A program made the translations under genes and the position numbers. A stretch of DNA of 64,000 nt from NCBI GenBank assembly GCA_038882955.1, contig JAVZNC010000002.1, forward strand, positions 192,001 to 256,000, in the 5' to 3' direction. Shown piece by piece: positions 1 through 64,000 of the stretch. The notes below the pieces were generated by a model. That model saw nothing but the letters and a program-made list of their open reading frames with translations. It did no database searches and had not been told where the DNA came from. The first letter of the stretch is position 1, and each line of letters opens with the position of its first letter. The DNA is from Candidatus Bathyarchaeia archaeon. GTDB taxonomy: Archaea > Thermoproteota > Bathyarchaeia > Bathyarchaeales > Bathycorpusculaceae.

Positions 1-1
1 T

Positions 2-256
2 GGCTTTGTAGGAAGACTCGCCCTAGAACTCGTAAATTTGAGCAACGACCGCTGCCCAATCACTATTAAGCGTGGAGACCCATTCATGCATATAGAATTT
101 GAGACAAGGGACGGCGAACCCGCACCATACATGGGCGAATATCAATTCCAATACTTGACAGATGACGAGGTACGCATGTATGTTCCAATTTTAAAGAAGG
201 TTTTTCCAAACTATGATGAACTTGCAAAAATATGGCTGAAAGGTAGAAGATTGTAG
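2..256 (+). CDS. dcd: dCTP deaminase, C-terminal part (truncated by window edge)
   Basis: Frame is open from nt 2: GFVGRLALELVNLS..PITIKRGDPFMHIEF..PY.GEYQ, matching the GF.G.L.LEL.N and Y.G.YQ motifs of the dCTP deaminase/dUTPase family. Confidence 0.75.
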   Translation, partial: GFVGRLALELVNLSNDRCPITIKRGDPFMHIEFETRDGEPAPYMGEYQFQYLTDDEVRMYVPILKKVFPNYDELAKIWLKGRRL

Positions 257-361
257 CGCCATTAATTTAGAAACAATATTTTAAATTCATAACTTTAATC
301 AAAACATTTTCTCAACAAATCGTTTAAATATAACGGTTCTGGTATGCTGAAGGGGAACTGT

Positions 362-880
362 ATGCGCGCAAAAAACTACAGAGAAGTAAAAGGTCAGCCC
401 TACACTAGGCGAGAGTTTGTAAAGGGTTTCCCTCAACCCAAAATAACAAAATTTACAATGGGAAATACAAAAGTGCAATTTGAATATGAAGCTAAACTTA
501 TAGCACTTGAAAAAGCCCAAATCCGCCACAACGCCCTTGAGGCGGCACGTGTGGCTACAAACCGTCTTCTCATGGAGAAGCTTTCAGACAATTACCGATT
601 ACAAGTCAATCCATATCCACACGTAATCCTTAGAGAAAACAAGATGATTTTTGGTGCTCATGCGGACCGCCTACAAGACGGTATGCGCAGAGCATTTGGA
701 AAGCCCATAGGAACTGCAGCCCGCATTGAGCCTAAACAAGCAATAATTACTGTTTGTGTTAACGCGGATGGACTTGAAGTTGCAAAAGAAGCCTTAAGGC
801 GAGGAAGCGCAAAGCTTCCAATACCTTGTAGAATAGTAATCGAAAAAGTCCAGAAAGAAGAGGTGAAAAACATTGGCTGA
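362..880 (+). CDS. rpl10e: 50S ribosomal protein L10e (uL16)
   Basis: QIRHNALEAAR, RENKM..GA.ADRLQDGMR.AFGKP.G motifs; start taken at MRAKNYR (362). Confidence 0.97.
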   Translation: MRAKNYREVKGQPYTRREFVKGFPQPKITKFTMGNTKVQFEYEAKLIALEKAQIRHNALEAARVATNRLLMEKLSDNYRLQVNPYPHVILRENKMIFGAHADRLQDGMRRAFGKPIGTAARIEPKQAIITVCVNADGLEVAKEALRRGSAKLPIPCRIVIEKVQKEEVKNIG

Positions 881-3344
881 AATGAAAAAAGATTTAGTAA
901 TATGGTTCGAAAACCTAAGAAAAACAGACATACCCTCAGTCGGTGGCAAAAACGCCAATCTAGGCGAAATGACCAGCGCTGGCATACCCGTCCCTCCAGG
1001 CTTTGCCGTTACCGCCTATGCCTACAAACGCTTCATTGAAGAAACGGGAATAGCCGCAAAAATATATGAACTAATACGTGAAACCGTTACAAACCCAAGC
1101 GATCCGAAACAATACGAGATAGCCTCAAAAAAGATTCGTGAACTGATAGAAGCAACACCTGTACCAAAAGAAATTGAAAGCGCCATTAGAATAGCCTACG
1201 AAGAGCTATGCAAACGACTCAATATGAAAGACGTTTTTGTCGCCGTAAGGTCAAGCGCCACAGCTGAAGACTTGCCAGACGCATCTTTTGCTGGGCAACA
1301 AGAAACGTACCTCAATGTTAAAGGTGCCGACGAAGTTGTGGAAAAAACCTTGAAATGCTGGTCAAGCCTGTTCACGCCGCGTGCAATCTTTTATCGCTCA
1401 GAAAAAGGCTTTGCTCATGAAAAAGTCTTCATAAGTGTGGGCATCCAAAAAATGGTTAACTCTAAAGCTGCTGGTGTCATGTTCACCATAAACCCCGTTA
1501 CTGGCGACCCAGACCAAATAGTAATCGAGGGTAATTACGGGCTAGGCGAAGCTGTTGTTTCTGGTGCTGTGACCCCCGATGACTTTATTATTGACAAGAG
1601 AACATTGAAGGTTATTGAGAAGCATATAGCAAAGAAAACCGTTCAGTACATACGTGACCCAAAAACTGGAAAAACGGTTCATGTTGAAGTTCCCCCAGAA
1701 AAACAGGAGCAATCATGCCTAAACGATGAGGAAATACTTAAACTGGCAGAACTGGCAAAGCGAATAGAGCAGCATTACGGAAAAGCTCAAGACATAGAAT
1801 GGGCAATCGACAGCGACCTGTCGTTCCCAAACAATGTCTTCATCGTACAGTCAAGACCTGAGACCGTTTGGAGCGCAAAGGCTGCGCAGCTTCCAGAAAA
1901 GGAAGTTGTGGAAAAGTCTGCTGAGATGCTTAAGGTGGTTGTTAAGGGCATAGCTGCGGGCAAGAGAGGTTTTGGCGTGGGTGTGGCAAGAGTGGTTTTG
2001 AACCCGCAGGAAGCCGCGAAAGTTATGCAAAAAGGCGATATTCTAGTAACGGATATGACTAATCCAGATTACGTGCCGTTCATGAAACTTGCAGGCGCAA
2101 TAGTGACAGACAAAGGCGGTGTTACATGCCATGCAGCCATCGTTAGCCGTGAACTTGGCATACCATGCGTTGTCGGAACAGAAAACGCCACAAAACTTAT
2201 GGTTACAGGTAAAGAGTACACGGTGGACGCGAGAAGCGGCGTCGTTTATGAAGGTGCTCTGCCAACACTGACGGAGCAGCTTTCATCATCTGCTGCAACT
2301 GCTTCCCCAACTACTCCCTCTGGTGGAGGAATCGTCTATTCGGTACCAGTAACTGCAACAAAAATATACATGAACTTGGGTGTTCCAGAAAAGATAGAAG
2401 ATTACAAGGATCTGCCGTTCGAAGGCATTGGGCTGATGCGCATAGAGTTTATCCTAGCCAGCTACATAGGCGAGCATCCGTTATACCTCGTTGAAACTGG
2501 GCAATCACAGAAGTTTGTTGACAAGCTTGCAGAGGGAATAGCCACTGTTGCAAGGGCTATACAGCCACGCCCAGTGGTCGTTCGCTTTAGCGACTTCAAA
2601 ACTAATGAGTATAGGGAGTTGAAGGGCGGCGAGAAATATGAGATTGTCGAGGCAAACCCGATGCTTGGATGGAGAGGCTGCAGCCGCTACATAAGCCCAT
2701 GGTATGAAAAAGCTTTCAGACTTGAATGCCAAGCAATAAACAAATGTAGAAAGGAATGGGGACTCAAGAACGTTTGGGTTATGCTTCCAGTTGTTCGCAC
2801 AGTATGGGAAGCCAAAAAATGTCTAGAAATTATGCGCGAGGAAGGCTTGGAAAGGTCAAGAGACTTCCAAGTTTGGTTCATGGCTGAAACACCTTCCATC
2901 GCGATACTTGCAGACGAATTTTCAAAGCTTTGCGATGGCTTTTCGATAGGCTCAAACGACATGACGCAAGGCATATTGATGATTGACAGAGATTCAGAAC
3001 GCTTGGGACAAATGGGATACTTCGACGAAAGAGACCCAGCGGTAAAAAGAATAATCGCCCACCTAATCAAAGTGGCACACGCTAACGGCTGCACTGTATC
3101 AATATGCGGAGAAGGTCCATCGAACTTGCCGGACTTTACGGAATTCCTTGTAAGGGCTGGAATCGACAGCATATCCGTCAACGCAGACGCTGTTGTTGCA
3201 ACCAAAAAGCTTGTTGCAAGCATAGAGCAAAAGTTAATCCTTGAGCAGCTTGCAGAACAAAAGGAGAGAACCCTCGGGCGTCCACAAAGGAAACCGAAAC
3301 GCGAATGGGAATGGGCGCCTCACTGGGATGAAACGACAGAATAA
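873..3344 (+). CDS. ppsA: Phosphoenolpyruvate synthase (pyruvate,water dikinase)
   Basis: VGGKNANLGE, AVRSSATAEDLPDASFAGQQETYLN, phospho-His motif GGVTCHAAIVSRELG, FSIGSNDMTQ, SICGE. Confidence 0.97.
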   Translation: MAEMKKDLVIWFENLRKTDIPSVGGKNANLGEMTSAGIPVPPGFAVTAYAYKRFIEETGIAAKIYELIRETVTNPSDPKQYEIASKKIRELIEATPVPKEIESAIRIAYEELCKRLNMKDVFVAVRSSATAEDLPDASFAGQQETYLNVKGADEVVEKTLKCWSSLFTPRAIFYRSEKGFAHEKVFISVGIQKMVNSKAAGVMFTINPVTGDPDQIVIEGNYGLGEAVVSGAVTPDDFIIDKRTLKVIEKHIAKKTVQYIRDPKTGKTVHVEVPPEKQEQSCLNDEEILKLAELAKRIEQHYGKAQDIEWAIDSDLSFPNNVFIVQSRPETVWSAKAAQLPEKEVVEKSAEMLKVVVKGIAAGKRGFGVGVARVVLNPQEAAKVMQKGDILVTDMTNPDYVPFMKLAGAIVTDKGGVTCHAAIVSRELGIPCVVGTENATKLMVTGKEYTVDARSGVVYEGALPTLTEQLSSSAATASPTTPSGGGIVYSVPVTATKIYMNLGVPEKIEDYKDLPFEGIGLMRIEFILASYIGEHPLYLVETGQSQKFVDKLAEGIATVARAIQPRPVVVRFSDFKTNEYRELKGGEKYEIVEANPMLGWRGCSRYISPWYEKAFRLECQAINKCRKEWGLKNVWVMLPVVRTVWEAKKCLEIMREEGLERSRDFQVWFMAETPSIAILADEFSKLCDGFSIGSNDMTQGILMIDRDSERLGQMGYFDERDPAVKRIIAHLIKVAHANGCTVSICGEGPSNLPDFTEFLVRAGIDSISVNADAVVATKKLVASIEQKLILEQLAEQKERTLGRPQRKPKREWEWAPHWDETTE

Positions 3345-3395
3345 AAGATGATGCACTCTTCAACCTTTATTTTTCAAGTTTAAGGGCTTGATTAA

Positions 3396-4397
3396 ATGAG
3401 ACTTTTCGACCTTGAAGAGGAAAGAATAAAGAGGGAAATACAAAGGCTTGGGGCAAAACGCGTTTTAATTCAACTTCCAGAAGGCTTGAAGTCAGAAGCG
3501 CCACGACTGGCAAAAATTATTGAAAGGGCTGGAGCACTGCCAATAATTTCCGCAGATCCATGCTATGGGGCATGTGACTTAGCAACGGTTGATGCGGAAA
3601 GTTTGGGCGCTGACTTACTAATTCATTATGGGCATTCTAAAATGTTAAGGCATGAGCGTGTTCCCACGGTTTATGTTGAAGCTAGGGCAACCGTGAATGT
3701 TGAAGCGGCAGTTGAAAGCGCTTTGCCCTTGCTTGAAAAGTGGCGCAAGATAGGATTAGCAACAACAGTGCAGCATGTACAAACAATAGACAACGCTAAA
3801 GACGTGCTGCTGCATGCTGGAAAAGCCGTTATCGTAGGCGATGCTGGACAACTAAACTATCCTGGACAAGTTATTGGCTGCAACTACAGCAACGCAACGT
3901 CGATAGCAAAAGACGTTGAAGCTTTCCTGTTCATAGGCGGTGGACGCTTCCACGCAATAGGTGTTGCTCTTTCAACCTCTAAACCCACAATCGTTGCAGA
4001 CCCATATGAAACGGCAGCTTTTTCTATTGACAAGGACGCAGAGAAAATAGTAAAGCAGCGGTGGGCTAGCATAGAGGAAGCCAAACAAGCGAGAAACGTA
4101 GCTGTTTTGGTGGGTTTGAAACCTGGACAAAAACAGCTTGAGAAAGCAGTGAATTTGAAGCAGAAGCTTGAAGAGAAGGGCAAAAGCGTATGCCTCTTTG
4201 CTGTTAGAGAGGTCACCCCAGAAGTGTTAATGGAGTTTCCAGCGATAGACGCCTACGTAAACACTGCGTGTCCAAGGATATCGCTTGACGACTCTTCCAG
4301 ATTCAAAAAGCCGATATTAACGGTGAACGAAGCCTTAGCTGTAGTCGACAAATTATCTTGGGAAGAGTTATGCAAAAGAGGCTGGTTCGAAAACTAG
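3396..4397 (+). CDS. dph2: Diphthamide biosynthesis 2-(3-amino-3-carboxypropyl)histidine synthase
   Basis: QLPEGLK, PCYGACD, HYGHS, GQVIGC, GGGRFH, TACPRI Fe-S ligand motifs. Confidence 0.95.
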   Translation: MRLFDLEEERIKREIQRLGAKRVLIQLPEGLKSEAPRLAKIIERAGALPIISADPCYGACDLATVDAESLGADLLIHYGHSKMLRHERVPTVYVEARATVNVEAAVESALPLLEKWRKIGLATTVQHVQTIDNAKDVLLHAGKAVIVGDAGQLNYPGQVIGCNYSNATSIAKDVEAFLFIGGGRFHAIGVALSTSKPTIVADPYETAAFSIDKDAEKIVKQRWASIEEAKQARNVAVLVGLKPGQKQLEKAVNLKQKLEEKGKSVCLFAVREVTPEVLMEFPAIDAYVNTACPRISLDDSSRFKKPILTVNEALAVVDKLSWEELCKRGWFEN

Positions 4398-5056
4398 ATC
4401 TTGAGTTATTGCTGTCCCAAATTCAGCAGCATCCATCCCCCAAAGCAAATCTTGAACAGTACACAATTCCAGTGGATGTTGCAGCAACAATGCTTTACAT
4501 GGCAGCCTACACTTACGATGATATTGCCGATAAAACCGTTGTGGACATGGGTTGCGGCACTGGGCGACTGGCTCTTGGAGCAGCATTTTTAGGGGCTAAA
4601 GAAGTGGTGGGCATAGACATCGATAAGACAGCCATAAAATTGGCTTTCGAAAATTCTGTCAAACTGAAATTAAAAAATGGGGTACAATGGATTAACGCTG
4701 ACATAAGCACTGTTCGTGGAAAATTTGACACGGTATTGCAAAATCCACCGTTTGGCGTGCAGAAACGCAAGGCTGATGCAAAGTTTCTGGAAAAAGCTTT
4801 GGCAACAGGCAAAAGGGTATATTCGCTTCATAAAAGCCCTTGTAAAGACAAAAGATTCATGAAAAAGGTGGAAGCATCAACATCTGGTTTTGTTGCAGCA
4901 GCACCTTCTTCATTTATCGAGGATTTCGTTGAAAGCGTAGGTGGAAAGATAATCGCGGCATATTCTATGGTGATGACTATCCCACACATGTTTCCATTCC
5001 ACACAAAAAAGAGGCATAGCTTCCTTGTGGATTTATATATTATCGAGAAATTTTGA
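4370..5056 (+). CDS. METTL5-family N6-adenine RNA methyltransferase
   Basis: LEQY.IP, DMGCGTG, QNPPFG, YSLHK, F.FHTKK motifs; follows dph2 as in many archaea. Confidence 0.9.
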   Translation: MQKRLVRKLDLELLLSQIQQHPSPKANLEQYTIPVDVAATMLYMAAYTYDDIADKTVVDMGCGTGRLALGAAFLGAKEVVGIDIDKTAIKLAFENSVKLKLKNGVQWINADISTVRGKFDTVLQNPPFGVQKRKADAKFLEKALATGKRVYSLHKSPCKDKRFMKKVEASTSGFVAAAPSSFIEDFVESVGGKIIAAYSMVMTIPHMFPFHTKKRHSFLVDLYIIEKF

Positions 5057-5166
5057 AATCAAAAGGTTTATTGACTTGCGCGATAAACTACATTGGTGCT
5101 ATGCAAGTTTAACATTTGCAATATTGCAAAGTAACTTGAATTTGGAATGGTGAAAAGGGAATTTAA

Positions 5167-5748
5167 ATGAGCTTCGATGACAAGAATCGAGAAAGCGGCA
5201 AATTTGTGTTGCCTGGAGAGCGGCTGGGCGTTATTGAAGAGTTCATTCCGGACACTGGAACATACGTTAAAGATGGAGTGATATACGCCAAAGTTGTTGG
5301 AAGAGCTTTGCTTGACCTTTTTAATAAGCGTGTTTCAGTTTACCCGCTAATACGTGGTTCAAGAGTGCCAAACGTTGGGAGCATAGTTTTAGGGCAAGTG
5401 GCAAGCGTCCAAAATGAAAATGCGGCTGTGCGAATTTTTAAGGTCGGAGGCAGAATGCTTTCCGGATTATTTACTGGCATTCTTCACGTGTCTGACGTTC
5501 AAATGCGATATGTGGAATCAATGTATGACGTTTGCAAGCCAGGCGACATAATGAGAGCCAAAGTCATAAGCGACAAAAACAGAGTTTACCATCTGTCCAT
5601 TAAAGACAGAAATTTAGGCGTTATTTATGCCTTCTGTTCACAATGCGGGTTCATGCTAGGATTATGGCGACATGCAATGCGATGTCCCAAATGTGGAAAA
5701 GTTGAAAAGCGCAAAACAGCCTTAGATTATGGAAAAGGGGTTGTCTAA
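5167..5748 (+). CDS. csl4: Exosome complex RNA-binding protein Csl4
   Basis: VLPGE.LG..EE, S1 domain, LGVIYAFCSQCG...CPKCG..EKRK zinc ribbon. Confidence 0.95.
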   Translation: MSFDDKNRESGKFVLPGERLGVIEEFIPDTGTYVKDGVIYAKVVGRALLDLFNKRVSVYPLIRGSRVPNVGSIVLGQVASVQNENAAVRIFKVGGRMLSGLFTGILHVSDVQMRYVESMYDVCKPGDIMRAKVISDKNRVYHLSIKDRNLGVIYAFCSQCGFMLGLWRHAMRCPKCGKVEKRKTALDYGKGVV

Positions 5749-6033
5749 TTGAAAATCAAAGTTTTGAAAGAAACTTCAAACGAGCTTAAAATTGAAGTAG
5801 AAGGCATTGGACACACGCTGTGCAACATATTACAGAAAATATTATCAGAAGACGAGAACGTGGATTTGGCAGGCTACGATATACCACATCCACTAGCATC
5901 AAATCCAGTAATATACGTTCGGACAAAAGGAAAAGCAAAACCAGAAGAGGCTCTTTTAAAGGCTATAGAAAAGGCACGCAACATAAACAAAGAATTTAGA
6001 GAAGAGTTGGAAAGAGCCCTTAAGAAAACCTAA
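5749..6033 (+). CDS. rpoL: DNA-directed RNA polymerase subunit L (Rpo11)
   Basis: GHTLCN, AGYDIPHPL motifs; follows csl4. Confidence 0.95.
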   Translation: MKIKVLKETSNELKIEVEGIGHTLCNILQKILSEDENVDLAGYDIPHPLASNPVIYVRTKGKAKPEEALLKAIEKARNINKEFREELERALKKT

Positions 6034-6433
6034 TTTTGCTCTTTATCTCCATCAGCAACTGGCTAAATCCTTCCACAGGATTATCGAACTTTTCTAGGAC
6101 AGACACGCTTTCTTCCAATGCGACAATATTGTGAAGCCAAGCATAAACTATCAACGCTTCAGCAGCATCCGCAAGGGAGTGTCGCTCCATCTTAGATGGC
6201 AAAAATTCCCTCAAAGCCGCCTTTTTGATGGCTTCAGCAAGAATGCTTCCCTTAACCTTAGCGCCAGACGGCACGCGCCTCTTATTTGACAATACCAAAG
6301 CATAAACAAAGTTCACATACGCGTCGCCCAACGATGCAAGCTTATGATCTGTTAAAACTTCGGACAAGTTCTTGTAAGTTCTTACAAACGGAAACGTCTT
6401 GCTTTTCCCATTCATTCGCTTCCCTGCTTCCAT
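6020..6433 (-). CDS. Archaeal ribonuclease III-domain protein
   Basis: LASLGDAYVNF and ADAAEALI resemble the RNase III signature and catalytic helices; converges on rpoL. Confidence 0.75.
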   Translation of the reverse strand: MEAGKRMNGKSKTFPFVRTYKNLSEVLTDHKLASLGDAYVNFVYALVLSNKRRVPSGAKVKGSILAEAIKKAALREFLPSKMERHSLADAAEALIVYAWLHNIVALEESVSVLEKFDNPVEGFSQLLMEIKSKIRFS

Positions 6434-6492
6434 ACAATATTACTAGTTAAGCTTATAATGCCTTATCCAATACTCTTTTTCTGGCGAGATGC

Positions 6493-7080
6493 TTGTTTTG
6501 TAAGAAATTTCGAGTAATTAAACCTGAAATTCGCGTGCTAGGCGTGGATGACGGCGTATTTGTCCCCCGCAAAAGGGGACTCGTGCAAGTCGTGGGAGTA
6601 GTCTTCCGCGGCGGATACTGGCTTGACGGGGTCATGCACACGAAAGTTGAAGTGGACGGGTTTGACGCCACCCAAAAAATATCACGTATGGTGCTTAACT
6701 CGCCACACTACAAGCAGTTAAGAGTCATAATGCTTAATGGTATAACCTTCGCAGGCTTTAACGTCATAGACATAAAGGAACTTTTCACGAAAACAAATCT
6801 CCCAATAATAGCAGTAACAAAGGAAAAACCAAACCTCAAAGAAATCCATGAAGCGCTTAAAAAATTACCAAGAAGCGAAGAAAGATGGAAAGCAATCCAA
6901 AATGCTGGCGAAATACACGAAGTTTTCACAAGAAACAAAAACGAGAAAATCTACATGCAAGTTTCTGGCATATTAAAAGAGGACGCCGAAAAAATTTTAC
7001 AACTAACCTCAACAAGGAGTAACATTCCCGAGGCCCTGCGTGTGGCACACCTCATAGCATCTGGAATAAGTAATGTTTAG
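6493..7080 (+). CDS. DUF99 family protein (endonuclease V-like fold)
   Basis: IRVLGVDDG, VDGFDAT, GITFAGFN, IPEALRVAHLIA. Confidence 0.9.
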   Translation: MFCKKFRVIKPEIRVLGVDDGVFVPRKRGLVQVVGVVFRGGYWLDGVMHTKVEVDGFDATQKISRMVLNSPHYKQLRVIMLNGITFAGFNVIDIKELFTKTNLPIIAVTKEKPNLKEIHEALKKLPRSEERWKAIQNAGEIHEVFTRNKNEKIYMQVSGILKEDAEKILQLTSTRSNIPEALRVAHLIASGISNV

Positions 7081-7160
7081 CCCTAATACTTATTCAAGCA
7101 AGAAAAGGTTTAAAAGGAGCCAAGTTAAGGAAAAAGAGACGAAAAGCGGAGTAAAAGGCT

Positions 7161-7511
7161 ATGGAATTTTGTCCCAAATGTGGTTCTCGTCTAGTGCCAA
7201 AGAAGAGTAAAGGCGGAAAGGAATCGTCAGTTGTAATGGCTTGTCCAAAATGCGGTTACAAGAAGGCCCCTCCGAAAAAGGTTGAACCGAAAGTAGCAAA
7301 GGTAATAGAGCACAAGCCCCAGCAACTTGTTGCGGTTATAGGTAAAGAAGAGCAGAAACTTCGTACGCTACCAACAGTGCGCGTTGAATGTCCAAAATGC
7401 GGAAACAACACAGCCTATGTTTGGCAAGTACAAACGCGAGGCGCCGACGAATCTTCGACGCAATTTCTGCGCTGCACAAAATGTGGCTACACGTTCAGGG
7501 AATACTCATAA
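7161..7511 (+). CDS. tfs: Transcription elongation factor TFS
   Basis: Two zinc ribbons; QTRGADE acidic hairpin. Confidence 0.95.
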   Translation: MEFCPKCGSRLVPKKSKGGKESSVVMACPKCGYKKAPPKKVEPKVAKVIEHKPQQLVAVIGKEEQKLRTLPTVRVECPKCGNNTAYVWQVQTRGADESSTQFLRCTKCGYTFREYS

Positions 7512-7609
7512 ACCTTCAGAAAAAAGCCATATTTATTTCCTAAACAAAGTTTTAAAAGTATAGTAAAGCCTTTTATTGTTAACCACATACCATTAGAAGA
7601 GGGATTACG

Positions 7610-8365
7610 ATGTTCCGAATCAAAGTTTCAGACGCCAAACTATTACGGGACATGGCAACAGCCATATCCATACTCGTAGACGAAGCAACATTCAAAATCG
7701 AACCAGAAGGACTAAAACTAAGGGCCATGGACCCATCCCGCGTTGCAATGGTTGACTTTGAATGGCCTAAGACAGTGTTCGAAGAGTACGAATGCACGGA
7801 ACCAACAAAAATGTGCATAAATATAAGTGAACTGCTGAAATTACTGAAAAGGACAGGTAAGGACGAGGTTGTTGAGCTTTTTCTCGACGAGAAAACTGGA
7901 CGCTTGCAGGTGAAGATAACTGGTAAATATGCAAGAAACTTTACAATGCCAACGCTTGAGGCTTCCGAAGAGGAGGTTCCAACACCAAAACTAACCTTTA
8001 ACGTAAGAGCTAAAACAACAACCAACGGTTTAAGCCAAGCCATAGAAGACGCGCAACTCGTAAGCGACCATGTGCGCGTAGAAGCGGACAGCGAAAAACT
8101 AGTTTTTAACGCTTCTGGAGACCTAATGGGCGCCACAATAACGCTACAAAAGGGAAGCGATGCACTTTTAGATTTGGAAGTTAAAGAACCCTCCAAGGCG
8201 ACTTTCAGCCTAAGCTACCTTTCTGAAATCATAAAGGCCGCATCCGCAACATCAGAAGTTGTAACATTAGAATTTTCAAAAGACATGCCCATTAAACTCG
8301 ACTTTCAACAGGCAAAAGAAGGCAAACTAGTGTTTTATTTGGCTCCCAGAATCGAAACTGAATAA
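7610..8365 (+). CDS. pcn: PCNA sliding clamp
   Basis: AMDPSRVAMV, FSLSYL, FYLAPRIE. Confidence 0.97.
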   Translation: MFRIKVSDAKLLRDMATAISILVDEATFKIEPEGLKLRAMDPSRVAMVDFEWPKTVFEEYECTEPTKMCINISELLKLLKRTGKDEVVELFLDEKTGRLQVKITGKYARNFTMPTLEASEEEVPTPKLTFNVRAKTTTNGLSQAIEDAQLVSDHVRVEADSEKLVFNASGDLMGATITLQKGSDALLDLEVKEPSKATFSLSYLSEIIKAASATSEVVTLEFSKDMPIKLDFQQAKEGKLVFYLAPRIETE

Positions 8366-8366
8366 C

Positions 8367-9413
8367 GTGAACAAACAAATGCAATCTACAGCGAAATTTA
8401 CAAAAAGTGACTTGGCTAAATACCCCTTCCTCAAAGAAGCAGCTGAATACGTGAAAGGACTGGATTTTAAAGTTGAAGACTTGGTTGCCCCTCAGTTCAA
8501 CGCTGTTCTCAAACGTGCACAAGAAAGAATTGAAGAAGCTATATTATATGTGCTTGTCAGCGGGAACTCACGAAACGAAGATATAGAAATCCTATCCTTC
8601 CCAACTGCAATAATCTTGGCAATCGCAACAGAAAACTCCTTCATCAAAAAGAGATACGCCGTTGCAGAAGCAAAAAAGACTTTTAGCGACCTCAAACTTG
8701 AATTCAAAGAAAAGCTTTTGGCGATTGCACAAAACTTCGAGTGGAAAATATCCACAATAGACAATATTGCCTTTGCTCCATACGAGTTCACTTTAAGCTT
8801 CGCCGACTATCTAAGAAACACAACGCACCTGCGAGATAAAAAATGGAAACTCGTAAACCGCCTGCTATCCAAAGGAAACGTCTTCATAACCCGCGGCGAA
8901 GCCGCAAGACTGTTAAGCGAAGAAGCCCGCAAATACGTTGAAAAACGGCTAGAAGCGAAGGGCAAAATAAAGTTTCCAGCAGAAATCGTCGAAATAGCCG
9001 AGAAAATAAGAAAATTATCAATCGAGAAAGTAGGCGAAGCCGAAATTGAAGGCTTGCCAAAAACCGTTGTTAACGAAGCTTTTCCACCATGCATAAAAGC
9101 CCTCTACGAATCAATAACAGCCGGGCGACACTTATCACATGTTGGCAGGTTCACACTAACGTCTTTCCTAATAAGCATCGGTATGCCAACCGAAAGCGTC
9201 ATTGACCTATTCAAAAACTTCTCCGACTTCAACGAAAGAATGACCCACTACCAAGTCGAACACATCGCTGGCGAAAGAGGCTCAAGAATGCGTTATACTC
9301 CACCGAAATGTGAAACACTACAAACACATGGAGTTTGCATAAACCCGGATGAGATTTGCAAAACAATACGCCACCCACTGGGTTATTACAAGAGGAAAGT
9401 GCGGAAGGGCTGA
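8367..9413 (+). CDS. priL: DNA primase large subunit
   Basis: AKYPFL, FPPCI, HVGRF, YQVEHIAG, PPKC...C...C...HPLGYY Fe-S domain. Confidence 0.95.
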   Translation: MNKQMQSTAKFTKSDLAKYPFLKEAAEYVKGLDFKVEDLVAPQFNAVLKRAQERIEEAILYVLVSGNSRNEDIEILSFPTAIILAIATENSFIKKRYAVAEAKKTFSDLKLEFKEKLLAIAQNFEWKISTIDNIAFAPYEFTLSFADYLRNTTHLRDKKWKLVNRLLSKGNVFITRGEAARLLSEEARKYVEKRLEAKGKIKFPAEIVEIAEKIRKLSIEKVGEAEIEGLPKTVVNEAFPPCIKALYESITAGRHLSHVGRFTLTSFLISIGMPTESVIDLFKNFSDFNERMTHYQVEHIAGERGSRMRYTPPKCETLQTHGVCINPDEICKTIRHPLGYYKRKVRKG

Positions 9414-9499
9414 ACAAAACATACAAACTCCGTTTTTAGTGATAGATTTATATACGGAGTGCTGTTTTAAATGAAGACTATCTTGGTGAAGGACATACA

Positions 9500-10270
9500 A
9501 TGAATGTTAAGGAATGCTCTCCAGTCAGTCTAAATCTAATGGAAAATGTTGAAGGAGACCTGAATATAGTTTCTGATGTGGGTGTTATCCTCCCAACATA
9601 CTGTGAAGCTTCTAACATTAAAAATTTAATCGAAGAAATTGAAAGTTTAAATCTTAACGTTTCCATACTAGTAATAGACGATTCAAGCCCAGATGGAACA
9701 GCCAACATTGTTAGACAACTACAAGAAAATTACGATAACGTCTTGCTCTTTGTAAGACCAAAAAAGTCAGGGCTTGGGTCAGCAATAACCGATGGCTTTA
9801 AAATCTTTCTATCGCTCAAAAAATCACCAAGGTACATAATCACAATGGATGCCGACTATTCACATAACCCAAAAGATATTGTACGTTTAGTTTCAACTGC
9901 AAGAAACAACAATGATCTGGTTATAGGAAGCAGATATTGCATTGGTGGAAGAATACTTAGATGGAGTTTTTTCAGGTTTATTGTTAGTAAAGTAGCCAAC
10001 GGGTTGGCATCCCTTATTGTGCGGGCAGGAATAAAAGATTATACAAGCGGTTTGCGATGTTACTCAGCAATGCTCATTAATGAAATCATTCGCGATTTGC
10101 ACAGTCATACATACGAAATACAAATAGAAACGATCAAACAAGCTTCTAGAAGACGGTTCAATTTAACGGAGATCCCTATAACATTTGTTAACAGAAAGCG
10201 TGGTAAATCTAAACTTTCTGTCAATGAGATTAGAGACTTTGTATCCTACATTTTGAAAAACATTCTTTAA
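9500..10270 (+). CDS. GT2 polyprenol-phosphate mannose synthase-like glycosyltransferase
   Basis: LPTYCE, DDSSPDGT, GLGSA, MDADYSH, IGSRY, DYTSGLR, R.RGKSK. Confidence 0.9.
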   Translation: MNVKECSPVSLNLMENVEGDLNIVSDVGVILPTYCEASNIKNLIEEIESLNLNVSILVIDDSSPDGTANIVRQLQENYDNVLLFVRPKKSGLGSAITDGFKIFLSLKKSPRYIITMDADYSHNPKDIVRLVSTARNNNDLVIGSRYCIGGRILRWSFFRFIVSKVANGLASLIVRAGIKDYTSGLRCYSAMLINEIIRDLHSHTYEIQIETIKQASRRRFNLTEIPITFVNRKRGKSKLSVNEIRDFVSYILKNIL

Positions 10271-10301
10271 CAGCGTGGCTTTGCCAGAGTGATGCCTATA
10301 T

Positions 10302-11207
10302 ATGCTTTTAGACAGAATGATTGTCGGTGTATGTGCTTATAACGAGGAAGGAAACATAGGTAATCTTCTTCAGAATTTGATTTCGGATCAAAATTTACCT
10401 AAGAATTGTATGATTCTTGTTGTTTGTTCCGGATGTACAGATAATACACCTAGAATAGTTATGGATTTTTCAAAAGTGGACAAGAGAATCAAACTTTTAA
10501 CAGAAGAAGTTCGAAGAGGAAAAGCAAACGCCCTTAACAAGATTTTTAGGCTAGCCAAATGCTCTGCAGAAGTGCTGGTTCTTGTGAACGCGGATGCCCT
10601 TCCAGAACCTGGAAGTATAACCGCTTTAACTCATAAGCTAAGAAGCAGCGATAATGTTGGCGCCGTTTTTGCACAACCAGTTCCTATTAAGCTATCCGAA
10701 GGGACTTGTTATAAAATCGTTCATGTTATATGGCGGTTGCACCATTTAATTTCACTTTATCAAGAACCAAAGTTATCCGGAGAATTATGCGCAATACGCG
10801 TTTCCTATCTTCATGAGATTCCGGAAAACGTTGCCACCGACGAGCCCTACATTGAATTTTTTATTCGTAAACAAGGTTACCATATATTCTACGAGCCTAA
10901 AGCTTTGGTATACATAAGATGCCCAACAAACATCGTTGATTTACTAAAGCAGAGAAAAAGAATATGGATTGGTCATTTGCAGTTCAAAAGTGCAACGCAG
11001 TTCCGTGTTTCTACTTCCAGCTTTAAAAACATTCTAAAAGTGATCCCGAAACTGAAAATTTCTGAATTTTTATGTTTATTCTTAGGAGGGTTCGTGGAAG
11101 TAGTCGCTTATATTCAAGCGCGAAATGCCTTTAAGGATAAAATGATTCCTTTCATATGGGATCCGATAGAAAGTACGAAAACACAGCTAAAACTAAATCA
11201 TCTTTAA
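10302..11207 (+). CDS. GT2 glycosyltransferase
   Basis: AYNEE, GCTDNT, GKANALN, NAD, Q-R-K-R-I (QxxRW-like) motifs. Confidence 0.85.
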   Translation: MLLDRMIVGVCAYNEEGNIGNLLQNLISDQNLPKNCMILVVCSGCTDNTPRIVMDFSKVDKRIKLLTEEVRRGKANALNKIFRLAKCSAEVLVLVNADALPEPGSITALTHKLRSSDNVGAVFAQPVPIKLSEGTCYKIVHVIWRLHHLISLYQEPKLSGELCAIRVSYLHEIPENVATDEPYIEFFIRKQGYHIFYEPKALVYIRCPTNIVDLLKQRKRIWIGHLQFKSATQFRVSTSSFKNILKVIPKLKISEFLCLFLGGFVEVVAYIQARNAFKDKMIPFIWDPIESTKTQLKLNHL

Positions 11208-11210
11208 AGG

Positions 11211-12302
11211 GTGTTGCTTTTGCACATTTTACAAATTACGCCAAGATATTACCCCAGTATTGGGGGCGTAGAGGAGCTTGTTAAAAGAATAAGTGAGTTG
11301 CTCGTTGTGAACAAGTTTAACGTTACAGTTTATACTATTGACCTAAATCCCACGTTGCCCAAGGTGCAAGAGATCAACGGGGTGCTGGTTAAACGGTTTA
11401 AACCTGTTGTGGGAGACCCCCTCTATTTTCCTGAACCTAGTTTTTTCGATGTAATTAGGCAAGAGAAGACGGAAATTATTCATATTCATAACCTACATAC
11501 GTTTTTACCCTTTGTTGTAACCTTGTTAAAGAAAAAAAGTCAAAAGCTTGTATTGCATCCGCATTATCATCGTTTCGGTCAGTCATTTTTCCGTAATTGT
11601 TTATTTAAAATTTATAAGTGTGGACTTAAAAGAGTGGTTTTCCCCCTTGCAGATGTTGTAATTGCAAATTCTTTATATGAAAAGCGGATACTTTGTGAGG
11701 ACTTCCACTTAGACGGAAGGATTCTTTTAATTTTTGAAGGTGTTGATGTTGAAGAGTGTAGCAGCGTTAAGCACAATCCTGTTGAACCTAAAAGAATACT
11801 TTATGTAGGAGCCTTAAGGGGTTACAAGAATGTTGATAAAATCATTGAAGGCTTTGCTCAATTAGTGAAGAATGGCGTGGGAAGCTTTAAGTTGGTTATC
11901 GTGGGTGACGGACCGGAGCGTCCGTTTTTAGTTAACTTGGCTTATAAATTGGGTATTAATGGGCTGGTGGAGTGGAAGTCTGGGTTGACGCGACAGCAAC
12001 TGTTGAATGAGTATGCTAGAGCCAGCGTTTTTGTCCATTTGTCTCCGTTGGAAAGTTTTAGCCGCGTTGTTTACGAAGCACTTTTAATTGGTGTTCCAAC
12101 AGTTGTTTTAAATTTTGGTGCAACAGAACACTTGGTTAAGGAAGGATTTGCAGAGGGAGTTAGCTCTCTTAGCGCAAAAGAAATTGCAGAGGCGATTTCA
12201 AAAGCCCTTATGAGAATACATAGCAAAATTGAAGGTTCAAATTTTTTGAGTTGGAAAGAGTATTTAAATAAACTCATCGAACTTTATCATAGCTTAGTGT
12301 AG
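11211..12302 (+). CDS. GT4 glycosyltransferase
   Basis: IGGVE, YKNVD, GDGPE, ESFSRVVYEAL (EX7E). Confidence 0.9.
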   Translation: MLLLHILQITPRYYPSIGGVEELVKRISELLVVNKFNVTVYTIDLNPTLPKVQEINGVLVKRFKPVVGDPLYFPEPSFFDVIRQEKTEIIHIHNLHTFLPFVVTLLKKKSQKLVLHPHYHRFGQSFFRNCLFKIYKCGLKRVVFPLADVVIANSLYEKRILCEDFHLDGRILLIFEGVDVEECSSVKHNPVEPKRILYVGALRGYKNVDKIIEGFAQLVKNGVGSFKLVIVGDGPERPFLVNLAYKLGINGLVEWKSGLTRQQLLNEYARASVFVHLSPLESFSRVVYEALLIGVPTVVLNFGATEHLVKEGFAEGVSSLSAKEIAEAISKALMRIHSKIEGSNFLSWKEYLNKLIELYHSLV

Positions 12303-12343
12303 TTTGTGTAAGAGCATTTAACCAGCCTAGTAGTTGATCGGAG

Positions 12344-13117
12344 ATGGTTGAGAAAGTTAAAGGAAATCTGAAGCTGTTTTATGAGGAAGAGGCAAGACGT
12401 TTGTCTTCACATCAAGATTTCATGTATTTGAAGGGAAACAAATATGAATTATGGTGGCATAGGAAACGGCTGCGTTATATACTCTCTTTTCTTTCTGAAA
12501 TTTTTGGTCAGGATAGCGTGATGACGTTTGTTGATGTTGGTTGCGCAGAGGGTTATTACGTTAAAATTGTGGCTAAAATGCAAAAAGAAACCTTCTGTGT
12601 TGGCGCTGATATAGCTAGGACATACGTGGAAAAGGCGAAGAAAAATTGCAATCTTTCGAACGTTGACTATGTAGTTTGCGATGTTGAAAATTCCCCTTTT
12701 AAAACAGAATCTATTGACATTGTGCTTTGTTCTGAGGTTTTAGAGCATGTGTTTAACTATAAAAGCGCAATTTTTGAGCTGTTTAGAATTAGTGGAAAGC
12801 ATCTTGTGGTATCTTTTCCGGGACACACATTTGTATACAAGTTCATTCGAAAGATAAAACCTCTTCAGAGGCTTTCCGAGAAGATGGCGAAAGATGTGGG
12901 ACACATATCTGAAGTGAAAATTGAAGATTTGCGAGAAAAGGTAGGAAATTATGCGTCATTTCAGATAAAAATTGGGGGTTCGCTTCCATTGCAGTTGGTT
13001 AGATTGATTCCGTCAATTAAGTTGGTTGAATTAATTGATGAGTTAATCTGTGGCGTTCTAATACGCCTTAATATGGTGGAATATGTAACCATACACGTTG
13101 TGAAAGTAACAAGATAA
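12344..13117 (+). CDS. Class I SAM-dependent methyltransferase
   Basis: VDVGCAEG, PFKTESIDIVLCSEVLEHV. Confidence 0.88.
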   Translation: MVEKVKGNLKLFYEEEARRLSSHQDFMYLKGNKYELWWHRKRLRYILSFLSEIFGQDSVMTFVDVGCAEGYYVKIVAKMQKETFCVGADIARTYVEKAKKNCNLSNVDYVVCDVENSPFKTESIDIVLCSEVLEHVFNYKSAIFELFRISGKHLVVSFPGHTFVYKFIRKIKPLQRLSEKMAKDVGHISEVKIEDLREKVGNYASFQIKIGGSLPLQLVRLIPSIKLVELIDELICGVLIRLNMVEYVTIHVVKVTR

Positions 13118-13140
13118 TTGTTAAAACTTTTAATATCTCG

Positions 13141-15684
13141 TTGTCATTAGTGGATAAAAAGTTGTCTGGGCGGGGAGATATGCTGGCTGTGTTTGCGCAG
13201 TTGCTTCTTGTTTGTTTTCTTTTAATAGTTGATGGTGAACCTTTTAGATTTTTTATTTTGCGTCGGTTTAAACTTTTTTCGAATTTAGATGTAATGCAAA
13301 TATGTGTTCTTAACATTTATCTTGGCGGAATGTTTTTTTATGCAATTGGCGTGTTGCCCTTTAAACTTTTTAATTATACGGTAATTTTAGGTTTTACAGC
13401 TTTAAGCTTATTTCTTTCTTTTATTGTACACTTTGATGCTTTGAAAGGAATTGCAAACATGCTTAAAGTGAAGAGTTCCGTTGTGAGAGTCAATAGAAAA
13501 ACTTTCTCTGCATATTTGCTTGTTTTTGTCATGTTTATAATTTTTCTTGTTATCAACCTTTTTTCTGTTGCAAGTTTCGTTTTTGGAAGTGTGCGCGATG
13601 AGTCTATTCATTCTCTTTTTGTCCAAGTAATTTTGGAGAATGGAAATATTCCATTAACTTTGCAGCCATATTTACAAGAAGGTATAATTTATCCTCAAGC
13701 GGCGCATGTCATCTTTGCTTTTGCATCTTACTTTTTGAGCATGGAGATTCCTCAAGTTGTTTTTTATGTTACTATACTTTTTAAGGCGTTATCCGTGGTT
13801 GCTGCGTATTCTTTGGGTTTGAAATTAGGTTTTGATAAAAGTTCTAGTGCACTTTTAAGTTTTGTTTTTGCCTTCATTTCAAGCTGGCCTTTATTTATAA
13901 CTTGGGGAGGAAATCCCTTTGCGGTTGGTTTTCCTCTTTTTCTTGTTTGTTTGGGGATGTTGTTGCCACTTCTTGGATCCACTGAAAGATATGGTTATGC
14001 TGAACTTTTAGCTTTAGGTTTCATTTTTGGTTACTTGGGAGCTATTATTTTATCATATCTTCAAGTGCTCATGGTTATTGCCCTTTTTGTTTTAATTTAC
14101 TATGCTGCTAGAAAGCGCAGCGCCTCTCGTCTTCTAGGCGAGTTTGTTGTAATTTTTTGCACCAGTTTGCTTCCGCTGAGTCCTTTTTTGTATAGGTTTT
14201 TCATTTTCTATCATTATCCTGGACATAACATTGGTATTCCTTCTGATTTTATGGGATGGACGAGCCAGCAACTCGGCATAACGCAAGCTCTTCAATGGGC
14301 ATTTGACAACTTATCTCCTTATATATTGCTTCGATTGTTGATTTTAACCTTTTTAGTGGCTCTTGTTGTTTTAATACGGAGGACGAGAGATTATGGGGAC
14401 GTTAAGCGTACTGTTGCTTTTGCCTTAGTAATTTTTGTTAGTGCAACGGCGCTGTCGTTTCTGTCGTTCTTTCTTCCTGCAGACTTTGGCGTCGTATCTT
14501 GGGGGCATCAAGGAATAATAATGTCGATTTCCATAAATTTGTTAATTTTTGCTTTTTACATAAAAGCGGCGAAGATATTGAGTAACTGGCTGAAAGATCA
14601 TTTGCCTCGTGTAGTTTTCTATAAGCATCTTTGCCTCTCATCCCTTCTGACTTTTACTTTACTTTCGTTAGTAACTGTTCCATTTTTGTACTATAGAGTC
14701 GTGGTTGATCCTGTGGCTCTTCAAGGTGCTTATAACGTCTACGGTGTTACCACGGTGGATGATTATAATTTGATGTTGTGGATGAAAGAAAATTTGTCGC
14801 TTAGTGCTGTGGTTTTGGTTCATCCATACGAGGCTGGCTTGTTTATTCCATCAGTTTCTCATCATAGGATAGTTTTTCCTTATTCTGGCAGTACTTTTAG
14901 TAGGCGTTATCAGACGGTTGTGGGATTAATAGAAAATCGGACGATGAATACAACAGCCTATGATTTGATGCGGGATCTTGGTGTTTCTCACGTCTTTGTT
15001 GGTGCTCAAGTTGCTTATTGTGAAGGATATTCCATTTGGGCTCCTGAACTTTTTCTTGGTAACCCCAATTTTAAACTTGTAAAGAATTTTGGCAGAGCCT
15101 ACCTTTTTGAGTTGAATTACACTAATCCGAACATTGCCTTTTTGGATGATTTTGAGCATGATGTTTGGGATCAGAGCGGGTGGCAATACGGTTCTTTCGG
15201 AAATGGTTTAGGCAATGTGACGATTGCTGCTGGTTTCGGACAGAACGGATCACGATGCTTAATGCTTTCTGCTCAAGCTACGCCTGCAATGCTTTATTGG
15301 GAACCTAAATATGTATATTGGGTTAGCAGAGAAATTTTTGTATTGAATAACTCGGAAGTTGCACTTTCATTTTACTTGGATGCGAGGAAAGGTTTTGGCG
15401 GAAACGATACATTCGCGTTAATAATTTCCGACGCCACAATCCCGCAATCCCTCGTAATAACTACTCCAAATGGAATTTACGATGAATTCGTAAACGCTAT
15501 AAAGTTGGATAGTAATTATGGCACTTTTAACGTTAATTTAAGTGAAAAATGGCTACAAGTCTTCAACTCCTCTATGCCCCGATCCTTTATTTTGCAACTC
15601 GCTAACTACGACTTTGATGGAGTAATAAATACAGTTTACATCGATGACATTAAAGTTATCTGTAAACCAATAGACCATACTTAG
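13141..15684 (+). CDS. Polytopic membrane protein, probable GT-C-type glycosyltransferase with C-terminal extracellular domain
   Basis: More than a dozen hydrophobic segments; RDESIH...YP loop; WMKEN..., YLF motifs typical of the soluble domain of GT-C/STT3-like proteins; start may be 13180. Confidence 0.6.
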   Translation: MSLVDKKLSGRGDMLAVFAQLLLVCFLLIVDGEPFRFFILRRFKLFSNLDVMQICVLNIYLGGMFFYAIGVLPFKLFNYTVILGFTALSLFLSFIVHFDALKGIANMLKVKSSVVRVNRKTFSAYLLVFVMFIIFLVINLFSVASFVFGSVRDESIHSLFVQVILENGNIPLTLQPYLQEGIIYPQAAHVIFAFASYFLSMEIPQVVFYVTILFKALSVVAAYSLGLKLGFDKSSSALLSFVFAFISSWPLFITWGGNPFAVGFPLFLVCLGMLLPLLGSTERYGYAELLALGFIFGYLGAIILSYLQVLMVIALFVLIYYAARKRSASRLLGEFVVIFCTSLLPLSPFLYRFFIFYHYPGHNIGIPSDFMGWTSQQLGITQALQWAFDNLSPYILLRLLILTFLVALVVLIRRTRDYGDVKRTVAFALVIFVSATALSFLSFFLPADFGVVSWGHQGIIMSISINLLIFAFYIKAAKILSNWLKDHLPRVVFYKHLCLSSLLTFTLLSLVTVPFLYYRVVVDPVALQGAYNVYGVTTVDDYNLMLWMKENLSLSAVVLVHPYEAGLFIPSVSHHRIVFPYSGSTFSRRYQTVVGLIENRTMNTTAYDLMRDLGVSHVFVGAQVAYCEGYSIWAPELFLGNPNFKLVKNFGRAYLFELNYTNPNIAFLDDFEHDVWDQSGWQYGSFGNGLGNVTIAAGFGQNGSRCLMLSAQATPAMLYWEPKYVYWVSREIFVLNNSEVALSFYLDARKGFGGNDTFALIISDATIPQSLVITTPNGIYDEFVNAIKLDSNYGTFNVNLSEKWLQVFNSSMPRSFILQLANYDFDGVINTVYIDDIKVICKPIDHT

Positions 15685-15692
15685 GCGGTTTT

Positions 15693-16823
15693 ATGAAGAT
15701 ACTGCATTTGATCGACTCATTCGATGCGAGATTCGAAAGAGACCAAATAAAATTAGTAGAATTGTTGGAAAGAAAGGGATACCGTAACACAGTTATTACA
15801 TCAAGGTTTTCATCCGATTGGAAGCATAGAAGAAAGGCAGAGTTTAAGCTTTGGGAGAAGAATTTTTCTCAAACAGAAATTTTACACGAACCAAGTTTTA
15901 GAATTCCAACACCATTTTCGAGGGAACCCTCCACCATCTATTTACCTCTTAGACGAATTTTACATGATTTTGACATAATTCATGCATACACTTTTGGTAC
16001 ATATTCATCTCTCTTGGGCGCCATTTTAAAAAAAGTAAAAAAATCCAAGCTTGTTATAAGATCTGATTTATCGGCATCTGCTTATTATAAAACTAAAAAT
16101 AAAGCACTTTACAGAACAATAACAATGTACCCTTTCAGAGTCACAGATGCTGTTTATGCATATTCAATGTTAGAGAAACGCTATCTTGTTGATTTAGGAA
16201 TTCAAAAAAGCAAAATATGGGTTATACCTCCGGGAATAGATTTTGATAAATTTTCCAAGAGTTCGATAGTTCCGAAAAGAGATATTACAACAATTGGGTA
16301 TTTGGGAAGGTTTTGTTTCGTTAAAGGTGTTCACAGGATAATTCCAGTGCTGCATGACTTATTGCGGAGAGAGGAAAAAGTTAGAGTATTCTTTACTGGT
16401 ATAATTGAAGATGGTAAATATGCAGAAGATGTATTAAAGCAGCTTAAGCAGTTCAGAAATTTCCAATTCCTTGCTGACTTAAGCCTTTCTCCACTAAGAT
16501 TCTACGATATGTGTGATATAATATTAGTGCCCTCTGTATCTGAAACAGGCGCAATAACAGTTTTGGAAGTAATGGCTTCTGGGAAAACTGTAATTGCCTC
16601 TGATATCAATCCTATTAATGAGTATATACAGCACGAATTCAACGGCTTTTTATTTCAGAATCAGGAGGAGTTATATTTTTACTTAAAAAATCTAATAGAA
16701 AATCCAGATTTAATAGTTAAGATAGGTAAAAATGCGAGAGAGAGTGCAAAAAAATACGACTGGAAAATTATTATGCGCAGGTACGAGGAAATGTATAAAA
16801 GTGTTATAAAAGGAGAAAAGTAA
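15693..16823 (+). CDS. GT4 glycosyltransferase
   Basis: IPPGID, GYLGRF..VKG, ETGAITVLEVMASG (EX7E). Confidence 0.9.
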   Translation: MKILHLIDSFDARFERDQIKLVELLERKGYRNTVITSRFSSDWKHRRKAEFKLWEKNFSQTEILHEPSFRIPTPFSREPSTIYLPLRRILHDFDIIHAYTFGTYSSLLGAILKKVKKSKLVIRSDLSASAYYKTKNKALYRTITMYPFRVTDAVYAYSMLEKRYLVDLGIQKSKIWVIPPGIDFDKFSKSSIVPKRDITTIGYLGRFCFVKGVHRIIPVLHDLLRREEKVRVFFTGIIEDGKYAEDVLKQLKQFRNFQFLADLSLSPLRFYDMCDIILVPSVSETGAITVLEVMASGKTVIASDINPINEYIQHEFNGFLFQNQEELYFYLKNLIENPDLIVKIGKNARESAKKYDWKIIMRRYEEMYKSVIKGEK

Positions 16824-16857
16824 TTCCAAGAAACTGTTTGCTTTGGGTGGGGATAAA

Positions 16858-17367
16858 GTGAGGCTTGATGTTGGTTGTGGAAATGCTCCAACTGGTGATG
16901 TTAATGTCGATCTTCAGGTTTCCGAATGACACCGTGATGGAGTAAAAATTTTTGCAAAGAAAATTCCAAATTTTGTTTATGCCTCAGTTTATTTCCTACC
17001 CTTTCGCGATGACTGTTTCGATGAGGTTGTTTCTTACCATCTTCTGGAACATTTAGATACACCAATTTTAGCGCTTAAAGAGATGATCCGTGTATCAAAA
17101 AATACAGTTTCTGTTGTTGTCCCAGCCTTTGGATATCTAGGAGAATGCGGAGAACATATTTATACGTGGAGTGAAGGAAGCCTTTATAACTTACTTCGCA
17201 AAAGTGGGTTGAAGAATGTCACGGTTTCCACAGGATGCTTTCGCGAAGTTAAAGGAAAAGTTTTGCGACGGCTCTATAAACGAAGCTACATCCTCGGCAA
17301 TTTTGCCATGATTTTCATGAAGAAATTATACCATATAGAGCTTCAAGGTAGAGGCCAAAAATATTGA
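16858..17367 (+). pseudogene. Class I SAM methyltransferase interrupted by in-frame TGA at 16927-16929
   Basis: GTG 16858 gives RLDVGCGNAPTGDVNVDLQVSE*HRDG...LPFRDDCFDEVVSYHLLEH, continuing in the same frame into ORF 17083-17367. Confidence 0.8.
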
Positions 17368-17391
17368 ATGTTTAGTCAACCCGTTGTGCTC

Positions 17392-18459
17392 TTATTCAAG
17401 CTTATTTGAGAGCAATTTATTTTCTCTATTATCCGTTCTCCAGTTTTCGATCTTTCCCCACAGTGTTTGGCATCCTATGATTATTAGTGGATATGTGACA
17501 ATCCACGTGATAGAGTATAAGGGTCCATAATAATCATGAAAACTCCAAACATCCCCTCCGTTTACTCCAATTACAAAAATCGATACTATCCTTAAAATGT
17601 TAATAAAGTATGTTATTGCCGCTCCAACCAAAAAACAAATCACCTTCTTAACCATGGACATGCGGACGCCTTCCAAAAAAAGCACTATTGTAACACTGTA
17701 TATCAAGAGGCTGTCGATACCTGCACAAGGCCATCCAATGCGTGCACCCCAAGACACACCACGCTGATCGTAAGCAATCAAAAGTGGCATCGTAGAACCT
17801 AAGTACAAAGACGTGCGATATCCAATGAAGTTAAGCATTTTAGACGCCAAACTCGCTGTTGTAGGGACAAGAATTTGAAAGGGAACAAACCCCGCAGAGT
17901 AAAGGTTGTCTATCATGTAAACCGTCCCGATTACTCCCAAAAAAAGTGTGGGAACCGAGAAATTCCTAAAGCCAACAGTCCCATACTCAAGAACAGTCAA
18001 TAAAGCAAAAACCACCGCAAACACAAGATATTCAATTGAAAGAGGGATAACTTCCGGATATAAAGAAGCAAATGTTATACCCTGCTCAATCGCCAAATCA
18101 TTTATCGCGTTATTCAATCCCAAAAAGTTTCCAGCAATAACATATAACGTCGGCAACCAAAAAACCACAAGAAACACTATACCTCTAATGGACTTAACAC
18201 TTTTAATTCTATGATCCTTGAACGCGTCCCATTTTAAAATAATTTCCATCAATATTAGCCATAAAAAGAATATGTAATAAGTCCTTCCCTTCCAAGTTTT
18301 CCCAAAGGAAATTGGATCAATGCAGTATAAAATTATCATGGGGATTAGAAAACTTATAAAGGGTAAAAATCTTGGGATTAGAGCAATAATTTTCTTTTTA
18401 TTCGCAGCGAAACTTTCCATTAACCTTCTCCATTTCCAAACCACGGACAATTTCTCCAC
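17392..18459 (-). CDS. Exosortase/archaeosortase family transpeptidase
   Basis: Multi-TM protein with catalytic Cys (WPCAG), Arg (NILRI) and His (FHDY) in the exosortase arrangement. Confidence 0.85.
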   Translation of the reverse strand: MEKLSVVWKWRRLMESFAANKKKIIALIPRFLPFISFLIPMIILYCIDPISFGKTWKGRTYYIFFLWLILMEIILKWDAFKDHRIKSVKSIRGIVFLVVFWLPTLYVIAGNFLGLNNAINDLAIEQGITFASLYPEVIPLSIEYLVFAVVFALLTVLEYGTVGFRNFSVPTLFLGVIGTVYMIDNLYSAGFVPFQILVPTTASLASKMLNFIGYRTSLYLGSTMPLLIAYDQRGVSWGARIGWPCAGIDSLLIYSVTIVLFLEGVRMSMVKKVICFLVGAAITYFINILRIVSIFVIGVNGGDVWSFHDYYGPLYSITWIVTYPLIIIGCQTLWGKIENWRTDNRENKLLSNKLE

Positions 18460-18575
18460 CGTGACCTAAATGGCTAATAACTTTAAAAGCATTTAGACTA
18501 ACTAAATCATTGTGCTTTTCAGCGAAAGAAGCTTAACATTTATTTTGTTTTATGCCATAAGTTTTTTAGCTGGCG

Positions 18576-19802
18576 TTGCCAAAGATGAATGTTTCCCACG
18601 AGTTTATTAAAAGAAAATTTGAAGAGTATTACAGAAAAAATTATACTTCAGTCCACGCGCCGTCAAGTATTGAACAAAGAGAATTTGGTTTTTTAACTTT
18701 TGACAGAAAAAACATGTTAAGGCATATGAGCTTCAAAACAAAAGAAAGTTTAGAATCATTTTTAAGAAGAGAAGTTTATGCGGATGTATATTACTCTTGT
18801 GCCTATTACGAGAATCCCGAAGCCGATATGGAGATGAAGGGCTGGCTTGGCGCAGATTTAATTTTTGATATAGACGCAGATCACATACCAACACTATGCG
18901 ATAAGATTCATGACGAATGGAAATGTGGCAACTGCAGCTTCACGGGCAAAGGGATTACTCCAGAAAAATGTCCCATATGCGGCAGCGAAAAATTTGATGT
19001 GAACACTTGGCCTTGCGAAGAATGCTTATATTCTGCAAAGACGGAGACCATAAAGCTTCTGGAGATGTTAAAGCAAGATTTTGGCTTTTCAGATAATGAG
19101 GTTCACACGTTTTTTTCTGGGCATAGGGGTTACCACGTTCATGTTGAAAGCGATGCTGTCAAAACGCTTGATGCAATGGAACGAAAGGAGATTGTGGATT
19201 ATGTTTCAGCATTGGGCTTGAACATTGATGGTGTCATCCTAGCAGAAGAATCTTCGCGTAAATTTATGCACAGTTTTGGTTGGCCTAGGCGGTTGGCAGT
19301 GGGCATAGAAGACTTTATTGCAAGTGCTGGCGAAGAAGACTTTTTGAAGGCGGGACTTGAAAGACGCTCTGTTAGCGGGATAATACATAATAGGGATTTA
19401 ATTCTGAAAAACCTTCGAAGAACTGGAATGCTGGGCTATGTGAGGGGTATTGGCCCTAAAACGTGGACGAAAGTTGTTAGGCATATCGTAAAGTTGAAAT
19501 CTGCAAGTATCGACACTGTTGTGACGACGGATACGCATCGGCTTATACGGTTGGCTGAAACCTTGAATAGTAAGACAGGCTTCAAAAAGGTAGAGTTTCC
19601 AGCCTCAACCATTGAAGATTTTGACCCGTTCAAAATGGCTGTAGCCTTTAAAGGCGGCTTTGTCGACGTGAAGGTTTATGATGCGCCAAAGTTCAGAATT
19701 GGCGAGGAAACATTTGGTCCATACAAAAATCAGAGGGTTGAGCTGCCAACGGCAGCGGCTGTTTTGCTTATCTGTAAAAATAGGGCGGAGGTTATAGCAT
19801 AA
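18576..19802 (+). CDS. priS: DNA primase small subunit with inserted zinc-ribbon
   Basis: QREFGF, ADLIFDIDADH, FSGHRGYHVH, IDTVVTTDTHRLIRL. Confidence 0.95.
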   Translation: MPKMNVSHEFIKRKFEEYYRKNYTSVHAPSSIEQREFGFLTFDRKNMLRHMSFKTKESLESFLRREVYADVYYSCAYYENPEADMEMKGWLGADLIFDIDADHIPTLCDKIHDEWKCGNCSFTGKGITPEKCPICGSEKFDVNTWPCEECLYSAKTETIKLLEMLKQDFGFSDNEVHTFFSGHRGYHVHVESDAVKTLDAMERKEIVDYVSALGLNIDGVILAEESSRKFMHSFGWPRRLAVGIEDFIASAGEEDFLKAGLERRSVSGIIHNRDLILKNLRRTGMLGYVRGIGPKTWTKVVRHIVKLKSASIDTVVTTDTHRLIRLAETLNSKTGFKKVEFPASTIEDFDPFKMAVAFKGGFVDVKVYDAPKFRIGEETFGPYKNQRVELPTAAAVLLICKNRAEVIA

Positions 19803-20363
19803 TTGTACAAGACTCTATACGAAGCCTGGGAGTGCGAGGTCAAAAATCAAGCACTTCAAAAGCTTCCTCCAGACTTTTATGTTACGGTTGCAGATTATCT
19901 GCGAAGGCTTAGAGAAGAAAGTCGAATGCTAGATAAAAAGACTGTTAAGGCTAGCCTACTCAAACATGAACTGGTGAACGTGAAGCGTATGGTTAATGAA
20001 ATAGTCTTGACACGCTATAAGAAAGTAATTAATGTTTTAGCTAAGGGTGGAAAAATTCCGCAAGATGCATTGACGTCTGAAGAGGCGAACATTTATGGCG
20101 GAGCTACGCCTTTTGCGGATTCTGTCCAAAATTTTATCAAGAGCATTCTTCGAGGGTTTTTGCCAAAAACGGAAGTTAAAATTGTGCGTAAAAGGGTTGT
20201 TTTGCGTTTTTTGGCTGACGTCCCAGCAATAATTGGTGCAGATATGAAGACTTATGGTCCTTTTAAGGCTGAGGATGTAGCTTCACTACCAATTGAGAAC
20301 GCTAACGTTCTTGTTAAGCAGGGTTTGGCTGAAATGGTTGAGTTTGGGGGGTTTGTGAGCTAA
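19803..20363 (+). CDS. gins15: GINS subunit Gins15 (Gins51)
   Basis: LQKLPPDFY, R.KK, C-terminal B-domain IIGADMKTYGPFKAEDVASLP..NA..LV; follows priS. Confidence 0.9.
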   Translation: MYKTLYEAWECEVKNQALQKLPPDFYVTVADYLRRLREESRMLDKKTVKASLLKHELVNVKRMVNEIVLTRYKKVINVLAKGGKIPQDALTSEEANIYGGATPFADSVQNFIKSILRGFLPKTEVKIVRKRVVLRFLADVPAIIGADMKTYGPFKAEDVASLPIENANVLVKQGLAEMVEFGGFVS

Positions 20364-20415
20364 AAAAGTATAAGTGTGAGTGTGTTTTCTTTATGCAAAG
20401 CTGGATGTGGTTTAG

Positions 20416-20691
20416 GTGAATGTTCCAAAGGAGATTAGGACTTACTGTCCAAAGTGTAAGAGTCACCAGTTGCATGCTGTGACGTTGTACAAGGCTGGAA
20501 AGCGAAGGGCTCTCGCTAAGGGTGAGCGTCACCACGAGCGGGAAAAGAAGGGTTATGGCGGGCAAAAATATCCCCTTCAGAGGGAATTTTCAAAAACCAC
20601 CAAGAAGCAGACTTTGAAGTTGAAGTGTAAGGTTTGCGGTTACACAAGGCATGGAGAAGGCATGCGCCTCAGAAAGTTGACAATCACCTAA
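20416..20691 (+). CDS. rpl44e: 50S ribosomal protein L44e
   Basis: TYCPKC..H, KGYGGQ, KTTKK..LKLKC..CG. Confidence 0.97.
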   Translation: MNVPKEIRTYCPKCKSHQLHAVTLYKAGKRRALAKGERHHEREKKGYGGQKYPLQREFSKTTKKQTLKLKCKVCGYTRHGEGMRLRKLTIT

Positions 20692-20707
20692 CGCGGAGGT
20701 TTAAGTT

Positions 20708-20905
20708 ATGAGTGAATGGGAGAAACTTATTCCAAGACCGCGGAGCAGCTTTGTCAGGGTGAAATGCCTCAAATGCGGTAACGAACAAATAATCTTCAGT
20801 CACGCCACGAACAGGGTTAATTGTAATGTTTGCGGGACAGAACTTGCAGAGCCTTCTGGCGGAAAAGCGGTAATAAAAGGCGAGATGGTGCTAGTCTTCG
20901 AGTAG
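20708..20905 (+). CDS. rps27e: 30S ribosomal protein S27e
   Basis: PRSSFVRVKC..CGNEQIIF, C..CG..LAEPSGGKA. Confidence 0.97.
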   Translation: MSEWEKLIPRPRSSFVRVKCLKCGNEQIIFSHATNRVNCNVCGTELAEPSGGKAVIKGEMVLVFE

Positions 20906-20926
20906 AACGAGGTGGTGGCAGCCTTT

Positions 20927-21715
20927 ATGTCTTTTAAGAAGCCAGAGTGGCCTGAAGTTGGGGATTTGGTTATAGCCACTATTGAGTCTGTTACTGATTA
21001 TGGTGCTTACGTGAGACTTGATGAGTATGATAAGAAGGGGTTGCTGCACATTTCTGAAATTTCTTCTGCTTGGATTCGGAACATTCGGGACTTTGTTCGT
21101 GAAAACCAAAAAGTTGTTTTGAAGGTTTTGCGGGTTGACACTGAAAAGGGGCACATAGACCTTTCTTTAAGGAGGGTTACAAAAAGGGAAAAAATTGAAA
21201 AGATTCTGTCTTGGAAACGCGAGCGGAAAGCCGAAAACCTGCTTAGAAACGTGGCGGAAAAGGTTGGCTTGCCGGTTGAGGAGGTTTACGAGAAAGCAGG
21301 GGCGCTAATGGAGAAGGAATACGGCTTATACGAAAGTTTTGAGAAGGCTGCGAGGGAAGGCGCTGGCTTTTTGGTTAAACTTGGAGTACCCGAGAAAATC
21401 GCCAACACTGTTGTTGATATTGCAAGGGAAAGAATGCCAGTGCCGATGGTTAAGGTGAAGGGAATAGTTGAACTTCGCTGTATGAAGCCTAACGGTGTTA
21501 AAATCATTAAAGAGGCTTTTTCGGAGGCTAAGAAGGCTGAAAAAGTTCGTGATGCGAAAATGCGGTTTTATGTTGTTGCAGCGCCAAAATATTGTATCGA
21601 GGTTATGGCGGAAAATTACAAGCATGCGGAAAGCACACTTCAGAGAGTTGCCGAAAATGTCGTTTCGAATGTTGTTAAGGCTGGTGGGCAGGGGGTTTTT
21701 AAGAGGGAAAAGTGA
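20927..21715 (+). CDS. eif2a: Translation initiation factor aIF-2 alpha
   Basis: PEVGDLV, YGAYVRLDEY, GLLHISEIS, GHIDLSLRRV, AAPKY. Confidence 0.97.
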   Translation: MSFKKPEWPEVGDLVIATIESVTDYGAYVRLDEYDKKGLLHISEISSAWIRNIRDFVRENQKVVLKVLRVDTEKGHIDLSLRRVTKREKIEKILSWKRERKAENLLRNVAEKVGLPVEEVYEKAGALMEKEYGLYESFEKAAREGAGFLVKLGVPEKIANTVVDIARERMPVPMVKVKGIVELRCMKPNGVKIIKEAFSEAKKAEKVRDAKMRFYVVAAPKYCIEVMAENYKHAESTLQRVAENVVSNVVKAGGQGVFKREK

Positions 21716-21882
21716 TGGTTTGGCTTTTAAGAAAATGTGAAAGGTGTGGAGCTTACACTTTAAAAAAGAAAACTTGTCCTTACTGCGGTGGAAAGGTTCG
21801 TGTGCCACATCCGCCAAAGTTTTCTCCAGATGACAAGTATCTTAAGTATAGGATGATTTTGAAAGAGGGACGCGAAAAGTGA
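21715..21882 (+). CDS. nop10: H/ACA RNP protein Nop10 (not in ORF track)
   Basis: Translated by hand: MVWLLRKCERCGAYTLKKKTCPYCGGKVRVPHPPKFSPDDKYLKYRMILKEGREK; overlaps the aIF2a stop; conserved position. Confidence 0.95.
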   Translation: MVWLLRKCERCGAYTLKKKTCPYCGGKVRVPHPPKFSPDDKYLKYRMILKEGREK

Positions 21883-22652
21883 AAGAAACTTTTGTTAAGG
21901 AACTTGTAAAGGTTGAATTAAACAGTCCCGTTTTAATAGAGGGATTGCCTGGTCTTGGACTGGTTGGCAAGATAGCCACGCGCTACTTGATAAGGCAGTT
22001 AAGGGCTGAAAGGTTCGCGTATCTTTATTCTCCACATTTTCCATATTTCGTTCTCGTCAATAAGAAGGGAAGTGTTAGGCTTCTGCGTGGGACATTTTAT
22101 TTCTGGAAAAACAGCAAAGGTGGCAGCGACCTAATCTTGTTCACTGGAGACAGCCAAGCGCAGACGATTGAGGGGCAATATGAAATTTCCGACACGATTT
22201 TGAATTTTGCGAAAGAGCACAACGTGAAAACGATTATTACTGTTGGAGGCTACCGCATGGAAGTGATGGATAAGCCAAAAGTTATTGCGTCTGCAACTGA
22301 TGCGGAATTGTTGAATAAGGCTTTGCAGGCTGGCGCCGTCATGAGTCCAGCTGGGAATCCTATTGTTGGAACTGCTGGTTTGATATTAGGCATGGCGCGC
22401 TTCAAGAGAATTGGCGCTATTTGTCTCTTGGGGGAAACGCGTGGTTATTTGCCTGATCCTAAGGCTGCGAAAAGTGTGTTGGATGTTCTGCTTTCTTTGG
22501 TTAAGGTTGATTTGGATTTGCGTGGTTTGGATGAGGAAATTGCTAAGGCGGAGAAGATGATTACTCGTTTGCAGAAGATTGAGGAAAAGAGAATTTTGCA
22601 AGCTGAAGAAACGCGGAAGGAAGAAGACAAGAAAATAACCTACATTTCCTAG
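21879..22652 (+). CDS. PAC2-family proteasome assembly chaperone
   Basis: IEGLPGLGLVGKIA, GDSQ, IVGTAGLILG, LLGETRGY..DPKAA. Confidence 0.9.
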   Translation: MKETFVKELVKVELNSPVLIEGLPGLGLVGKIATRYLIRQLRAERFAYLYSPHFPYFVLVNKKGSVRLLRGTFYFWKNSKGGSDLILFTGDSQAQTIEGQYEISDTILNFAKEHNVKTIITVGGYRMEVMDKPKVIASATDAELLNKALQAGAVMSPAGNPIVGTAGLILGMARFKRIGAICLLGETRGYLPDPKAAKSVLDVLLSLVKVDLDLRGLDEEIAKAEKMITRLQKIEEKRILQAEETRKEEDKKITYIS

Positions 22653-22655
22653 ATG

Positions 22656-23744
22656 TTAAAGAGCCATTTCCTCCTTAATTATTTTTGCAATCTTTTCAGC
22701 TGCTTTGCCATCCCCGTACGGCGAGCGTTTCGGCAGCGGTTTTGGATGTTCCAGCGTCCTTGTTATTCCACTGATTATTTCTTCCTTTTTTATGCCAATG
22801 ACCTCTGCAAAGCCCGCTTTTACGGCTTCTGGTCTTTCGGTTGAAAGTCGGATAACAAGAACATGCTTTCTCATGCAAGGCGCTGTTGCCTCTTCTTGGA
22901 TTCCGCCAGAATCTGTTATTATCAATTTGCAATTTTTCATCAAAACAAGAAAGTCAAAATATCCAAGCGGCGGTAAGACTTGAACATTTTCGGACTTCTT
23001 GATTTTCGAGTAAATTCCGTTTCTTCGCAGTCTTTTTCGTGTGCGAGGATGCATTGGATAAACAATTGGTATTGGCGCTTCAGAAAAGGCATCCACAAAA
23101 TTCTTTAAGACTTCAGGGTTGTCCACGTTTTCCGCTCTGTGGGCTGTTACTAAGGCGAACTCCTTGAAGCGTACTTCCCCTAGAATTTTTGATTTTCTTT
23201 CGGCTATTGGTAGATGCTGGATTGCAGCGTCTATGACAGTGTTTCCAGTAACATAGATTTTGCCCCAAACATTCTCGCTTTTTAGGTTGGCTTCTGCAAT
23301 TTTTGTTGGCGCGAAAAGGTATGTTGAAATGTGGTCTGTTAGGCGCCTGTTATGTTCTTCTGGCATTCGTAAATCAAAGCTTCTTAACCCAGCTTCTACA
23401 TGTCCAACAAATATGTCGAGTTTAACCGATGCTAGCGCTGTTGCGAGAACTCCGTTTGTGTCGCCTTCAACGAGAACCAGTGATGGTGAAGTCTGTCTCA
23501 TTAATTTTTCCATGTGAGCCATTATTCTGGCGGTTTGCATCCCTTGCGAGTACGCTTTAACTTTGTAACCGTAGTTTGGCGTTGGGAGTTCGAGTTCTTC
23601 GATGAATTGCTGCGACATGTTATAGTCGTAGTGTTGACCGCAATGAACAAAAGTTAAGGGCATACTGCGTTTTTGCAGCTCTCTGATAAGCGGAGCCATT
23701 TTTATTATTTCTGGACGTGTGCCAACAACAACCATTATTGTCAT
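22656..23744 (-). CDS. wecB: UDP-N-acetylglucosamine 2-epimerase (non-hydrolysing)
   Basis: GTRPEIIKMAP, GQHYD, HVEAGLRS, MPEEHNR, TDSGGIQEEA, TERPE. Confidence 0.95.
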   Translation of the reverse strand: MTIMVVVGTRPEIIKMAPLIRELQKRSMPLTFVHCGQHYDYNMSQQFIEELELPTPNYGYKVKAYSQGMQTARIMAHMEKLMRQTSPSLVLVEGDTNGVLATALASVKLDIFVGHVEAGLRSFDLRMPEEHNRRLTDHISTYLFAPTKIAEANLKSENVWGKIYVTGNTVIDAAIQHLPIAERKSKILGEVRFKEFALVTAHRAENVDNPEVLKNFVDAFSEAPIPIVYPMHPRTRKRLRRNGIYSKIKKSENVQVLPPLGYFDFLVLMKNCKLIITDSGGIQEEATAPCMRKHVLVIRLSTERPEAVKAGFAEVIGIKKEEIISGITRTLEHPKPLPKRSPYGDGKAAEKIAKIIKEEMAL

Positions 23745-23939
23745 TTATTTCCATCCTTCAACATGAGACTCAAGCATTTTTGTGATGGTTTAAGTTTAAT
23801 TTTGGATATTTCTGAGAAGTTTTAAGCTTTAATCAAATATTCAGATAATAATCTTTAAGTTGCGTTGGTTTTTGTTACGTACAAAGAAACTTACTTTTCG
23901 TTTCCATTAATTTTTCAGAAATTTCAGTTGGGATAGTAT

Positions 23940-24500
23940 ATGCGCGTATTTAAGAGTAAAAGGGGATTGAGCGTAGTAGTTACAACGTTGATAATACTGG
24001 TCGTCTCAGTGTTGTTAGCGACCGTCGTGACGTTTTACGCAATCAACGTTACAACAACGAGGGTTCAAGAGGAAAGTCTTCAGATATTCAAATTGCACAT
24101 ATGGCACAATGGAACAACATTTTCCGAAGCAGCGTTCTTGATAATCAACACTGGTGGACGCGACTTAGTAATTGACAAGATAGCTGTTAGGGGTCAAGAG
24201 TGCCAATGGAGTAACGTTTACTATAACAAAACCGAGGATACTATAAACGAAGATTTGCCCTACATTATTCCACACGAAAATGGCACGCTCATCGGTATGG
24301 TTGTGGATCTGTCGTCTGAGGACTACAGTTTGCAGCAAGCCAGTGATGACTTAATCTTGCGGTCTGGTTGGAGCATGATAGTTTACATAGTTAATCCAGA
24401 TCACGTTTCAGTAAGCGACATTGGTGTTACAATTGGCATAACAGTGTTTACGGCTAATGCGCAATATTACAAGGAATCCAATGTTGAGGCAGCGCACTAG
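23940..24500 (+). CDS. Archaeal type IV pilin/archaellin-like protein
   Basis: Class III signal peptide SKRG/LS followed by a hydrophobic stretch; NTGGRD motif. Confidence 0.75.
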   Translation: MRVFKSKRGLSVVVTTLIILVVSVLLATVVTFYAINVTTTRVQEESLQIFKLHIWHNGTTFSEAAFLIINTGGRDLVIDKIAVRGQECQWSNVYYNKTEDTINEDLPYIIPHENGTLIGMVVDLSSEDYSLQQASDDLILRSGWSMIVYIVNPDHVSVSDIGVTIGITVFTANAQYYKESNVEAAH

Positions 24501-24525
24501 CTACGCCTTCTTTTTCAATTATAAG

Positions 24526-26574
24526 CTATGTTTTCTTTAGATAGCCTTCCCTAGGCTCATATATCGTTCCTTCACGCAGCAACTGCCCTATGAGGCGTTC
24601 CGCTTCCGCCCTCGGAATCTTGTATTTATTTTCCAATTCGTCTATTAGCGCTTCCCTTTCAACGATTCCCGTCTCCTTCTCCATCTCCATAAGCTTCGAA
24701 ATTATCACTTGCAGTTTGTCCCTCGCGCTTTTTGGTTTTCCAGTCATTATTATGTCTATGTCAAGCTTGAATGAAGAGACATCGATGCCAACCTCTTCAA
24801 GTGAACGCTTCATTATCGCAATTGCAGCCTCAGCGTCCTCAGCTAAAACCTCTTTTCTTAATGCTGCTCGGGCTCTAGCCTCTGCTACGCGCACAAGCGA
24901 TTCAAGTTGGCGGGCTGTAATTGCGACTGGCGAGCTTTCTGACTCGGTTATTGAACGCATTGCCAAATAGAAATCTCTGAGTCGCTCTAACGCCTCTTGG
25001 GTTAAAACCGGCTTTATTCCCCTCGCGTAACTTATGTATTTGCGCAGCAAATCTGATGGTATTGGGGGTTCTGCAGGGCTTGAGCCTTTCCTGTGCATTT
25101 CTAGGATGTGCTCTGACATTTTGCCGTCCATTTCCTTGTTCGGCACATCCCTTAAAATGAAAATTAAATCGAATCTCGAGAGTATTGTGACTGGCAAGGA
25201 AATGTTTTCAGCAACTGTGCGGTGCGGCACGTACCTTCCTAGTGTCGGGTTTGCAGCTGCCAGAATGGCCGTTCTAGCGTTTAATGTTGCCACGATGCCG
25301 CCTTTTGCAACTGAAACCGTGTGCTGTTCCATTGCCTCGTGGATTGCAACTCTATCCTCTGGGCGCATCTTATCCATCTCATCGATACACGCAATTCCCT
25401 TGTCAGCCAAAACCAAAGCGCCAGCCTCAAGGCTCATTCCTCCGCCTTTTTCGCGTATTACTGCTGCTGTTAAGCCAGCTGCTGTTGTGCCGCGTCCAGA
25501 CGTGTATAACCCTCGGGGTGCAACCCTTGCCACGTACTGTAAGAGCTGCGATTTCGCTGTTCCCGGGTCGCCTATCAGAAGGGCGTTTATCTCCCCCCTT
25601 ATTGTTATGTCTGGGAGATTTTTTGGGACTCCGCCAAAAAGAAGGTACATTATCGCCTCTTTTATGTGGTCATAACCATAAATTGACGGTGCAATCGAAT
25701 TTATTATCTTCCTATGTATCCACGGGTCCTTTGCCAACTCTAGGATTTTTTCCTCTTCTTCTGGTGATGGAAGCGCTGTTTCAGGCTCTTTACCCAAAAC
25801 TTCTATAGAATTTGCATCCAAGTGAAGTCTGAAAGTGCGAAGTTTTCCAACTCTTGGAAGTGATGGAGCTACAACCCGAACCATGCCAACTATTGAAACG
25901 TGGTCGCCTGGTCTTGCGACATCAACTATTTCTGCTCCGACAAGCTTAATTTGTAAGGTTCTTGGGAGCTGACCTGGTGGGAGGTCTTCTGGTCTTTCTT
26001 GGACGCGCAGTTCCTGTGAATCTATGAATGCAGATTCTTCTTGAATGAAGTCGAATGGTCCTTTTGCTCCGCATTCTGGGTTTCTGCATTTAAATGGTGC
26101 TTTTAGGAATTGTCCTGTTTGGTCTTCGAATGAGAGTTCTCCGCATCTTCTGCATTTGAATGCTGCCCGTAGAACCATTGGGCGCACTGGCGTCGAGCGT
26201 ACCACGATACCTTCTATCATTACCAGTTTTCCAATGTGGTCTGAACCGAGTTTTCTTAGCGGCGTTGCCTCTAGCAGCCTAACGATTCTGGCGGTTAATG
26301 TTTCCCGTTTGCTGGTGAGCCTTTCGGCGTATTCTGGGTCTTCGCTTTCAAGCTGTGCATAGGCTGCATTATTGGCGTATTGTAGGTACTCGTCTGGTTT
26401 TTCAAGGAGTTTTTCTGCAAGTTTGTTGTCAAAGATTAGGATGTCTTCAAAATCAACTATTAATGATGTTTTGCCCGCAACAGCCAACTGTGCAATTTTT
26501 TGTCTGTACTTCTCTGTTTTGAAAAATTCTTGGAACTGTTCTTGGGGGTTTACAACCTCTAATTCTCCACTCAT
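24526..26574 (-). CDS. mcm: MCM replicative helicase
   Basis: GDPGTAKSQ Walker A, CIDEMDK, ILSRFDL, TARQLESL; C4 zinc finger; start taken at MSGELE; no intein. Confidence 0.97.
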   Translation of the reverse strand: MSGELEVVNPQEQFQEFFKTEKYRQKIAQLAVAGKTSLIVDFEDILIFDNKLAEKLLEKPDEYLQYANNAAYAQLESEDPEYAERLTSKRETLTARIVRLLEATPLRKLGSDHIGKLVMIEGIVVRSTPVRPMVLRAAFKCRRCGELSFEDQTGQFLKAPFKCRNPECGAKGPFDFIQEESAFIDSQELRVQERPEDLPPGQLPRTLQIKLVGAEIVDVARPGDHVSIVGMVRVVAPSLPRVGKLRTFRLHLDANSIEVLGKEPETALPSPEEEEKILELAKDPWIHRKIINSIAPSIYGYDHIKEAIMYLLFGGVPKNLPDITIRGEINALLIGDPGTAKSQLLQYVARVAPRGLYTSGRGTTAAGLTAAVIREKGGGMSLEAGALVLADKGIACIDEMDKMRPEDRVAIHEAMEQHTVSVAKGGIVATLNARTAILAAANPTLGRYVPHRTVAENISLPVTILSRFDLIFILRDVPNKEMDGKMSEHILEMHRKGSSPAEPPIPSDLLRKYISYARGIKPVLTQEALERLRDFYLAMRSITESESSPVAITARQLESLVRVAEARARAALRKEVLAEDAEAAIAIMKRSLEEVGIDVSSFKLDIDIIMTGKPKSARDKLQVIISKLMEMEKETGIVEREALIDELENKYKIPRAEAERLIGQLLREGTIYEPREGYLKKT

Positions 26575-27146
26575 TCTCCTCGCTCCTCTTCGTGCTCCAA
26601 TATTTGAGCTTTCCATCTGTGGATAAGTTTGCGTAAACGTTCGTAAATTAGCCTTTCCTCACGCGTGAGGTTTTTCAAAATCTGTTCGGTTTGTCCAAAA
26701 TTTGCAGTTGCCAGCGAAACAATCTTTTTTAGGCGCGCGTTAATCATGTCACGTATCACTTGCCTACTTTTTTCGTATTCCCTCATCTTTTCTGGAGACT
26801 TTGCCGAAGCCTTCTTTAGCTCCGCCAAATACCTTCGCAATTTTGGATAAAAGTTCTCTGGAAGCTTTGATATCTGGCTTGGCGTTTGGACGCGTTCCAT
26901 CCACTGAATCTTATAAATCTTTTTCGCATCCAAAAGTTCTTCTTCACGAAAGCGGACAATTCCAGCCCTTTCAAGTTCTTGTGCAATCCAGAACGGTACT
27001 TCGTACACATTTCCTTCTTCGAAAGGTCCAACATTCAGCCCCACAAGCTTAATTTCGGGGCAGTTCCTGTTTGCAATAACGCTTACTGGCAAATTTTCAA
27101 ATTCGAAGTCTAAAGTTTTGATGTTTGGCAAAGTCTTTTCCTGCAT
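26571..27146 (-). CDS. gins23: GINS subunit Gins23
   Basis: EVPFWIA..L B-domain followed by KLPENFY and ARLKKI, LTREE; directly upstream of mcm. Confidence 0.88.
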   Translation of the reverse strand: MQEKTLPNIKTLDFEFENLPVSVIANRNCPEIKLVGLNVGPFEEGNVYEVPFWIAQELERAGIVRFREEELLDAKKIYKIQWMERVQTPSQISKLPENFYPKLRRYLAELKKASAKSPEKMREYEKSRQVIRDMINARLKKIVSLATANFGQTEQILKNLTREERLIYERLRKLIHRWKAQILEHEEERGE

Positions 27147-27280
27147 TTCCTCTTTCCCTTTATTTAGGACTATTTTCGCGTAGAAGATATAAGGACAGTA
27201 GTTTAAAAATTTAGATTGCGAAATTAAAAACACGAAGGTTGTATGAGAAAATTGAATCTAGTCGATTCTGCGGTTTTCTG

Positions 27281-28540
27281 TTAAGGCCATAGCCCCAATG
27301 TTTTTATTGCTTCGCTTACTCTTCCGATGCCAAGCATCAAAGCTGCTGTGCGCATGCTCTCTTTCTCCTTCTCCATCAAGTTGTAAACGTCATTAAACGC
27401 CTTCACCATAATGTTCTCGAGTTTTCTGTTCACTTCTTCAAGTGTCCAATGTTCCCTTGTCAGGTTTTGAACCCACTCGAAATAGCTTGCGGTTACACCG
27501 CCAGCATTTGCCAATATGTCTGGAACTAGGAAAACTCTTTTTTCCCGAAGTATTTTATCTGCCTCTGGAGTTGTCGGTCCGTTTGCACCTTCAACTATTA
27601 TTTTTGCTCTTATCCTGTTTGCGTTGGCTTTTGTTATCTGGTTTTCAAGCGCCGCTGGTATTAGGATGTCACATTTTGTCTCAAGCAATTCTTCGTTTGA
27701 TATATTCTTGCATTTTGGATAATTGATTACCGAGCCAGTTTTCATTTTATGTTCGTAAACTTTGCGTGGGTTTAACCCGTCTGGGCAATAAATTCCTCCA
27801 GCGGAATCGCTAACTGCCACGATTTTGCATCCCATGTCATGTGCGATTTTAGCTGCGTTCCATCCGACGTTTCCGTAGCCTTGCACTGCAGCTGTTGCGC
27901 CCTTAAACTTTAAGCCTAAACGTTTTGCTGCTTCTCTTGCGCAGATTACAACTCCTCTTGAGGTAGCTTCTTCTCTACCCTCAGAGCCTCCTACGCTTAT
28001 TGGTTTGCCAGTGACGCATTCTGGTACGCTGTAACCTTTGTATTGGCTGTATGTGTCCATTATCCATGCCATTGTTTGCGCGTCTGTGTACACGTCTGGT
28101 GCTGGCACATCACGGTATGGTCCAATATAGTCAAGAATTAGACTTGTGTATCTTCTTGTGAGCCTTTCCAGTTCAGTTTTTGACATTTCTTTCGGGTTGC
28201 AGCATACTCCGCCTTTTGCCCCTCCGTATGGAATGTCTACGACTGCGCATTTCCAAGTCATCCACATGGCGAGTGCTGTTACTTCTTCGAGTGTTACATT
28301 TGGGTGATAGCGTATGCCGCCTTTGAATGGTCCACGTGCATCCCAGTGTTGAACACGGCATCCATTGAATGTGCGTATGCTTCCGTCATCCATCCTTATT
28401 GTAATGGAAACAATTAACGACCTTTTAGGATGCTTCAGCATCTCATGGGTTCCAGGGTCTAAATTTAGTTTTTCAGCGGCTATTTCTAACTGTTCCAAAG
28501 CCACATCTAATGCTGTTTGTTGCTCTTTCATATTCTCCAC
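27281..28540 (-). CDS. gdhA: Glutamate dehydrogenase (canonical length)
   Basis: GPFKGGIRYHP, MTWKCA, GGAKGG, DVPAPDV, QGYGNVG, EGANGP, NAGGV. Confidence 0.96.
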   Translation of the reverse strand: MENMKEQQTALDVALEQLEIAAEKLNLDPGTHEMLKHPKRSLIVSITIRMDDGSIRTFNGCRVQHWDARGPFKGGIRYHPNVTLEEVTALAMWMTWKCAVVDIPYGGAKGGVCCNPKEMSKTELERLTRRYTSLILDYIGPYRDVPAPDVYTDAQTMAWIMDTYSQYKGYSVPECVTGKPISVGGSEGREEATSRGVVICAREAAKRLGLKFKGATAAVQGYGNVGWNAAKIAHDMGCKIVAVSDSAGGIYCPDGLNPRKVYEHKMKTGSVINYPKCKNISNEELLETKCDILIPAALENQITKANANRIRAKIIVEGANGPTTPEADKILREKRVFLVPDILANAGGVTASYFEWVQNLTREHWTLEEVNRKLENIMVKAFNDVYNLMEKEKESMRTAALMLGIGRVSEAIKTLGLWP

Positions 28541-28613
28541 TCCTTACTATGTTTCTTCGCTAGTGGTTTTAAAACTTGTTCTGCGTGAAACTTAAAAAAG
28601 AAGAGGAGGTTGG

Positions 28614-30230
28614 TTAGTCTAATATTCTTTCGATGGCATCTGCTTCAATCTCGTGCGGTAATGGTATGCCTGTCACTTTTGCGGCGATTTCTGATAGGCT
28701 CATCAGATCGTTTCTGTTTATTAGTTCCAGTTTCCATTTTCTGTTTCCAGCCAAGAGCTGCTTTAAGCCGACGCCTATGCGGTCTGTCAAGTAAGTGTAA
28801 AGTGCAACTGCTTCCCATGGAATTTCTTTGAAGCGTTCGCCATGCTTTTCCTTGAGTTCCGGCGCTGCGATGAAGAATTTGTCTGGAGTGTTTCCGAATC
28901 TGTCCGCGAAGGCTTTTGGCAGTTTGCCCTCTTCAGCCAATTGTTTGAAGTAGTTTGCCTTCATTACAGCGGTTAATGGTGAGCGTCCCATCAGAACCGC
29001 CTTCACGAACGGTCCGTCTCCGAAGTTGCTCATGGCGATTGCCTTGAAAATTTGTGTTTCGTTTATGAAGCCCCCAGCCATAATCAAGTCTGGAACGTAT
29101 CTGCCCTTCTTTTTCAGTAATTGTGCGCACTTCAGAACTATTGCTTCTAAGTAAACGGTTGGTATGCTCATCTCGTCCATCATTGGAACGGGGCTCATTC
29201 CAGTTCCGCCGCCAGCACCGTCAAAGTATACCGCGTCAATCTTTGCTTCGGAGGCTATTTTTAGGGTGTATGCCACTGCTGTTGGTCTGTATGCGCCAGT
29301 TTTTAGTGTCACGTGCTTTGCGCCTTGCTTGCGCAGCCATTCTATGTCTTCAATCATGTTCTTTTCTTTCGGTATTCCAACGCGGCTGTGTCTCTCGAAG
29401 GATTTGAAGACTCCTTCTTTGAATGCTTGCTGCACTGTAGGGTCTTCTGGGTCTGGGATAACTATATATCCTCTTTTCTTTAGCATTATCGCCTTTTGCA
29501 AGTCTCTTACGCGAACCTCGCCTCCAATCGCCTTTGCTCCTTGTCCCCACTTTCTCTCTATTACGTTGACTTCCAGTTTTGAGATGGCGTAGACGTCAAC
29601 TCCCAAGCGTTGGTCTTCAACGTTTGTTTGGACGGCTATGTCTCCGTATTTTTCATCCCAGAACTTCCTGAACAAGTCTACTCTGCGTTTTAATTCTTTC
29701 GAATAGGTGACCTTGCCATTTGTGAATTGCGCTTCTGGGTCCATGCCGCAGACGTTTTCTCCGACGATTATTATGGCGCCTGACAATGCTGTGCCTATGG
29801 CTAATCCTTCCCAGTTTAGTCTTGCAACGTCTGTTGAGCCGAAGGCGCCGCATAAAACTGGTATTTTTAGTGGTATGCCTGCAACGACCGTTTCTGTGCT
29901 TGCGTTTGGAAACAGCGCAACATCGGAGTTTTCCTCTATTCCTAAAGCTTCAAAAAGTCCAGCTTGTATGTTGAAGTGTGACCAATCCAGTCCAAAGTCT
30001 TTGAGGGCGCCTGCTGTGCTGTATCCGAATTGTACTGGTTCTGGGTATAGTGCTTCTCTTCCTCTGAAAGCTGAAAGTCCAATTTCGCACATTATTGGGC
30101 AGTCGCGGATGCATATCGGGCACATTCCGCTTGTTGGGCTTGTGTCTTTGACTCGTGTGGTTGTTCCTGTTGTCGATTTTCCGTTCAAATAAGAACTGTT
30201 TCTAAACACGCGTTCGGTCATCTTCTTCAC
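28614..30230 (-). CDS. Stand-alone FMN-binding glutamate synthase-family protein with N-terminal Cys cluster
   Basis: K.GQGAK..GGE, LKTG, DGAGGGTGMSP, AGG, MGR motifs of the GltB FMN barrel; CPICIRDCPIMC N-terminus; no amidotransferase domain. Confidence 0.85.
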   Translation of the reverse strand: MKKMTERVFRNSSYLNGKSTTGTTTRVKDTSPTSGMCPICIRDCPIMCEIGLSAFRGREALYPEPVQFGYSTAGALKDFGLDWSHFNIQAGLFEALGIEENSDVALFPNASTETVVAGIPLKIPVLCGAFGSTDVARLNWEGLAIGTALSGAIIIVGENVCGMDPEAQFTNGKVTYSKELKRRVDLFRKFWDEKYGDIAVQTNVEDQRLGVDVYAISKLEVNVIERKWGQGAKAIGGEVRVRDLQKAIMLKKRGYIVIPDPEDPTVQQAFKEGVFKSFERHSRVGIPKEKNMIEDIEWLRKQGAKHVTLKTGAYRPTAVAYTLKIASEAKIDAVYFDGAGGGTGMSPVPMMDEMSIPTVYLEAIVLKCAQLLKKKGRYVPDLIMAGGFINETQIFKAIAMSNFGDGPFVKAVLMGRSPLTAVMKANYFKQLAEEGKLPKAFADRFGNTPDKFFIAAPELKEKHGERFKEIPWEAVALYTYLTDRIGVGLKQLLAGNRKWKLELINRNDLMSLSEIAAKVTGIPLPHEIEADAIERILD

Positions 30231-30308
30231 CCTTTTACGTTTGTAAATTTCGGTATGAAGGGGTTAATTTTAGTCAACATTTAAACATTACCCTAGAAAC
30301 AGCGAAAA

Positions 30309-30326
30309 ATGAACATGAATGTACAT
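30309..30326. promoter_or_regulatory. Two ATGWACAT boxes 10 bp apart upstream of the GltB-like gene promoter
   Basis: ATGAACAT 30309-30316 and ATGTACAT 30319-30326; minus-strand TATA-like TTTAAA at 30280-30285. Confidence 0.65.
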
Positions 30327-30350
30327 GAAGCGTGCAATTTTACCTCGCCA

Positions 30351-31076
30351 TTAAAGAACATCTATTTGTAAGCCCTTAACTGTGTACTCTCGCCGCTGAT
30401 ATGTTTGCGGATTATACCTTCCACCAGCCTTCTTTATCTGCAAAAAGTTTTTGTCACCCTGCCTTGAAAGGTCAATAACAACTTGTGTCATATGCTCAAT
30501 TATTGCACAAAACTCTTTTGGATGCGCGTTCTTCGCCATCGTCCAACAAGCAAGAGTTTGATAAGCATACAATGCGGGGCAAACATGCCCAAAAAACGTC
30601 TTGACCGCGTCTCTTCCCCAATTATGCTCCATAATTGACAAACTGTTAAAAACAAGCCTTGTACCTGGAGTTACAAATTCTCTTTCAATTCTCCCGAAAA
30701 AGTGGTGAAAACGCTCTGGATCTTTGGAGCTTGGAACTTTTCTAATCCACGTTGGTGCCTTGTCATAAAAATCACTGAATATGAGTTCGCCTTGTCCAGC
30801 TGCTTCTGAAAAACAGTCTAATACTAGCAGTTTCTTTTCCCATCCGTCTGGCAATGACTTGGTTAACGGTTCAAGTTGGAGTATCAGCGCTTGTGGAGGA
30901 TATATGAAATCTAGGTAAATTACCTGCTTTCCTTCTAATAGTCCTTGACGCATAAATGAATATAAAAATTCTCTCGCGAAGGTTCCAGATTCAACCTCCC
31001 ACAAAACATTCTCTCCTAGGAATAAACCGCCTTCAAGGAGCTTGTCTAGGCTTTTTATTCCAGTTGAATGAGGCAT
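30351..31076 (-). CDS. KaiC/RecA-superfamily ATPase-fold protein with degenerate Walker A
   Basis: STGIKSLDKLLEGG, VIYL, LVLDCFS, RLVFNSLS, QVVIDL, LQIKKAGG; P-loop position reads EVESGTFA; start taken at MPHST. Confidence 0.8.
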   Translation of the reverse strand: MPHSTGIKSLDKLLEGGLFLGENVLWEVESGTFAREFLYSFMRQGLLEGKQVIYLDFIYPPQALILQLEPLTKSLPDGWEKKLLVLDCFSEAAGQGELIFSDFYDKAPTWIRKVPSSKDPERFHHFFGRIEREFVTPGTRLVFNSLSIMEHNWGRDAVKTFFGHVCPALYAYQTLACWTMAKNAHPKEFCAIIEHMTQVVIDLSRQGDKNFLQIKKAGGRYNPQTYQRREYTVKGLQIDVL

Positions 31077-31167
31077 TTGTTTTTCGCTTGTCAATGTTGT
31101 GCACCGTGTGTAAGAGTTTGCGGGCACCATTAAAAATGTTATGTTGTAATTTGGTTGTTTTATTGTG

Positions 31168-31215
31168 TTGTACAAGTGTGTACATAATGGACATAATATT
31201 TCTATAGTTGAACAT
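31168..31215. promoter_or_regulatory. Four TGNACA boxes in the divergent kaiC-like/gdh2 promoter
   Basis: TTGTACAA 31168, GTGTACAT 31178, ATGGACAT 31187, TTGAACAT 31208. Confidence 0.6.
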
Positions 31216-31239
31216 TGCTTTTGTTAGTCTTCGGAAGGT

Positions 31240-33027
31240 GTGAAAAAGATGTTGAACTCGGTAGAACTTTCAGCTCGTGAATTAGGAATGCTCAAGTTAA
31301 TGGTGGACTTCTTCGCCGAAAAACCAGAGTTAACAGCAAAAATAGAAAGTTACACAACAGCCCACTATGCCTTACTGACAACGTACTCTGAAAACTTTGG
31401 CATACCCATAGAAGATTCTCTAAAGGCTTTTGAAGAGCTAAGGAAGAAGTTGATGGATGCCGAGTACGTCCATGTGAAAGCGCCAGAACCCATAAAGAAA
31501 CTTTTGCCCTTAACACGCGATGAACTTAATATGCTGCGCGTTCTCGCTGACTATTTCTCCGAGAGTCCAAAAATGGCTCCTGCTGGGGCTTTCCTCTCTA
31601 GGAAAGAAGACGCTTTAGTTGAGACGTATTTATGGTTTTACGGAAACAGTGAAGGCAACGGCGAAGTAGCGAGGGAAACTCTCAAAAACCTAGTTGAGAA
31701 ACTCCAAACGGCAGTTTTCGTCAAAGTGGATACATTGGCTCCTATTGCGGTTGCGCCAAACCCTTACGAAGCCGCCCTTAAACAGCTAGACGTGGCTGTC
31801 GAAAAACTGAATCTTGACCCGGGCATACACGAAATATTAAAGCGTCCAATGCGTACCCTCATCGTTAACATTCCAGTAGTCATGGACGACGGCAGCATTC
31901 AAGTTTTCACCGGATACCGCGTGCAATACAATGACGCTTTGGGTCCAACAAAGGGCGGCATAAGATACCATCCAGACCTAACCCTGGACGAAGTCACAGC
32001 CCTAGCCGCTTGGATGACGTGGAAAACAGCCGTAACAGGTTTGCCTCTTGGCGGAGGCAAAGGTGGAATCAGATGCAATCCTAAGGAGATGTCAAGGGCA
32101 GAGCTTGAGCGCCTCACAAGAGGATATGTACGTGCCATAGCAAAGTTCATAGGACCCTTCACGGACGTGCCTGCCCCAGATGTGTACACAACTGCGGAAA
32201 TGATGGCTTGGATAATGGACGAATACAGTGAAATAGTCGGTTATCCAGTTTTCGGCGTGGTGACTGGAAAACCTGTTCATGTTGGCGGTTCTCATGGAAG
32301 AAGCGAGGCTACATCAAGGGGACTCATGTACACAGTTGTCGAGGCAGCCAAACATCTCGGAATAAATCTCAAGGGTGCAACAGTTGCAGTGCAAGGATAT
32401 GGAAACGTAGGCTATCATGCGGCACGCCTGCTACATGAAATCGGATGCAAAATAATCGCGGTTTCAGACTCTAAAGGTGGCGTTTATAACCCAGAAGGTT
32501 TGGACCCGGAAAAAGTTCTTGTTCACAAGGAGAAAACTGGTTCGGTGGTTGAATACCCTGGCAGCACTTTCATAACAAATGAGCAATTGTTAGAACTAGA
32601 ATGCGACATCTTGGTTCCAGCGGCGTTGGAAAACCAAATAACAAAGGAAAACGCTGCAAACATAAAAGCGAAAATCGTTGCAGAAGGGGCTAACGGACCT
32701 ACAACTCCAGAGGCGGATGAAATTCTGTTCAAAAAAGGCGTTTTCGTAATCCCCGACATTCTCGCCAACTCCGGCGGAGTGATTGTCAGCTACTTTGAAC
32801 AAGTGCAAAATCAAATGAACTATTACTGGACTGAAGAAGAGGTTAGGAATAAACTGAAGGAAACAATAACCAAAGCTTTCCACGATGTGCTCAAAATGTC
32901 AAAACAGTACAATGTGAACATGCGCACAGCAGCCTACATGTTGGCCGTAAAAAGAGTGGCAGACGCGCTTGTAGCCAGAAAGGGCACAACGTTCAGCCCC
33001 ATCGTACCACCATTAACACCAAGTTAA
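31240..33027 (+). CDS. gdh: Glutamate dehydrogenase with ~170-aa N-terminal tandem-repeat extension
   Basis: From NPYEAALKQL onward an intact GDH (GPTKGGIRYHP, MTWKTA, GGGKGG, DVPAPDV, QGYGNVG); the N-terminus holds two ~75-aa repeats. Confidence 0.93.
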   Translation: MKKMLNSVELSARELGMLKLMVDFFAEKPELTAKIESYTTAHYALLTTYSENFGIPIEDSLKAFEELRKKLMDAEYVHVKAPEPIKKLLPLTRDELNMLRVLADYFSESPKMAPAGAFLSRKEDALVETYLWFYGNSEGNGEVARETLKNLVEKLQTAVFVKVDTLAPIAVAPNPYEAALKQLDVAVEKLNLDPGIHEILKRPMRTLIVNIPVVMDDGSIQVFTGYRVQYNDALGPTKGGIRYHPDLTLDEVTALAAWMTWKTAVTGLPLGGGKGGIRCNPKEMSRAELERLTRGYVRAIAKFIGPFTDVPAPDVYTTAEMMAWIMDEYSEIVGYPVFGVVTGKPVHVGGSHGRSEATSRGLMYTVVEAAKHLGINLKGATVAVQGYGNVGYHAARLLHEIGCKIIAVSDSKGGVYNPEGLDPEKVLVHKEKTGSVVEYPGSTFITNEQLLELECDILVPAALENQITKENAANIKAKIVAEGANGPTTPEADEILFKKGVFVIPDILANSGGVIVSYFEQVQNQMNYYWTEEEVRNKLKETITKAFHDVLKMSKQYNVNMRTAAYMLAVKRVADALVARKGTTFSPIVPPLTPS

Positions 33028-33052
33028 CATCCCCCCTCCCCCCTTTTCTCTT

Positions 33053-33090
33053 ATGTACATTCAAGAATTTTTTATGAACATGTTTAAAAG
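33053..33090 (+). promoter_or_regulatory. Two ATGWACAT boxes abutting the TATA box of the regulator gene
   Basis: ATGTACAT 33053-33060, ATGAACAT 33074-33081, TTTAAAAG 33083-33090, ATG at 33123. Confidence 0.65.
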
Positions 33091-33122
33091 CAACCGATTC
33101 AAAAAATAACCCGTGAAACAGC

Positions 33123-35081
33123 ATGTCCGTACACCTTCACACAACAATAACCAAAAAGACAAACGAGGTACTTGAAGAACTAGCAAAAACCTATGGCACA
33201 AAAAGCCGCGTTCTCGAAAAAGCCGTAGAAACTCTGCTTAGGGTTGACAAAGTTGGTTCTTGCGATGATTGCACAATAAAAGCAAAAATTAACGAACAAA
33301 CCAAACTGAGAGAGGCGCTTGACCTAACATCGGTTAGCAGAAAAAGCCTTGACAGCCTCCTTGAAGTTGCCCTTGGAAACAGAACAGTTGAAGACTTGAT
33401 AAGGGAACAAAAAGCAGAGGCAAAGAACATAATCGAGATACTAAAAAGCTCTGTTGCATGGAGGGCTCCATCGACCTTCAAGGAGTTTCTACTGGTCCTA
33501 GAAGAGATAAAAGGGCTTACAAACCTCTTTGACATTCCATCATACAGCGAAATCGACAGTGTAGCCGTGCTAAGACCCAGAGTCTTTAAACGCTTACCCG
33601 TAATGGTTGCCTTCCAAATTGCCACAATATTAGAGGGCATAGGCGTAAATTTCGACTTGCGAATTATGGGTGAAGACATAGCCATAAAAATGATTCGCCC
33701 CGAAATTTACCCATTAAGGAGAAAGGAATTCGGCGAATTCTTGGAGCAACAGATTGAAAAAGAACTAGCAAATGTAACTCCAGGCTTGTTCAAAAACACA
33801 CTTATGCTTGTTGGACCAGCCTTCATGAATTGGGCTGAGAAGCATCTTGAGGAACCAGTAACAGAATTGGGCAACTTCATAGAAGATGCAAGAACCGTTC
33901 TCGGCATCGACGAGTTTCCGAGGGAGCCAAAAGATTTTGTTAAGACTATTCTTTCGGCCTTTGTCAAAATGAACTGGTTTAGGCAAGTTAAAGTTTTAAC
34001 AGAGAAAGAAGAGAACACCTTAGAACTTGTTTTCCAAGCAACGACAGCTCAAACAGCTCGTTTATCCTTAACAGTACTTTCGATAATGCTTGCAACACGC
34101 GGATGGAAGCTACTGCATCACTCAATTGAACATGCAAACGTGAACATGACAATAAAATACGTAGGCGCAGAAGACCAAAGCATCCTAGATCAACTAGCAG
34201 AACTCAACCTTTTCCAAATAATAGGAAAACAATTCCTAGATGTTGTTCCAATCCCCCGCGACCTCTTCAACTCCTTCGCTGCAAAAGTATACGAAAGTGA
34301 CAGACAAAAATTTGAAGAAATATACCGCGCAACAGGAGTCCGCATCTCCAACGCCATCCGCATGCTTGCTCGGGGCGACCCAGAAAAAATTGGTAGACTT
34401 TCCAAAAACTTTATCATCAAAAGCATCAGCGTGACGCAGCCCGACGCTGAAGTAAGGTTTGTTGACGACGAGCACTTCACCATCATTTTTAAGCGGATAG
34501 ACCCCCTTGTAATGAACAGCCAACGCATCTTAATAGAATCCATGTTTAAGGAGCTAGGCTACGAAGTTTCAACAACGACATTCCAGAACCTACTAAGCTT
34601 TAAACTAAAACTTTTGGAAAAGCCAGTTCTAGAACCCTTACCGCGGAAAAAGCTTATGCAAACACTAATCGAAGGAATGTCATGCAACTCCATCGAAGAA
34701 GCTTTCGCCGTTGAAAGAGAACAGTTGGACGCGCTTTTTCCAGAAGACTACCCGTGGACTATCAAAGATGTCGGTGAAAGGCTTATTGACATGTACCGCG
34801 AACTCGGCATAGAAGTTGAAATAGAATATTTTGAAGGCGGCTTCACTCTCAAATACAAAAGTTGCCCCTATTACAAACTGGTCAAAACCAATCAGAAGAC
34901 TTGGCTCTGCGGTCTTCGGAAGAAAACACTAGAATACATTATTTCTAGGGTTAGCCACGGCAAAAAGGGGCGAATGAAAATAATAAAATCTCTGCTCCAG
35001 AATGAGCATCCATGCGAATACGCCATATTCCTAACAGGCTTCCTTGAAAAAGAAGAAAAACCAATTGAGACACAAAGCTAG
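33123..35081 (+). CDS. Putative ribbon-helix-helix transcription regulator with V4R/MetOD-like sensory domain(s)
   Basis: N-terminal HLHTTI strand plus two helices (RHH pattern); CDDC; C-terminal FTLKYKSCPYY...LC...SLLQNEHPCEYAI three-Cys V4R-like signature. Confidence 0.6.
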   Translation: MSVHLHTTITKKTNEVLEELAKTYGTKSRVLEKAVETLLRVDKVGSCDDCTIKAKINEQTKLREALDLTSVSRKSLDSLLEVALGNRTVEDLIREQKAEAKNIIEILKSSVAWRAPSTFKEFLLVLEEIKGLTNLFDIPSYSEIDSVAVLRPRVFKRLPVMVAFQIATILEGIGVNFDLRIMGEDIAIKMIRPEIYPLRRKEFGEFLEQQIEKELANVTPGLFKNTLMLVGPAFMNWAEKHLEEPVTELGNFIEDARTVLGIDEFPREPKDFVKTILSAFVKMNWFRQVKVLTEKEENTLELVFQATTAQTARLSLTVLSIMLATRGWKLLHHSIEHANVNMTIKYVGAEDQSILDQLAELNLFQIIGKQFLDVVPIPRDLFNSFAAKVYESDRQKFEEIYRATGVRISNAIRMLARGDPEKIGRLSKNFIIKSISVTQPDAEVRFVDDEHFTIIFKRIDPLVMNSQRILIESMFKELGYEVSTTTFQNLLSFKLKLLEKPVLEPLPRKKLMQTLIEGMSCNSIEEAFAVEREQLDALFPEDYPWTIKDVGERLIDMYRELGIEVEIEYFEGGFTLKYKSCPYYKLVKTNQKTWLCGLRKKTLEYIISRVSHGKKGRMKIIKSLLQNEHPCEYAIFLTGFLEKEEKPIETQS

Positions 35082-35139
35082 GTTTAAGCACCGTTCAGTA
35101 AGCATTTATTAGCACTAACACGTATGAAAACTATGAGGG

Positions 35140-36117
35140 TTGTCCTTGAGTTTTGAGATGTGGGCTGAAAAGTACAGACCAAAAACATTGGATGAAATGG
35201 TTGACCAAAAGGAGATAGTTGAGCGATTAAAGAGCTTCGTTAAATCCAAAAATGTGCCACATTGCATTTTCGCTGGACCGCCTGGAACTGGAAAGACCAC
35301 TGCTGCGCTTTGTTTGGCTAGGGACTTGTATGGAGATGCTTACCGAGAGCACATAATGGAGTTGAACGCTAGCGACGAGAGGGGTATAGACGTTGTGAGG
35401 GAAACTGTCAAAACCTTTGCTCGTGTGCGGTCTATTGGCGAAATACCATTTAAACTTATGATTTTAGATGAAGCGGACAACATGACTGCCGATGCTCAGC
35501 AAGCCCTAAGGCGTACAATGGAGCGGTATACTGAAACATGCCGTTTCATTTTATGTGCAAACTACAGCGGAAAAATAATTGAGCCTATACAGTCACGCTG
35601 CGCCCCGTTTCGTTTCACATTTCTGCCAAGGGAAGAACATGACAAATACCTTAAGTGCATAGCGGAAAACGAAGGCATCAAACTTCTGAAGGACGGATTG
35701 GACGCGATTTTTGAGGTTTGCGGCGGCGATTTGCGAAAGGCGATAAACACGCTTCAAGCTGCTGCATCGCTGAACAAGCCAATAGACGCGAAGGTTGTTT
35801 ATTCCATTGCGGGTAGGGCTCACCCAGCAGATGTGCAGAAAATGATAGAAACTGCGATTAACGGCGACTTTCTAGAAGCCAGAAAACAACTGCGCGACAT
35901 GATTCAAAAATATGGTGTGGCTGGAAGCGACATAATTAGGCAAATTCACACCGAAATTTTCAGAGCGGATATTCCAGAGCCTTGGAAAATAAAGTTGGCA
36001 GACATTGTCGGCGATATAGATTATAGGCTTGTTGAGGGCGCAGACGAGGAGGTTCAGCTAAGCGCCTTGTTGGCGAGGCTTGTGGAGGCTGGCTACGAGA
36101 TTAAAAAGACAAGTTAG
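35140..36117 (+). CDS. rfcS: Replication factor C small subunit
   Basis: WAEKYRP, GPPGTGKT, ELNASDERGID, LDEADNMT, IQSRC. Confidence 0.97.
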   Translation: MSLSFEMWAEKYRPKTLDEMVDQKEIVERLKSFVKSKNVPHCIFAGPPGTGKTTAALCLARDLYGDAYREHIMELNASDERGIDVVRETVKTFARVRSIGEIPFKLMILDEADNMTADAQQALRRTMERYTETCRFILCANYSGKIIEPIQSRCAPFRFTFLPREEHDKYLKCIAENEGIKLLKDGLDAIFEVCGGDLRKAINTLQAAASLNKPIDAKVVYSIAGRAHPADVQKMIETAINGDFLEARKQLRDMIQKYGVAGSDIIRQIHTEIFRADIPEPWKIKLADIVGDIDYRLVEGADEEVQLSALLARLVEAGYEIKKTS

Positions 36118-36128
36118 GTGCAAAGTGT

Positions 36129-37388
36129 TTGTACGCTGCTTGGACTGTTAAGCACAAGCCAAAATCCCTAGACGAAATCGTTGGAAACAAAGAGGCTATC
36201 CAAACCTTTATTGAATGGATAAAATCTTGGGAGAAAGGCATACCCAAAAAACGTGCAGCTTTCATTTTTGGTCCTCCAGGCATTGGAAAAACAGTTACCG
36301 TTGAGGCTCTTGCCGCTGATTTTAAGATGGAACTTGTTGAGAAAAACGCAAGCGACTATAGGACTGAAGAGGCGATTAACCGTTTTGCTGGTTTAGCTTC
36401 GCAGTATGGCTCGCTTTTCGGCGGCAAAAGAATCATACTGTTGGATGAGCTTGACGGGCTTACTGGCACAGCTGACAAGGGCGGCGTTAAAGCCATAACA
36501 GACATTGTTAAAATTGCCCAGTGCCCAATAGTTTTGATTGCAAACAACGCTTATGACCCAAGATTTGCCAATCTCCGCAACTACTGCCTACTAATAGAGT
36601 TTAAGAAGCCGCCAACAAGCGAAGTCATGAAACATTTGAAGCGCATATGCATCCGTGAGGGAATACAAGCAGACGATGACGCCTTAAAGTTTATTGCACA
36701 GCGTTCAGAAGGCGATGTCCGCTCGGCAGTTAATGACCTTCAAGCATTAGCCCAAGGCAAGAAGAGACTGACGTATGAGGATGTTTCTTGGCTTGGCTAT
36801 AGGGATAGGCAAGACACCATTTTTAATGTTTTGAGAATGATAATTTATGCGCGTACATGCAACAGCGCAAAACAAGCGTTTGACATGGCTGACGTTGACA
36901 TTGATATGCTTTTTGAGTGGATTTACGAGAACGTTCCAGCGCATTTAACTGAACCGCACGATTTGGCAAGGGCTATGGATGCGCTTTCGATGGCAGACGT
37001 CTATCGGGGCAGAATCCGCTCCACACAAGATTGGAGTTTCACGCGCTACGTTATTGATTACATGACCGCTGGCGTTGCAATGGCTAGGCAAAACACGAAG
37101 ACACGCGGGTTTATACCATTCAAGTTTCCAACGCGCATACAAATGTTGTCTAGGTCCAAGGCTGAACGTGCAATACAACTAAACATTGGACAGAAGATTA
37201 AGCGAAAATGTCACATATCCGCTAATAGAGCTTCAAAGGAGATAATCCCCTACCTTAAGATAATATTCAAGAATAATGTTGAAATGGCTGCCGGACTTGC
37301 AAAATGGCTTGATTTGGACGTGGAAATGATTGAGTATCTGACAGAGGATAAGAAAAAAGCGGATGCCATTGCTAAACTTGTAGGTTAA
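36129..37388 (+). CDS. rfcL: Replication factor C large subunit
   Basis: WTVKHKP, GPPGIGKT, NASDYRT, LLDELDG, GDVRSAVNDLQ, WIYEN. Confidence 0.95.
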   Translation: MYAAWTVKHKPKSLDEIVGNKEAIQTFIEWIKSWEKGIPKKRAAFIFGPPGIGKTVTVEALAADFKMELVEKNASDYRTEEAINRFAGLASQYGSLFGGKRIILLDELDGLTGTADKGGVKAITDIVKIAQCPIVLIANNAYDPRFANLRNYCLLIEFKKPPTSEVMKHLKRICIREGIQADDDALKFIAQRSEGDVRSAVNDLQALAQGKKRLTYEDVSWLGYRDRQDTIFNVLRMIIYARTCNSAKQAFDMADVDIDMLFEWIYENVPAHLTEPHDLARAMDALSMADVYRGRIRSTQDWSFTRYVIDYMTAGVAMARQNTKTRGFIPFKFPTRIQMLSRSKAERAIQLNIGQKIKRKCHISANRASKEIIPYLKIIFKNNVEMAAGLAKWLDLDVEMIEYLTEDKKKADAIAKLVG

Positions 37389-37424
37389 AAAGAAAAGGGA
37401 AGATTAAATTTTCCGCTTTTGTTA

Positions 37425-39524
37425 TTACTGCGGTGGCTGTGTTGGTTGTGCTGGTGGTGCCGCTTTTGGTTTTCTAAAAGGCATTAGGAGCGCTATTGCC
37501 GCCAAAACTAGTGCTATTATGCCGAGTCCTAAGCCGCCTAGAGCAAACATGAGTGTTGTAGTGTCAACAGCTTGAGCCGTTAGCGTTGTTGATGCGCTTT
37601 CGGCCGCTTTATAAATGTCGTCTCCGCTCCAGCTTGCTGTTATTTGCCATTGTCCAATTTGGTCTGCTGTGAATGTGTCTGTGAAAGCTCCTGCTTGGTT
37701 TGAATAAACAGTTTTTGTGCTTATTGAACCGTCTGGCTTCGTGTATTTGAGGGTTATTGTCGCTATTTTTGCTGGGTACAATGTGCCGCTTACGCTTATG
37801 TTTCCTCCGACTGTTGTTGTGTAGCTTGAGAGTGTTAGGACTATTAGGCTTGAAGCTTTTTCAACTGTGAATGTGGTTGTTGCGGCTGCTGTTTCATGCT
37901 CATAGTCGCCTTTCCAGCTTACTCGAATCATGTAGTTTCCAGCGGCTTCTGGGATCCAAGCGAACGTGTATTCTCCATTTTCGTTTGTTATAACCTTGTC
38001 TAATGTTATTAGAACTGGTAAGGGGTCACGTGAAAATTCTATTGTTACTTCAGCGTTTGGTATTGGCGTGTCACCCGTTTCGTTTGTTAATCTGCCGCTT
38101 ATTGTCACTTGATTGCCTATAACAATGCTTGGCGAGCTTACATTCACAGTTATTGAACTCGCAACTTTGCTGACGCTCCATATTGCTAATTCAGATTTTT
38201 CTGTAACAACCATGAGTTGCCATTTGTAACCCGCTGTTAGTACTTCGATGTTTCCATCATTGTCCACGTCGCCACAAGTGACATCTTCAATGTTTGACGC
38301 TTCTTTCCATTCTGCTGTATCTTTTGTGGTTAAAGTTTTTCCGTCCCACGAGAAAATTGTGATAACTGGTGTGGAGCTGAAAAGTATTGCAACGTCTGAG
38401 CAGGCAATTATCTCGTTTTTGCCGTCCTTATCTATATCATATATCGTCACCGCTTTGCCTGATGTACCTGTAAGAAGCCCTACTAAGCCATTCTCCACAC
38501 TTAACTTCAATATTAAGAGGTTTCCGTCCCACGACCATATTCTTAATTGTGAATAGTAGTTTTCTCCGTTGAATTGTTTTCCAATTGTAACAATTTCTTT
38601 CTTTCCATCAGAATCTATATCTCCTACCGCGGCGTCGACTGAGTATGTGTCTAGGTATGTGTACCATTTGGTGCTTGCTTTCCATGTAAGGTCTGCACCG
38701 TCCCAAGTGCATATCCCAAGCACTGCACAATCATGGCCAAGTGTTTTGTCGTAGAAGTATCCAGTAATAATTATTTCAATGGTTCCGTCCCCGTCTACAT
38801 CGTCCACCGCCACCGAATGCCATTCGGTGTTTCCGCTGATGAGCCGCTCTTGGCTTGTTTCAAGTGTCAATTTTGTGTCAGTGATATTCCAAATTGTTAT
38901 TACTCCATGAAATCCTGTTCCGGAGAGTGACGTGGTGTTTCTGTAGCCTACGGCAATTATCTCTGTCGTGTTGTCTTTATCCACGTCGCCTATTGCAACA
39001 TCAAAAAACTTCGTTTCATTGACCTCAGTAGGCCAGTACTGAATGGTTTTCCTTTCCATCGCCGTTCCATTCCAACCTAAAACAATTAGCAATCCTTGTT
39101 CCATTATGCCTAGGAGTTTTCCGTACCCGGCTACCACAATTTCTGTGTCTGTTTTGTTGTCAACGTTTCCTAACGCTACGGCATAAAAGCGTGTGTCGGA
39201 GGACCACGTATATGTTTGGTCAATGATTTCTTTATGTTCTTCTGTTAAATATGTGCCATTCCAGTTCCAAACGTTCACTTCGCCCCAGTAAAAGTTCCAC
39301 GTGGAGTTGTAAGTGTATCCCGCTGTAACAATTTCCGTTGCTCCATCTCCATCGATGTCTCCTGCGGCATTTGCCAATGAATAGCTATCATTTTCCGTAA
39401 GCCATTCTTGATTCTTTTCTAAAGTGAGCCCGCTTGATGCGTGTGCTATGTTTGGCATAAAAGTCATTAGCAACGTTGCGACAATTAAAAACCCTACAAA
39501 TTTTTTGCCTAGTTTCTCTTTCAT
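37425..39524 (-). CDS. Membrane-anchored surface protein: 7 FG-GAP-like repeats, Ig-like domains, C-terminal TM
   Basis: Signal peptide; seven (G)DxDxDG..EI repeats; beta-rich Ig-like repeats (W.GD..Y/H..A); TM helix then Pro/Gln-rich tail. Confidence 0.85.
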   Translation of the reverse strand: MKEKLGKKFVGFLIVATLLMTFMPNIAHASSGLTLEKNQEWLTENDSYSLANAAGDIDGDGATEIVTAGYTYNSTWNFYWGEVNVWNWNGTYLTEEHKEIIDQTYTWSSDTRFYAVALGNVDNKTDTEIVVAGYGKLLGIMEQGLLIVLGWNGTAMERKTIQYWPTEVNETKFFDVAIGDVDKDNTTEIIAVGYRNTTSLSGTGFHGVITIWNITDTKLTLETSQERLISGNTEWHSVAVDDVDGDGTIEIIITGYFYDKTLGHDCAVLGICTWDGADLTWKASTKWYTYLDTYSVDAAVGDIDSDGKKEIVTIGKQFNGENYYSQLRIWSWDGNLLILKLSVENGLVGLLTGTSGKAVTIYDIDKDGKNEIIACSDVAILFSSTPVITIFSWDGKTLTTKDTAEWKEASNIEDVTCGDVDNDGNIEVLTAGYKWQLMVVTEKSELAIWSVSKVASSITVNVSSPSIVIGNQVTISGRLTNETGDTPIPNAEVTIEFSRDPLPVLITLDKVITNENGEYTFAWIPEAAGNYMIRVSWKGDYEHETAAATTTFTVEKASSLIVLTLSSYTTTVGGNISVSGTLYPAKIATITLKYTKPDGSISTKTVYSNQAGAFTDTFTADQIGQWQITASWSGDDIYKAAESASTTLTAQAVDTTTLMFALGGLGLGIIALVLAAIALLMPFRKPKAAPPAQPTQPPQ

Positions 39525-39614
39525 GTTTTTCCATCCTTTTTACAAACGACCAAATATTGTGCAGTGCTGTGGTATTTAACAATTATTGAATGAATTTTTT
39601 CCGAAGTCTAAATT

Positions 39615-39941
39615 CTAATGGATTTTGCTTCCTTCCGTTATGTCCTTTTCTGGCTGGAGTACCACTACGTTGCTCTTCTCGTCTTCAGCAGCTAAAATCA
39701 TGCACTGCGATTCAACGCCCATAAACTTTCTTCTCTGAAGGTTCAGTATAAACGCACATTTCTTGCCAACAAGATCTTGGGGCTTGTACCATTGTAGTAA
39801 GCCAGCAACTGCTTGCCGCTTTTCTGTCCCAAAATCCACAACCATCCTGATTAGGTTTCGCGAGCCTGGAATCTGGTTTGCCTCCAAAATTTTTCCAACG
39901 CGCATATCCAATTTTTGGAATTCCTCAAACGATATTTCCAT
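39615..39941 (-). CDS. tRNA-binding OB-fold protein (Trbp111/CsaA/MetRS C-terminal-like)
   Basis: ISFEEFQKLDMRVGKI, RQAVAGL, GVESQCMILAA. Confidence 0.9.
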   Translation of the reverse strand: MEISFEEFQKLDMRVGKILEANQIPGSRNLIRMVVDFGTEKRQAVAGLLQWYKPQDLVGKKCAFILNLQRRKFMGVESQCMILAAEDEKSNVVVLQPEKDITEGSKIH

Positions 39942-39983
39942 TTTATTCGCCGTCCTTTTCAACATTTTTCAATAAAACTGCTA

Positions 39984-40700
39984 TTAAGTTTTTGCGGCTT
40001 CCCTCTTACGTTTTAGATTTTCCACCGTCTTTGCGACACCATTCCAGCCTTCAGTTGCCTTCGAATGAATTATTTCAAAAGCCTCCCTTGATGTCAGCTT
40101 TGGCAGTTCTTCACCAACAGCTCTTCTTGTTAGATAGGCTGCGGCGTTAAGCACTTCTCCGTTTAGGCGTGAATCAATTAAATCTGCTAGGTGGCAAATT
40201 AGTGCTTCTATTGTGTGCGGTCTGATTGGTCCGTACTCACCATGATGTGCTGAGATTACATGAATAACTTCTATTGGAAATTTTCTTCGTACAAGTTCTG
40301 CTATCACCATTGAAAGGTGGTCCATATAATCTACTAGGCTTGTCGTTGCGTAGCTTCCATTCTCCTTCGCAATGTATGTTAAAGGTTTAAAAATGTCGTG
40401 GAGCAGCACTCCAGCCAGAACAAAGTCGCGGTTTACTTTTCCATGATACACTTTTTCCACGCAGTCGCATATTGTGAGCGCTATTTTCGCTGTTGAAACG
40501 ACATGTTCAATATATCCTCCAGCGTAACAGTGATGATGCGACAAGCCAGCGGGCGACACGTCGAGAGGCATGCCAGAATAAGTTTTTCCGCCAACCTCAA
40601 ACGTTGGATTCTCCAAAAACTCCATAACTTTCTTCCGCAGTTTCTCATCACGAATTTTGTTGGCTACCGCTTTAAGCTTCGGGTTAAGCAACATTCTCAC
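39984..40700 (-). CDS. HD-domain phosphohydrolase (YhaM-like)
   Basis: PAGLSHHHCYAGGYIEH, LLHDIFK, SAHHG, EALICHLAD. Confidence 0.85.
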   Translation of the reverse strand: MRMLLNPKLKAVANKIRDEKLRKKVMEFLENPTFEVGGKTYSGMPLDVSPAGLSHHHCYAGGYIEHVVSTAKIALTICDCVEKVYHGKVNRDFVLAGVLLHDIFKPLTYIAKENGSYATTSLVDYMDHLSMVIAELVRRKFPIEVIHVISAHHGEYGPIRPHTIEALICHLADLIDSRLNGEVLNAAAYLTRRAVGEELPKLTSREAFEIIHSKATEGWNGVAKTVENLKRKREAAKT

Positions 40701-40703
40701 TTG

Positions 40704-41384
40704 TCACATGTTAAGAGCCTTACGCATATTGATTTTTCGTTTTTCCGCGGTAGCCGCCTCATGCGCCTTTAAGATTGGCTCGGGAATCCTTCCAGTCACA
40801 GTGCAGTGTTGAACAGTTTTAACCGCAGTTTCCAAAGAAACCATGTGTCCAACGCTAACGTAAACGGGCTTACATCCGTTTTTTGTTACAACCGCGGCGC
40901 CAACAACTTTACCTTTATGTTTCAAAAAAGTAATAGATCCTCCATGGATACGTTCTTCCTCTCCGAATAATCGACTTTTGGCTACACCGATTGTTGGTTT
41001 TCGCAAAACCAATCCTAAATGACTTGCGAAACCGCAGTGGTATGGGTGGGCGAAACCATGTCCATCAACAAGAAAAACGTCAGGTTGCGTCTGCAACTTT
41101 TTTATGCTTAGTACTGTGGGAGGGACTTCTCTAAAAGACAAAAGTGTCGGAACGTATGGAAAGCGTGTCTCACAAGCGGCGGTTTTGCACTCTAAAAGCC
41201 TAAGCGTGTCATAATCCAACACTGCCACGGCGCCTAACGACAAATTCTTCGCGTATGCCACATCAACGCCAGCAACATAACGTATTTTCCTAGGCAATTT
41301 ATCCTCAAAAATTATCCTTTGCGATAGGCGAATTTGCGTTTTATGAGCCTTCCCAACAGAAAAATTCTTGGGTACCTTGTTCAT
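40704..41384 (-). CDS. nfi: Endonuclease V
   Basis: AGVDVAY, FPYVPTLLSFRE, VDGHGFAHP, GVAKSRL, VYVSVGH, RIPEP..AH. Confidence 0.95.
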   Translation of the reverse strand: MNKVPKNFSVGKAHKTQIRLSQRIIFEDKLPRKIRYVAGVDVAYAKNLSLGAVAVLDYDTLRLLECKTAACETRFPYVPTLLSFREVPPTVLSIKKLQTQPDVFLVDGHGFAHPYHCGFASHLGLVLRKPTIGVAKSRLFGEEERIHGGSITFLKHKGKVVGAAVVTKNGCKPVYVSVGHMVSLETAVKTVQHCTVTGRIPEPILKAHEAATAEKRKINMRKALNM

Positions 41385-41388
41385 AATT

Positions 41389-42024
41389 TTATTTTTTCCT
41401 TAAATGGTGCTCTAAACCCTTGAGATATTTTTCTAAAGCGCTTCTTCTAATCTCTTGGGTTACGTCGCCCCGCGTAGTCTCAATAATTTTTCTTGCAGTG
41501 TCGCATTTTCTTCGTAAGCCTGGAACAAGCATGTATGCTTCGTTCATCGCCATAAGCTCAATGTAGATTTCATCCATTATTTTCAAACATTTCTCACTCT
41601 TTTTAACGTTACCTTCTCGCAATGCATCAAGAGCCAAACGCCTATATTCTCCTATAACGTCTGCTAGCCCAAGAACATAATCCACAGAAGGCACGGCAAT
41701 CTCTTTTGGCGTTACAAAGCGCTCTTCCTCTACTATTTTTAGGAATATGTTTGCTTCAGAGTACTCTTGAAGCGCCGCGTCATAGAGTCCACTGTAAATA
41801 ATGTCTGGATGGGCGGCGGAAGCGTTGTTAAGTTCTAAAATAATCTCTTTTGCCTTTTTAACGAGTTTTTCCGCTTCCTTCAATCTCTTTTGATGTATGA
41901 AGAGTATTGCCTGTTTTGAAAGGCTTGTTGCCTTTCGCATGTTGTTTTGTGCGTTTTCTCGAATTTTTTCTTTCTCTTTCAGTTCTTTGCGTATCTCTTC
42001 TAAAACCGCCTTTAATGAACTCAT
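41389..42024 (-). CDS. Translin/TRAX-like (C3PO) protein
   Basis: RE...R, QEYSEA, YVLGLADVIGEYRR, LRRKCD. Confidence 0.88.
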   Translation of the reverse strand: MSSLKAVLEEIRKELKEKEKIRENAQNNMRKATSLSKQAILFIHQKRLKEAEKLVKKAKEIILELNNASAAHPDIIYSGLYDAALQEYSEANIFLKIVEEERFVTPKEIAVPSVDYVLGLADVIGEYRRLALDALREGNVKKSEKCLKIMDEIYIELMAMNEAYMLVPGLRRKCDTARKIIETTRGDVTQEIRRSALEKYLKGLEHHLRKK

Positions 42025-42126
42025 TTGCTTTTCGCCTTTGCATATATCTAGAATTGTTTGTGCTTATAATTTTCGTGATTAAAAATAGTATGGGAATGGG
42101 AGAACGTTAAAGGATGGAAAATGCAC

Positions 42127-42327
42127 TTATTGTTTTTGTTGTGGTGGTTCCTTCCATCGTTCTATGGTGAGTTTTTCTTCTCCGCCAACCTTAAAACCGA
42201 CCTTCACGAACACGGAGTCTGCACCTTTGAATGGAAACATGCTGTCCTCTGCCAAGTCTTTTGGTATGTAAATCAAGTATTTTCCATCCTTTCTTCTGAA
42301 CAGTCTACCTCTTCCTTCGTTGACCAT
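42127..42327 (-). CDS. Small AbrB/SpoVT-like DNA-binding protein
   Basis: GRLFRRKDGKYLIYIPKDLA.D..FPF...V.V....KLTIE swapped-hairpin pattern; SD-like GAGGTG upstream. Confidence 0.6.
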   Translation of the reverse strand: MVNEGRGRLFRRKDGKYLIYIPKDLAEDSMFPFKGADSVFVKVGFKVGGEEKLTIERWKEPPQQKQ

Positions 42328-42467
42328 TGTTCCACCTCAATTTAATCTTGAGTTTAAAGCGGTATAAAGGCGAATTATATAAGGTTTATTCTCATTTAAT
42401 TCATTAAAAATTGTTTACATTTAAAATAACACTGAAAAAATGAATTAATTGCCAGAGGAATCCGCAG

Positions 42468-43424
42468 CTATCCAAATCTGATGGCACGCTGCACTTTACC
42501 CAACAATACAACTCTGCTTTCTGGCGCCTCATCAAGAACGTCATAACCCGTTTCCTCTGCAATCTTGTACGCGAAATCGCAAATTTCTCCGTGGCTTGGC
42601 ATGTTTTCAAATCCCAAACGTAGCCGCGAGAATCCAACATGCATGTACGCTTTTGGTTCCACGTAAGTGGGACTTGCCTTTTCAATTAGCTTCGCATAAC
42701 CCTCAATGTTTCTCATGTTCAAATCCTTAACTGAAGTTATCCTGATAACGGTTGGACATTTAAAACTGGGCAAAAGCTTCAAAGTCTCGTTAAGCCTTTC
42801 CCAAGCCTCTGGAATCTGTGGACGGCAAATTTTTTTGAATGTTTCTTCGTCTGGAGCGCAAACAGAGATGTAGAGCTGTGTGGGCTCTTCTTCAAGGTTC
42901 GCTAAAACTTTGGGCAATGTTCCATTAGAGACTAGAAATGTTGTAAAACCTCTCTTGTGAAATGCTTTAATCAAATCGCTTATATGCCCATACAATGTGG
43001 GCTCACCAGTCAAACTTATGGCAGCATGTCTGGGAGTGGAGGCCTCTCTAAATTTTTGTTTATCTGCTTTGGGGTTGCCTTTGTATCCGCTTAAAATTTT
43101 AAGTTGGGCTTTGATGCTTTCTTCCACTATGAGTTCTGGTGAGTCCCACTTTGGCGTTTTTGTTTCGTTCCATTGAATTTTTAAGTCGCCGCTTTGTGCC
43201 CTCCAACAGAATAGGCATTGTTGTGTGCAATAGAAGAGTGCGGGGGTCATTTGTATGCACTGGTGCGTCTTTATTCCATAAAATTTCTGTTTGTAGCATG
43301 GTCTGTTGTTGATTAGGGTTTCGTAAAACCATCTGCACCTTTTGACGGCTGAGTGTCTGCCTATGATGTGGTATTTCTGCCTTTTTAGTGCTTGTATTAG
43401 CACTTGTGGAACCGCGTTTTCCAA
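42468..43424 (-). CDS. taw1: 4-demethylwyosine synthase Taw1/TYW1 (radical SAM)
   Basis: HSAVKRCRW, CYKQKFYGI..HQC, CTQQCLFCWR, AISLTGEP, KAYMHVG.S. Confidence 0.95.
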   Translation of the reverse strand: MENAVPQVLIQALKRQKYHIIGRHSAVKRCRWFYETLINNRPCYKQKFYGIKTHQCIQMTPALFYCTQQCLFCWRAQSGDLKIQWNETKTPKWDSPELIVEESIKAQLKILSGYKGNPKADKQKFREASTPRHAAISLTGEPTLYGHISDLIKAFHKRGFTTFLVSNGTLPKVLANLEEEPTQLYISVCAPDEETFKKICRPQIPEAWERLNETLKLLPSFKCPTVIRITSVKDLNMRNIEGYAKLIEKASPTYVEPKAYMHVGFSRLRLGFENMPSHGEICDFAYKIAEETGYDVLDEAPESRVVLLGKVQRAIRFG

Positions 43425-43474
43425 GTTTTCTCACTCATGCTAATAGCGTAAAAGTGCGCCCTAAATAAAACAGT

Positions 43475-44692
43475 TTATTCGTCAAAGCAGTATTCCAGCT
43501 TTTGGAATTCAGCGCAAAGTTTGGCGACATCTCTTTTAACATTTTCAGGTCTTTCCTCGTCGACAAGCACTCTTTTTATCAGTTCAGCTATTCTATGCAT
43601 TTCAGCCTCTTTCATTCCACGCCTAGTAACCTCACAAGTGCCAACCCTTATGACACAGTCCACAATTATGTTTACACGTTGAAGTTTCTCCGCCTTTGCC
43701 CGTCCCTTTTCATAATCGCCATAATCCAGCAAAATCTGATGCGATTGCGTAAAGCCCAGATGTTTGCATGCAACTGGAAGCCCGTAGTCGTACAGAGCCT
43801 TTGCCAACTCTTGTGCGTTTCTCACAACTTGCCGTGCATAGGCTTTGCCGAACTTTTTCATTTCAGCCAAAGCTAGGGTTAATGCTGCAATTCGGTTCCA
43901 ATGCGCGTTATCCACAAATGCTGGATAAATTTTCTCCTTGAGAATTTCTCCATGCTCCCTATCCGCCAAGATTATTCCGCCTTGCGGACCAAAAAATGTT
44001 TTATGGGTTGATCCGAAAAGCGCGTGTGCGCCTTCTCTTAGCGGGTCTTGGAACTGTTCTCCAGCAATCAGTCCCATAACATGTGAACCGTCAAACCCGA
44101 CGGTCGCGCCGTTTTCCTTTGCAATTTCAGCAAGTTCCTTGACTGGTTGTGGAAAAACGATTATGCTTGCGCCAAAAACAACAAGTTTTGGCTTGACGCG
44201 TTTTATTTTTTCTTTTGCTTCTTCTACTTTTATGCTCATGTCGCTTTTTGAAAAGGGGAAGGGCACTGCGTTTAATTTTAATAGTCTAGCTAGTCCGTCC
44301 TTCCACATTCCAGGGTATCCGCCGTTATCTGGGGATAAGCACATGAGCGTGTCGTTTGGCTTTGTGAAGTTGGCTATGAATATTAGGTCTGCGATGTGTC
44401 CCGAAAGTGGGCGTAAATCGGCAACTTCAGCCTTAAAGAGGTCTTTTGCAAGTTTTTCTCCATATGCTTCAACTTCGTCTAGAAAGCGTGTTCCCATGTA
44501 AAAGCGGTCTCTTGCTGTATAGCGATTTCCGAACTCCGAAGAAAGGAGCTTTCGGACAGATGGGCTCATTACATTTTCTGAAGGGATTAGGTTTAGGCAT
44601 TGTTTTCCGCGCCATTCTTCATGCTGCTCAGCCAAGGCGAGAATTTCCTCAATCACCTTATTCACCACGAATGTGCAAAGTTTACCGCGCAC
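43475..44692 (-). CDS. Serine hydroxymethyltransferase-like PLP enzyme (divergent)
   Basis: LIPSEN, DGSHVMGLIAG, STHKTFFGPQGG (PLP Lys), TQSHQ, IRVGT; folate-site motifs altered; true start probably ~44665. Confidence 0.85.
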   Translation of the reverse strand: MRGKLCTFVVNKVIEEILALAEQHEEWRGKQCLNLIPSENVMSPSVRKLLSSEFGNRYTARDRFYMGTRFLDEVEAYGEKLAKDLFKAEVADLRPLSGHIADLIFIANFTKPNDTLMCLSPDNGGYPGMWKDGLARLLKLNAVPFPFSKSDMSIKVEEAKEKIKRVKPKLVVFGASIIVFPQPVKELAEIAKENGATVGFDGSHVMGLIAGEQFQDPLREGAHALFGSTHKTFFGPQGGIILADREHGEILKEKIYPAFVDNAHWNRIAALTLALAEMKKFGKAYARQVVRNAQELAKALYDYGLPVACKHLGFTQSHQILLDYGDYEKGRAKAEKLQRVNIIVDCVIRVGTCEVTRRGMKEAEMHRIAELIKRVLVDEERPENVKRDVAKLCAEFQKLEYCFDE

Positions 44693-44849
44693 GTAAATTT
44701 ACTTTTCTATTTTCGCCTAGTTTTCTTGACGTGTTTTGCGGCTCTAATTACGTTTAAGGTAGTTTAAGCCATGTTATCGAAAGTAAAGTTAAAATGCTCC
44801 CTAGTATTAGAAGTGTTCACATCTCGCATGTATTTCAGAGGGAACATGC

Positions 44850-46961
44850 TTGAAAACAACTGTGCCAAACAAAATTAAGTCAATCCTGTTCTTATCACTT
44901 CTGCTGTCATCAATCCTGTTTACATTTTCATTTTTTCCTTCAGCAAAAGCTGAAACAAAAATCCTCTCTATAAATCCCACTTCTGGGAATGTTGGAACAA
45001 ACGTCACATTAACAGCAAACGTGAGCAATCTAGGCGCGTATAGAATATTGTTCGACGGGAATGAAATTTTAAGCGGAGAAGCCACAGAAAACAACATAAC
45101 AGCAAGCTTTATCATACCGCATGCGCCGCAAGGCGCCCACAACATTACGTTAATTGATGCAATGGGAGAAAACGACACCGGAAGCTTTACCATTTTAACG
45201 TTTCAGTCGTTTAAGCCTCAAGTTCCAGAGCCTCCAGCACAGCTACAAGAGGGTGCAAGCTTGACAATCACTGTTAATATTACCGGGGGCTTGGCTAATC
45301 ACACCTATCCGAAAATTATGGTTCAAGCGCCACGCGAAGACTTGAACTATACCTTGCGAAATGGCGTCAACATCACAACTGATGCTTCTGGAACCTGCCT
45401 CTTTAATGTCACATACCCAGACGATTTCGCGGAAGGCGCAAATACAAACTTCACTGGGTATTATAAGATATTTTTCAATGAAACCTTTGCAGACTATTTT
45501 TTTGTTGGCATTACGAACGCAAGAGCCTATCATAGAGGAGATATCGTCAACATAAAGGCGGTTAACTATCCAGTAAACGGGAACGTCACGATTGCAATAA
45601 AGTTTGGAAACGAGACAATAGACACTATAACCTACAACGCCACGGATGGAACAGTAAACTATGATTGGCTTGTTCCAAATAACGTGCTTGTAAGCAACGC
45701 AACCCACACCTACAATGTAACCATAACGCCAGTGCCAACAACCAAGAACTTCACAGACACTCAGACATTTGATATTTTAGGCTTTAACACGACAGTTTAT
45801 ACGCTTAATCGTGCTGGAAAAAGCGTTTCAGGTGTTTTGGTAAAGGTGCACGATATATCTGCGAATGCCAACTATACAAACAGCAGCGGAGTAGGCGGAT
45901 ATGCCAATTTTATGCTTGAGATAGGCGATTATACGGCTGAAGCCTACTTCAGGGACGTGAAGGTTGGCGATGGTTTACTGTTCAGCGTTACGAGAGATGC
46001 TGTGCTAAACTTTTCCTTTACTTGTAACATAACAAGCCTAAACATAATTGTCGAAAATGAGCGTGGCGTGCGCATTCCACGCGTGAACATAACGCTCACT
46101 TATAATTACACTACAAATTATGGCACGCCAGAAAACAGAACCGCCACAGAATACAATGAAACAAAAATTGATGGGTTAGCCGTTTTTCCAGCAGTACTTC
46201 CCAACGTAACATGCGTGGTGAATGCTTCACTTTATGGGCTAGTTTTTAACATTGGCAACAACACCATTCCCGATTTACCAGTCGCCGAATGCGTTAACGT
46301 GATGGTTCTTTATCCAACCAGAAGGCTTAACATTCAAGTTTTAGATGTAAACAACCAGCCAATTCCATCGGCAACATTGAAAGCCCAAGAGCTAACCGTT
46401 GGATTGTTTACTGAAGGAGATGTTGTTAACGGAAATGCCACCTTAAACTGCACTTTCGGAAGATACTCTGTCAAAATTTTCTTTAGCGATATACTCTTAA
46501 ATGAAACGGTGTTTGATTTAACTTCTGGCGATGTTGAATTTAATGTAACAATCAAATGTCAGCTTTACGGCTTAAACATAGCAGTCAAAGTTGTCGATTA
46601 CTTTGGTCAACCAATATCTGGTGCCAACGTAATATTGCATCGCGGTTTGTTACAAGACGCTAAACAGACAGATTCAGGGGGCACAGTCACGTTCGCAAAT
46701 GCCGTTGGCGGAGAAATACAAATAAACGTCTATATGCCAGGGCATTCAGAACCATGTGTCACCAAGAATTTTAATGTTGGAGTTTCAACGGTGCTTACCA
46801 TCAAGATTGATAGATATGTTGTTCTAGCTGGCTTTCTTGTGGAGACGGGATGCTTGGCTACTGCAATGATAATTGTCATAACAGCTCTAGTCATAATAGT
46901 CTTGGAAGTTTATAGGAGAAAGCGTTTCAAGCGTCAAGAGGCTAAAGAGGAGCAGAAATAA
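44850..46961 (+). CDS. Heavily N-glycosylated surface protein with Ig/carboxypeptidase-regulatory-like domains and C-terminal TM
   Basis: Signal peptide (AKA/E); V.V.D..GQPISGANV repeats; about 34 N-X-S/T sequons; TM followed by RRKR. Confidence 0.8.
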   Translation: MKTTVPNKIKSILFLSLLLSSILFTFSFFPSAKAETKILSINPTSGNVGTNVTLTANVSNLGAYRILFDGNEILSGEATENNITASFIIPHAPQGAHNITLIDAMGENDTGSFTILTFQSFKPQVPEPPAQLQEGASLTITVNITGGLANHTYPKIMVQAPREDLNYTLRNGVNITTDASGTCLFNVTYPDDFAEGANTNFTGYYKIFFNETFADYFFVGITNARAYHRGDIVNIKAVNYPVNGNVTIAIKFGNETIDTITYNATDGTVNYDWLVPNNVLVSNATHTYNVTITPVPTTKNFTDTQTFDILGFNTTVYTLNRAGKSVSGVLVKVHDISANANYTNSSGVGGYANFMLEIGDYTAEAYFRDVKVGDGLLFSVTRDAVLNFSFTCNITSLNIIVENERGVRIPRVNITLTYNYTTNYGTPENRTATEYNETKIDGLAVFPAVLPNVTCVVNASLYGLVFNIGNNTIPDLPVAECVNVMVLYPTRRLNIQVLDVNNQPIPSATLKAQELTVGLFTEGDVVNGNATLNCTFGRYSVKIFFSDILLNETVFDLTSGDVEFNVTIKCQLYGLNIAVKVVDYFGQPISGANVILHRGLLQDAKQTDSGGTVTFANAVGGEIQINVYMPGHSEPCVTKNFNVGVSTVLTIKIDRYVVLAGFLVETGCLATAMIIVITALVIIVLEVYRRKRFKRQEAKEEQK

Positions 46962-47052
46962 GGAGTCGTGTGGAAAAAAGTTTAATATTCCCTCTATGCA
47001 AGAATATTTCAGAGAGCCGTTGATGCGAGAAGTTTTGAAACAATAAAGGGTT

Positions 47053-47349
47053 GTGCGTGTGTTGGCGCAGGGGAAAACTTGTTCTCCAACATGTCAAGCC
47101 TTCAAGTGCACCCAGAATGCTGCAGTCTATAGGCGTGATGGCGTGTGGTGTAGGTGGACTGAAGAGACATGCGACGTTGCAAACTGTAGGTACGCTATTT
47201 GCGTTAAGAGGCGCCTACTCCCTAGAGGGATATGCGGCGAAACCGTGAAAAGAAAAACTGTTGAAAAGCCACCAGAGGAAGTTGTTGGACCCGCAATAAA
47301 GCTTCGCGGTAGAGCGCTTCGCAAAATTGGCGAAAAAGAAATCTTTTAG
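47053..47349 (+). CDS. Cys-rich hypothetical protein (probable metal binding)
   Basis: Eight Cys in ~55 aa, basic C-terminus; likely start TTG 47062. Confidence 0.65.
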   Translation: MRVLAQGKTCSPTCQAFKCTQNAAVYRRDGVWCRWTEETCDVANCRYAICVKRRLLPRGICGETVKRKTVEKPPEEVVGPAIKLRGRALRKIGEKEIF

Positions 47350-47378
47350 GCGTCTGTTAAACGGTTCACTCTCTCTTT

Positions 47379-47540
47379 TTATCTTGCCTGAATTCGCTTA
47401 ACAACAGGAGGCTTTATCTTCTTTAAAATTCTATAGCCGCAGGTCGTGCACTTTATTTCCCCACCGCGGAGCTCCAACTCTTCAGATGAAACTTTTGCCC
47501 CGCACCTTACACACTCGTACACAATTCCAGTTTTAGCCAT
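47379..47540 (-). CDS. rpoP: DNA-directed RNA polymerase subunit P (Rpo12)
   Basis: YECVRCG...IKCTTCGYRILKK..PPVVKRIQAR. Confidence 0.95.
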   Translation of the reverse strand: MAKTGIVYECVRCGAKVSSEELELRGGEIKCTTCGYRILKKIKPPVVKRIQAR

Positions 47541-47619
47541 AACCATCCCTTTACCAAGAGAAGGCATTTTGCTTTTAAATGTTTCCAAACACAACTAATC
47601 TGGTGAAGGATGAAAAGCC

Positions 47620-48477
47620 TTGAGAAAACGCTTGAAAAACGCTTTGTCAATGGTGCTTTCTCCAAGCGAACTTGCACATTTGTATAGCTCCTACGACATT
47701 GTGGGAGACATAGCAATCATACGCCTAACACCACAATCAAAAGGGCACGGCGAAGTTATTGCAAAAACGCTGATGGGAATACATAAAAATGTGCGAACAG
47801 TTCTAGCGCAAACAGGACCAGTTGCTGGAGAGTTTAGACTTCGAACATTGGAGCACATTGCTGGCGAACGCAAAACAAACACTGTTCACAAAGAGTCTGG
47901 ATGTGTCTTCCATGTTGATGTACAAAAGTGCTACTTTTCTCCAAGACTTTTTTACGAGAGAATGCGAATCGCGAAACAAGTAAAGAGTGGGGAAACAGTC
48001 GTAAACATGTTTGCTGGTGTTGGCTGCTTTTCAATTATCATTGCAAAACACTCCGATGTCTCAAAAGTGTATTCAATTGACATTAACCATGCAGCAATCG
48101 AGTACGTGAAGGAAAACGTAAGGCTGAATAGGGTTTATGGCAAAGTCGTGCCTTTGCTTGGCGACGCAAAGGAAATAATTGAAGACAAATTGCGTCATGT
48201 TGCTGACCGCGTTCTGATGCCTCTGCCGGAAAAAGCCTTTGAATACTTGCCCTACGCTTTGTTGGCGCTTAAAGAAAATGGCGGATGGATACACTACTAC
48301 GATTTTGAACACGCAAGCAAGAACGAGGATGCCGTTAAGAAAGTTAAGCTAAAAGTTGCCGGCAAACTCGCCGAATTGGGCGTTAATTTTGAAATCCCGT
48401 TTGGACGTATAGTAAGGGCTACGGGTCCAAACTGGTATCAAGTTGTTTTAGACGCTAAAGTTAATCCTCAACATTAA
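47620..48477 (+). CDS. Trm5/Taw2-family tRNA methyltransferase (short, aTrm5a/Taw22-like)
   Basis: YDIVGDIA, GEFR.R, HKESGC, YFSPRL..ER, MFAGVG, DRVLMPLP. Confidence 0.85.
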   Translation: MRKRLKNALSMVLSPSELAHLYSSYDIVGDIAIIRLTPQSKGHGEVIAKTLMGIHKNVRTVLAQTGPVAGEFRLRTLEHIAGERKTNTVHKESGCVFHVDVQKCYFSPRLFYERMRIAKQVKSGETVVNMFAGVGCFSIIIAKHSDVSKVYSIDINHAAIEYVKENVRLNRVYGKVVPLLGDAKEIIEDKLRHVADRVLMPLPEKAFEYLPYALLALKENGGWIHYYDFEHASKNEDAVKKVKLKVAGKLAELGVNFEIPFGRIVRATGPNWYQVVLDAKVNPQH

Positions 48478-48532
48478 GTGGGCATAAAATGTTTTATAGG
48501 TTTGAAGCCAAAGTGTTTGGAGATGATGCGAT

Positions 48533-48814
48533 ATGAAGCGGAAGCTTATGGAAATCCTTGCATGCCCCATCGATAAACACTATCCGTTAGAACTTCATGT
48601 ATTCGAGGAAAAGGATGAGATTGTTGAAGGCTTGATTGTCTGTCCAAAATGTTTGAGGTGGTATCCTATACGCGACGAGATCCCAGAAATGCTGCCCGAC
48701 GAGCTTCGGAAAGAAAGCGAGGATTTGCCGTTTCTAAAAAAGTGGAAGGAGAAGATTCCAGAAAAAATTTTGCTCGAAGGCAAGCCATTCAACTTAAAAG
48801 GTAAACATGCCTAA
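48533..48814 (+). CDS. trm112: Trm112 methyltransferase activator
   Basis: LMEILACP.DK..L, EGLIVCPKC.RWYPI.DEIPEMLPDELR. Confidence 0.92.
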   Translation: MKRKLMEILACPIDKHYPLELHVFEEKDEIVEGLIVCPKCLRWYPIRDEIPEMLPDELRKESEDLPFLKKWKEKIPEKILLEGKPFNLKGKHA

Positions 48815-48888
48815 TCGTGAAAAACTAGAGAGGGCTATCAATTTAGCAATTTTCGAACTGCTAAAATCGATGCAGACATGCGAAAGGG

Positions 48889-49854
48889 CTAGAATTCTCC
48901 TTTTAAATTTATCACTTTGCCTTTAGCTGAAGATCTTAATGCAGCTTCAGCTACTTCTAGGGCTTTTAAGCCGTCAACTCCAGTTATAAGTGGTTTCTCT
49001 TCACCTAAAATACACCTTGCAAAGTGTTGCAGTTCAAGTTTTAGCGGCTCTTGCCATGCAAGCCGTGGCTGCACCGTTTCCTTTGCGCTTTCCACAGTTA
49101 ATTCCTGCGTTATATAATCAAGTTTTATTATGGCTGCACTTCCAGTAACCGTCAATATTCGCGTTTTATAAGGTGTAAGCCAATTTGACTCTATAAAGGC
49201 GCTTCTTCCCCCCTCAAAAGTCAACATTATCTGCGCGTAATCCTCAAACTGTCTATGCTTCATGCTTCCAGTTTTTGCAAAAACGGCTACTGGATTATCT
49301 CCAAAAAGATACCGCATTATGTCTATGTCATGAATTGCCGTGTCTTTAACAACACCAACATCTCCGATTCTTTCTGGCCACTCGGAAACTCTCTTTGCCG
49401 TGGCGCACACAAGCTGTCCGATCGTTTTGTTTTCTATGGCTTTTTTGATGTGCTGGATTCCAGGTATAAAGCGCATCAGAAAACCAACAGTGATGTGCAC
49501 TTTTTCTTTTTCTGCAGTTTCCAGCAACTGTTTTGCTTGTTTGATGTTTGTTGCCATGGGCTTTTCGATTAGGACGTGTTTTCCAGCTTTTATGGCTTTC
49601 ATTGCCTCTTTCGCAAGGCTGGTTGACCACGTGCATATACTGACGGCTTCTATTTCCTCCATTTTCAGCATTCTTTCAGTTTTAGCGTATGGCTTTACTC
49701 CAAACTGCTTTGCTACGGCTTTCGCCCTTTCAGAGTCAATGTCGCAAACCGCCAACAGCTCTGTTTCAGCCAGTTCCTTGTAAACTCTAGCGTGGTTTCT
49801 GCCCCAAAAACCAGTTCCTATAACTGCCACTCCAACTTTTTTCATTTTGTCCAC
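48889..49854 (-). CDS. Gfo/Idh/MocA oxidoreductase (UDP-sugar 3-dehydrogenase-like)
   Basis: GTGFWGRNHAR, HVLIEKP, DTAIHDID, EPLKLEL. Confidence 0.88.
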   Translation of the reverse strand: MDKMKKVGVAVIGTGFWGRNHARVYKELAETELLAVCDIDSERAKAVAKQFGVKPYAKTERMLKMEEIEAVSICTWSTSLAKEAMKAIKAGKHVLIEKPMATNIKQAKQLLETAEKEKVHITVGFLMRFIPGIQHIKKAIENKTIGQLVCATAKRVSEWPERIGDVGVVKDTAIHDIDIMRYLFGDNPVAVFAKTGSMKHRQFEDYAQIMLTFEGGRSAFIESNWLTPYKTRILTVTGSAAIIKLDYITQELTVESAKETVQPRLAWQEPLKLELQHFARCILGEEKPLITGVDGLKALEVAEAALRSSAKGKVINLKGEF

Positions 49855-51233
49855 ACACCCCTTCCCAAACCACGGTATATGAACCCTTCCTTTTCAACTG
49901 CAGATGGCTCCACTATTCCCTCCAAATCCACAATGGCGGCTGGCATTTTCATTACAACTTTCAATTCTTTAAGGTTTAAGCGCCTAAACACGTCGTGACT
50001 CGTCAGTATCACAGCGCAGTCTGCTCCTTCCAAGGCATCAACTAAACTTTTCCTTAAATTTGAAATTTCACTTGCCTCCTCCACTGTGACATATGGGTCG
50101 TAAACGCTGAGCCTCGCGCCAGCCGCATCCAACATCCTAATTAATTCTACTGCCACACTTTTAAGAGGCGCCTTTGAATCTCTTGAACGTGTAACCCCTA
50201 AAACGGCGATTCTTGCCCTTCGTAAGGTTTTTGAACAGCCCTTTAAGGCATCCCTAACCAAGTTTGCCGCATGCTTGACTATTACCGTGTTCACATCATT
50301 GGCAGCTTTTAGAACACGCGCTTTTATGTTAAGGTTTTCAGCGTCCTCTAAAAAGAAGTATGGTTCAATGCTGTGGGTATCATCAAAATGCAGCGCAGAA
50401 AACAAGGCGCTCAGATCTTTCTTTGAAAGTTTAGCTACTTCCACATGATCTATTCCCGCTTTTTCACAGAAGACTGCAAACTCTCTGGCTAAGGCAGCAT
50501 TTGCACTGCTTTGTATCGCTTCAAAAATTGCTGCGGCTTCAGCAGCCTTCACGTTCAGCGTCTTTTTCAAGGAGCATCTGGTAATAACCTTTAAGAATAT
50601 TGATGCAGCGTTTAAGCTATTCTTGTCGAATGCCGCGACAATTCTTTCGCCTTTCCCCATTGTCTCCAACGTTTGTCCATCCAAAGATTTAACTGGGCTG
50701 TAGGCTAATCCAAAATCAACTCCGCATTTAAGTCCAGAAGCGTTTTCCAAGCTTTCCCTTATCAAAGATTGTGTTGTGCCTACACCTACCGTGCTTGCGA
50801 AAACTACCAAAGAGCCGCGGTGAAGACCTAAACCCACTTGTTTGCATGCGTTTACAATTTTTGAATAATCAGCTTTTCCCTTTTTGTCCACTTCTGCATG
50901 AACCGTTATTATGATTATGTTACTTTGCGCTGCAGCCGTTTTGGCGTCTGTTGTTAAGTTTAATGCCTCGCTCTTTGCGCAGTTTTTCATTTTTAATGCT
51001 ATTTCGTTTTGTATGAAGGGGATCCTTCCCTTTGCAATATCGTTTAGAATAGTTCTATTTGCATCTGCGCAGTAGACTTTGAACCCCTTTTCAATTGATA
51101 GCCACGCGTGAAAAATGCCTATGTGTTTGCAACCAATCACGCCGACGGTGTAGTTTGTACGTTTTTCCGTTGCATCCAAGTCTTCTGGTCTTATATTCAA
51201 AAAGTTTAGGGACATTTTGTTTTCTCCACGCAA
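49842..51233 (-). CDS. UDP-glucose/UDP-ManNAc dehydrogenase-family protein, catalytically degenerate
   Basis: STV..GTT, DFGLAYSP, YDPYV, ADCAVILTSH..F fold motifs present; GxGxxG, catalytic Lys and GGxC Cys absent. Confidence 0.8.
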   Translation of the reverse strand: MRGENKMSLNFLNIRPEDLDATEKRTNYTVGVIGCKHIGIFHAWLSIEKGFKVYCADANRTILNDIAKGRIPFIQNEIALKMKNCAKSEALNLTTDAKTAAAQSNIIIITVHAEVDKKGKADYSKIVNACKQVGLGLHRGSLVVFASTVGVGTTQSLIRESLENASGLKCGVDFGLAYSPVKSLDGQTLETMGKGERIVAAFDKNSLNAASIFLKVITRCSLKKTLNVKAAEAAAIFEAIQSSANAALAREFAVFCEKAGIDHVEVAKLSKKDLSALFSALHFDDTHSIEPYFFLEDAENLNIKARVLKAANDVNTVIVKHAANLVRDALKGCSKTLRRARIAVLGVTRSRDSKAPLKSVAVELIRMLDAAGARLSVYDPYVTVEEASEISNLRKSLVDALEGADCAVILTSHDVFRRLNLKELKVVMKMPAAIVDLEGIVEPSAVEKEGFIYRGLGRGVWTK

Positions 51234-51244
51234 GACTCCTTGTA

Positions 51245-52627
51245 TCAGCCCTTTAGGCTTTTTATCATCTTTTTAAGCTTTAACGCGTATTCTTCGACAA
51301 GCTGTTTTGCCCTTTTCTTGTTTTTAGCTTCAGCGTACAATCTGTAGATGGGTTCTGTGCCGCTTGGTCTTACAAGAATGGCGCTTTTATCTTCAAACCA
51401 CACTTTTACCCCGTCTATGGTGTTCATGTTTTGCCCTTTAACTTGTTCTATGAGCTTCTCAAGTGTTTTCTGCTTTAGACTTTCTGGGCATTCAACTTTC
51501 CCTTTCTCAATAAAGTACTTTGGCAGCTCTTCCAATAAACTTGAAAGTTTTTTTCCAGTTTCCGCCATAATGTTCAGAGTTAAGGCTGTTGCCATCGCAC
51601 CGTCCCTAACTGGCTGGTGCGGTCCATAGAATATTCCGCCATTTTCCTCTCCCCCAAGCTTCGCTTTTAGTTTCTTCATTGTTTGGGAGACGGTTACGCT
51701 GCCAACTTTTGTTAGGACAAGTTTTCCACCGTAAGCGTCAGCGATGTCGCTAATTAAAGTTGAGGAACTCACTGGCGTAACAACTTTTTCGCCTGGATTT
51801 CGTTCCAAAAAATGTTTTTCAACAAGAGCAAATGTTTTGTCCCCCCAGTGAATTTCGCCTCGCTCATCAACAAATATCGCGCGGTCAGCATCTCCATCAA
51901 AGGCAACGCCCAAATCCGCTTCAACAGCCTTTACAGCCGAGGCTAACTCGCCCAAATTTTCTGGTCGCGGTTCAGGTAGTCTTCCAGGAAATGTTCCGTC
52001 GATGTCTCCGTTTATCGTTGTGACTTTGCATCCTAATTCGCGGATTAAACGCGGTATTGCTAGGTTGCCAACACTGTTGGCAGCATCAATAACAACATGA
52101 TAATGTCTCCTTGCTATTTTGTCCACATTCACATGCCCTTTCACGGCTTCCACATATTCGTCGATTATGCCGTTGACTGTGCTCACTCTTCCAATTTTTA
52201 TCCATTCAGCATAACGTGTCTTTTCATCAAAAAAAATGTCTTCAATTTCAATTTCTTGTTCACGTGAAAGCTCTATTCCATCATTCCACACGACTTTTAT
52301 TCCGTTATATTCCGGCGGGTTATGCGAAGCAGTTACTATCACGCCGCCATCCATTCTGCAGCCTTTAGTTGTATACTGCAATGCTGGGGTCGGCGCCATC
52401 CCCCCAAAAATCACATCGCATCCAGTTGCGTTTAAACCAGCAATAACAGCGCTTGTAAGCATGGGACCGCTTGTTCTAGCGTCGTGCCCCACAATCAGTT
52501 TTCCTTGTTTGAAAAATGTGCCTATTGCCCCTCCGATTTTTGCTGCTATTTCGGGAGTCAACTCTTTGTTGGCTATTCCACGGATTCCATTTGTCCCAAA
52601 AAGTCTTCTCGCACTCAACATTCGCAT
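51245..52627 (-). CDS. glmM: Phosphoglucosamine mutase / phosphomannomutase
   Basis: LFGTNGIRG, TASHNP, FDGDADR, GGEENGG, VRPSGTEP. Confidence 0.92.
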   Translation of the reverse strand: MRMLSARRLFGTNGIRGIANKELTPEIAAKIGGAIGTFFKQGKLIVGHDARTSGPMLTSAVIAGLNATGCDVIFGGMAPTPALQYTTKGCRMDGGVIVTASHNPPEYNGIKVVWNDGIELSREQEIEIEDIFFDEKTRYAEWIKIGRVSTVNGIIDEYVEAVKGHVNVDKIARRHYHVVIDAANSVGNLAIPRLIRELGCKVTTINGDIDGTFPGRLPEPRPENLGELASAVKAVEADLGVAFDGDADRAIFVDERGEIHWGDKTFALVEKHFLERNPGEKVVTPVSSSTLISDIADAYGGKLVLTKVGSVTVSQTMKKLKAKLGGEENGGIFYGPHQPVRDGAMATALTLNIMAETGKKLSSLLEELPKYFIEKGKVECPESLKQKTLEKLIEQVKGQNMNTIDGVKVWFEDKSAILVRPSGTEPIYRLYAEAKNKKRAKQLVEEYALKLKKMIKSLKG

Positions 52628-52634
52628 CTTCTCC

Positions 52635-53735
52635 TTAAGCTATAAATCCGCATGTTATAGTGTTGTCGGCAACCTCCTTTGCTGGACAAACTGAAACCCT
52701 TTTTACAAGGGAAACGCCATCCTTAACTTTAACACCGTCAGCGAGAATGCACCCCCCTCCGATTTTTGCTTTCACACCAATTACCACGCGTTCACCAATT
52801 ATCGCATTATCAATTGACGCATAATCTGACACTGTGGTTTCTGGAAAAATTATGGCGTTCTGTATGCGCGCTTCTCGTCCAACCCTAACGTTTCTACCCA
52901 GAACAGCATATGGACCCACAATTGATTTTTCGCCAATTGAAACTCCCTTATCAAGCGCCACGGGTTCCACAAGTTCTCCCTTACACACAATTTTATGCTC
53001 ACATTTGTCTGCATGTAAGTTTAGTAAAAACTTGTTTATTTCCATATAATCTTCAGGTTTGCCAACGTCGGACCACAAACCGTTGAAAACGTACCCGCAA
53101 AGTTTTCCTTCCTCTGCAAGTTTTGGAAATATTTCCCGTTCAAGAGAAACCATGCGTCCGCTTGGTATGTAGCCAAATATTTCTGGGCTTAAAGCGTAGA
53201 CCCCGGCATTTATCAGATTGGTTGGGGCTTCCTCCCTTCGCGGCTTTTCAATAAACTTTTTAATGCGCTTTCCATCTGCTAGCTCGGCGACGCCAAATCT
53301 GCTAGGATCTTCGACCTCGTGAAGGGCTATCGTTGCAACAGCCTTGTTCTCCCTATGTTCCTTCAAAATTTCTGTGTAGTTTACATCTGCGAATATGTCT
53401 CCATTTAACACTAGAAATGGCGAACCATGTCCAATGAGTTTTTCAGCCTTCTTTATTGGTCCACCCGTTCCAAGCGGCATTTTGGGCGGATCAAGCGAGT
53501 AAATTACGTGTAATCCACACTTTCGGATTCTATGCTGTTTTATTAGGACTTCAGTTTGTTTATTAACCGCAAGTATCGCTTCTTTTATGCCGTTCCGCGC
53601 TATCCTTTCAAAAGTCCATTGCAGTAGTGGCTTGTTTATTATTGGGAAAAGACTTTTTGGTCTTGTGCAACTTAGTGGTCTAAGCCTTGTGCCGAAGCCT
53701 CCGGCAAGAATCAGCGCCTTCAATGTTTTCACCAA
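52635..53735 (-). CDS. Sugar-1-phosphate nucleotidyltransferase (GDP-mannose pyrophosphorylase-like)
   Basis: LAGGFGTRLRPL, LGTGG, NGD, FIEKP, INAGVY, WSDVG, C-terminal hexapeptide repeats; start approximate. Confidence 0.9.
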   Translation of the reverse strand: MVKTLKALILAGGFGTRLRPLSCTRPKSLFPIINKPLLQWTFERIARNGIKEAILAVNKQTEVLIKQHRIRKCGLHVIYSLDPPKMPLGTGGPIKKAEKLIGHGSPFLVLNGDIFADVNYTEILKEHRENKAVATIALHEVEDPSRFGVAELADGKRIKKFIEKPRREEAPTNLINAGVYALSPEIFGYIPSGRMVSLEREIFPKLAEEGKLCGYVFNGLWSDVGKPEDYMEINKFLLNLHADKCEHKIVCKGELVEPVALDKGVSIGEKSIVGPYAVLGRNVRVGREARIQNAIIFPETTVSDYASIDNAIIGERVVIGVKAKIGGGCILADGVKVKDGVSLVKRVSVCPAKEVADNTITCGFIA

Positions 53736-53802
53736 TTTTGGAACTGCAGACTTATATTCGCGTGTATTGTAATATAAGAATTCCCAAATGGAGGCTTGCA
53801 CC

Positions 53803-54561
53803 GTGAAAGTCCTGCTTCACGAGATGAGTTGGACTGAAGCTAAAGAATACTTTGGAAAAAGCGACATCGCCATCATCCCGGTTGGGTCAAATGAGCAGCA
53901 TGGACCGCATAACCCTTTAGGAACAGACCATCTTATAGCAAAAGCGTTAGCAGAAGAGGTTGCCAAGCGCACTGGTGTCCTCTGCGTTCAAGTTGTTCCT
54001 TTCGGCGTTAGCTCACATCATAAACAGTTTTGGGGAACAATCTCCATAAGACCTGAAACGCTTCAAGAGTATGTTAAAGACATTTGCCTATCGCTCAACT
54101 ATTATGGCATAAAGAAGATAGTCATTGTTAATGGGCATGGCGGCAACTTTAACGCCCTCACAGACCTAGCCAGAAAATTGAGGGAAAACGGAATATTCAT
54201 ATCAGTCTTCCAGTGGTGGCCAGCAGCAAGTAAACTCCTACCAGAACTGTTCAAGCCAGAAGAAAGGCGGCATGCCTGCGCCGAGGAAACATCAATGAAT
54301 TTGCTGTTACATCCAATGCTTGTGGATGTGAGTAAGGCTGTGGATGATGTGCCACGTGAAAGCGCATTGCAAGCAGAGGGTGTGGCGCTTCCATTTGATA
54401 CTGTAGATTATACTTCATGGGGCGTTTTTGGCAAGTCCACAACTGCGTCAGCCGAAAAAGGAAAGCGTGTTTTTGAAGCTGTTGTCGAGGAACTGTCAAG
54501 GCATGTTAATGCCCTTAAAAAGGCTAAAATTGAAGAGTTGATGCAAAAGTCAAAGGTTTAA
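53803..54561 (+). CDS. Creatininase-family amidohydrolase
   Basis: PVGSNEQHGPH.PLGTD, NGHGGN, HA..EETS. Confidence 0.9.
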   Translation: MKVLLHEMSWTEAKEYFGKSDIAIIPVGSNEQHGPHNPLGTDHLIAKALAEEVAKRTGVLCVQVVPFGVSSHHKQFWGTISIRPETLQEYVKDICLSLNYYGIKKIVIVNGHGGNFNALTDLARKLRENGIFISVFQWWPAASKLLPELFKPEERRHACAEETSMNLLLHPMLVDVSKAVDDVPRESALQAEGVALPFDTVDYTSWGVFGKSTTASAEKGKRVFEAVVEELSRHVNALKKAKIEELMQKSKV

Positions 54562-54700
54562 GTGGCAAATTAGGCTGCGAAAAACTTATTTTTATCCCTT
54601 TCAAGTTTGATTTTTGCTCTGCGGAGGCAAGCCGACCAAATAATGTTTGGCGTTCAAACATGCAATGCGTGCATTCCATCCTTCATGGGAGGGAGTGCAT

Positions 54701-55264
54701 ATGCGGAAATCGTCAATACTGTTCGTCACTACGTTAAGTACTTTAAGCACTTTGGGAGTCGGCTTGCTAGGTCCCGTATATCCCATATTCATAATAAACC
54801 GCTTTTCAGCTTCTGCTGTTGATTTAGGCGTGCTTTATGCGATTTTTTGCTTTACAACCGCAATTTTCAAAGTACTTTCTGGAAAACTTGTTGACAGCCT
54901 TGGCAAAAGCCAAGTTTTCTTTGTCGGAGTCGCTATTGGCGCCGTATGTTCACTTTCTTACATTTTCGCCGTGGACATCATTCAGCTCTACTTAATCGAA
55001 TTTTTCTATGGACTTTCGTATGCTTTGCAGCGTCCAGCGTTGTTGACCTTAATGTTTGACGCAAGTAACACTTGTAACAGAGGATTCTTTTTGGGGATGT
55101 TTGAGTCGATTTACGATCTTACAGAAGCGTTTGCTGCTGTATTCTCCGTAATCATAGTTAGCAAGTTTGGCTTTGAACCGCTCTTTTTGATGTGTTCCGG
55201 CTGCCAAGCAACAACAGGCATTTTAATTTTAAAAGCTGAAAACAAGTTTTTCCTTAAGCGTTAA
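54701..55264 (+). CDS. Half-size (about 6 TM) MFS transporter
   Basis: Motif A GKLVDSLGK, six hydrophobic segments, RGFFLG; 187 aa. Confidence 0.75.
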   Translation: MRKSSILFVTTLSTLSTLGVGLLGPVYPIFIINRFSASAVDLGVLYAIFCFTTAIFKVLSGKLVDSLGKSQVFFVGVAIGAVCSLSYIFAVDIIQLYLIEFFYGLSYALQRPALLTLMFDASNTCNRGFFLGMFESIYDLTEAFAAVFSVIIVSKFGFEPLFLMCSGCQATTGILILKAENKFFLKR

Positions 55265-55275
55265 GGCAAAAAGCG

Positions 55276-56820
55276 TTATTCCCATTCAATTGTTGCTGGC
55301 GGCTTATGCGTTATATCATAAACAACGCGCGTAACTTCTGGAATTTCGTTGGTTATCCTTGTTGAAATTCTCTCCAAAACCTCGTAAGGAATCTTCGCGA
55401 AGCTTGCGGTCATTGCCTCGCGGCTTTCTACTATCCTAACAGCTACAACATGACCGTACGCTCTTGCATCTCCCTTAACACCAGTAGCCTTTGTGTTTGT
55501 TAAAACGGCAAAGTATTGCCACAAGTTTTCCGCTAAACCGCCCTTCTCGATTTCCTCGACAATAATCTTATCTGCCTTCTTCGCAATTCTAACTTTCTCC
55601 TTCGTTAACTCACCAATCACCCTAACCGCCAAGCCTGGACCTGGAAAAGGTTGTCTAAAAACGATTTCTTTCGGCAGTTCAAGTATTTTGGCAACCTTTC
55701 TAACTTCATCCTTATACAAGTCGCGCAGTGGCTCCACAATCTTTTTGAATTTCATTTTTATGGGCAAACCAGCAACATTATGATGCGTTTTTATCTTGTC
55801 AGAGAACTTCCTAAACCCAGACTCAATCCTATCCGGATAAATCGTCCCCTGAACAAGATAATCAGCACCAGTTTTTTCAGCTATCTCCTCAAAAACTCTT
55901 ATGAATTCTTCGCCTATAATTTTCCTCTTCTTTTCGGGGTCTGTAACGCCCTTAAGTCTTGCCAAAAATCTTTCTTGTGCATTTACAATGAGCAAGTTTA
56001 TTTTAAATTTTCCAAAACTCTCTTTGACGAATTCTGGTTCACCTTCGCGCATGAAGCCATGGTCAACAAAAACCGCTGTAAGTCTATCTCCAATCGCATT
56101 TGCTGCAAGTACTGTTGCCACGCTTGAGTCTATACCGCCGCTTAAGGCGATTATTGCCTTTCCCTCACCAACTTCCGCCTTTATCTCGTCAACCATTTTT
56201 CCAATCTGGTCTTCCATTTTCCAATTTGCTTCACACTTGCAAACTTCAAATATGAAGTTTTTAAGCATCTGCATGCCTTTTTCAGTGTGGACAACTTCTG
56301 GATGCCACTGTAAACCATAAATCGGCTTTTCCTTGTGCCTAAAAGCCGCAACTGGACAATTTTCCGTATGCGCTAAAACCTCAAATTCCATTGGCAAGGC
56401 AAAAACCGTGTCACCGTGACTCATCCAAACCTTTTCTCTTCTCTCCAATCCTTTTAAAACGCCAACTGGCTTGTCAACACTCACATAGGATACTCCGTAC
56501 TCCCTATTTTCTGCCTTTTCAACTTTTCCGCCCACCATTTGGGCGATTAGCTGATGTCCATAACATAAACCTAAAATTGGCAATTCTAAATCTAAAATTC
56601 CTCTTTCTATTTTTGGTGCATGCTCCTCGTAAACGCTTGCTGGACCACCTGATAGGATTAATCCTTTTATGTTGAACTTTTCTTTTAACAGTTCAATTTC
56701 CTTTGGTTTTATGTCGTGTGCAACAATTTCCGAGTAGACCCCATTTTCCCTTATTCTTCTCCCTATTAGGTGGCAGTACTGTCCGCCAAAATCGAGGACA
56801 AGTATCGTGTCATACTTCAT
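55276..56820 (-). CDS. guaA: GMP synthase (fused GATase + ATPPase)
   Basis: [50 protein letters not shown]. Confidence 0.97.
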
Positions 56821-56856
56821 TGCGCATCGCTTTGCATTACAGACGTGCCCTTATAC

Positions 56857-58257
56857 TTAAACGTAAAGATACTTCTGCAACTCCCAAGACGTTACATGCT
56901 CTTCGATTCCAGAAGCGTGCTTTTCGTATTCCCTCCACTCTTGCATCTTCAGCTCAAAATATTTCTCAGAGTTTTCCCTGCCTAAAGCACGTACACAAAC
57001 TTCGTCGCTTTTCCATTCTTCTAGCGCCTCTTTGAGTGAAGATGGCAAAACCTTTATGCCCAACTCTTTTCGTCGGGACTCGCTTAAACGGTAGACATTC
57101 ATTTCAACTGGTTCTCCAGGGTCAATCTTTCTCTTAATTCCATCCATTCCAGCCTCCAAAACCACCGCGTAGGTGAGGTAAGGGTTACAAAGCGGGTCTG
57201 GACATCTGAATTCTATTCTTGCCTCGTTTTCTTTTCCTGGAAAATACTCTGGCACTCTTATCAGTGACGAGCGGTTTCTTTTGCTCCATGTGACATAAAC
57301 TGGGGCTTCATAGCCTGGCACAAGCCTCTTGTAACTGTTTACGGTTGGGGCTACTATTGCGCATAAAGCTCTTGCATGTTCAAGTAAGCCGCCTATAAAG
57401 TATCGGCATTTCTGTGAAATGTTCGCGTAGCCTTTACCATCATAGAAAATGTTTGTTCCATTTTTCGCGTCAAAAATGCCAATGTGAATGTGCATACCGC
57501 TTCCAGGCTTTCCAAACCACGGCTTTGGCATGAACGTCGCAGTCCACCCATATTTCTTTTCAGCCACGGCTTTTGCCGCAAGTTTGTAGCGCATTATGTT
57601 ATCAGAAGTTGTCAGCGGGTCTGAATATTTGAATGTAATCTCGTTTTGAGCAGACCCAGCTTCGTGGTGTTGGCGTTCGACGGTTATTCCCATTATGCTT
57701 AGGGTGTTGGATAGTTCCATGCGGTACTGTTCCGTAAAGTCTCTATTTGGGGCTATGTCAAAGTATCTATGTTTATCTATCAAGTTATTTTCAACAGGGC
57801 AAATTTCGTCTTTCTCGTCTTTCTGTACTAGGTAGAACTCTATTTCCGCGGCTGCCGTAGGCTTATAGCCTTCGCTTAAAGCCTTTTCCATTGCCTTCTG
57901 GCATATGTATCGGGAATCGCCTTCAAAACGTTTGCCATCTGGTCTGTAGATGTCGCATATGAAGATTGCAACGCTTTTTTCGTAAAAGTAGTATGGACAA
58001 ACCGTAAATGTTGTTGGGTCGGGCTTCATAATCATGTCGCTTTCTTCTATGCCGACGCCGCCTATTATTGAGGAACCGTCGAAGCCTACTCCTTCTTTTA
58101 GGGCGTTTTCGCCTTCTTCTGCCGGGATTGTTCTGCCCTTAAGATACCCCAAAATATCCGTAAAGTGTAAGAGTACGTAATCAGCGTTCTTCATAAGCCT
58201 AATACATAAATCAAACTTTTTAGCGTGGTTCTCTTCTGCGTATAGCATGGCTTTCAC
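56857..58257 (-). CDS. glnA: Glutamine synthetase type I
   Basis: GFDGSSI, EIEFYL, HHEA..AQNEI, FMPKP, GSGMH, NSYKRLVPGYEAP, NRS.LIRVP, RIEFRCPDP. Confidence 0.93.
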   Translation of the reverse strand: MKAMLYAEENHAKKFDLCIRLMKNADYVLLHFTDILGYLKGRTIPAEEGENALKEGVGFDGSSIIGGVGIEESDMIMKPDPTTFTVCPYYFYEKSVAIFICDIYRPDGKRFEGDSRYICQKAMEKALSEGYKPTAAAEIEFYLVQKDEKDEICPVENNLIDKHRYFDIAPNRDFTEQYRMELSNTLSIMGITVERQHHEAGSAQNEITFKYSDPLTTSDNIMRYKLAAKAVAEKKYGWTATFMPKPWFGKPGSGMHIHIGIFDAKNGTNIFYDGKGYANISQKCRYFIGGLLEHARALCAIVAPTVNSYKRLVPGYEAPVYVTWSKRNRSSLIRVPEYFPGKENEARIEFRCPDPLCNPYLTYAVVLEAGMDGIKRKIDPGEPVEMNVYRLSESRRKELGIKVLPSSLKEALEEWKSDEVCVRALGRENSEKYFELKMQEWREYEKHASGIEEHVTSWELQKYLYV

Positions 58258-58389
58258 CTGCTTATGAACAAATTTTTAATAAAAGGAATACTTTGTATAA
58301 GTATAAAAAGTTTCTTTCTAAAATTAAGCGCAAATGTTAAATAATAAACGTTGTAGACTAAATAGATGTGCATTTTGGATGTGGGGGCT

Positions 58390-58833
58390 ATGGTGCTAGA
58401 CGAAACGGATATTAAAATACTAAAAGTGTTGACTTCCGATGCTAGGCTTTCGTCGAGGCAAATAGCTGACCAATGCGGAGTTTCCGTTGGCACGGTTCTG
58501 TCGCGCATAAAAAGAATGGAAAACGAGGGAATAGTGCAGGGTTATTCAGCCATTCTCGACCATGAAAAGCTAGGATATGAACTAACTGTTGTCAGCGAAA
58601 TAACGGTTTCAAAGGGCAGACTGTTGGAAGTTGAAAATGAGATTGCAAAACTACCAAACGTTTGCTGCGTCTACGACGTGACAGGACTAATAGACGCAAT
58701 AATAATTGCAAAATTCAAAAACCGCCAAGAACTAAGCAAATTCACAAAACGCCTACTCTCGCTGCCATATGTTGAAAGAACAAACACCCACGTAGTGCTA
58801 ACAACAATAAAAGAAGACTTCCGCATAATCTAA
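58390..58833 (+). CDS. Lrp/AsnC family transcriptional regulator
   Basis: LDETDIKIL..L..DAR.S..IA HTH, YDVTG..D, RTNTHVVL; divergent from glnA. Confidence 0.93.
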   Translation: MVLDETDIKILKVLTSDARLSSRQIADQCGVSVGTVLSRIKRMENEGIVQGYSAILDHEKLGYELTVVSEITVSKGRLLEVENEIAKLPNVCCVYDVTGLIDAIIIAKFKNRQELSKFTKRLLSLPYVERTNTHVVLTTIKEDFRII

Positions 58834-58913
58834 AAGCCTAAACATGCAATTTCCAGTCAAAGCAACATTTAATTCCAACCAAAAATAGAAGATAGAAAAG
58901 AGTAAATCATCAG

Positions 58914-58998
58914 GCGGGGGTTGCCAAGCCTGGCCAAAGGCGTAGCCCTGAGGCGGCTATCCCATAGGGGTTCGTGGGTTCAAATCCCACCCCCCGCA
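58914..58998 (+). tRNA. tRNA-Leu(GAG)
   Basis: GCGGGGG/CCCCCGC acceptor stem, TAGCC-CTGAGGC-GGCTA anticodon arm, long variable arm, GTGGG-TTCAAAT-CCCAC T arm; CCA not encoded. Confidence 0.95.
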
Positions 58999-59431
58999 CT
59001 TCATCTCGCCTGAGAGTTTAAAACTGTCAGTTCATAACATACAATCCGCCTCTGTAATGTGTGTTGGTACCACATTACGAAGATTTTTTAGACATATCCG
59101 TCACATCAAATATTTGACCATAAAAACTCGAAGTTTTAAGTTATTTAGTGCTTTTTCATTTCTATATTACTTTGTGACCAAACCTCTCAAATATATAATG
59201 CGGCGGTCTTCGTAAGGACATAATATTTGAAGGACACTTTTACTACAGCCATTGTATTTTTTTCTTTTTGCTTCGCGTTTAGCCTCTGCGACATTGTCCT
59301 CATGGCGTGCGATTGCCTCTTACAGGTATTGTTGGTATCTGGACACAAAACTCGATAAGCGTTTTTAAATTCACATATTGCTGCTCACCATGAGTTTTTT
59401 CAGCTTTAAATCTTCTTGACATAGGTATTCC

Positions 59432-60049
59432 TTAATGCAAAAGGGAATTAATTAACACCCAAAAAATAATTATTAAAACAAATTCCCCAATTATGCCAAA
59501 AACAAGCAAGTCAATTGCCATATCTTCATCTCTATCTTTTGTTCCAAGGTAGCCGATTATTCCGCCGATTAATCCAAAAAGAAATGCAACCAAATACCAC
59601 GCTGTGGACGGTTTTTCAACTAAATCATGTTCCTCGCTATAAAGTCGTGAAAGGTATTTTTGTGAGTCAAACACTTCGGGGTTTTTCTCGAGTTCTCTTA
59701 AGTCGTTTATTTTGCTTTCAAGTCTTCTTACAGACCTTAAATAAGATTCCTCACTAATTTTACCTTCAGCGAAGAAAACTGACAATTTTTCAATACTTTT
59801 CTGATACTTGTATATTTCTTGATTTATTCTGGTTATTTGACTTATTTTCCCCAGCTCTTTTTCGCTTCCAAAGCCAAGATAATCACAACTAATTTCACAA
59901 GTTTCTCGAGATGGACACATATAGCAACAAAAATTCCACTTTTCATTTACACAAAATTCATCTCTTAATGCTCTGCCCTCTGGATTCTTCACTATCGCTT
60001 TGCATGAACCATCATCAGATAGGTACTCACATTTTACTCTCTTCGTCAC
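59432..60049 (-). CDS. Hypothetical membrane protein: Cys-rich N-terminus, coiled coil, C-terminal TM hairpin
   Basis: Eight-Cys N-terminal domain, GKISEESY SHOCT-like segment, WYL...GLIGGIIGY hydrophobic hairpin. Confidence 0.7.
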   Translation of the reverse strand: MTKRVKCEYLSDDGSCKAIVKNPEGRALRDEFCVNEKWNFCCYMCPSRETCEISCDYLGFGSEKELGKISQITRINQEIYKYQKSIEKLSVFFAEGKISEESYLRSVRRLESKINDLRELEKNPEVFDSQKYLSRLYSEEHDLVEKPSTAWYLVAFLFGLIGGIIGYLGTKDRDEDMAIDLLVFGIIGEFVLIIIFWVLINSLLH

Positions 60050-60383
60050 ACTATCCGTTGGTGGTCTGGTAAATTGTCTTCCACTCCCTTTAATTCATTA
60101 AAAATAGTATTAGCTCTTCTTAAATGGTTTGTTAAACAACAACATAAATTAGTTATTAAATGTAAAGCAGTGCTAAATTAAAAGAAGTTTTATATGCAAA
60201 GCGACTTGACAGTTTTAAACGATAGTATAAACCTAATTCCCCGCACTTTTTAGCCATTATTAAATGCAGCTTCCTACTTTGGCGCGTAGGGAAGAAACTG
60301 CGCGTGTTTCCATTAATTTTTTGGGTCTCATTCAAAAGCGTGCGGCGCATCAAATTGGAATGATGGATAAAAGGGTCTAATGG

Positions 60384-61493
60384 TCATTGTAGTTCCTTTA
60401 TGGTGGTTTTTGTTAAGGCCCTTATGTTGTTGAACTCTGCAAGTTCTCCATAACCTACAAGCGTTATGGCTGTTCCTTCGCGCCCCATTCTGGCTGTGCG
60501 ACCTATTCTGTGAAAATAGACTAATGCATCTAGTGGGACATCATAGTTTATTATGTGGGTTATTCCTTGAATGTCCAAGCCTCTTGCGGCAACATCAGTT
60601 GCAACAAGCAATTTCAGTTTTCCATTTCTGAAAGAATTAATTACGAGGTCTCTTTGAGGTTGCGTTAAACCGGCATGTAATGGTTTTGCGTCGTATCCTC
60701 TGGTTTTCAGTTTGTCAGCGAGGGTGCTTGTGTCCGCGCGTGTTTTGCAGAATATTATTGCGCGGTCTATGTGGTTTTCGTTTAAAATGTTGCATAGCGT
60801 TTCGAATTTGTTGTGAGGGTTTACAACCATGTAATATTGGCTTATTTGTGTTAGGGCTATTTCATCTTTGCTTACGAGTATCTTTTCTGGGTTTTTCATG
60901 TATCTGCTACATATTCTCATTACTGGCTGGTCTATTGTCGCTGAGAAAAGGCTTGTCTGCCTGTTTGACGGCGTCCTTGCAAGTATGTATTCGATGTCGT
61001 CTATAAAGCCCATGTCAAGCATTCTGTCCGCTTCGTCGAGAACTACGATCTTTACTGAAGAAAGATTTAGAATGCGCCGTTTAAGCAAGTCGATTATGCG
61101 GCCTGGCGTGCCCACGACAATTTGAACGCCTTGTTTCAGCGCGTGTATCTGCTTCCCTATAGGTTCTCCTCCATAAACTTGCAAAACTTTTAATCGCGCA
61201 TATTTTCCTAGTTGGCTAATGTGCTCTGCAACTTGGACAGCAAGCTCGCGTGTCGGCACCAACACCAAACCCTGCACACTTCTATCCTCCGGGTTCAACC
61301 GTTCAATCATTGGAACTCCGAAAGCCGCAGTCTTCCCAGTTCCCGTTTGCGCTTGGCCAATAACGTCTTTGCCTTCAAGCAACGGCATTATGGCTTGAGC
61401 TTGAATTGGAAAAAGATTATGGAATCCAAACTCTTCAACGCCTTTTAAAACCTCCATGCTTAAGGGTAAGTCTTTAAAGTTTCGTATTTGCAT
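60384..61493 (-). CDS. DEAD-box RNA helicase (minimal two-domain core)
   Basis: Q motif, AQTGTGKT, PTRELA, TPGR, DEADRMLDMGF, SAT, ARGLD, HRIGRTAR. Confidence 0.96.
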   Translation of the reverse strand: MQIRNFKDLPLSMEVLKGVEEFGFHNLFPIQAQAIMPLLEGKDVIGQAQTGTGKTAAFGVPMIERLNPEDRSVQGLVLVPTRELAVQVAEHISQLGKYARLKVLQVYGGEPIGKQIHALKQGVQIVVGTPGRIIDLLKRRILNLSSVKIVVLDEADRMLDMGFIDDIEYILARTPSNRQTSLFSATIDQPVMRICSRYMKNPEKILVSKDEIALTQISQYYMVVNPHNKFETLCNILNENHIDRAIIFCKTRADTSTLADKLKTRGYDAKPLHAGLTQPQRDLVINSFRNGKLKLLVATDVAARGLDIQGITHIINYDVPLDALVYFHRIGRTARMGREGTAITLVGYGELAEFNNIRALTKTTIKELQ

Positions 61494-61690
61494 ACTTTTT
61501 CATTTCTCCTGCCACAAAATTTTTCATGCATCTCGTTAAAAGCTTCAAAAGCTTTGTCAATTACATGAATTAATGTGACAACACTAAAGAGCATCGATTG
61601 TTTTATAAAAAGGTTTACTTTGTGAAGGAAAGAAAGAGCCGTGTTAACAGTTCGTTTCGAATTTTATAAGAGAATAATGCTGCATATAGG

Positions 61691-61783
61691 CGGGCGGGGT
61701 GGGATTTGAACCCACGACCACAAGCTTTCTTCTGGCTTATGGTTTAGGAGGCTTGCGCCCTATCCATGCTAGGCTACCCGCCC
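61691..61783 (-). tRNA. tRNA-Arg(CCT) with 18-nt intron at 37/38 (61727-61744)
   Basis: Reverse complement GGGCGGG...CAAGC-CT-CCT-A[intron]A-GCTTG...GTGGGTTCAAATCCCAC-CCCGCCC-G. Confidence 0.92.
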
Positions 61784-61878
61784 TGCAAGCATAACTTGGC
61801 TAAATTTAAATTTTAACTTAATGCTGTTTGTGTTCGCCAAAAGCTTAAACTATGCTGCGTTACCAAAAATAGTGCTGT

Positions 61879-62001
61879 GCGGGGGTACCCGAGCCAGGTC
61901 TAAATAGGCTACTTGGGGCACAGACCAGCCTAAGACAAGGGGGAGGACTTAAGATCCTCTGGCGTAGGCCTCCGTGGGTTCGAATCCCACCCCCCGCACC
62001 A
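61879..62001 (+). tRNA. tRNA-Leu(TAA) with 35-nt non-canonical D-arm intron (61904-61938)
   Basis: GAGGA-CTTAAGA-TCCTC anticodon arm; BHB-type GTCT/AGAC helix with AAA bulge and TAGGCT/AGCCTA outer helix; CCA encoded. Confidence 0.92.
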
Positions 62002-62286
62002 AAATTGAACCCAGTGAAGTGGAGCTTGTTCAGTTTGGTTTGTGGCTGCTTGGGGAAGGTGATAATAAAGTGCTTTTAGAGGACATTGAACTAAAAATCT
62101 AGGGGGGGTAGGTCGCTATTGGCTGATTTTCAGGTCAAAAATGGTGATTCTTGCTGGTGTGGTGTTCGTTGTATTTATAAGGAGGTTTGTGTATTTCTGA
62201 AGTGCGGTAACGTTGTGCTGTTAGAGGGCTAAGAACAGAGGCAACGTTACACAAGACTACAACGGTAAAAGCGGGGTGATGTATCA

Positions 62287-62571
62287 ATGTCTGAAAAGTC
62301 CGAAACAATACTTATTGGAAGAAAGCCTGCGATGAACTATGTCTTGGCAATTGTCACCAGCCTTTCAGCTTCTGACACCAAAGAGATAACAATAAAAGCA
62401 CGGGGTCGAGCAATCACAACAGCGGTTGACGTTGCAGAAATCGTGAGGAACAGATTCCTAAAAGACCTGAAAATAAGCAAGATATCTATCGGCACTGAGG
62501 AGATGCCGCCGAAACAGGGACAAAATAGGTCGCGAATGGTCTCAACGATGGAAATAACGCTTACAAAGTAG
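62287..62571 (+). CDS. albA: DNA/RNA-binding protein Alba
   Basis: IGRKPAMNYV, IKARGRAITTAVDVAE, IGTEE, VSTMEI.L. Confidence 0.95.
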   Translation: MSEKSETILIGRKPAMNYVLAIVTSLSASDTKEITIKARGRAITTAVDVAEIVRNRFLKDLKISKISIGTEEMPPKQGQNRSRMVSTMEITLTK

Positions 62572-62639
62572 GATTATTGAAAACAAAATGGAAACGGCGA
62601 TTGCCCTCACTTTTCTTTAATTTTATTTTGTTTATATTG

Positions 62640-63416
62640 TTAATGTGCGAGAGAGTCGCCGTACTGCGAGATGTCAGAAGCCTGTAGGATTTCTCTTCTT
62701 TTCACGATTTCCTTAAAATCAACGTAACCGCCACCAACTATCTTTAGTTTGGCGTCAACCTTCCTGCCTTTAATTTCCACGACGTTATATGAATTGCAAA
62801 AGAAGCCCCTCAATTTTTCACATGAGACACTTCCCGCATGAACCACGAGCATGTCCTCGATTTTCCATCGCCATGGTCTGTGGCGGTGTCCGCAGAGAAC
62901 CAAATCTACTTTAGACTTTACTAGACTTCTTAATACGTCGCCGGCATCCACAATTGTAATTTGGTCTGCTCCCGTATCTGGAACGGGAATGATGTGGTGG
63001 TGTATTGTCACTATTTTCACCTTATCCTTATACTCTTCGAGTGTTTTCTCAAGCCACAAATTTTGCCTATGTCCAACCTCGCCGTCATCCCTGTCTGGTC
63101 TTGCTGAACTGAGAACCACAATAACCGCATCATCGGTTTCCGTTACTTGTGAAAATGGGAAGAACTCTCGGAAGAGCAGATATCCAGTTGAACGGTAGTC
63201 GTGGTTTCCGCTTAAATATATCACCTTTTTAGTCTTCAGCCTTTTCAACTCTTTTGAGGCGTCAGTAAATTCAGATATTAAGCCATTTTCAGTTAAATCG
63301 CCAGTCACAAGAACAACATTGGGCGACAAGCCATTAATTTCTTTAATGGCCGTTCGTAAGGTTTCTCTCCGCAGCATTGGACCGCAATGGACGTCTGAAA
63401 TTTGGGCAAGCAACAT
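62640..63416 (-). CDS. Calcineurin-like metallophosphoesterase
   Basis: SDVH, TGDLT, GNHD, HHH, GHRH. Confidence 0.9.
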   Translation of the reverse strand: MLLAQISDVHCGPMLRRETLRTAIKEINGLSPNVVLVTGDLTENGLISEFTDASKELKRLKTKKVIYLSGNHDYRSTGYLLFREFFPFSQVTETDDAVIVVLSSARPDRDDGEVGHRQNLWLEKTLEEYKDKVKIVTIHHHIIPVPDTGADQITIVDAGDVLRSLVKSKVDLVLCGHRHRPWRWKIEDMLVVHAGSVSCEKLRGFFCNSYNVVEIKGRKVDAKLKIVGGGYVDFKEIVKRREILQASDISQYGDSLAH

Positions 63417-63428
63417 TCGTGATGCGCC

Positions 63429-64000
63429 TTATTCTCGACTTGCAAGTATCACGATGTAATCTGCAGTGTCTGCGCACATGTCTGCGGCGTACTCAATAAA
63501 CTCAACTAGATCATCAAAAATCACCATGGCGCCACAGTTCATTTTCTCCGAATATTTAATGAATAGCGCTTTCGTTTTCAGGTATTCCTCATCAATTTTA
63601 TGTTCAATTTCCTCAACTTTCTTTGCCCCTTGAATGGCTTCAGCGGGATTCGCTGTAATCTTTTCAATGCTTCCCCGTAATGCGTCAGCACATTCCACTA
63701 GTGTGGAAGTCATGCAAACGGTGTTATCCCACAGTTCTTTCGGTATGTCAGAATCAGAAAGCATTCTCACGCATCTTGCCACGTCCTTCACGTGATCCGC
63801 CAGAGTGTCAAGGCGTTTTACGAGGTGCATTAAATCTTCACGGTACTCAGCAAAAAGTGCAGCGCCCTTAGACAGTTCCTTAAAAACTTCCGTTCTTAAA
63901 CCGTCGACCTCCTTCTCCATCTTGAAGAGATTTTCGATGCTTTGAAGCGCCTCTTTCCTCTTTGCCTCTGATATGTTTTTCACTGCTTGATGAAGCAAAG
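63429..64000 (-). CDS. DUF47 / PhoU-like phosphate transport regulator (5' truncated by window)
   Basis: EKEVDGLR, REDLMHLVKRLD.LAD, EHKID, IE..AD.CAD.AD. Confidence 0.85.
   Translation of the reverse strand, partial: LLHQAVKNISEAKRKEALQSIENLFKMEKEVDGLRTEVFKELSKGAALFAEYREDLMHLVKRLDTLADHVKDVARCVRMLSDSDIPKELWDNTVCMTSTLVECADALRGSIEKITANPAEAIQGAKKVEEIEHKIDEEYLKTKALFIKYSEKMNCGAMVIFDDLVEFIEYAADMCADTADYIVILASRE

Follow-up and report, generated by a model that had tools for sequence, protein, structure and literature searches.

A three-gene cassette of Bathyarchaeia and Asgard archaea that looks like a genetic switch for glutamate metabolism

Which genes act together, and which product would read the boxes in their promoters, are the questions raised by a locus that holds two glutamate dehydrogenases (GDH1 and GDH2), a GltB-like protein, a KaiC-fold protein and a large candidate regulator. 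A sequence-only reading had proposed that these five genes form one control system. The window, that is, the whole 64-kb stretch of DNA analysed, contains the five genes in the divergent order originally described, which was borne out by ORFs and by Pfam/NCBIfam, and clustered ATGTACAT-type boxes were confirmed in three of the four internal gaps. The features are as follows.

26571-27233, minus strand: GINS (ORF list and Pfam/NCBIfam).
27281-28540, minus strand: GDH1, a plain glutamate dehydrogenase of 419 aa (Pfam and NCBIfam).
28614-30230, minus strand: GltB-like FMN/Fe-S protein of 538 aa (Pfam Glu_synthase, PF01645, 42 bits).
30309-30326, no strand assigned: predicted operator array 1, 5' of the GltB-like gene, with ATGAACAT at 30309-30316 and ATGTACAT at 30319-30326.
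30351-31076 (30351-31175 from a TTG start), minus strand: pseudo-KaiC (KaiCL), 241 aa from ATG (Pfam).
31169-31215, no strand assigned: predicted operator array 2, in the divergent KaiCL/GDH2 promoter region.
31240/31249-33027, plus strand: GDH2 with an N-terminal tandem-repeat domain (Pfam and NCBIfam).
33053-33090, no strand assigned: predicted operator array 3, within the 652-aa gene promoter, with ATGTACAT at 33053-33060 and ATGAACAT at 33074-33081.
33123-35081, plus strand: 652-aa candidate sensor-regulator (BIG), an ORF.
35140-36117, plus strand: RFC small subunit (ORF list and Pfam/NCBIfam).

The absence of P-II, Amt and NrpR that had been remarked on for this window holds for the whole genome (95.6% complete), where these families gave zero matches. 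KaiCL, GDH2 and the 652-aa gene do not form one operon; they are divided among at least two transcription units, and probably three, each with its own promoter.

The array 2 boxes (TGTACA at 31169 and 31179, TGGACA at 31188 and TGAACA at 31209) stand on both sides of the TATA-like TTTCTATAG, the downstream box of array 3 abuts the TATA-like TTTAAAAG at 33083-33090, and array 1 is located approximately 25-45 nt upstream of a TATA-like TTTAAAT on the minus strand. Boxes were also looked for in the GDH1/GltB-like gap, and none was seen. Window-wide, ATGNACAT gave 13 strand matches against 7.8 +/- 2.8 in shuffled sequence, an unremarkable count; what is remarkable is the clustering, with 5 of the 11 distinct sites lying within 387 nt of gap where about 0.07 would be expected. 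The rest of the genome has 12 further box clusters, of which 11 fall within ORFs of at least 100 aa, and promoter box clusters are restricted to the cassette and the neighbouring gene.

Across 64 related loci, drawn from Bathyarchaeia and from Hermod-type Asgard archaea, KaiCL, the extended GDH gene and the 652-aa gene, the first facing away from the other two, were all present in 55, the remaining nine being cut by contig ends. This order persists where the flanks are rearranged, and the same 16 of 61 relatives carry all three genes. The conserved unit is therefore three genes and not the five that had been claimed. Conservation of the boxes was assessed in orthologous loci as the presence of at least two boxes no more than 130 nt upstream of a gene. 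The 652-aa gene was preceded by such boxes in 63/63 loci, GDH2 in 56/56, KaiCL in 54/54 (GDH2 and KaiCL sharing one gap) and the GltB-like gene in 34 of the 36 loci where it adjoins the trio; the flanking control genes had them in 1 of 137 cases in total (GDH1 0/28, RFCS 0/37, RFCL 0/36, GINS 0/13, MCM 1/23). A box pair within the 652-aa ORF was conserved in 0/55. The promoter boxes are retained in other genomes while the sequence around them diverges, and they are kept in the Asgard loci although the proteins there are just 50-66% identical; in those loci the arrangement of array 2 is preserved and the TATA element of the 652-aa gene has boxes on either side. These observations support the boxes as a predicted conserved operator common to the KaiCL/GDH2, 652-aa and GltB-like promoters. 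The proposal that the boxes control the locus thus stands for these three promoters and fails for GDH1, which has a TATA-like element of its own (a T-run follows the stop codon of the GltB-like gene) and, given its box-free promoter, appears to be a neighbour outside box control.

The GltB-like gene had been counted as a member of the system, and this part of the proposal was not upheld: the gene is found in 43 of 61 relatives, many of them without the trio, and adjoins the trio in 38 of 64 loci, and it is absent from the Asgard loci (0 of 11). It is best described as a predicted regulon member in Bathyarchaeia only, outside the conserved core. The likely start of its product is the ATG at 30221, and the N-terminus carries a CxxCxxxCxxxC motif. 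The PF01645 match covers profile positions 185-296 (112 of 369), no amidotransferase or GXGXG family was matched in Pfam, and NCBIfam gave no match; a complete glutamate synthase (GOGAT) was rejected on the basis of this partial match and the two absent domains. Its relatives make up a large, uncharacterised family, in which at least 6795 matches carry the name 'glutamate synthase-related protein'.

Both GDHs match ELFV_dehydrog and ELFV_dehydrog_N (1e-57 to 1e-89; for GDH2, 5.6e-89 and 3e-58, respectively) and keep the glycine-rich lysine motif GG(A/G)KGG of ELFV dehydrogenases. Scores against NCBIfam GdhA_Arch were 575 bits for GDH1 and 641 bits for GDH2, both below the equivalog cut-off of 750, and the GDH2 core is 63% identical to GDH1. 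GDH2 consists of an N-terminal tandem domain (residues 1-165, 31249-31743) and the dehydrogenase (approximately residues 166-592). The AF2 model of the extension (pLDDT 82, pTM 0.80) contains two beta-alpha-alpha-alpha-beta repeats, in agreement with the two-repeat domain expected from the sequence. This extension was seen in no other context; there are 17 matches of near length, many of which are fragments.

KaiCL scored 34.5 bits against Pfam PAXNEB (cut-off 28) and 22.9 bits against KaiC (cut-off 26.6), matched SSO2452 at 5e-5, and, as a profile of 26 orthologues, matched KaiC chains in the PDB at E=8e-6. The Walker A pattern GxxxxGK[ST] is absent: the G-T-G-K-T of KaiC aligns with S-G-T-F-A, T-F-A replacing GKT, with T32 invariant, F33 nearly invariant and a lysine at that position in 0 of 26 orthologues. 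Likewise, F-E-E-S-P-Q of KaiC aligns with F-I-Y-P-P-Q, so that I-Y replaces the catalytic Glu pair, Y59 being nearly invariant and P60, P61 and Q62 invariant. The Walker B aspartate (D87) is retained, and a new His/Cys set (C88, H124, H164, C166, H185 and H195) is invariant in 26/26. Mean column identity is 78%. KaiCL is thus predicted to have a RecA/KaiC-superfamily fold whose ATPase motifs have been lost, consistent with the earlier view of a dead KaiC-fold protein.

The 652-aa protein, in which mean column identity is 63%, comprises an RHH-like segment (residues 1-44), an invariant GSCxxC (45-50), a helical linker and four alpha/beta modules at about residues 117-192, 252-347, 357-500 and 513-644, which have no detectable sequence similarity to one another. 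Pfam found no family above cut-off anywhere on the protein, and profile searches of the PDB found nothing relevant. RHH_3 matched residues 6-40 below threshold (14.9 bits, cut-off 21.6; E=0.027), and hhalign placed the segment in register with two RHH_1 proteins of the same genome (P 0.0034 and 0.018) at probabilities of just 9.5% and 2.5%. In the AF2 model (pLDDT 71, whole-protein pTM 0.41), helices 11-24 and 27-40 follow a low-confidence N-terminal segment whose strand would form only in a dimer; the model suggests the beta-helix-turn-helix layout of an RHH domain within approximately 45 residues. H4, H6, T7, T8, G25, K27 and R29 are invariant among 56 orthologues; the core of the boxes does not vary either, which, with the first four of these residues, gives indirect support to a predicted DNA contact through the beta-ribbon. 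In distant relatives this N-terminal part (~190 residues) is joined to a receiver domain in the manner of signalling proteins. Among the products of the locus, the support for a DNA-binding-like module falls on this protein alone, in its beta-alpha-alpha N-terminus.

For the last module, a resemblance to MetOD1/V4R is suggested. MetOD1 matched residues 552-635 below threshold (16 bits, cut-off 23.8; E=0.013), and PF18546 is precomputed on 3 among the 120 listed relatives. One study relates MetOD1 to V4R and H-NOX and notes three conserved Cys (PMC5847659); here C581, C596 and C631, together with H629, are invariant in 56/56 orthologues. Structural comparison with VIA aligned residues 357-500 with Bet3 (Z 9.1, rmsd 3.6, 116 residues) and with the sensor domains of PoxR/MopR/DmpR (Z 8.0-8.4, 127-138 residues), and residues 520-644 with H-NOX (Z 6.6-7.0) and BcsD (Z 8.1), all near the background of the tool, since a Z of 7-9 is close to the level that it calls common for unrelated models. 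The RHH-V4R layout suggested previously is retained as a prediction.

The reading that we favour, with a probability of roughly 0.6, makes the 652-aa protein an RHH regulator that senses a ligand or the redox state, binds the TATA-flanking boxes and autoregulates the cassette. It would be the one-component sensor-regulator of a self-contained, autoregulated three-gene cassette, dimerising via its N-terminal RHH-like module, with the beta-strand that carries H4, H6, T7 and T8 reading the 6-8 bp TGTACA/TGAACA boxes and with dimers aligning cooperatively over arrays whose 2-4 boxes are separated by one or two helical turns. Because boxes abut or bracket TATA/BRE at the 652-aa and GDH2 promoters, occupancy there should block TBP/TFB and repress transcription; at the GltB-like promoter they lie upstream of TATA, and the effect could be activation. 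The signal may be a small ligand, a metal or a redox state and would be sensed through the four alpha/beta modules (of which the final two would be Bet3/V4R/H-NOX/MetOD1-like) and/or through invariant cysteines, namely the CxxC beside the DNA-binding module and the 3Cys+His set of the last module. It would alter DNA binding and so set the levels of GDH2, pseudo-KaiC and the regulator and, in Bathyarchaeia, of the GltB-like flavoprotein. We infer box binding by the 652-aa protein, the sign of regulation and the nature of the signal, as well as any contacts among pseudo-KaiC, the GDH2 N-terminal domain and the regulator; nothing favours nitrogen over redox or carbon sensing as the role of the cassette. 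Pseudo-KaiC and the GDH2 repeat domain may also act post-translationally, as the sequence-only reading had proposed.

Perfect co-occurrence of the three core genes means that phyletic data cannot tell which product binds the boxes, and other assignments were therefore weighed. The boxes might be read by a regulator encoded elsewhere; the trio would then be a metabolic or structural set under common regulation, in which the 652-aa protein would serve GDH2 as scaffold, chaperone or enzyme partner and would not bind DNA. Such a regulator is suggested by two genomes of another family (G038 and G049) where a tandem pair of TGAACA boxes precedes the GltB-like gene and in which no relative of the 652-aa protein was found by full-length or N-terminal profile search, so another factor may read such boxes; the sub-threshold RHH assignment and a length that is very large for an RHH regulator point the same way. 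We nevertheless consider it unlikely, given the confinement of promoter box clusters in this genome to the cassette and its neighbour, the receiver-domain fusions of the N-terminal part, and the absence of box pairs from GltB-like promoters in 18 of 20 trio-less genomes, compared with the paired boxes found beside the trio. Boxes and cassette also move jointly into Asgard genomes, as is expected if the cassette encodes the binder.

GDH2 itself could be that binder, as a PutA-like trigger enzyme whose tandem, degenerate winged-helix/HTH N-terminal domain contacts the boxes while the 652-aa protein and pseudo-KaiC modulate it. The extension equals the other two genes in its perfect co-occurrence with the boxes, and its weak structural matches are mostly to HTH/winged-helix DNA-binding domains (Foldseek: Rrf2, MarR and RepE, E 0.16-0.6; VIA: LuxR-type, ScpB, Lrp/AsnC and ORC domains, Z 3.3-4.5, best 4.5). 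However, no structural relative was found at Z >= 5 among 48,161 chains, the domain is acidic (pI 5.1; 26 D+E vs 20 K+R), and no Pfam DNA-binding family matches it, which makes this role very unlikely. It is just as improbable that the three products form one enzyme complex, in which two non-catalytic partners tune GDH2 or link it to a redox partner while the boxes serve only to coordinate stoichiometric expression and the 652-aa protein senses nothing. Strict linkage, the high column identities of KaiCL and the 652-aa protein, their invariant His/Cys sets, which could hold metals or clusters, and the confinement of the GDH extension to the cassette would fit such a complex; separate transcription units and the signalling character of the 652-aa N-terminal module and its receiver-domain fusions argue against it. 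Doubtful, too, is a more elaborate form of the regulator reading, a mobile three-protein switch in which the extended GDH is a trigger enzyme whose N-terminal tandem domain reports its catalytic or substrate state and pseudo-KaiC, through its His/Cys site, is an adaptor or second sensor. Both would act on the 652-aa RHH multi-sensor for reciprocal control of glutamate breakdown by GDH2 and of the GltB-like reductive enzyme, the unit having moved with its operators between Bathyarchaeia and Hermod-type Asgard archaea.

The systems nearest to the cassette include known repressors and sensors. RHH repressors (MetJ/Arc/CopG/omega-type and NikR) have a short N-terminal beta-alpha-alpha module and tandem boxes about one helical turn apart. 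The cassette would share with them a predicted N-terminal module of this kind, and it has similarly spaced arrays of short palindromic or repeated boxes, with boxes in the candidate regulator's own promoter; as in NikR, the C-terminal part could take a ligand or metal. It differs in the 652-aa length, the invariant CxxC, the four alpha/beta modules, RHH Pfam scores that are all below cut-off, and an archaeal setting where the boxes lie around a TATA element instead of -35/-10 sites. PutA of enteric bacteria is an amino-acid-catabolic dehydrogenase with a fused RHH domain and several short operators in a divergent promoter region. Here, too, an amino-acid dehydrogenase is tied to an RHH-like function and to multiple short sites in a divergent promoter, but the RHH-like module is on the separate 652-aa protein and GDH2 carries a different extra domain. 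MsvR, which is not known outside methanogens, has an HTH rather than an RHH DNA-binding domain and one V4R domain. It is described as a redox-sensitive, Cys-dependent V4R regulator that recognises boxes upstream of its own gene; the conserved cysteines of its V4R-type module affect DNA binding (PMC3729527). The 652-aa protein would resemble it as a candidate archaeal one-component regulator with a possible V4R-type module, conserved cysteines and boxes ahead of its gene, whereas the 652-aa protein has four modules, of which only the last is MetOD1/V4R-like by sequence, and its box-bearing target genes are those of glutamate metabolism.

In B. subtilis, the RocG/GudB GDHs inhibit GltC, the activator of gltAB (PMC6794564). 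That control circuit ties a catabolic GDH and a transcription factor to glutamate synthase genes, and the cassette would do likewise with a glutamate-synthase-like gene; however, GltC is of the unrelated LysR type, pseudo-KaiC has no counterpart, the GltB-like protein falls short of a full glutamate synthase, and a GDH-regulator contact in the cassette would be hypothetical. Inactivated KaiC-superfamily proteins have been termed 'iKaiC' (PMC5847659), and KaiCL is like these and Elp4/PAXNEB in being a single RecA/KaiC-like domain with degenerate ATPase motifs, but unlike KaiC-superfamily proteins in the replacement of both P-loop GKT and Glu pair throughout its orthologues, in its new His/Cys set and in having a GDH and a regulator, not clock or motility proteins, as partners.

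No description of the cassette was found in the searchable literature, and it looks like an undescribed gene switch on glutamate metabolism. Its modules, namely the 652-aa regulator family, the GDH N-terminal domain and the repurposed KaiC fold, are likewise undescribed. Because Bathyarchaeia and Asgard archaea have for the most part not been cultivated, next to nothing is known about how they regulate transcription; the cassette would provide a whole circuit open to direct tests in vitro, comprising a defined operator, target genes and a candidate regulator whose recognition residues are conserved. Since the genome has no P-II, Amt or NrpR match, a different logic of control over glutamate metabolism is plausible. 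The genes that the cassette would control belong to the glutamate node, where carbon, nitrogen and redox metabolism meet in anaerobes that degrade protein.

The window (C2:192001-256000) belongs to a genome (G000) of 1.54 Mb that is 95.6% complete and whose closest named relatives are Bathyarchaeia MAGs. Five genes in it are flanked by replication genes, with MCM-GINS (24526-27233) on one side and RFC-small/RFC-large (35140-37388) on the other. The following features were assigned from open reading frames and family matches, the last from its open reading frame.

27281-28540, minus strand: GDH1, a plain glutamate dehydrogenase
28614-30230, minus strand: GltB-like protein
30351-31076, minus strand: KaiC-like protein (pseudo-KaiC)
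31249-33027, plus strand: GDH2, a glutamate dehydrogenase with an N-terminal extension
33123-35081, plus strand: 652-aa ORF

In most Bathyarchaeia loci the gene after the GltB-like one is GDH1, which has in front of it a T-run and a TATA-like element of its own. A C-rich and then T-rich tract (CCCCCCTCCCCCCTTTTCTCTT, 33028-33052) follows the GDH2 stop codon, and orthologues have T-runs at the equivalent place. This tract is probably the GDH2 terminator, in which case the 652-aa gene would be a separate transcription unit. Two runs labelled as metatranscriptomic were flagged as 'probably DNA'; they contained relatives only, with most pieces less than 95% alike, and their contigs span the intergenic gaps.

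The sequence-only reading had treated these genes as one candidate glutamate/nitrogen control system of five members. All five are present in the claimed order, but the conserved unit consists of three. One scan of species-representative genomes yielded 64 orthologous loci, of which 53 were labelled Bathyarchaeia/Bathyarchaeota and 11 Hermodarchaeota, Promethearchaeota, Thorarchaeota or a Hermod-named isolate. In 55 of the 64, all three genes (the divergent pseudo-KaiC, the extended GDH, the 652-aa gene) were found in identical order; in the other nine, a contig end falls inside or before the missing gene. The order is kept despite differing flanks: in some loci MCM/GINS and RFC have swapped sides, and the Asgard loci have unrelated surroundings. 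Placement between MCM-GINS and RFC small/large is the usual setting in Bathyarchaeia loci, and L052, L053, L069, and L070 are loci cited for swapped replication flanks around an intact cassette. Across 61 genomes drawn from the genus, family, and order of the window, the full-length 652-aa gene, pseudo-KaiC, and the GDH N-domain occur in an identical set of 16, and three further genomes hold the 652-aa gene as fragments only. The expected co-occurrence holds for the trio but does not extend to the GltB-like gene, which belongs to a family of at least 6795 members. This gene occurs in 43/61 genomes, many of which lack the trio, and is next to the trio in 38/64 loci and in 0/11 Asgard loci.

The clustered boxes reported in the gaps between these genes were confirmed at 30309/30319, 31169/31179/31188/31209, and 33053/33074. 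The sequence ATGNACAT is not over-represented window-wide (13 strand matches versus 7.8 +/- 2.8 in shuffles); five of its 11 distinct sites fall within 387 nt of gap. Boxes were counted upstream of each gene, against a background of 0.29 boxes per 130 nt.

Genes with at least two boxes (TGTACA, TGAACA/TGTTCA, or TGGACA/TGTCCA) in the 130 nt upstream, over 64 loci whose relatedness inflates the counts
652-aa gene: 63/63 loci
GDH2: 56/56 loci
pseudo-KaiC: 54/54 loci (gap shared with GDH2)
GltB-like gene: 34/36 loci
Controls: GDH1 0/28, RFCS 0/37, RFCL 0/36, GINS 0/13, MCM 1/23

The Asgard loci keep the boxes, with proteins 50-66% identical and surrounding intergenic sequence that is unalignable by eye. 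On this comparative sequence evidence, the boxes are a conserved putative operator. In the promoter of the 652-aa gene the proximal box abuts a TATA-like TTTAAAAG, and in its Asgard counterparts ATTAATAAA is bracketed by two boxes. The GDH2 promoter carries three boxes, 9-10 nt apart, before TTTCTATAG and a fourth after it, and in the GltB-like promoter a pair of boxes spaced 10 nt apart precedes TTTAAAT by about 25-45 nt. Eleven of the 12 other clusters of at least two boxes in the genome lie inside ORFs of at least 100 aa and were taken as chance; the sole other gap-located pair (G000:C6:61608-61623) precedes a 108-aa ORF by about 35 nt. A box pair within the 652-aa ORF was rejected as a conserved site, being kept in 0/55.

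Directly before the GltB-like start codon (30231-30260, minus strand) is a leader, TTTGCAAA(C/T)GTAAAGG, that contains a ribosome-binding site yet is longer than one. It is kept in loci that adjoin the trio and also in about 11 of 20 trio-less genomes examined (loci L101-L115; count from printed sequences). One of the three genomes with fragments, the trio-less G021 (C1:177749-177930; loci L101 and L121), has a 22-residue remnant of the 652-aa C-terminus that precedes its GltB-like gene by about 80 bp, and the promoter of that GltB-like gene keeps the proximal box alone. The remnant resembles a scar left by deletion of the cassette.

Pseudo-KaiC scored above the cut-off against the Pfam family PAXNEB and slightly below it against KaiC, and a profile of 26 orthologues retrieved KaiC chains at E=8e-6. 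The KaiC P-loop G-T-G-K-T is aligned to S-G-T-F-A and the catalytic E-E to I-Y, while the Walker B aspartate is retained. Across the 26 sequences these replacements are fixed or almost so, in agreement with the earlier view that the KaiC-fold protein would be non-catalytic. Residues C88, H124, H164, C166, H185, and H195 are invariant in the same sequences and mean column identity is 78%, which together with the fixed replacements argues for a protein under strong constraint that serves a new function rather than a decaying ATPase.

The GDH2 core shares 63% identity with GDH1 and has retained the lysine motif. Its acidic extension (residues 1-165; pI 5.1) consists of two repeats and was modeled with pLDDT 82 and pTM 0.80. 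A comparison with 48,161 chains found no structural relative at Z >= 5, and weaker matches were mostly to HTH or winged-helix domains. The extension was found on this GDH only (17 near-length matches, many of which are truncated copies), and an Atlas search with it gave no usable match. A complex prediction for pseudo-KaiC with the GDH2 N-domain scored 0.00 against a mark of 0.32, without controls, and is uninformative either way. The GltB-like protein gave nothing useful in a sequence search of the PDB.

No Pfam or NCBIfam model matched the 652-aa protein at cut-off. It has 487 database relatives; among the matches listed, the named ones are all 'hypothetical' and the labelled ones Bathyarchaeia. 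In a library clustered at 50%, the full-length form makes up one cluster, accompanied by fragments and a few relatives of about 500 aa (22-27% identity). The recent Pfam family PF27313 'AF_0136_C' occurs on 10-14% of the proteins in two Atlas clusters to which the 652-aa protein belongs. At the locus of a 27%-identical relative (L098), no GDH and no convincing boxes in the promoter were found, and a divergent 218-aa neighbour considered as pseudo-KaiC proved not to be one.

The AF2 model of the 652-aa protein has a mean pLDDT of 71 and a pTM of 0.41, so its inter-domain arrangement is unreliable. It starts with an N-terminal segment and then two helices (11-24 and 27-40). Next come a stretch of poor prediction, which contains the invariant G45-S46-C47-x-x-C50, long helices, and four modules of helix-hairpin-helix-hairpin type (about 119-190, 269-346, 420-497, and 547-637), among which no sequence similarity was detectable. 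The N-terminal module has a sub-threshold RHH_3 match (E=0.027, residues 6-40) and a non-significant in-register alignment with two RHH_1 proteins of its own genome. All 56 orthologues share H4, H6, T7, T8, G25, K27, and R29, and most invariant N-terminal residues are also present in the distant relatives of about 500 aa. In two distant relatives the N-terminal ~190 residues are joined to a receiver domain, which places this part in signal transduction.

Searches of the PDB with the sequence and its profile gave nothing useful, and Foldseek with the whole model gave no match at E <= 0.001. Modules 3 and 4 with their preceding helices had matches with Z values near the level the tool calls common: TRAPP Bet3 (Z 9.1) and the PoxR/MopR/DmpR phenol-sensing domains (Z 8.0-8.4) for residues 357-500, and BcsD (Z 8.1) and H-NOX (Z 7.0) for residues 513-644. 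The last module, which the ~500-aa relatives lack, has a sub-threshold MetOD1 match (E=0.013) and invariant C581, C596, H629, and C631. These cysteines fit the three-Cys signature that links MetOD1, V4R, and ATC hydrolase (PMC5847659).

The 652-aa protein is most likely an RHH-type one-component regulator, since it is the sole product with a DNA-binding-like module. Arrays of its dimers would form on the boxes. Since the boxes at its own gene and at GDH2 touch the TATA/BRE region, it would repress both; its effect may differ on the GltB-like gene, where the boxes are upstream of the TATA element. The signal may be a ligand, a metal, or redox state, sensed through the modules and cysteines. A precedent for such sensing is MsvR, an archaeal V4R regulator with Cys-dependent, redox-sensitive box binding (PMC3729527). 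Pseudo-KaiC or the GDH2 domain may also contact the regulator. Against the regulator reading count the sub-threshold RHH membership, the middling fold matches of the modules, and two tandem TGAACA boxes, 10 nt apart and conserved between two genera of another family, upstream of GltB-like genes in G038 (L109) and G049 (L111), where full-length and N-terminal profiles found no relative of the 652-aa protein. These were the only paired boxes in the 20 trio-less genomes examined; three had a single box and the rest a different promoter. With the three core genes invariably found together, comparison of loci and genomes cannot show which product binds the boxes.

The reported absence of PII, nrpR, and amtB genes from the window holds and can be extended, as P-II, Amt, and NrpR had no family match anywhere in the 95.6%-complete genome. 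The genome has two glutamine synthetase genes, one of them in the window (56857-58257, minus strand) and divergent from an Lrp/AsnC-type regulator gene (58366-58833, plus strand); a single ATGAACA adjoins its start.

A quick tree of the 652-aa protein was rooted with the relatives of about 500 aa; in it all 11 Asgard sequences group together as a single clade (SH-aLRT 100), nested within the Bathyarchaeia sequences. A Bathyarchaeia clade was not rejected by the AU test (p=0.31), and hence no donor is claimed. A single transfer of the whole cassette, including the putative operators, is likely, whichever group was the donor. Full-text literature searches found no paper on the cassette or the 652-aa protein; the B. 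subtilis GDH-GltC-gltAB circuit (PMC6794564) is a precedent for linking GDH, regulator, and glutamate-synthase genes. The cassette is classed as a putative RHH-type autoregulated one-component system to which three undescribed protein modules are attached.
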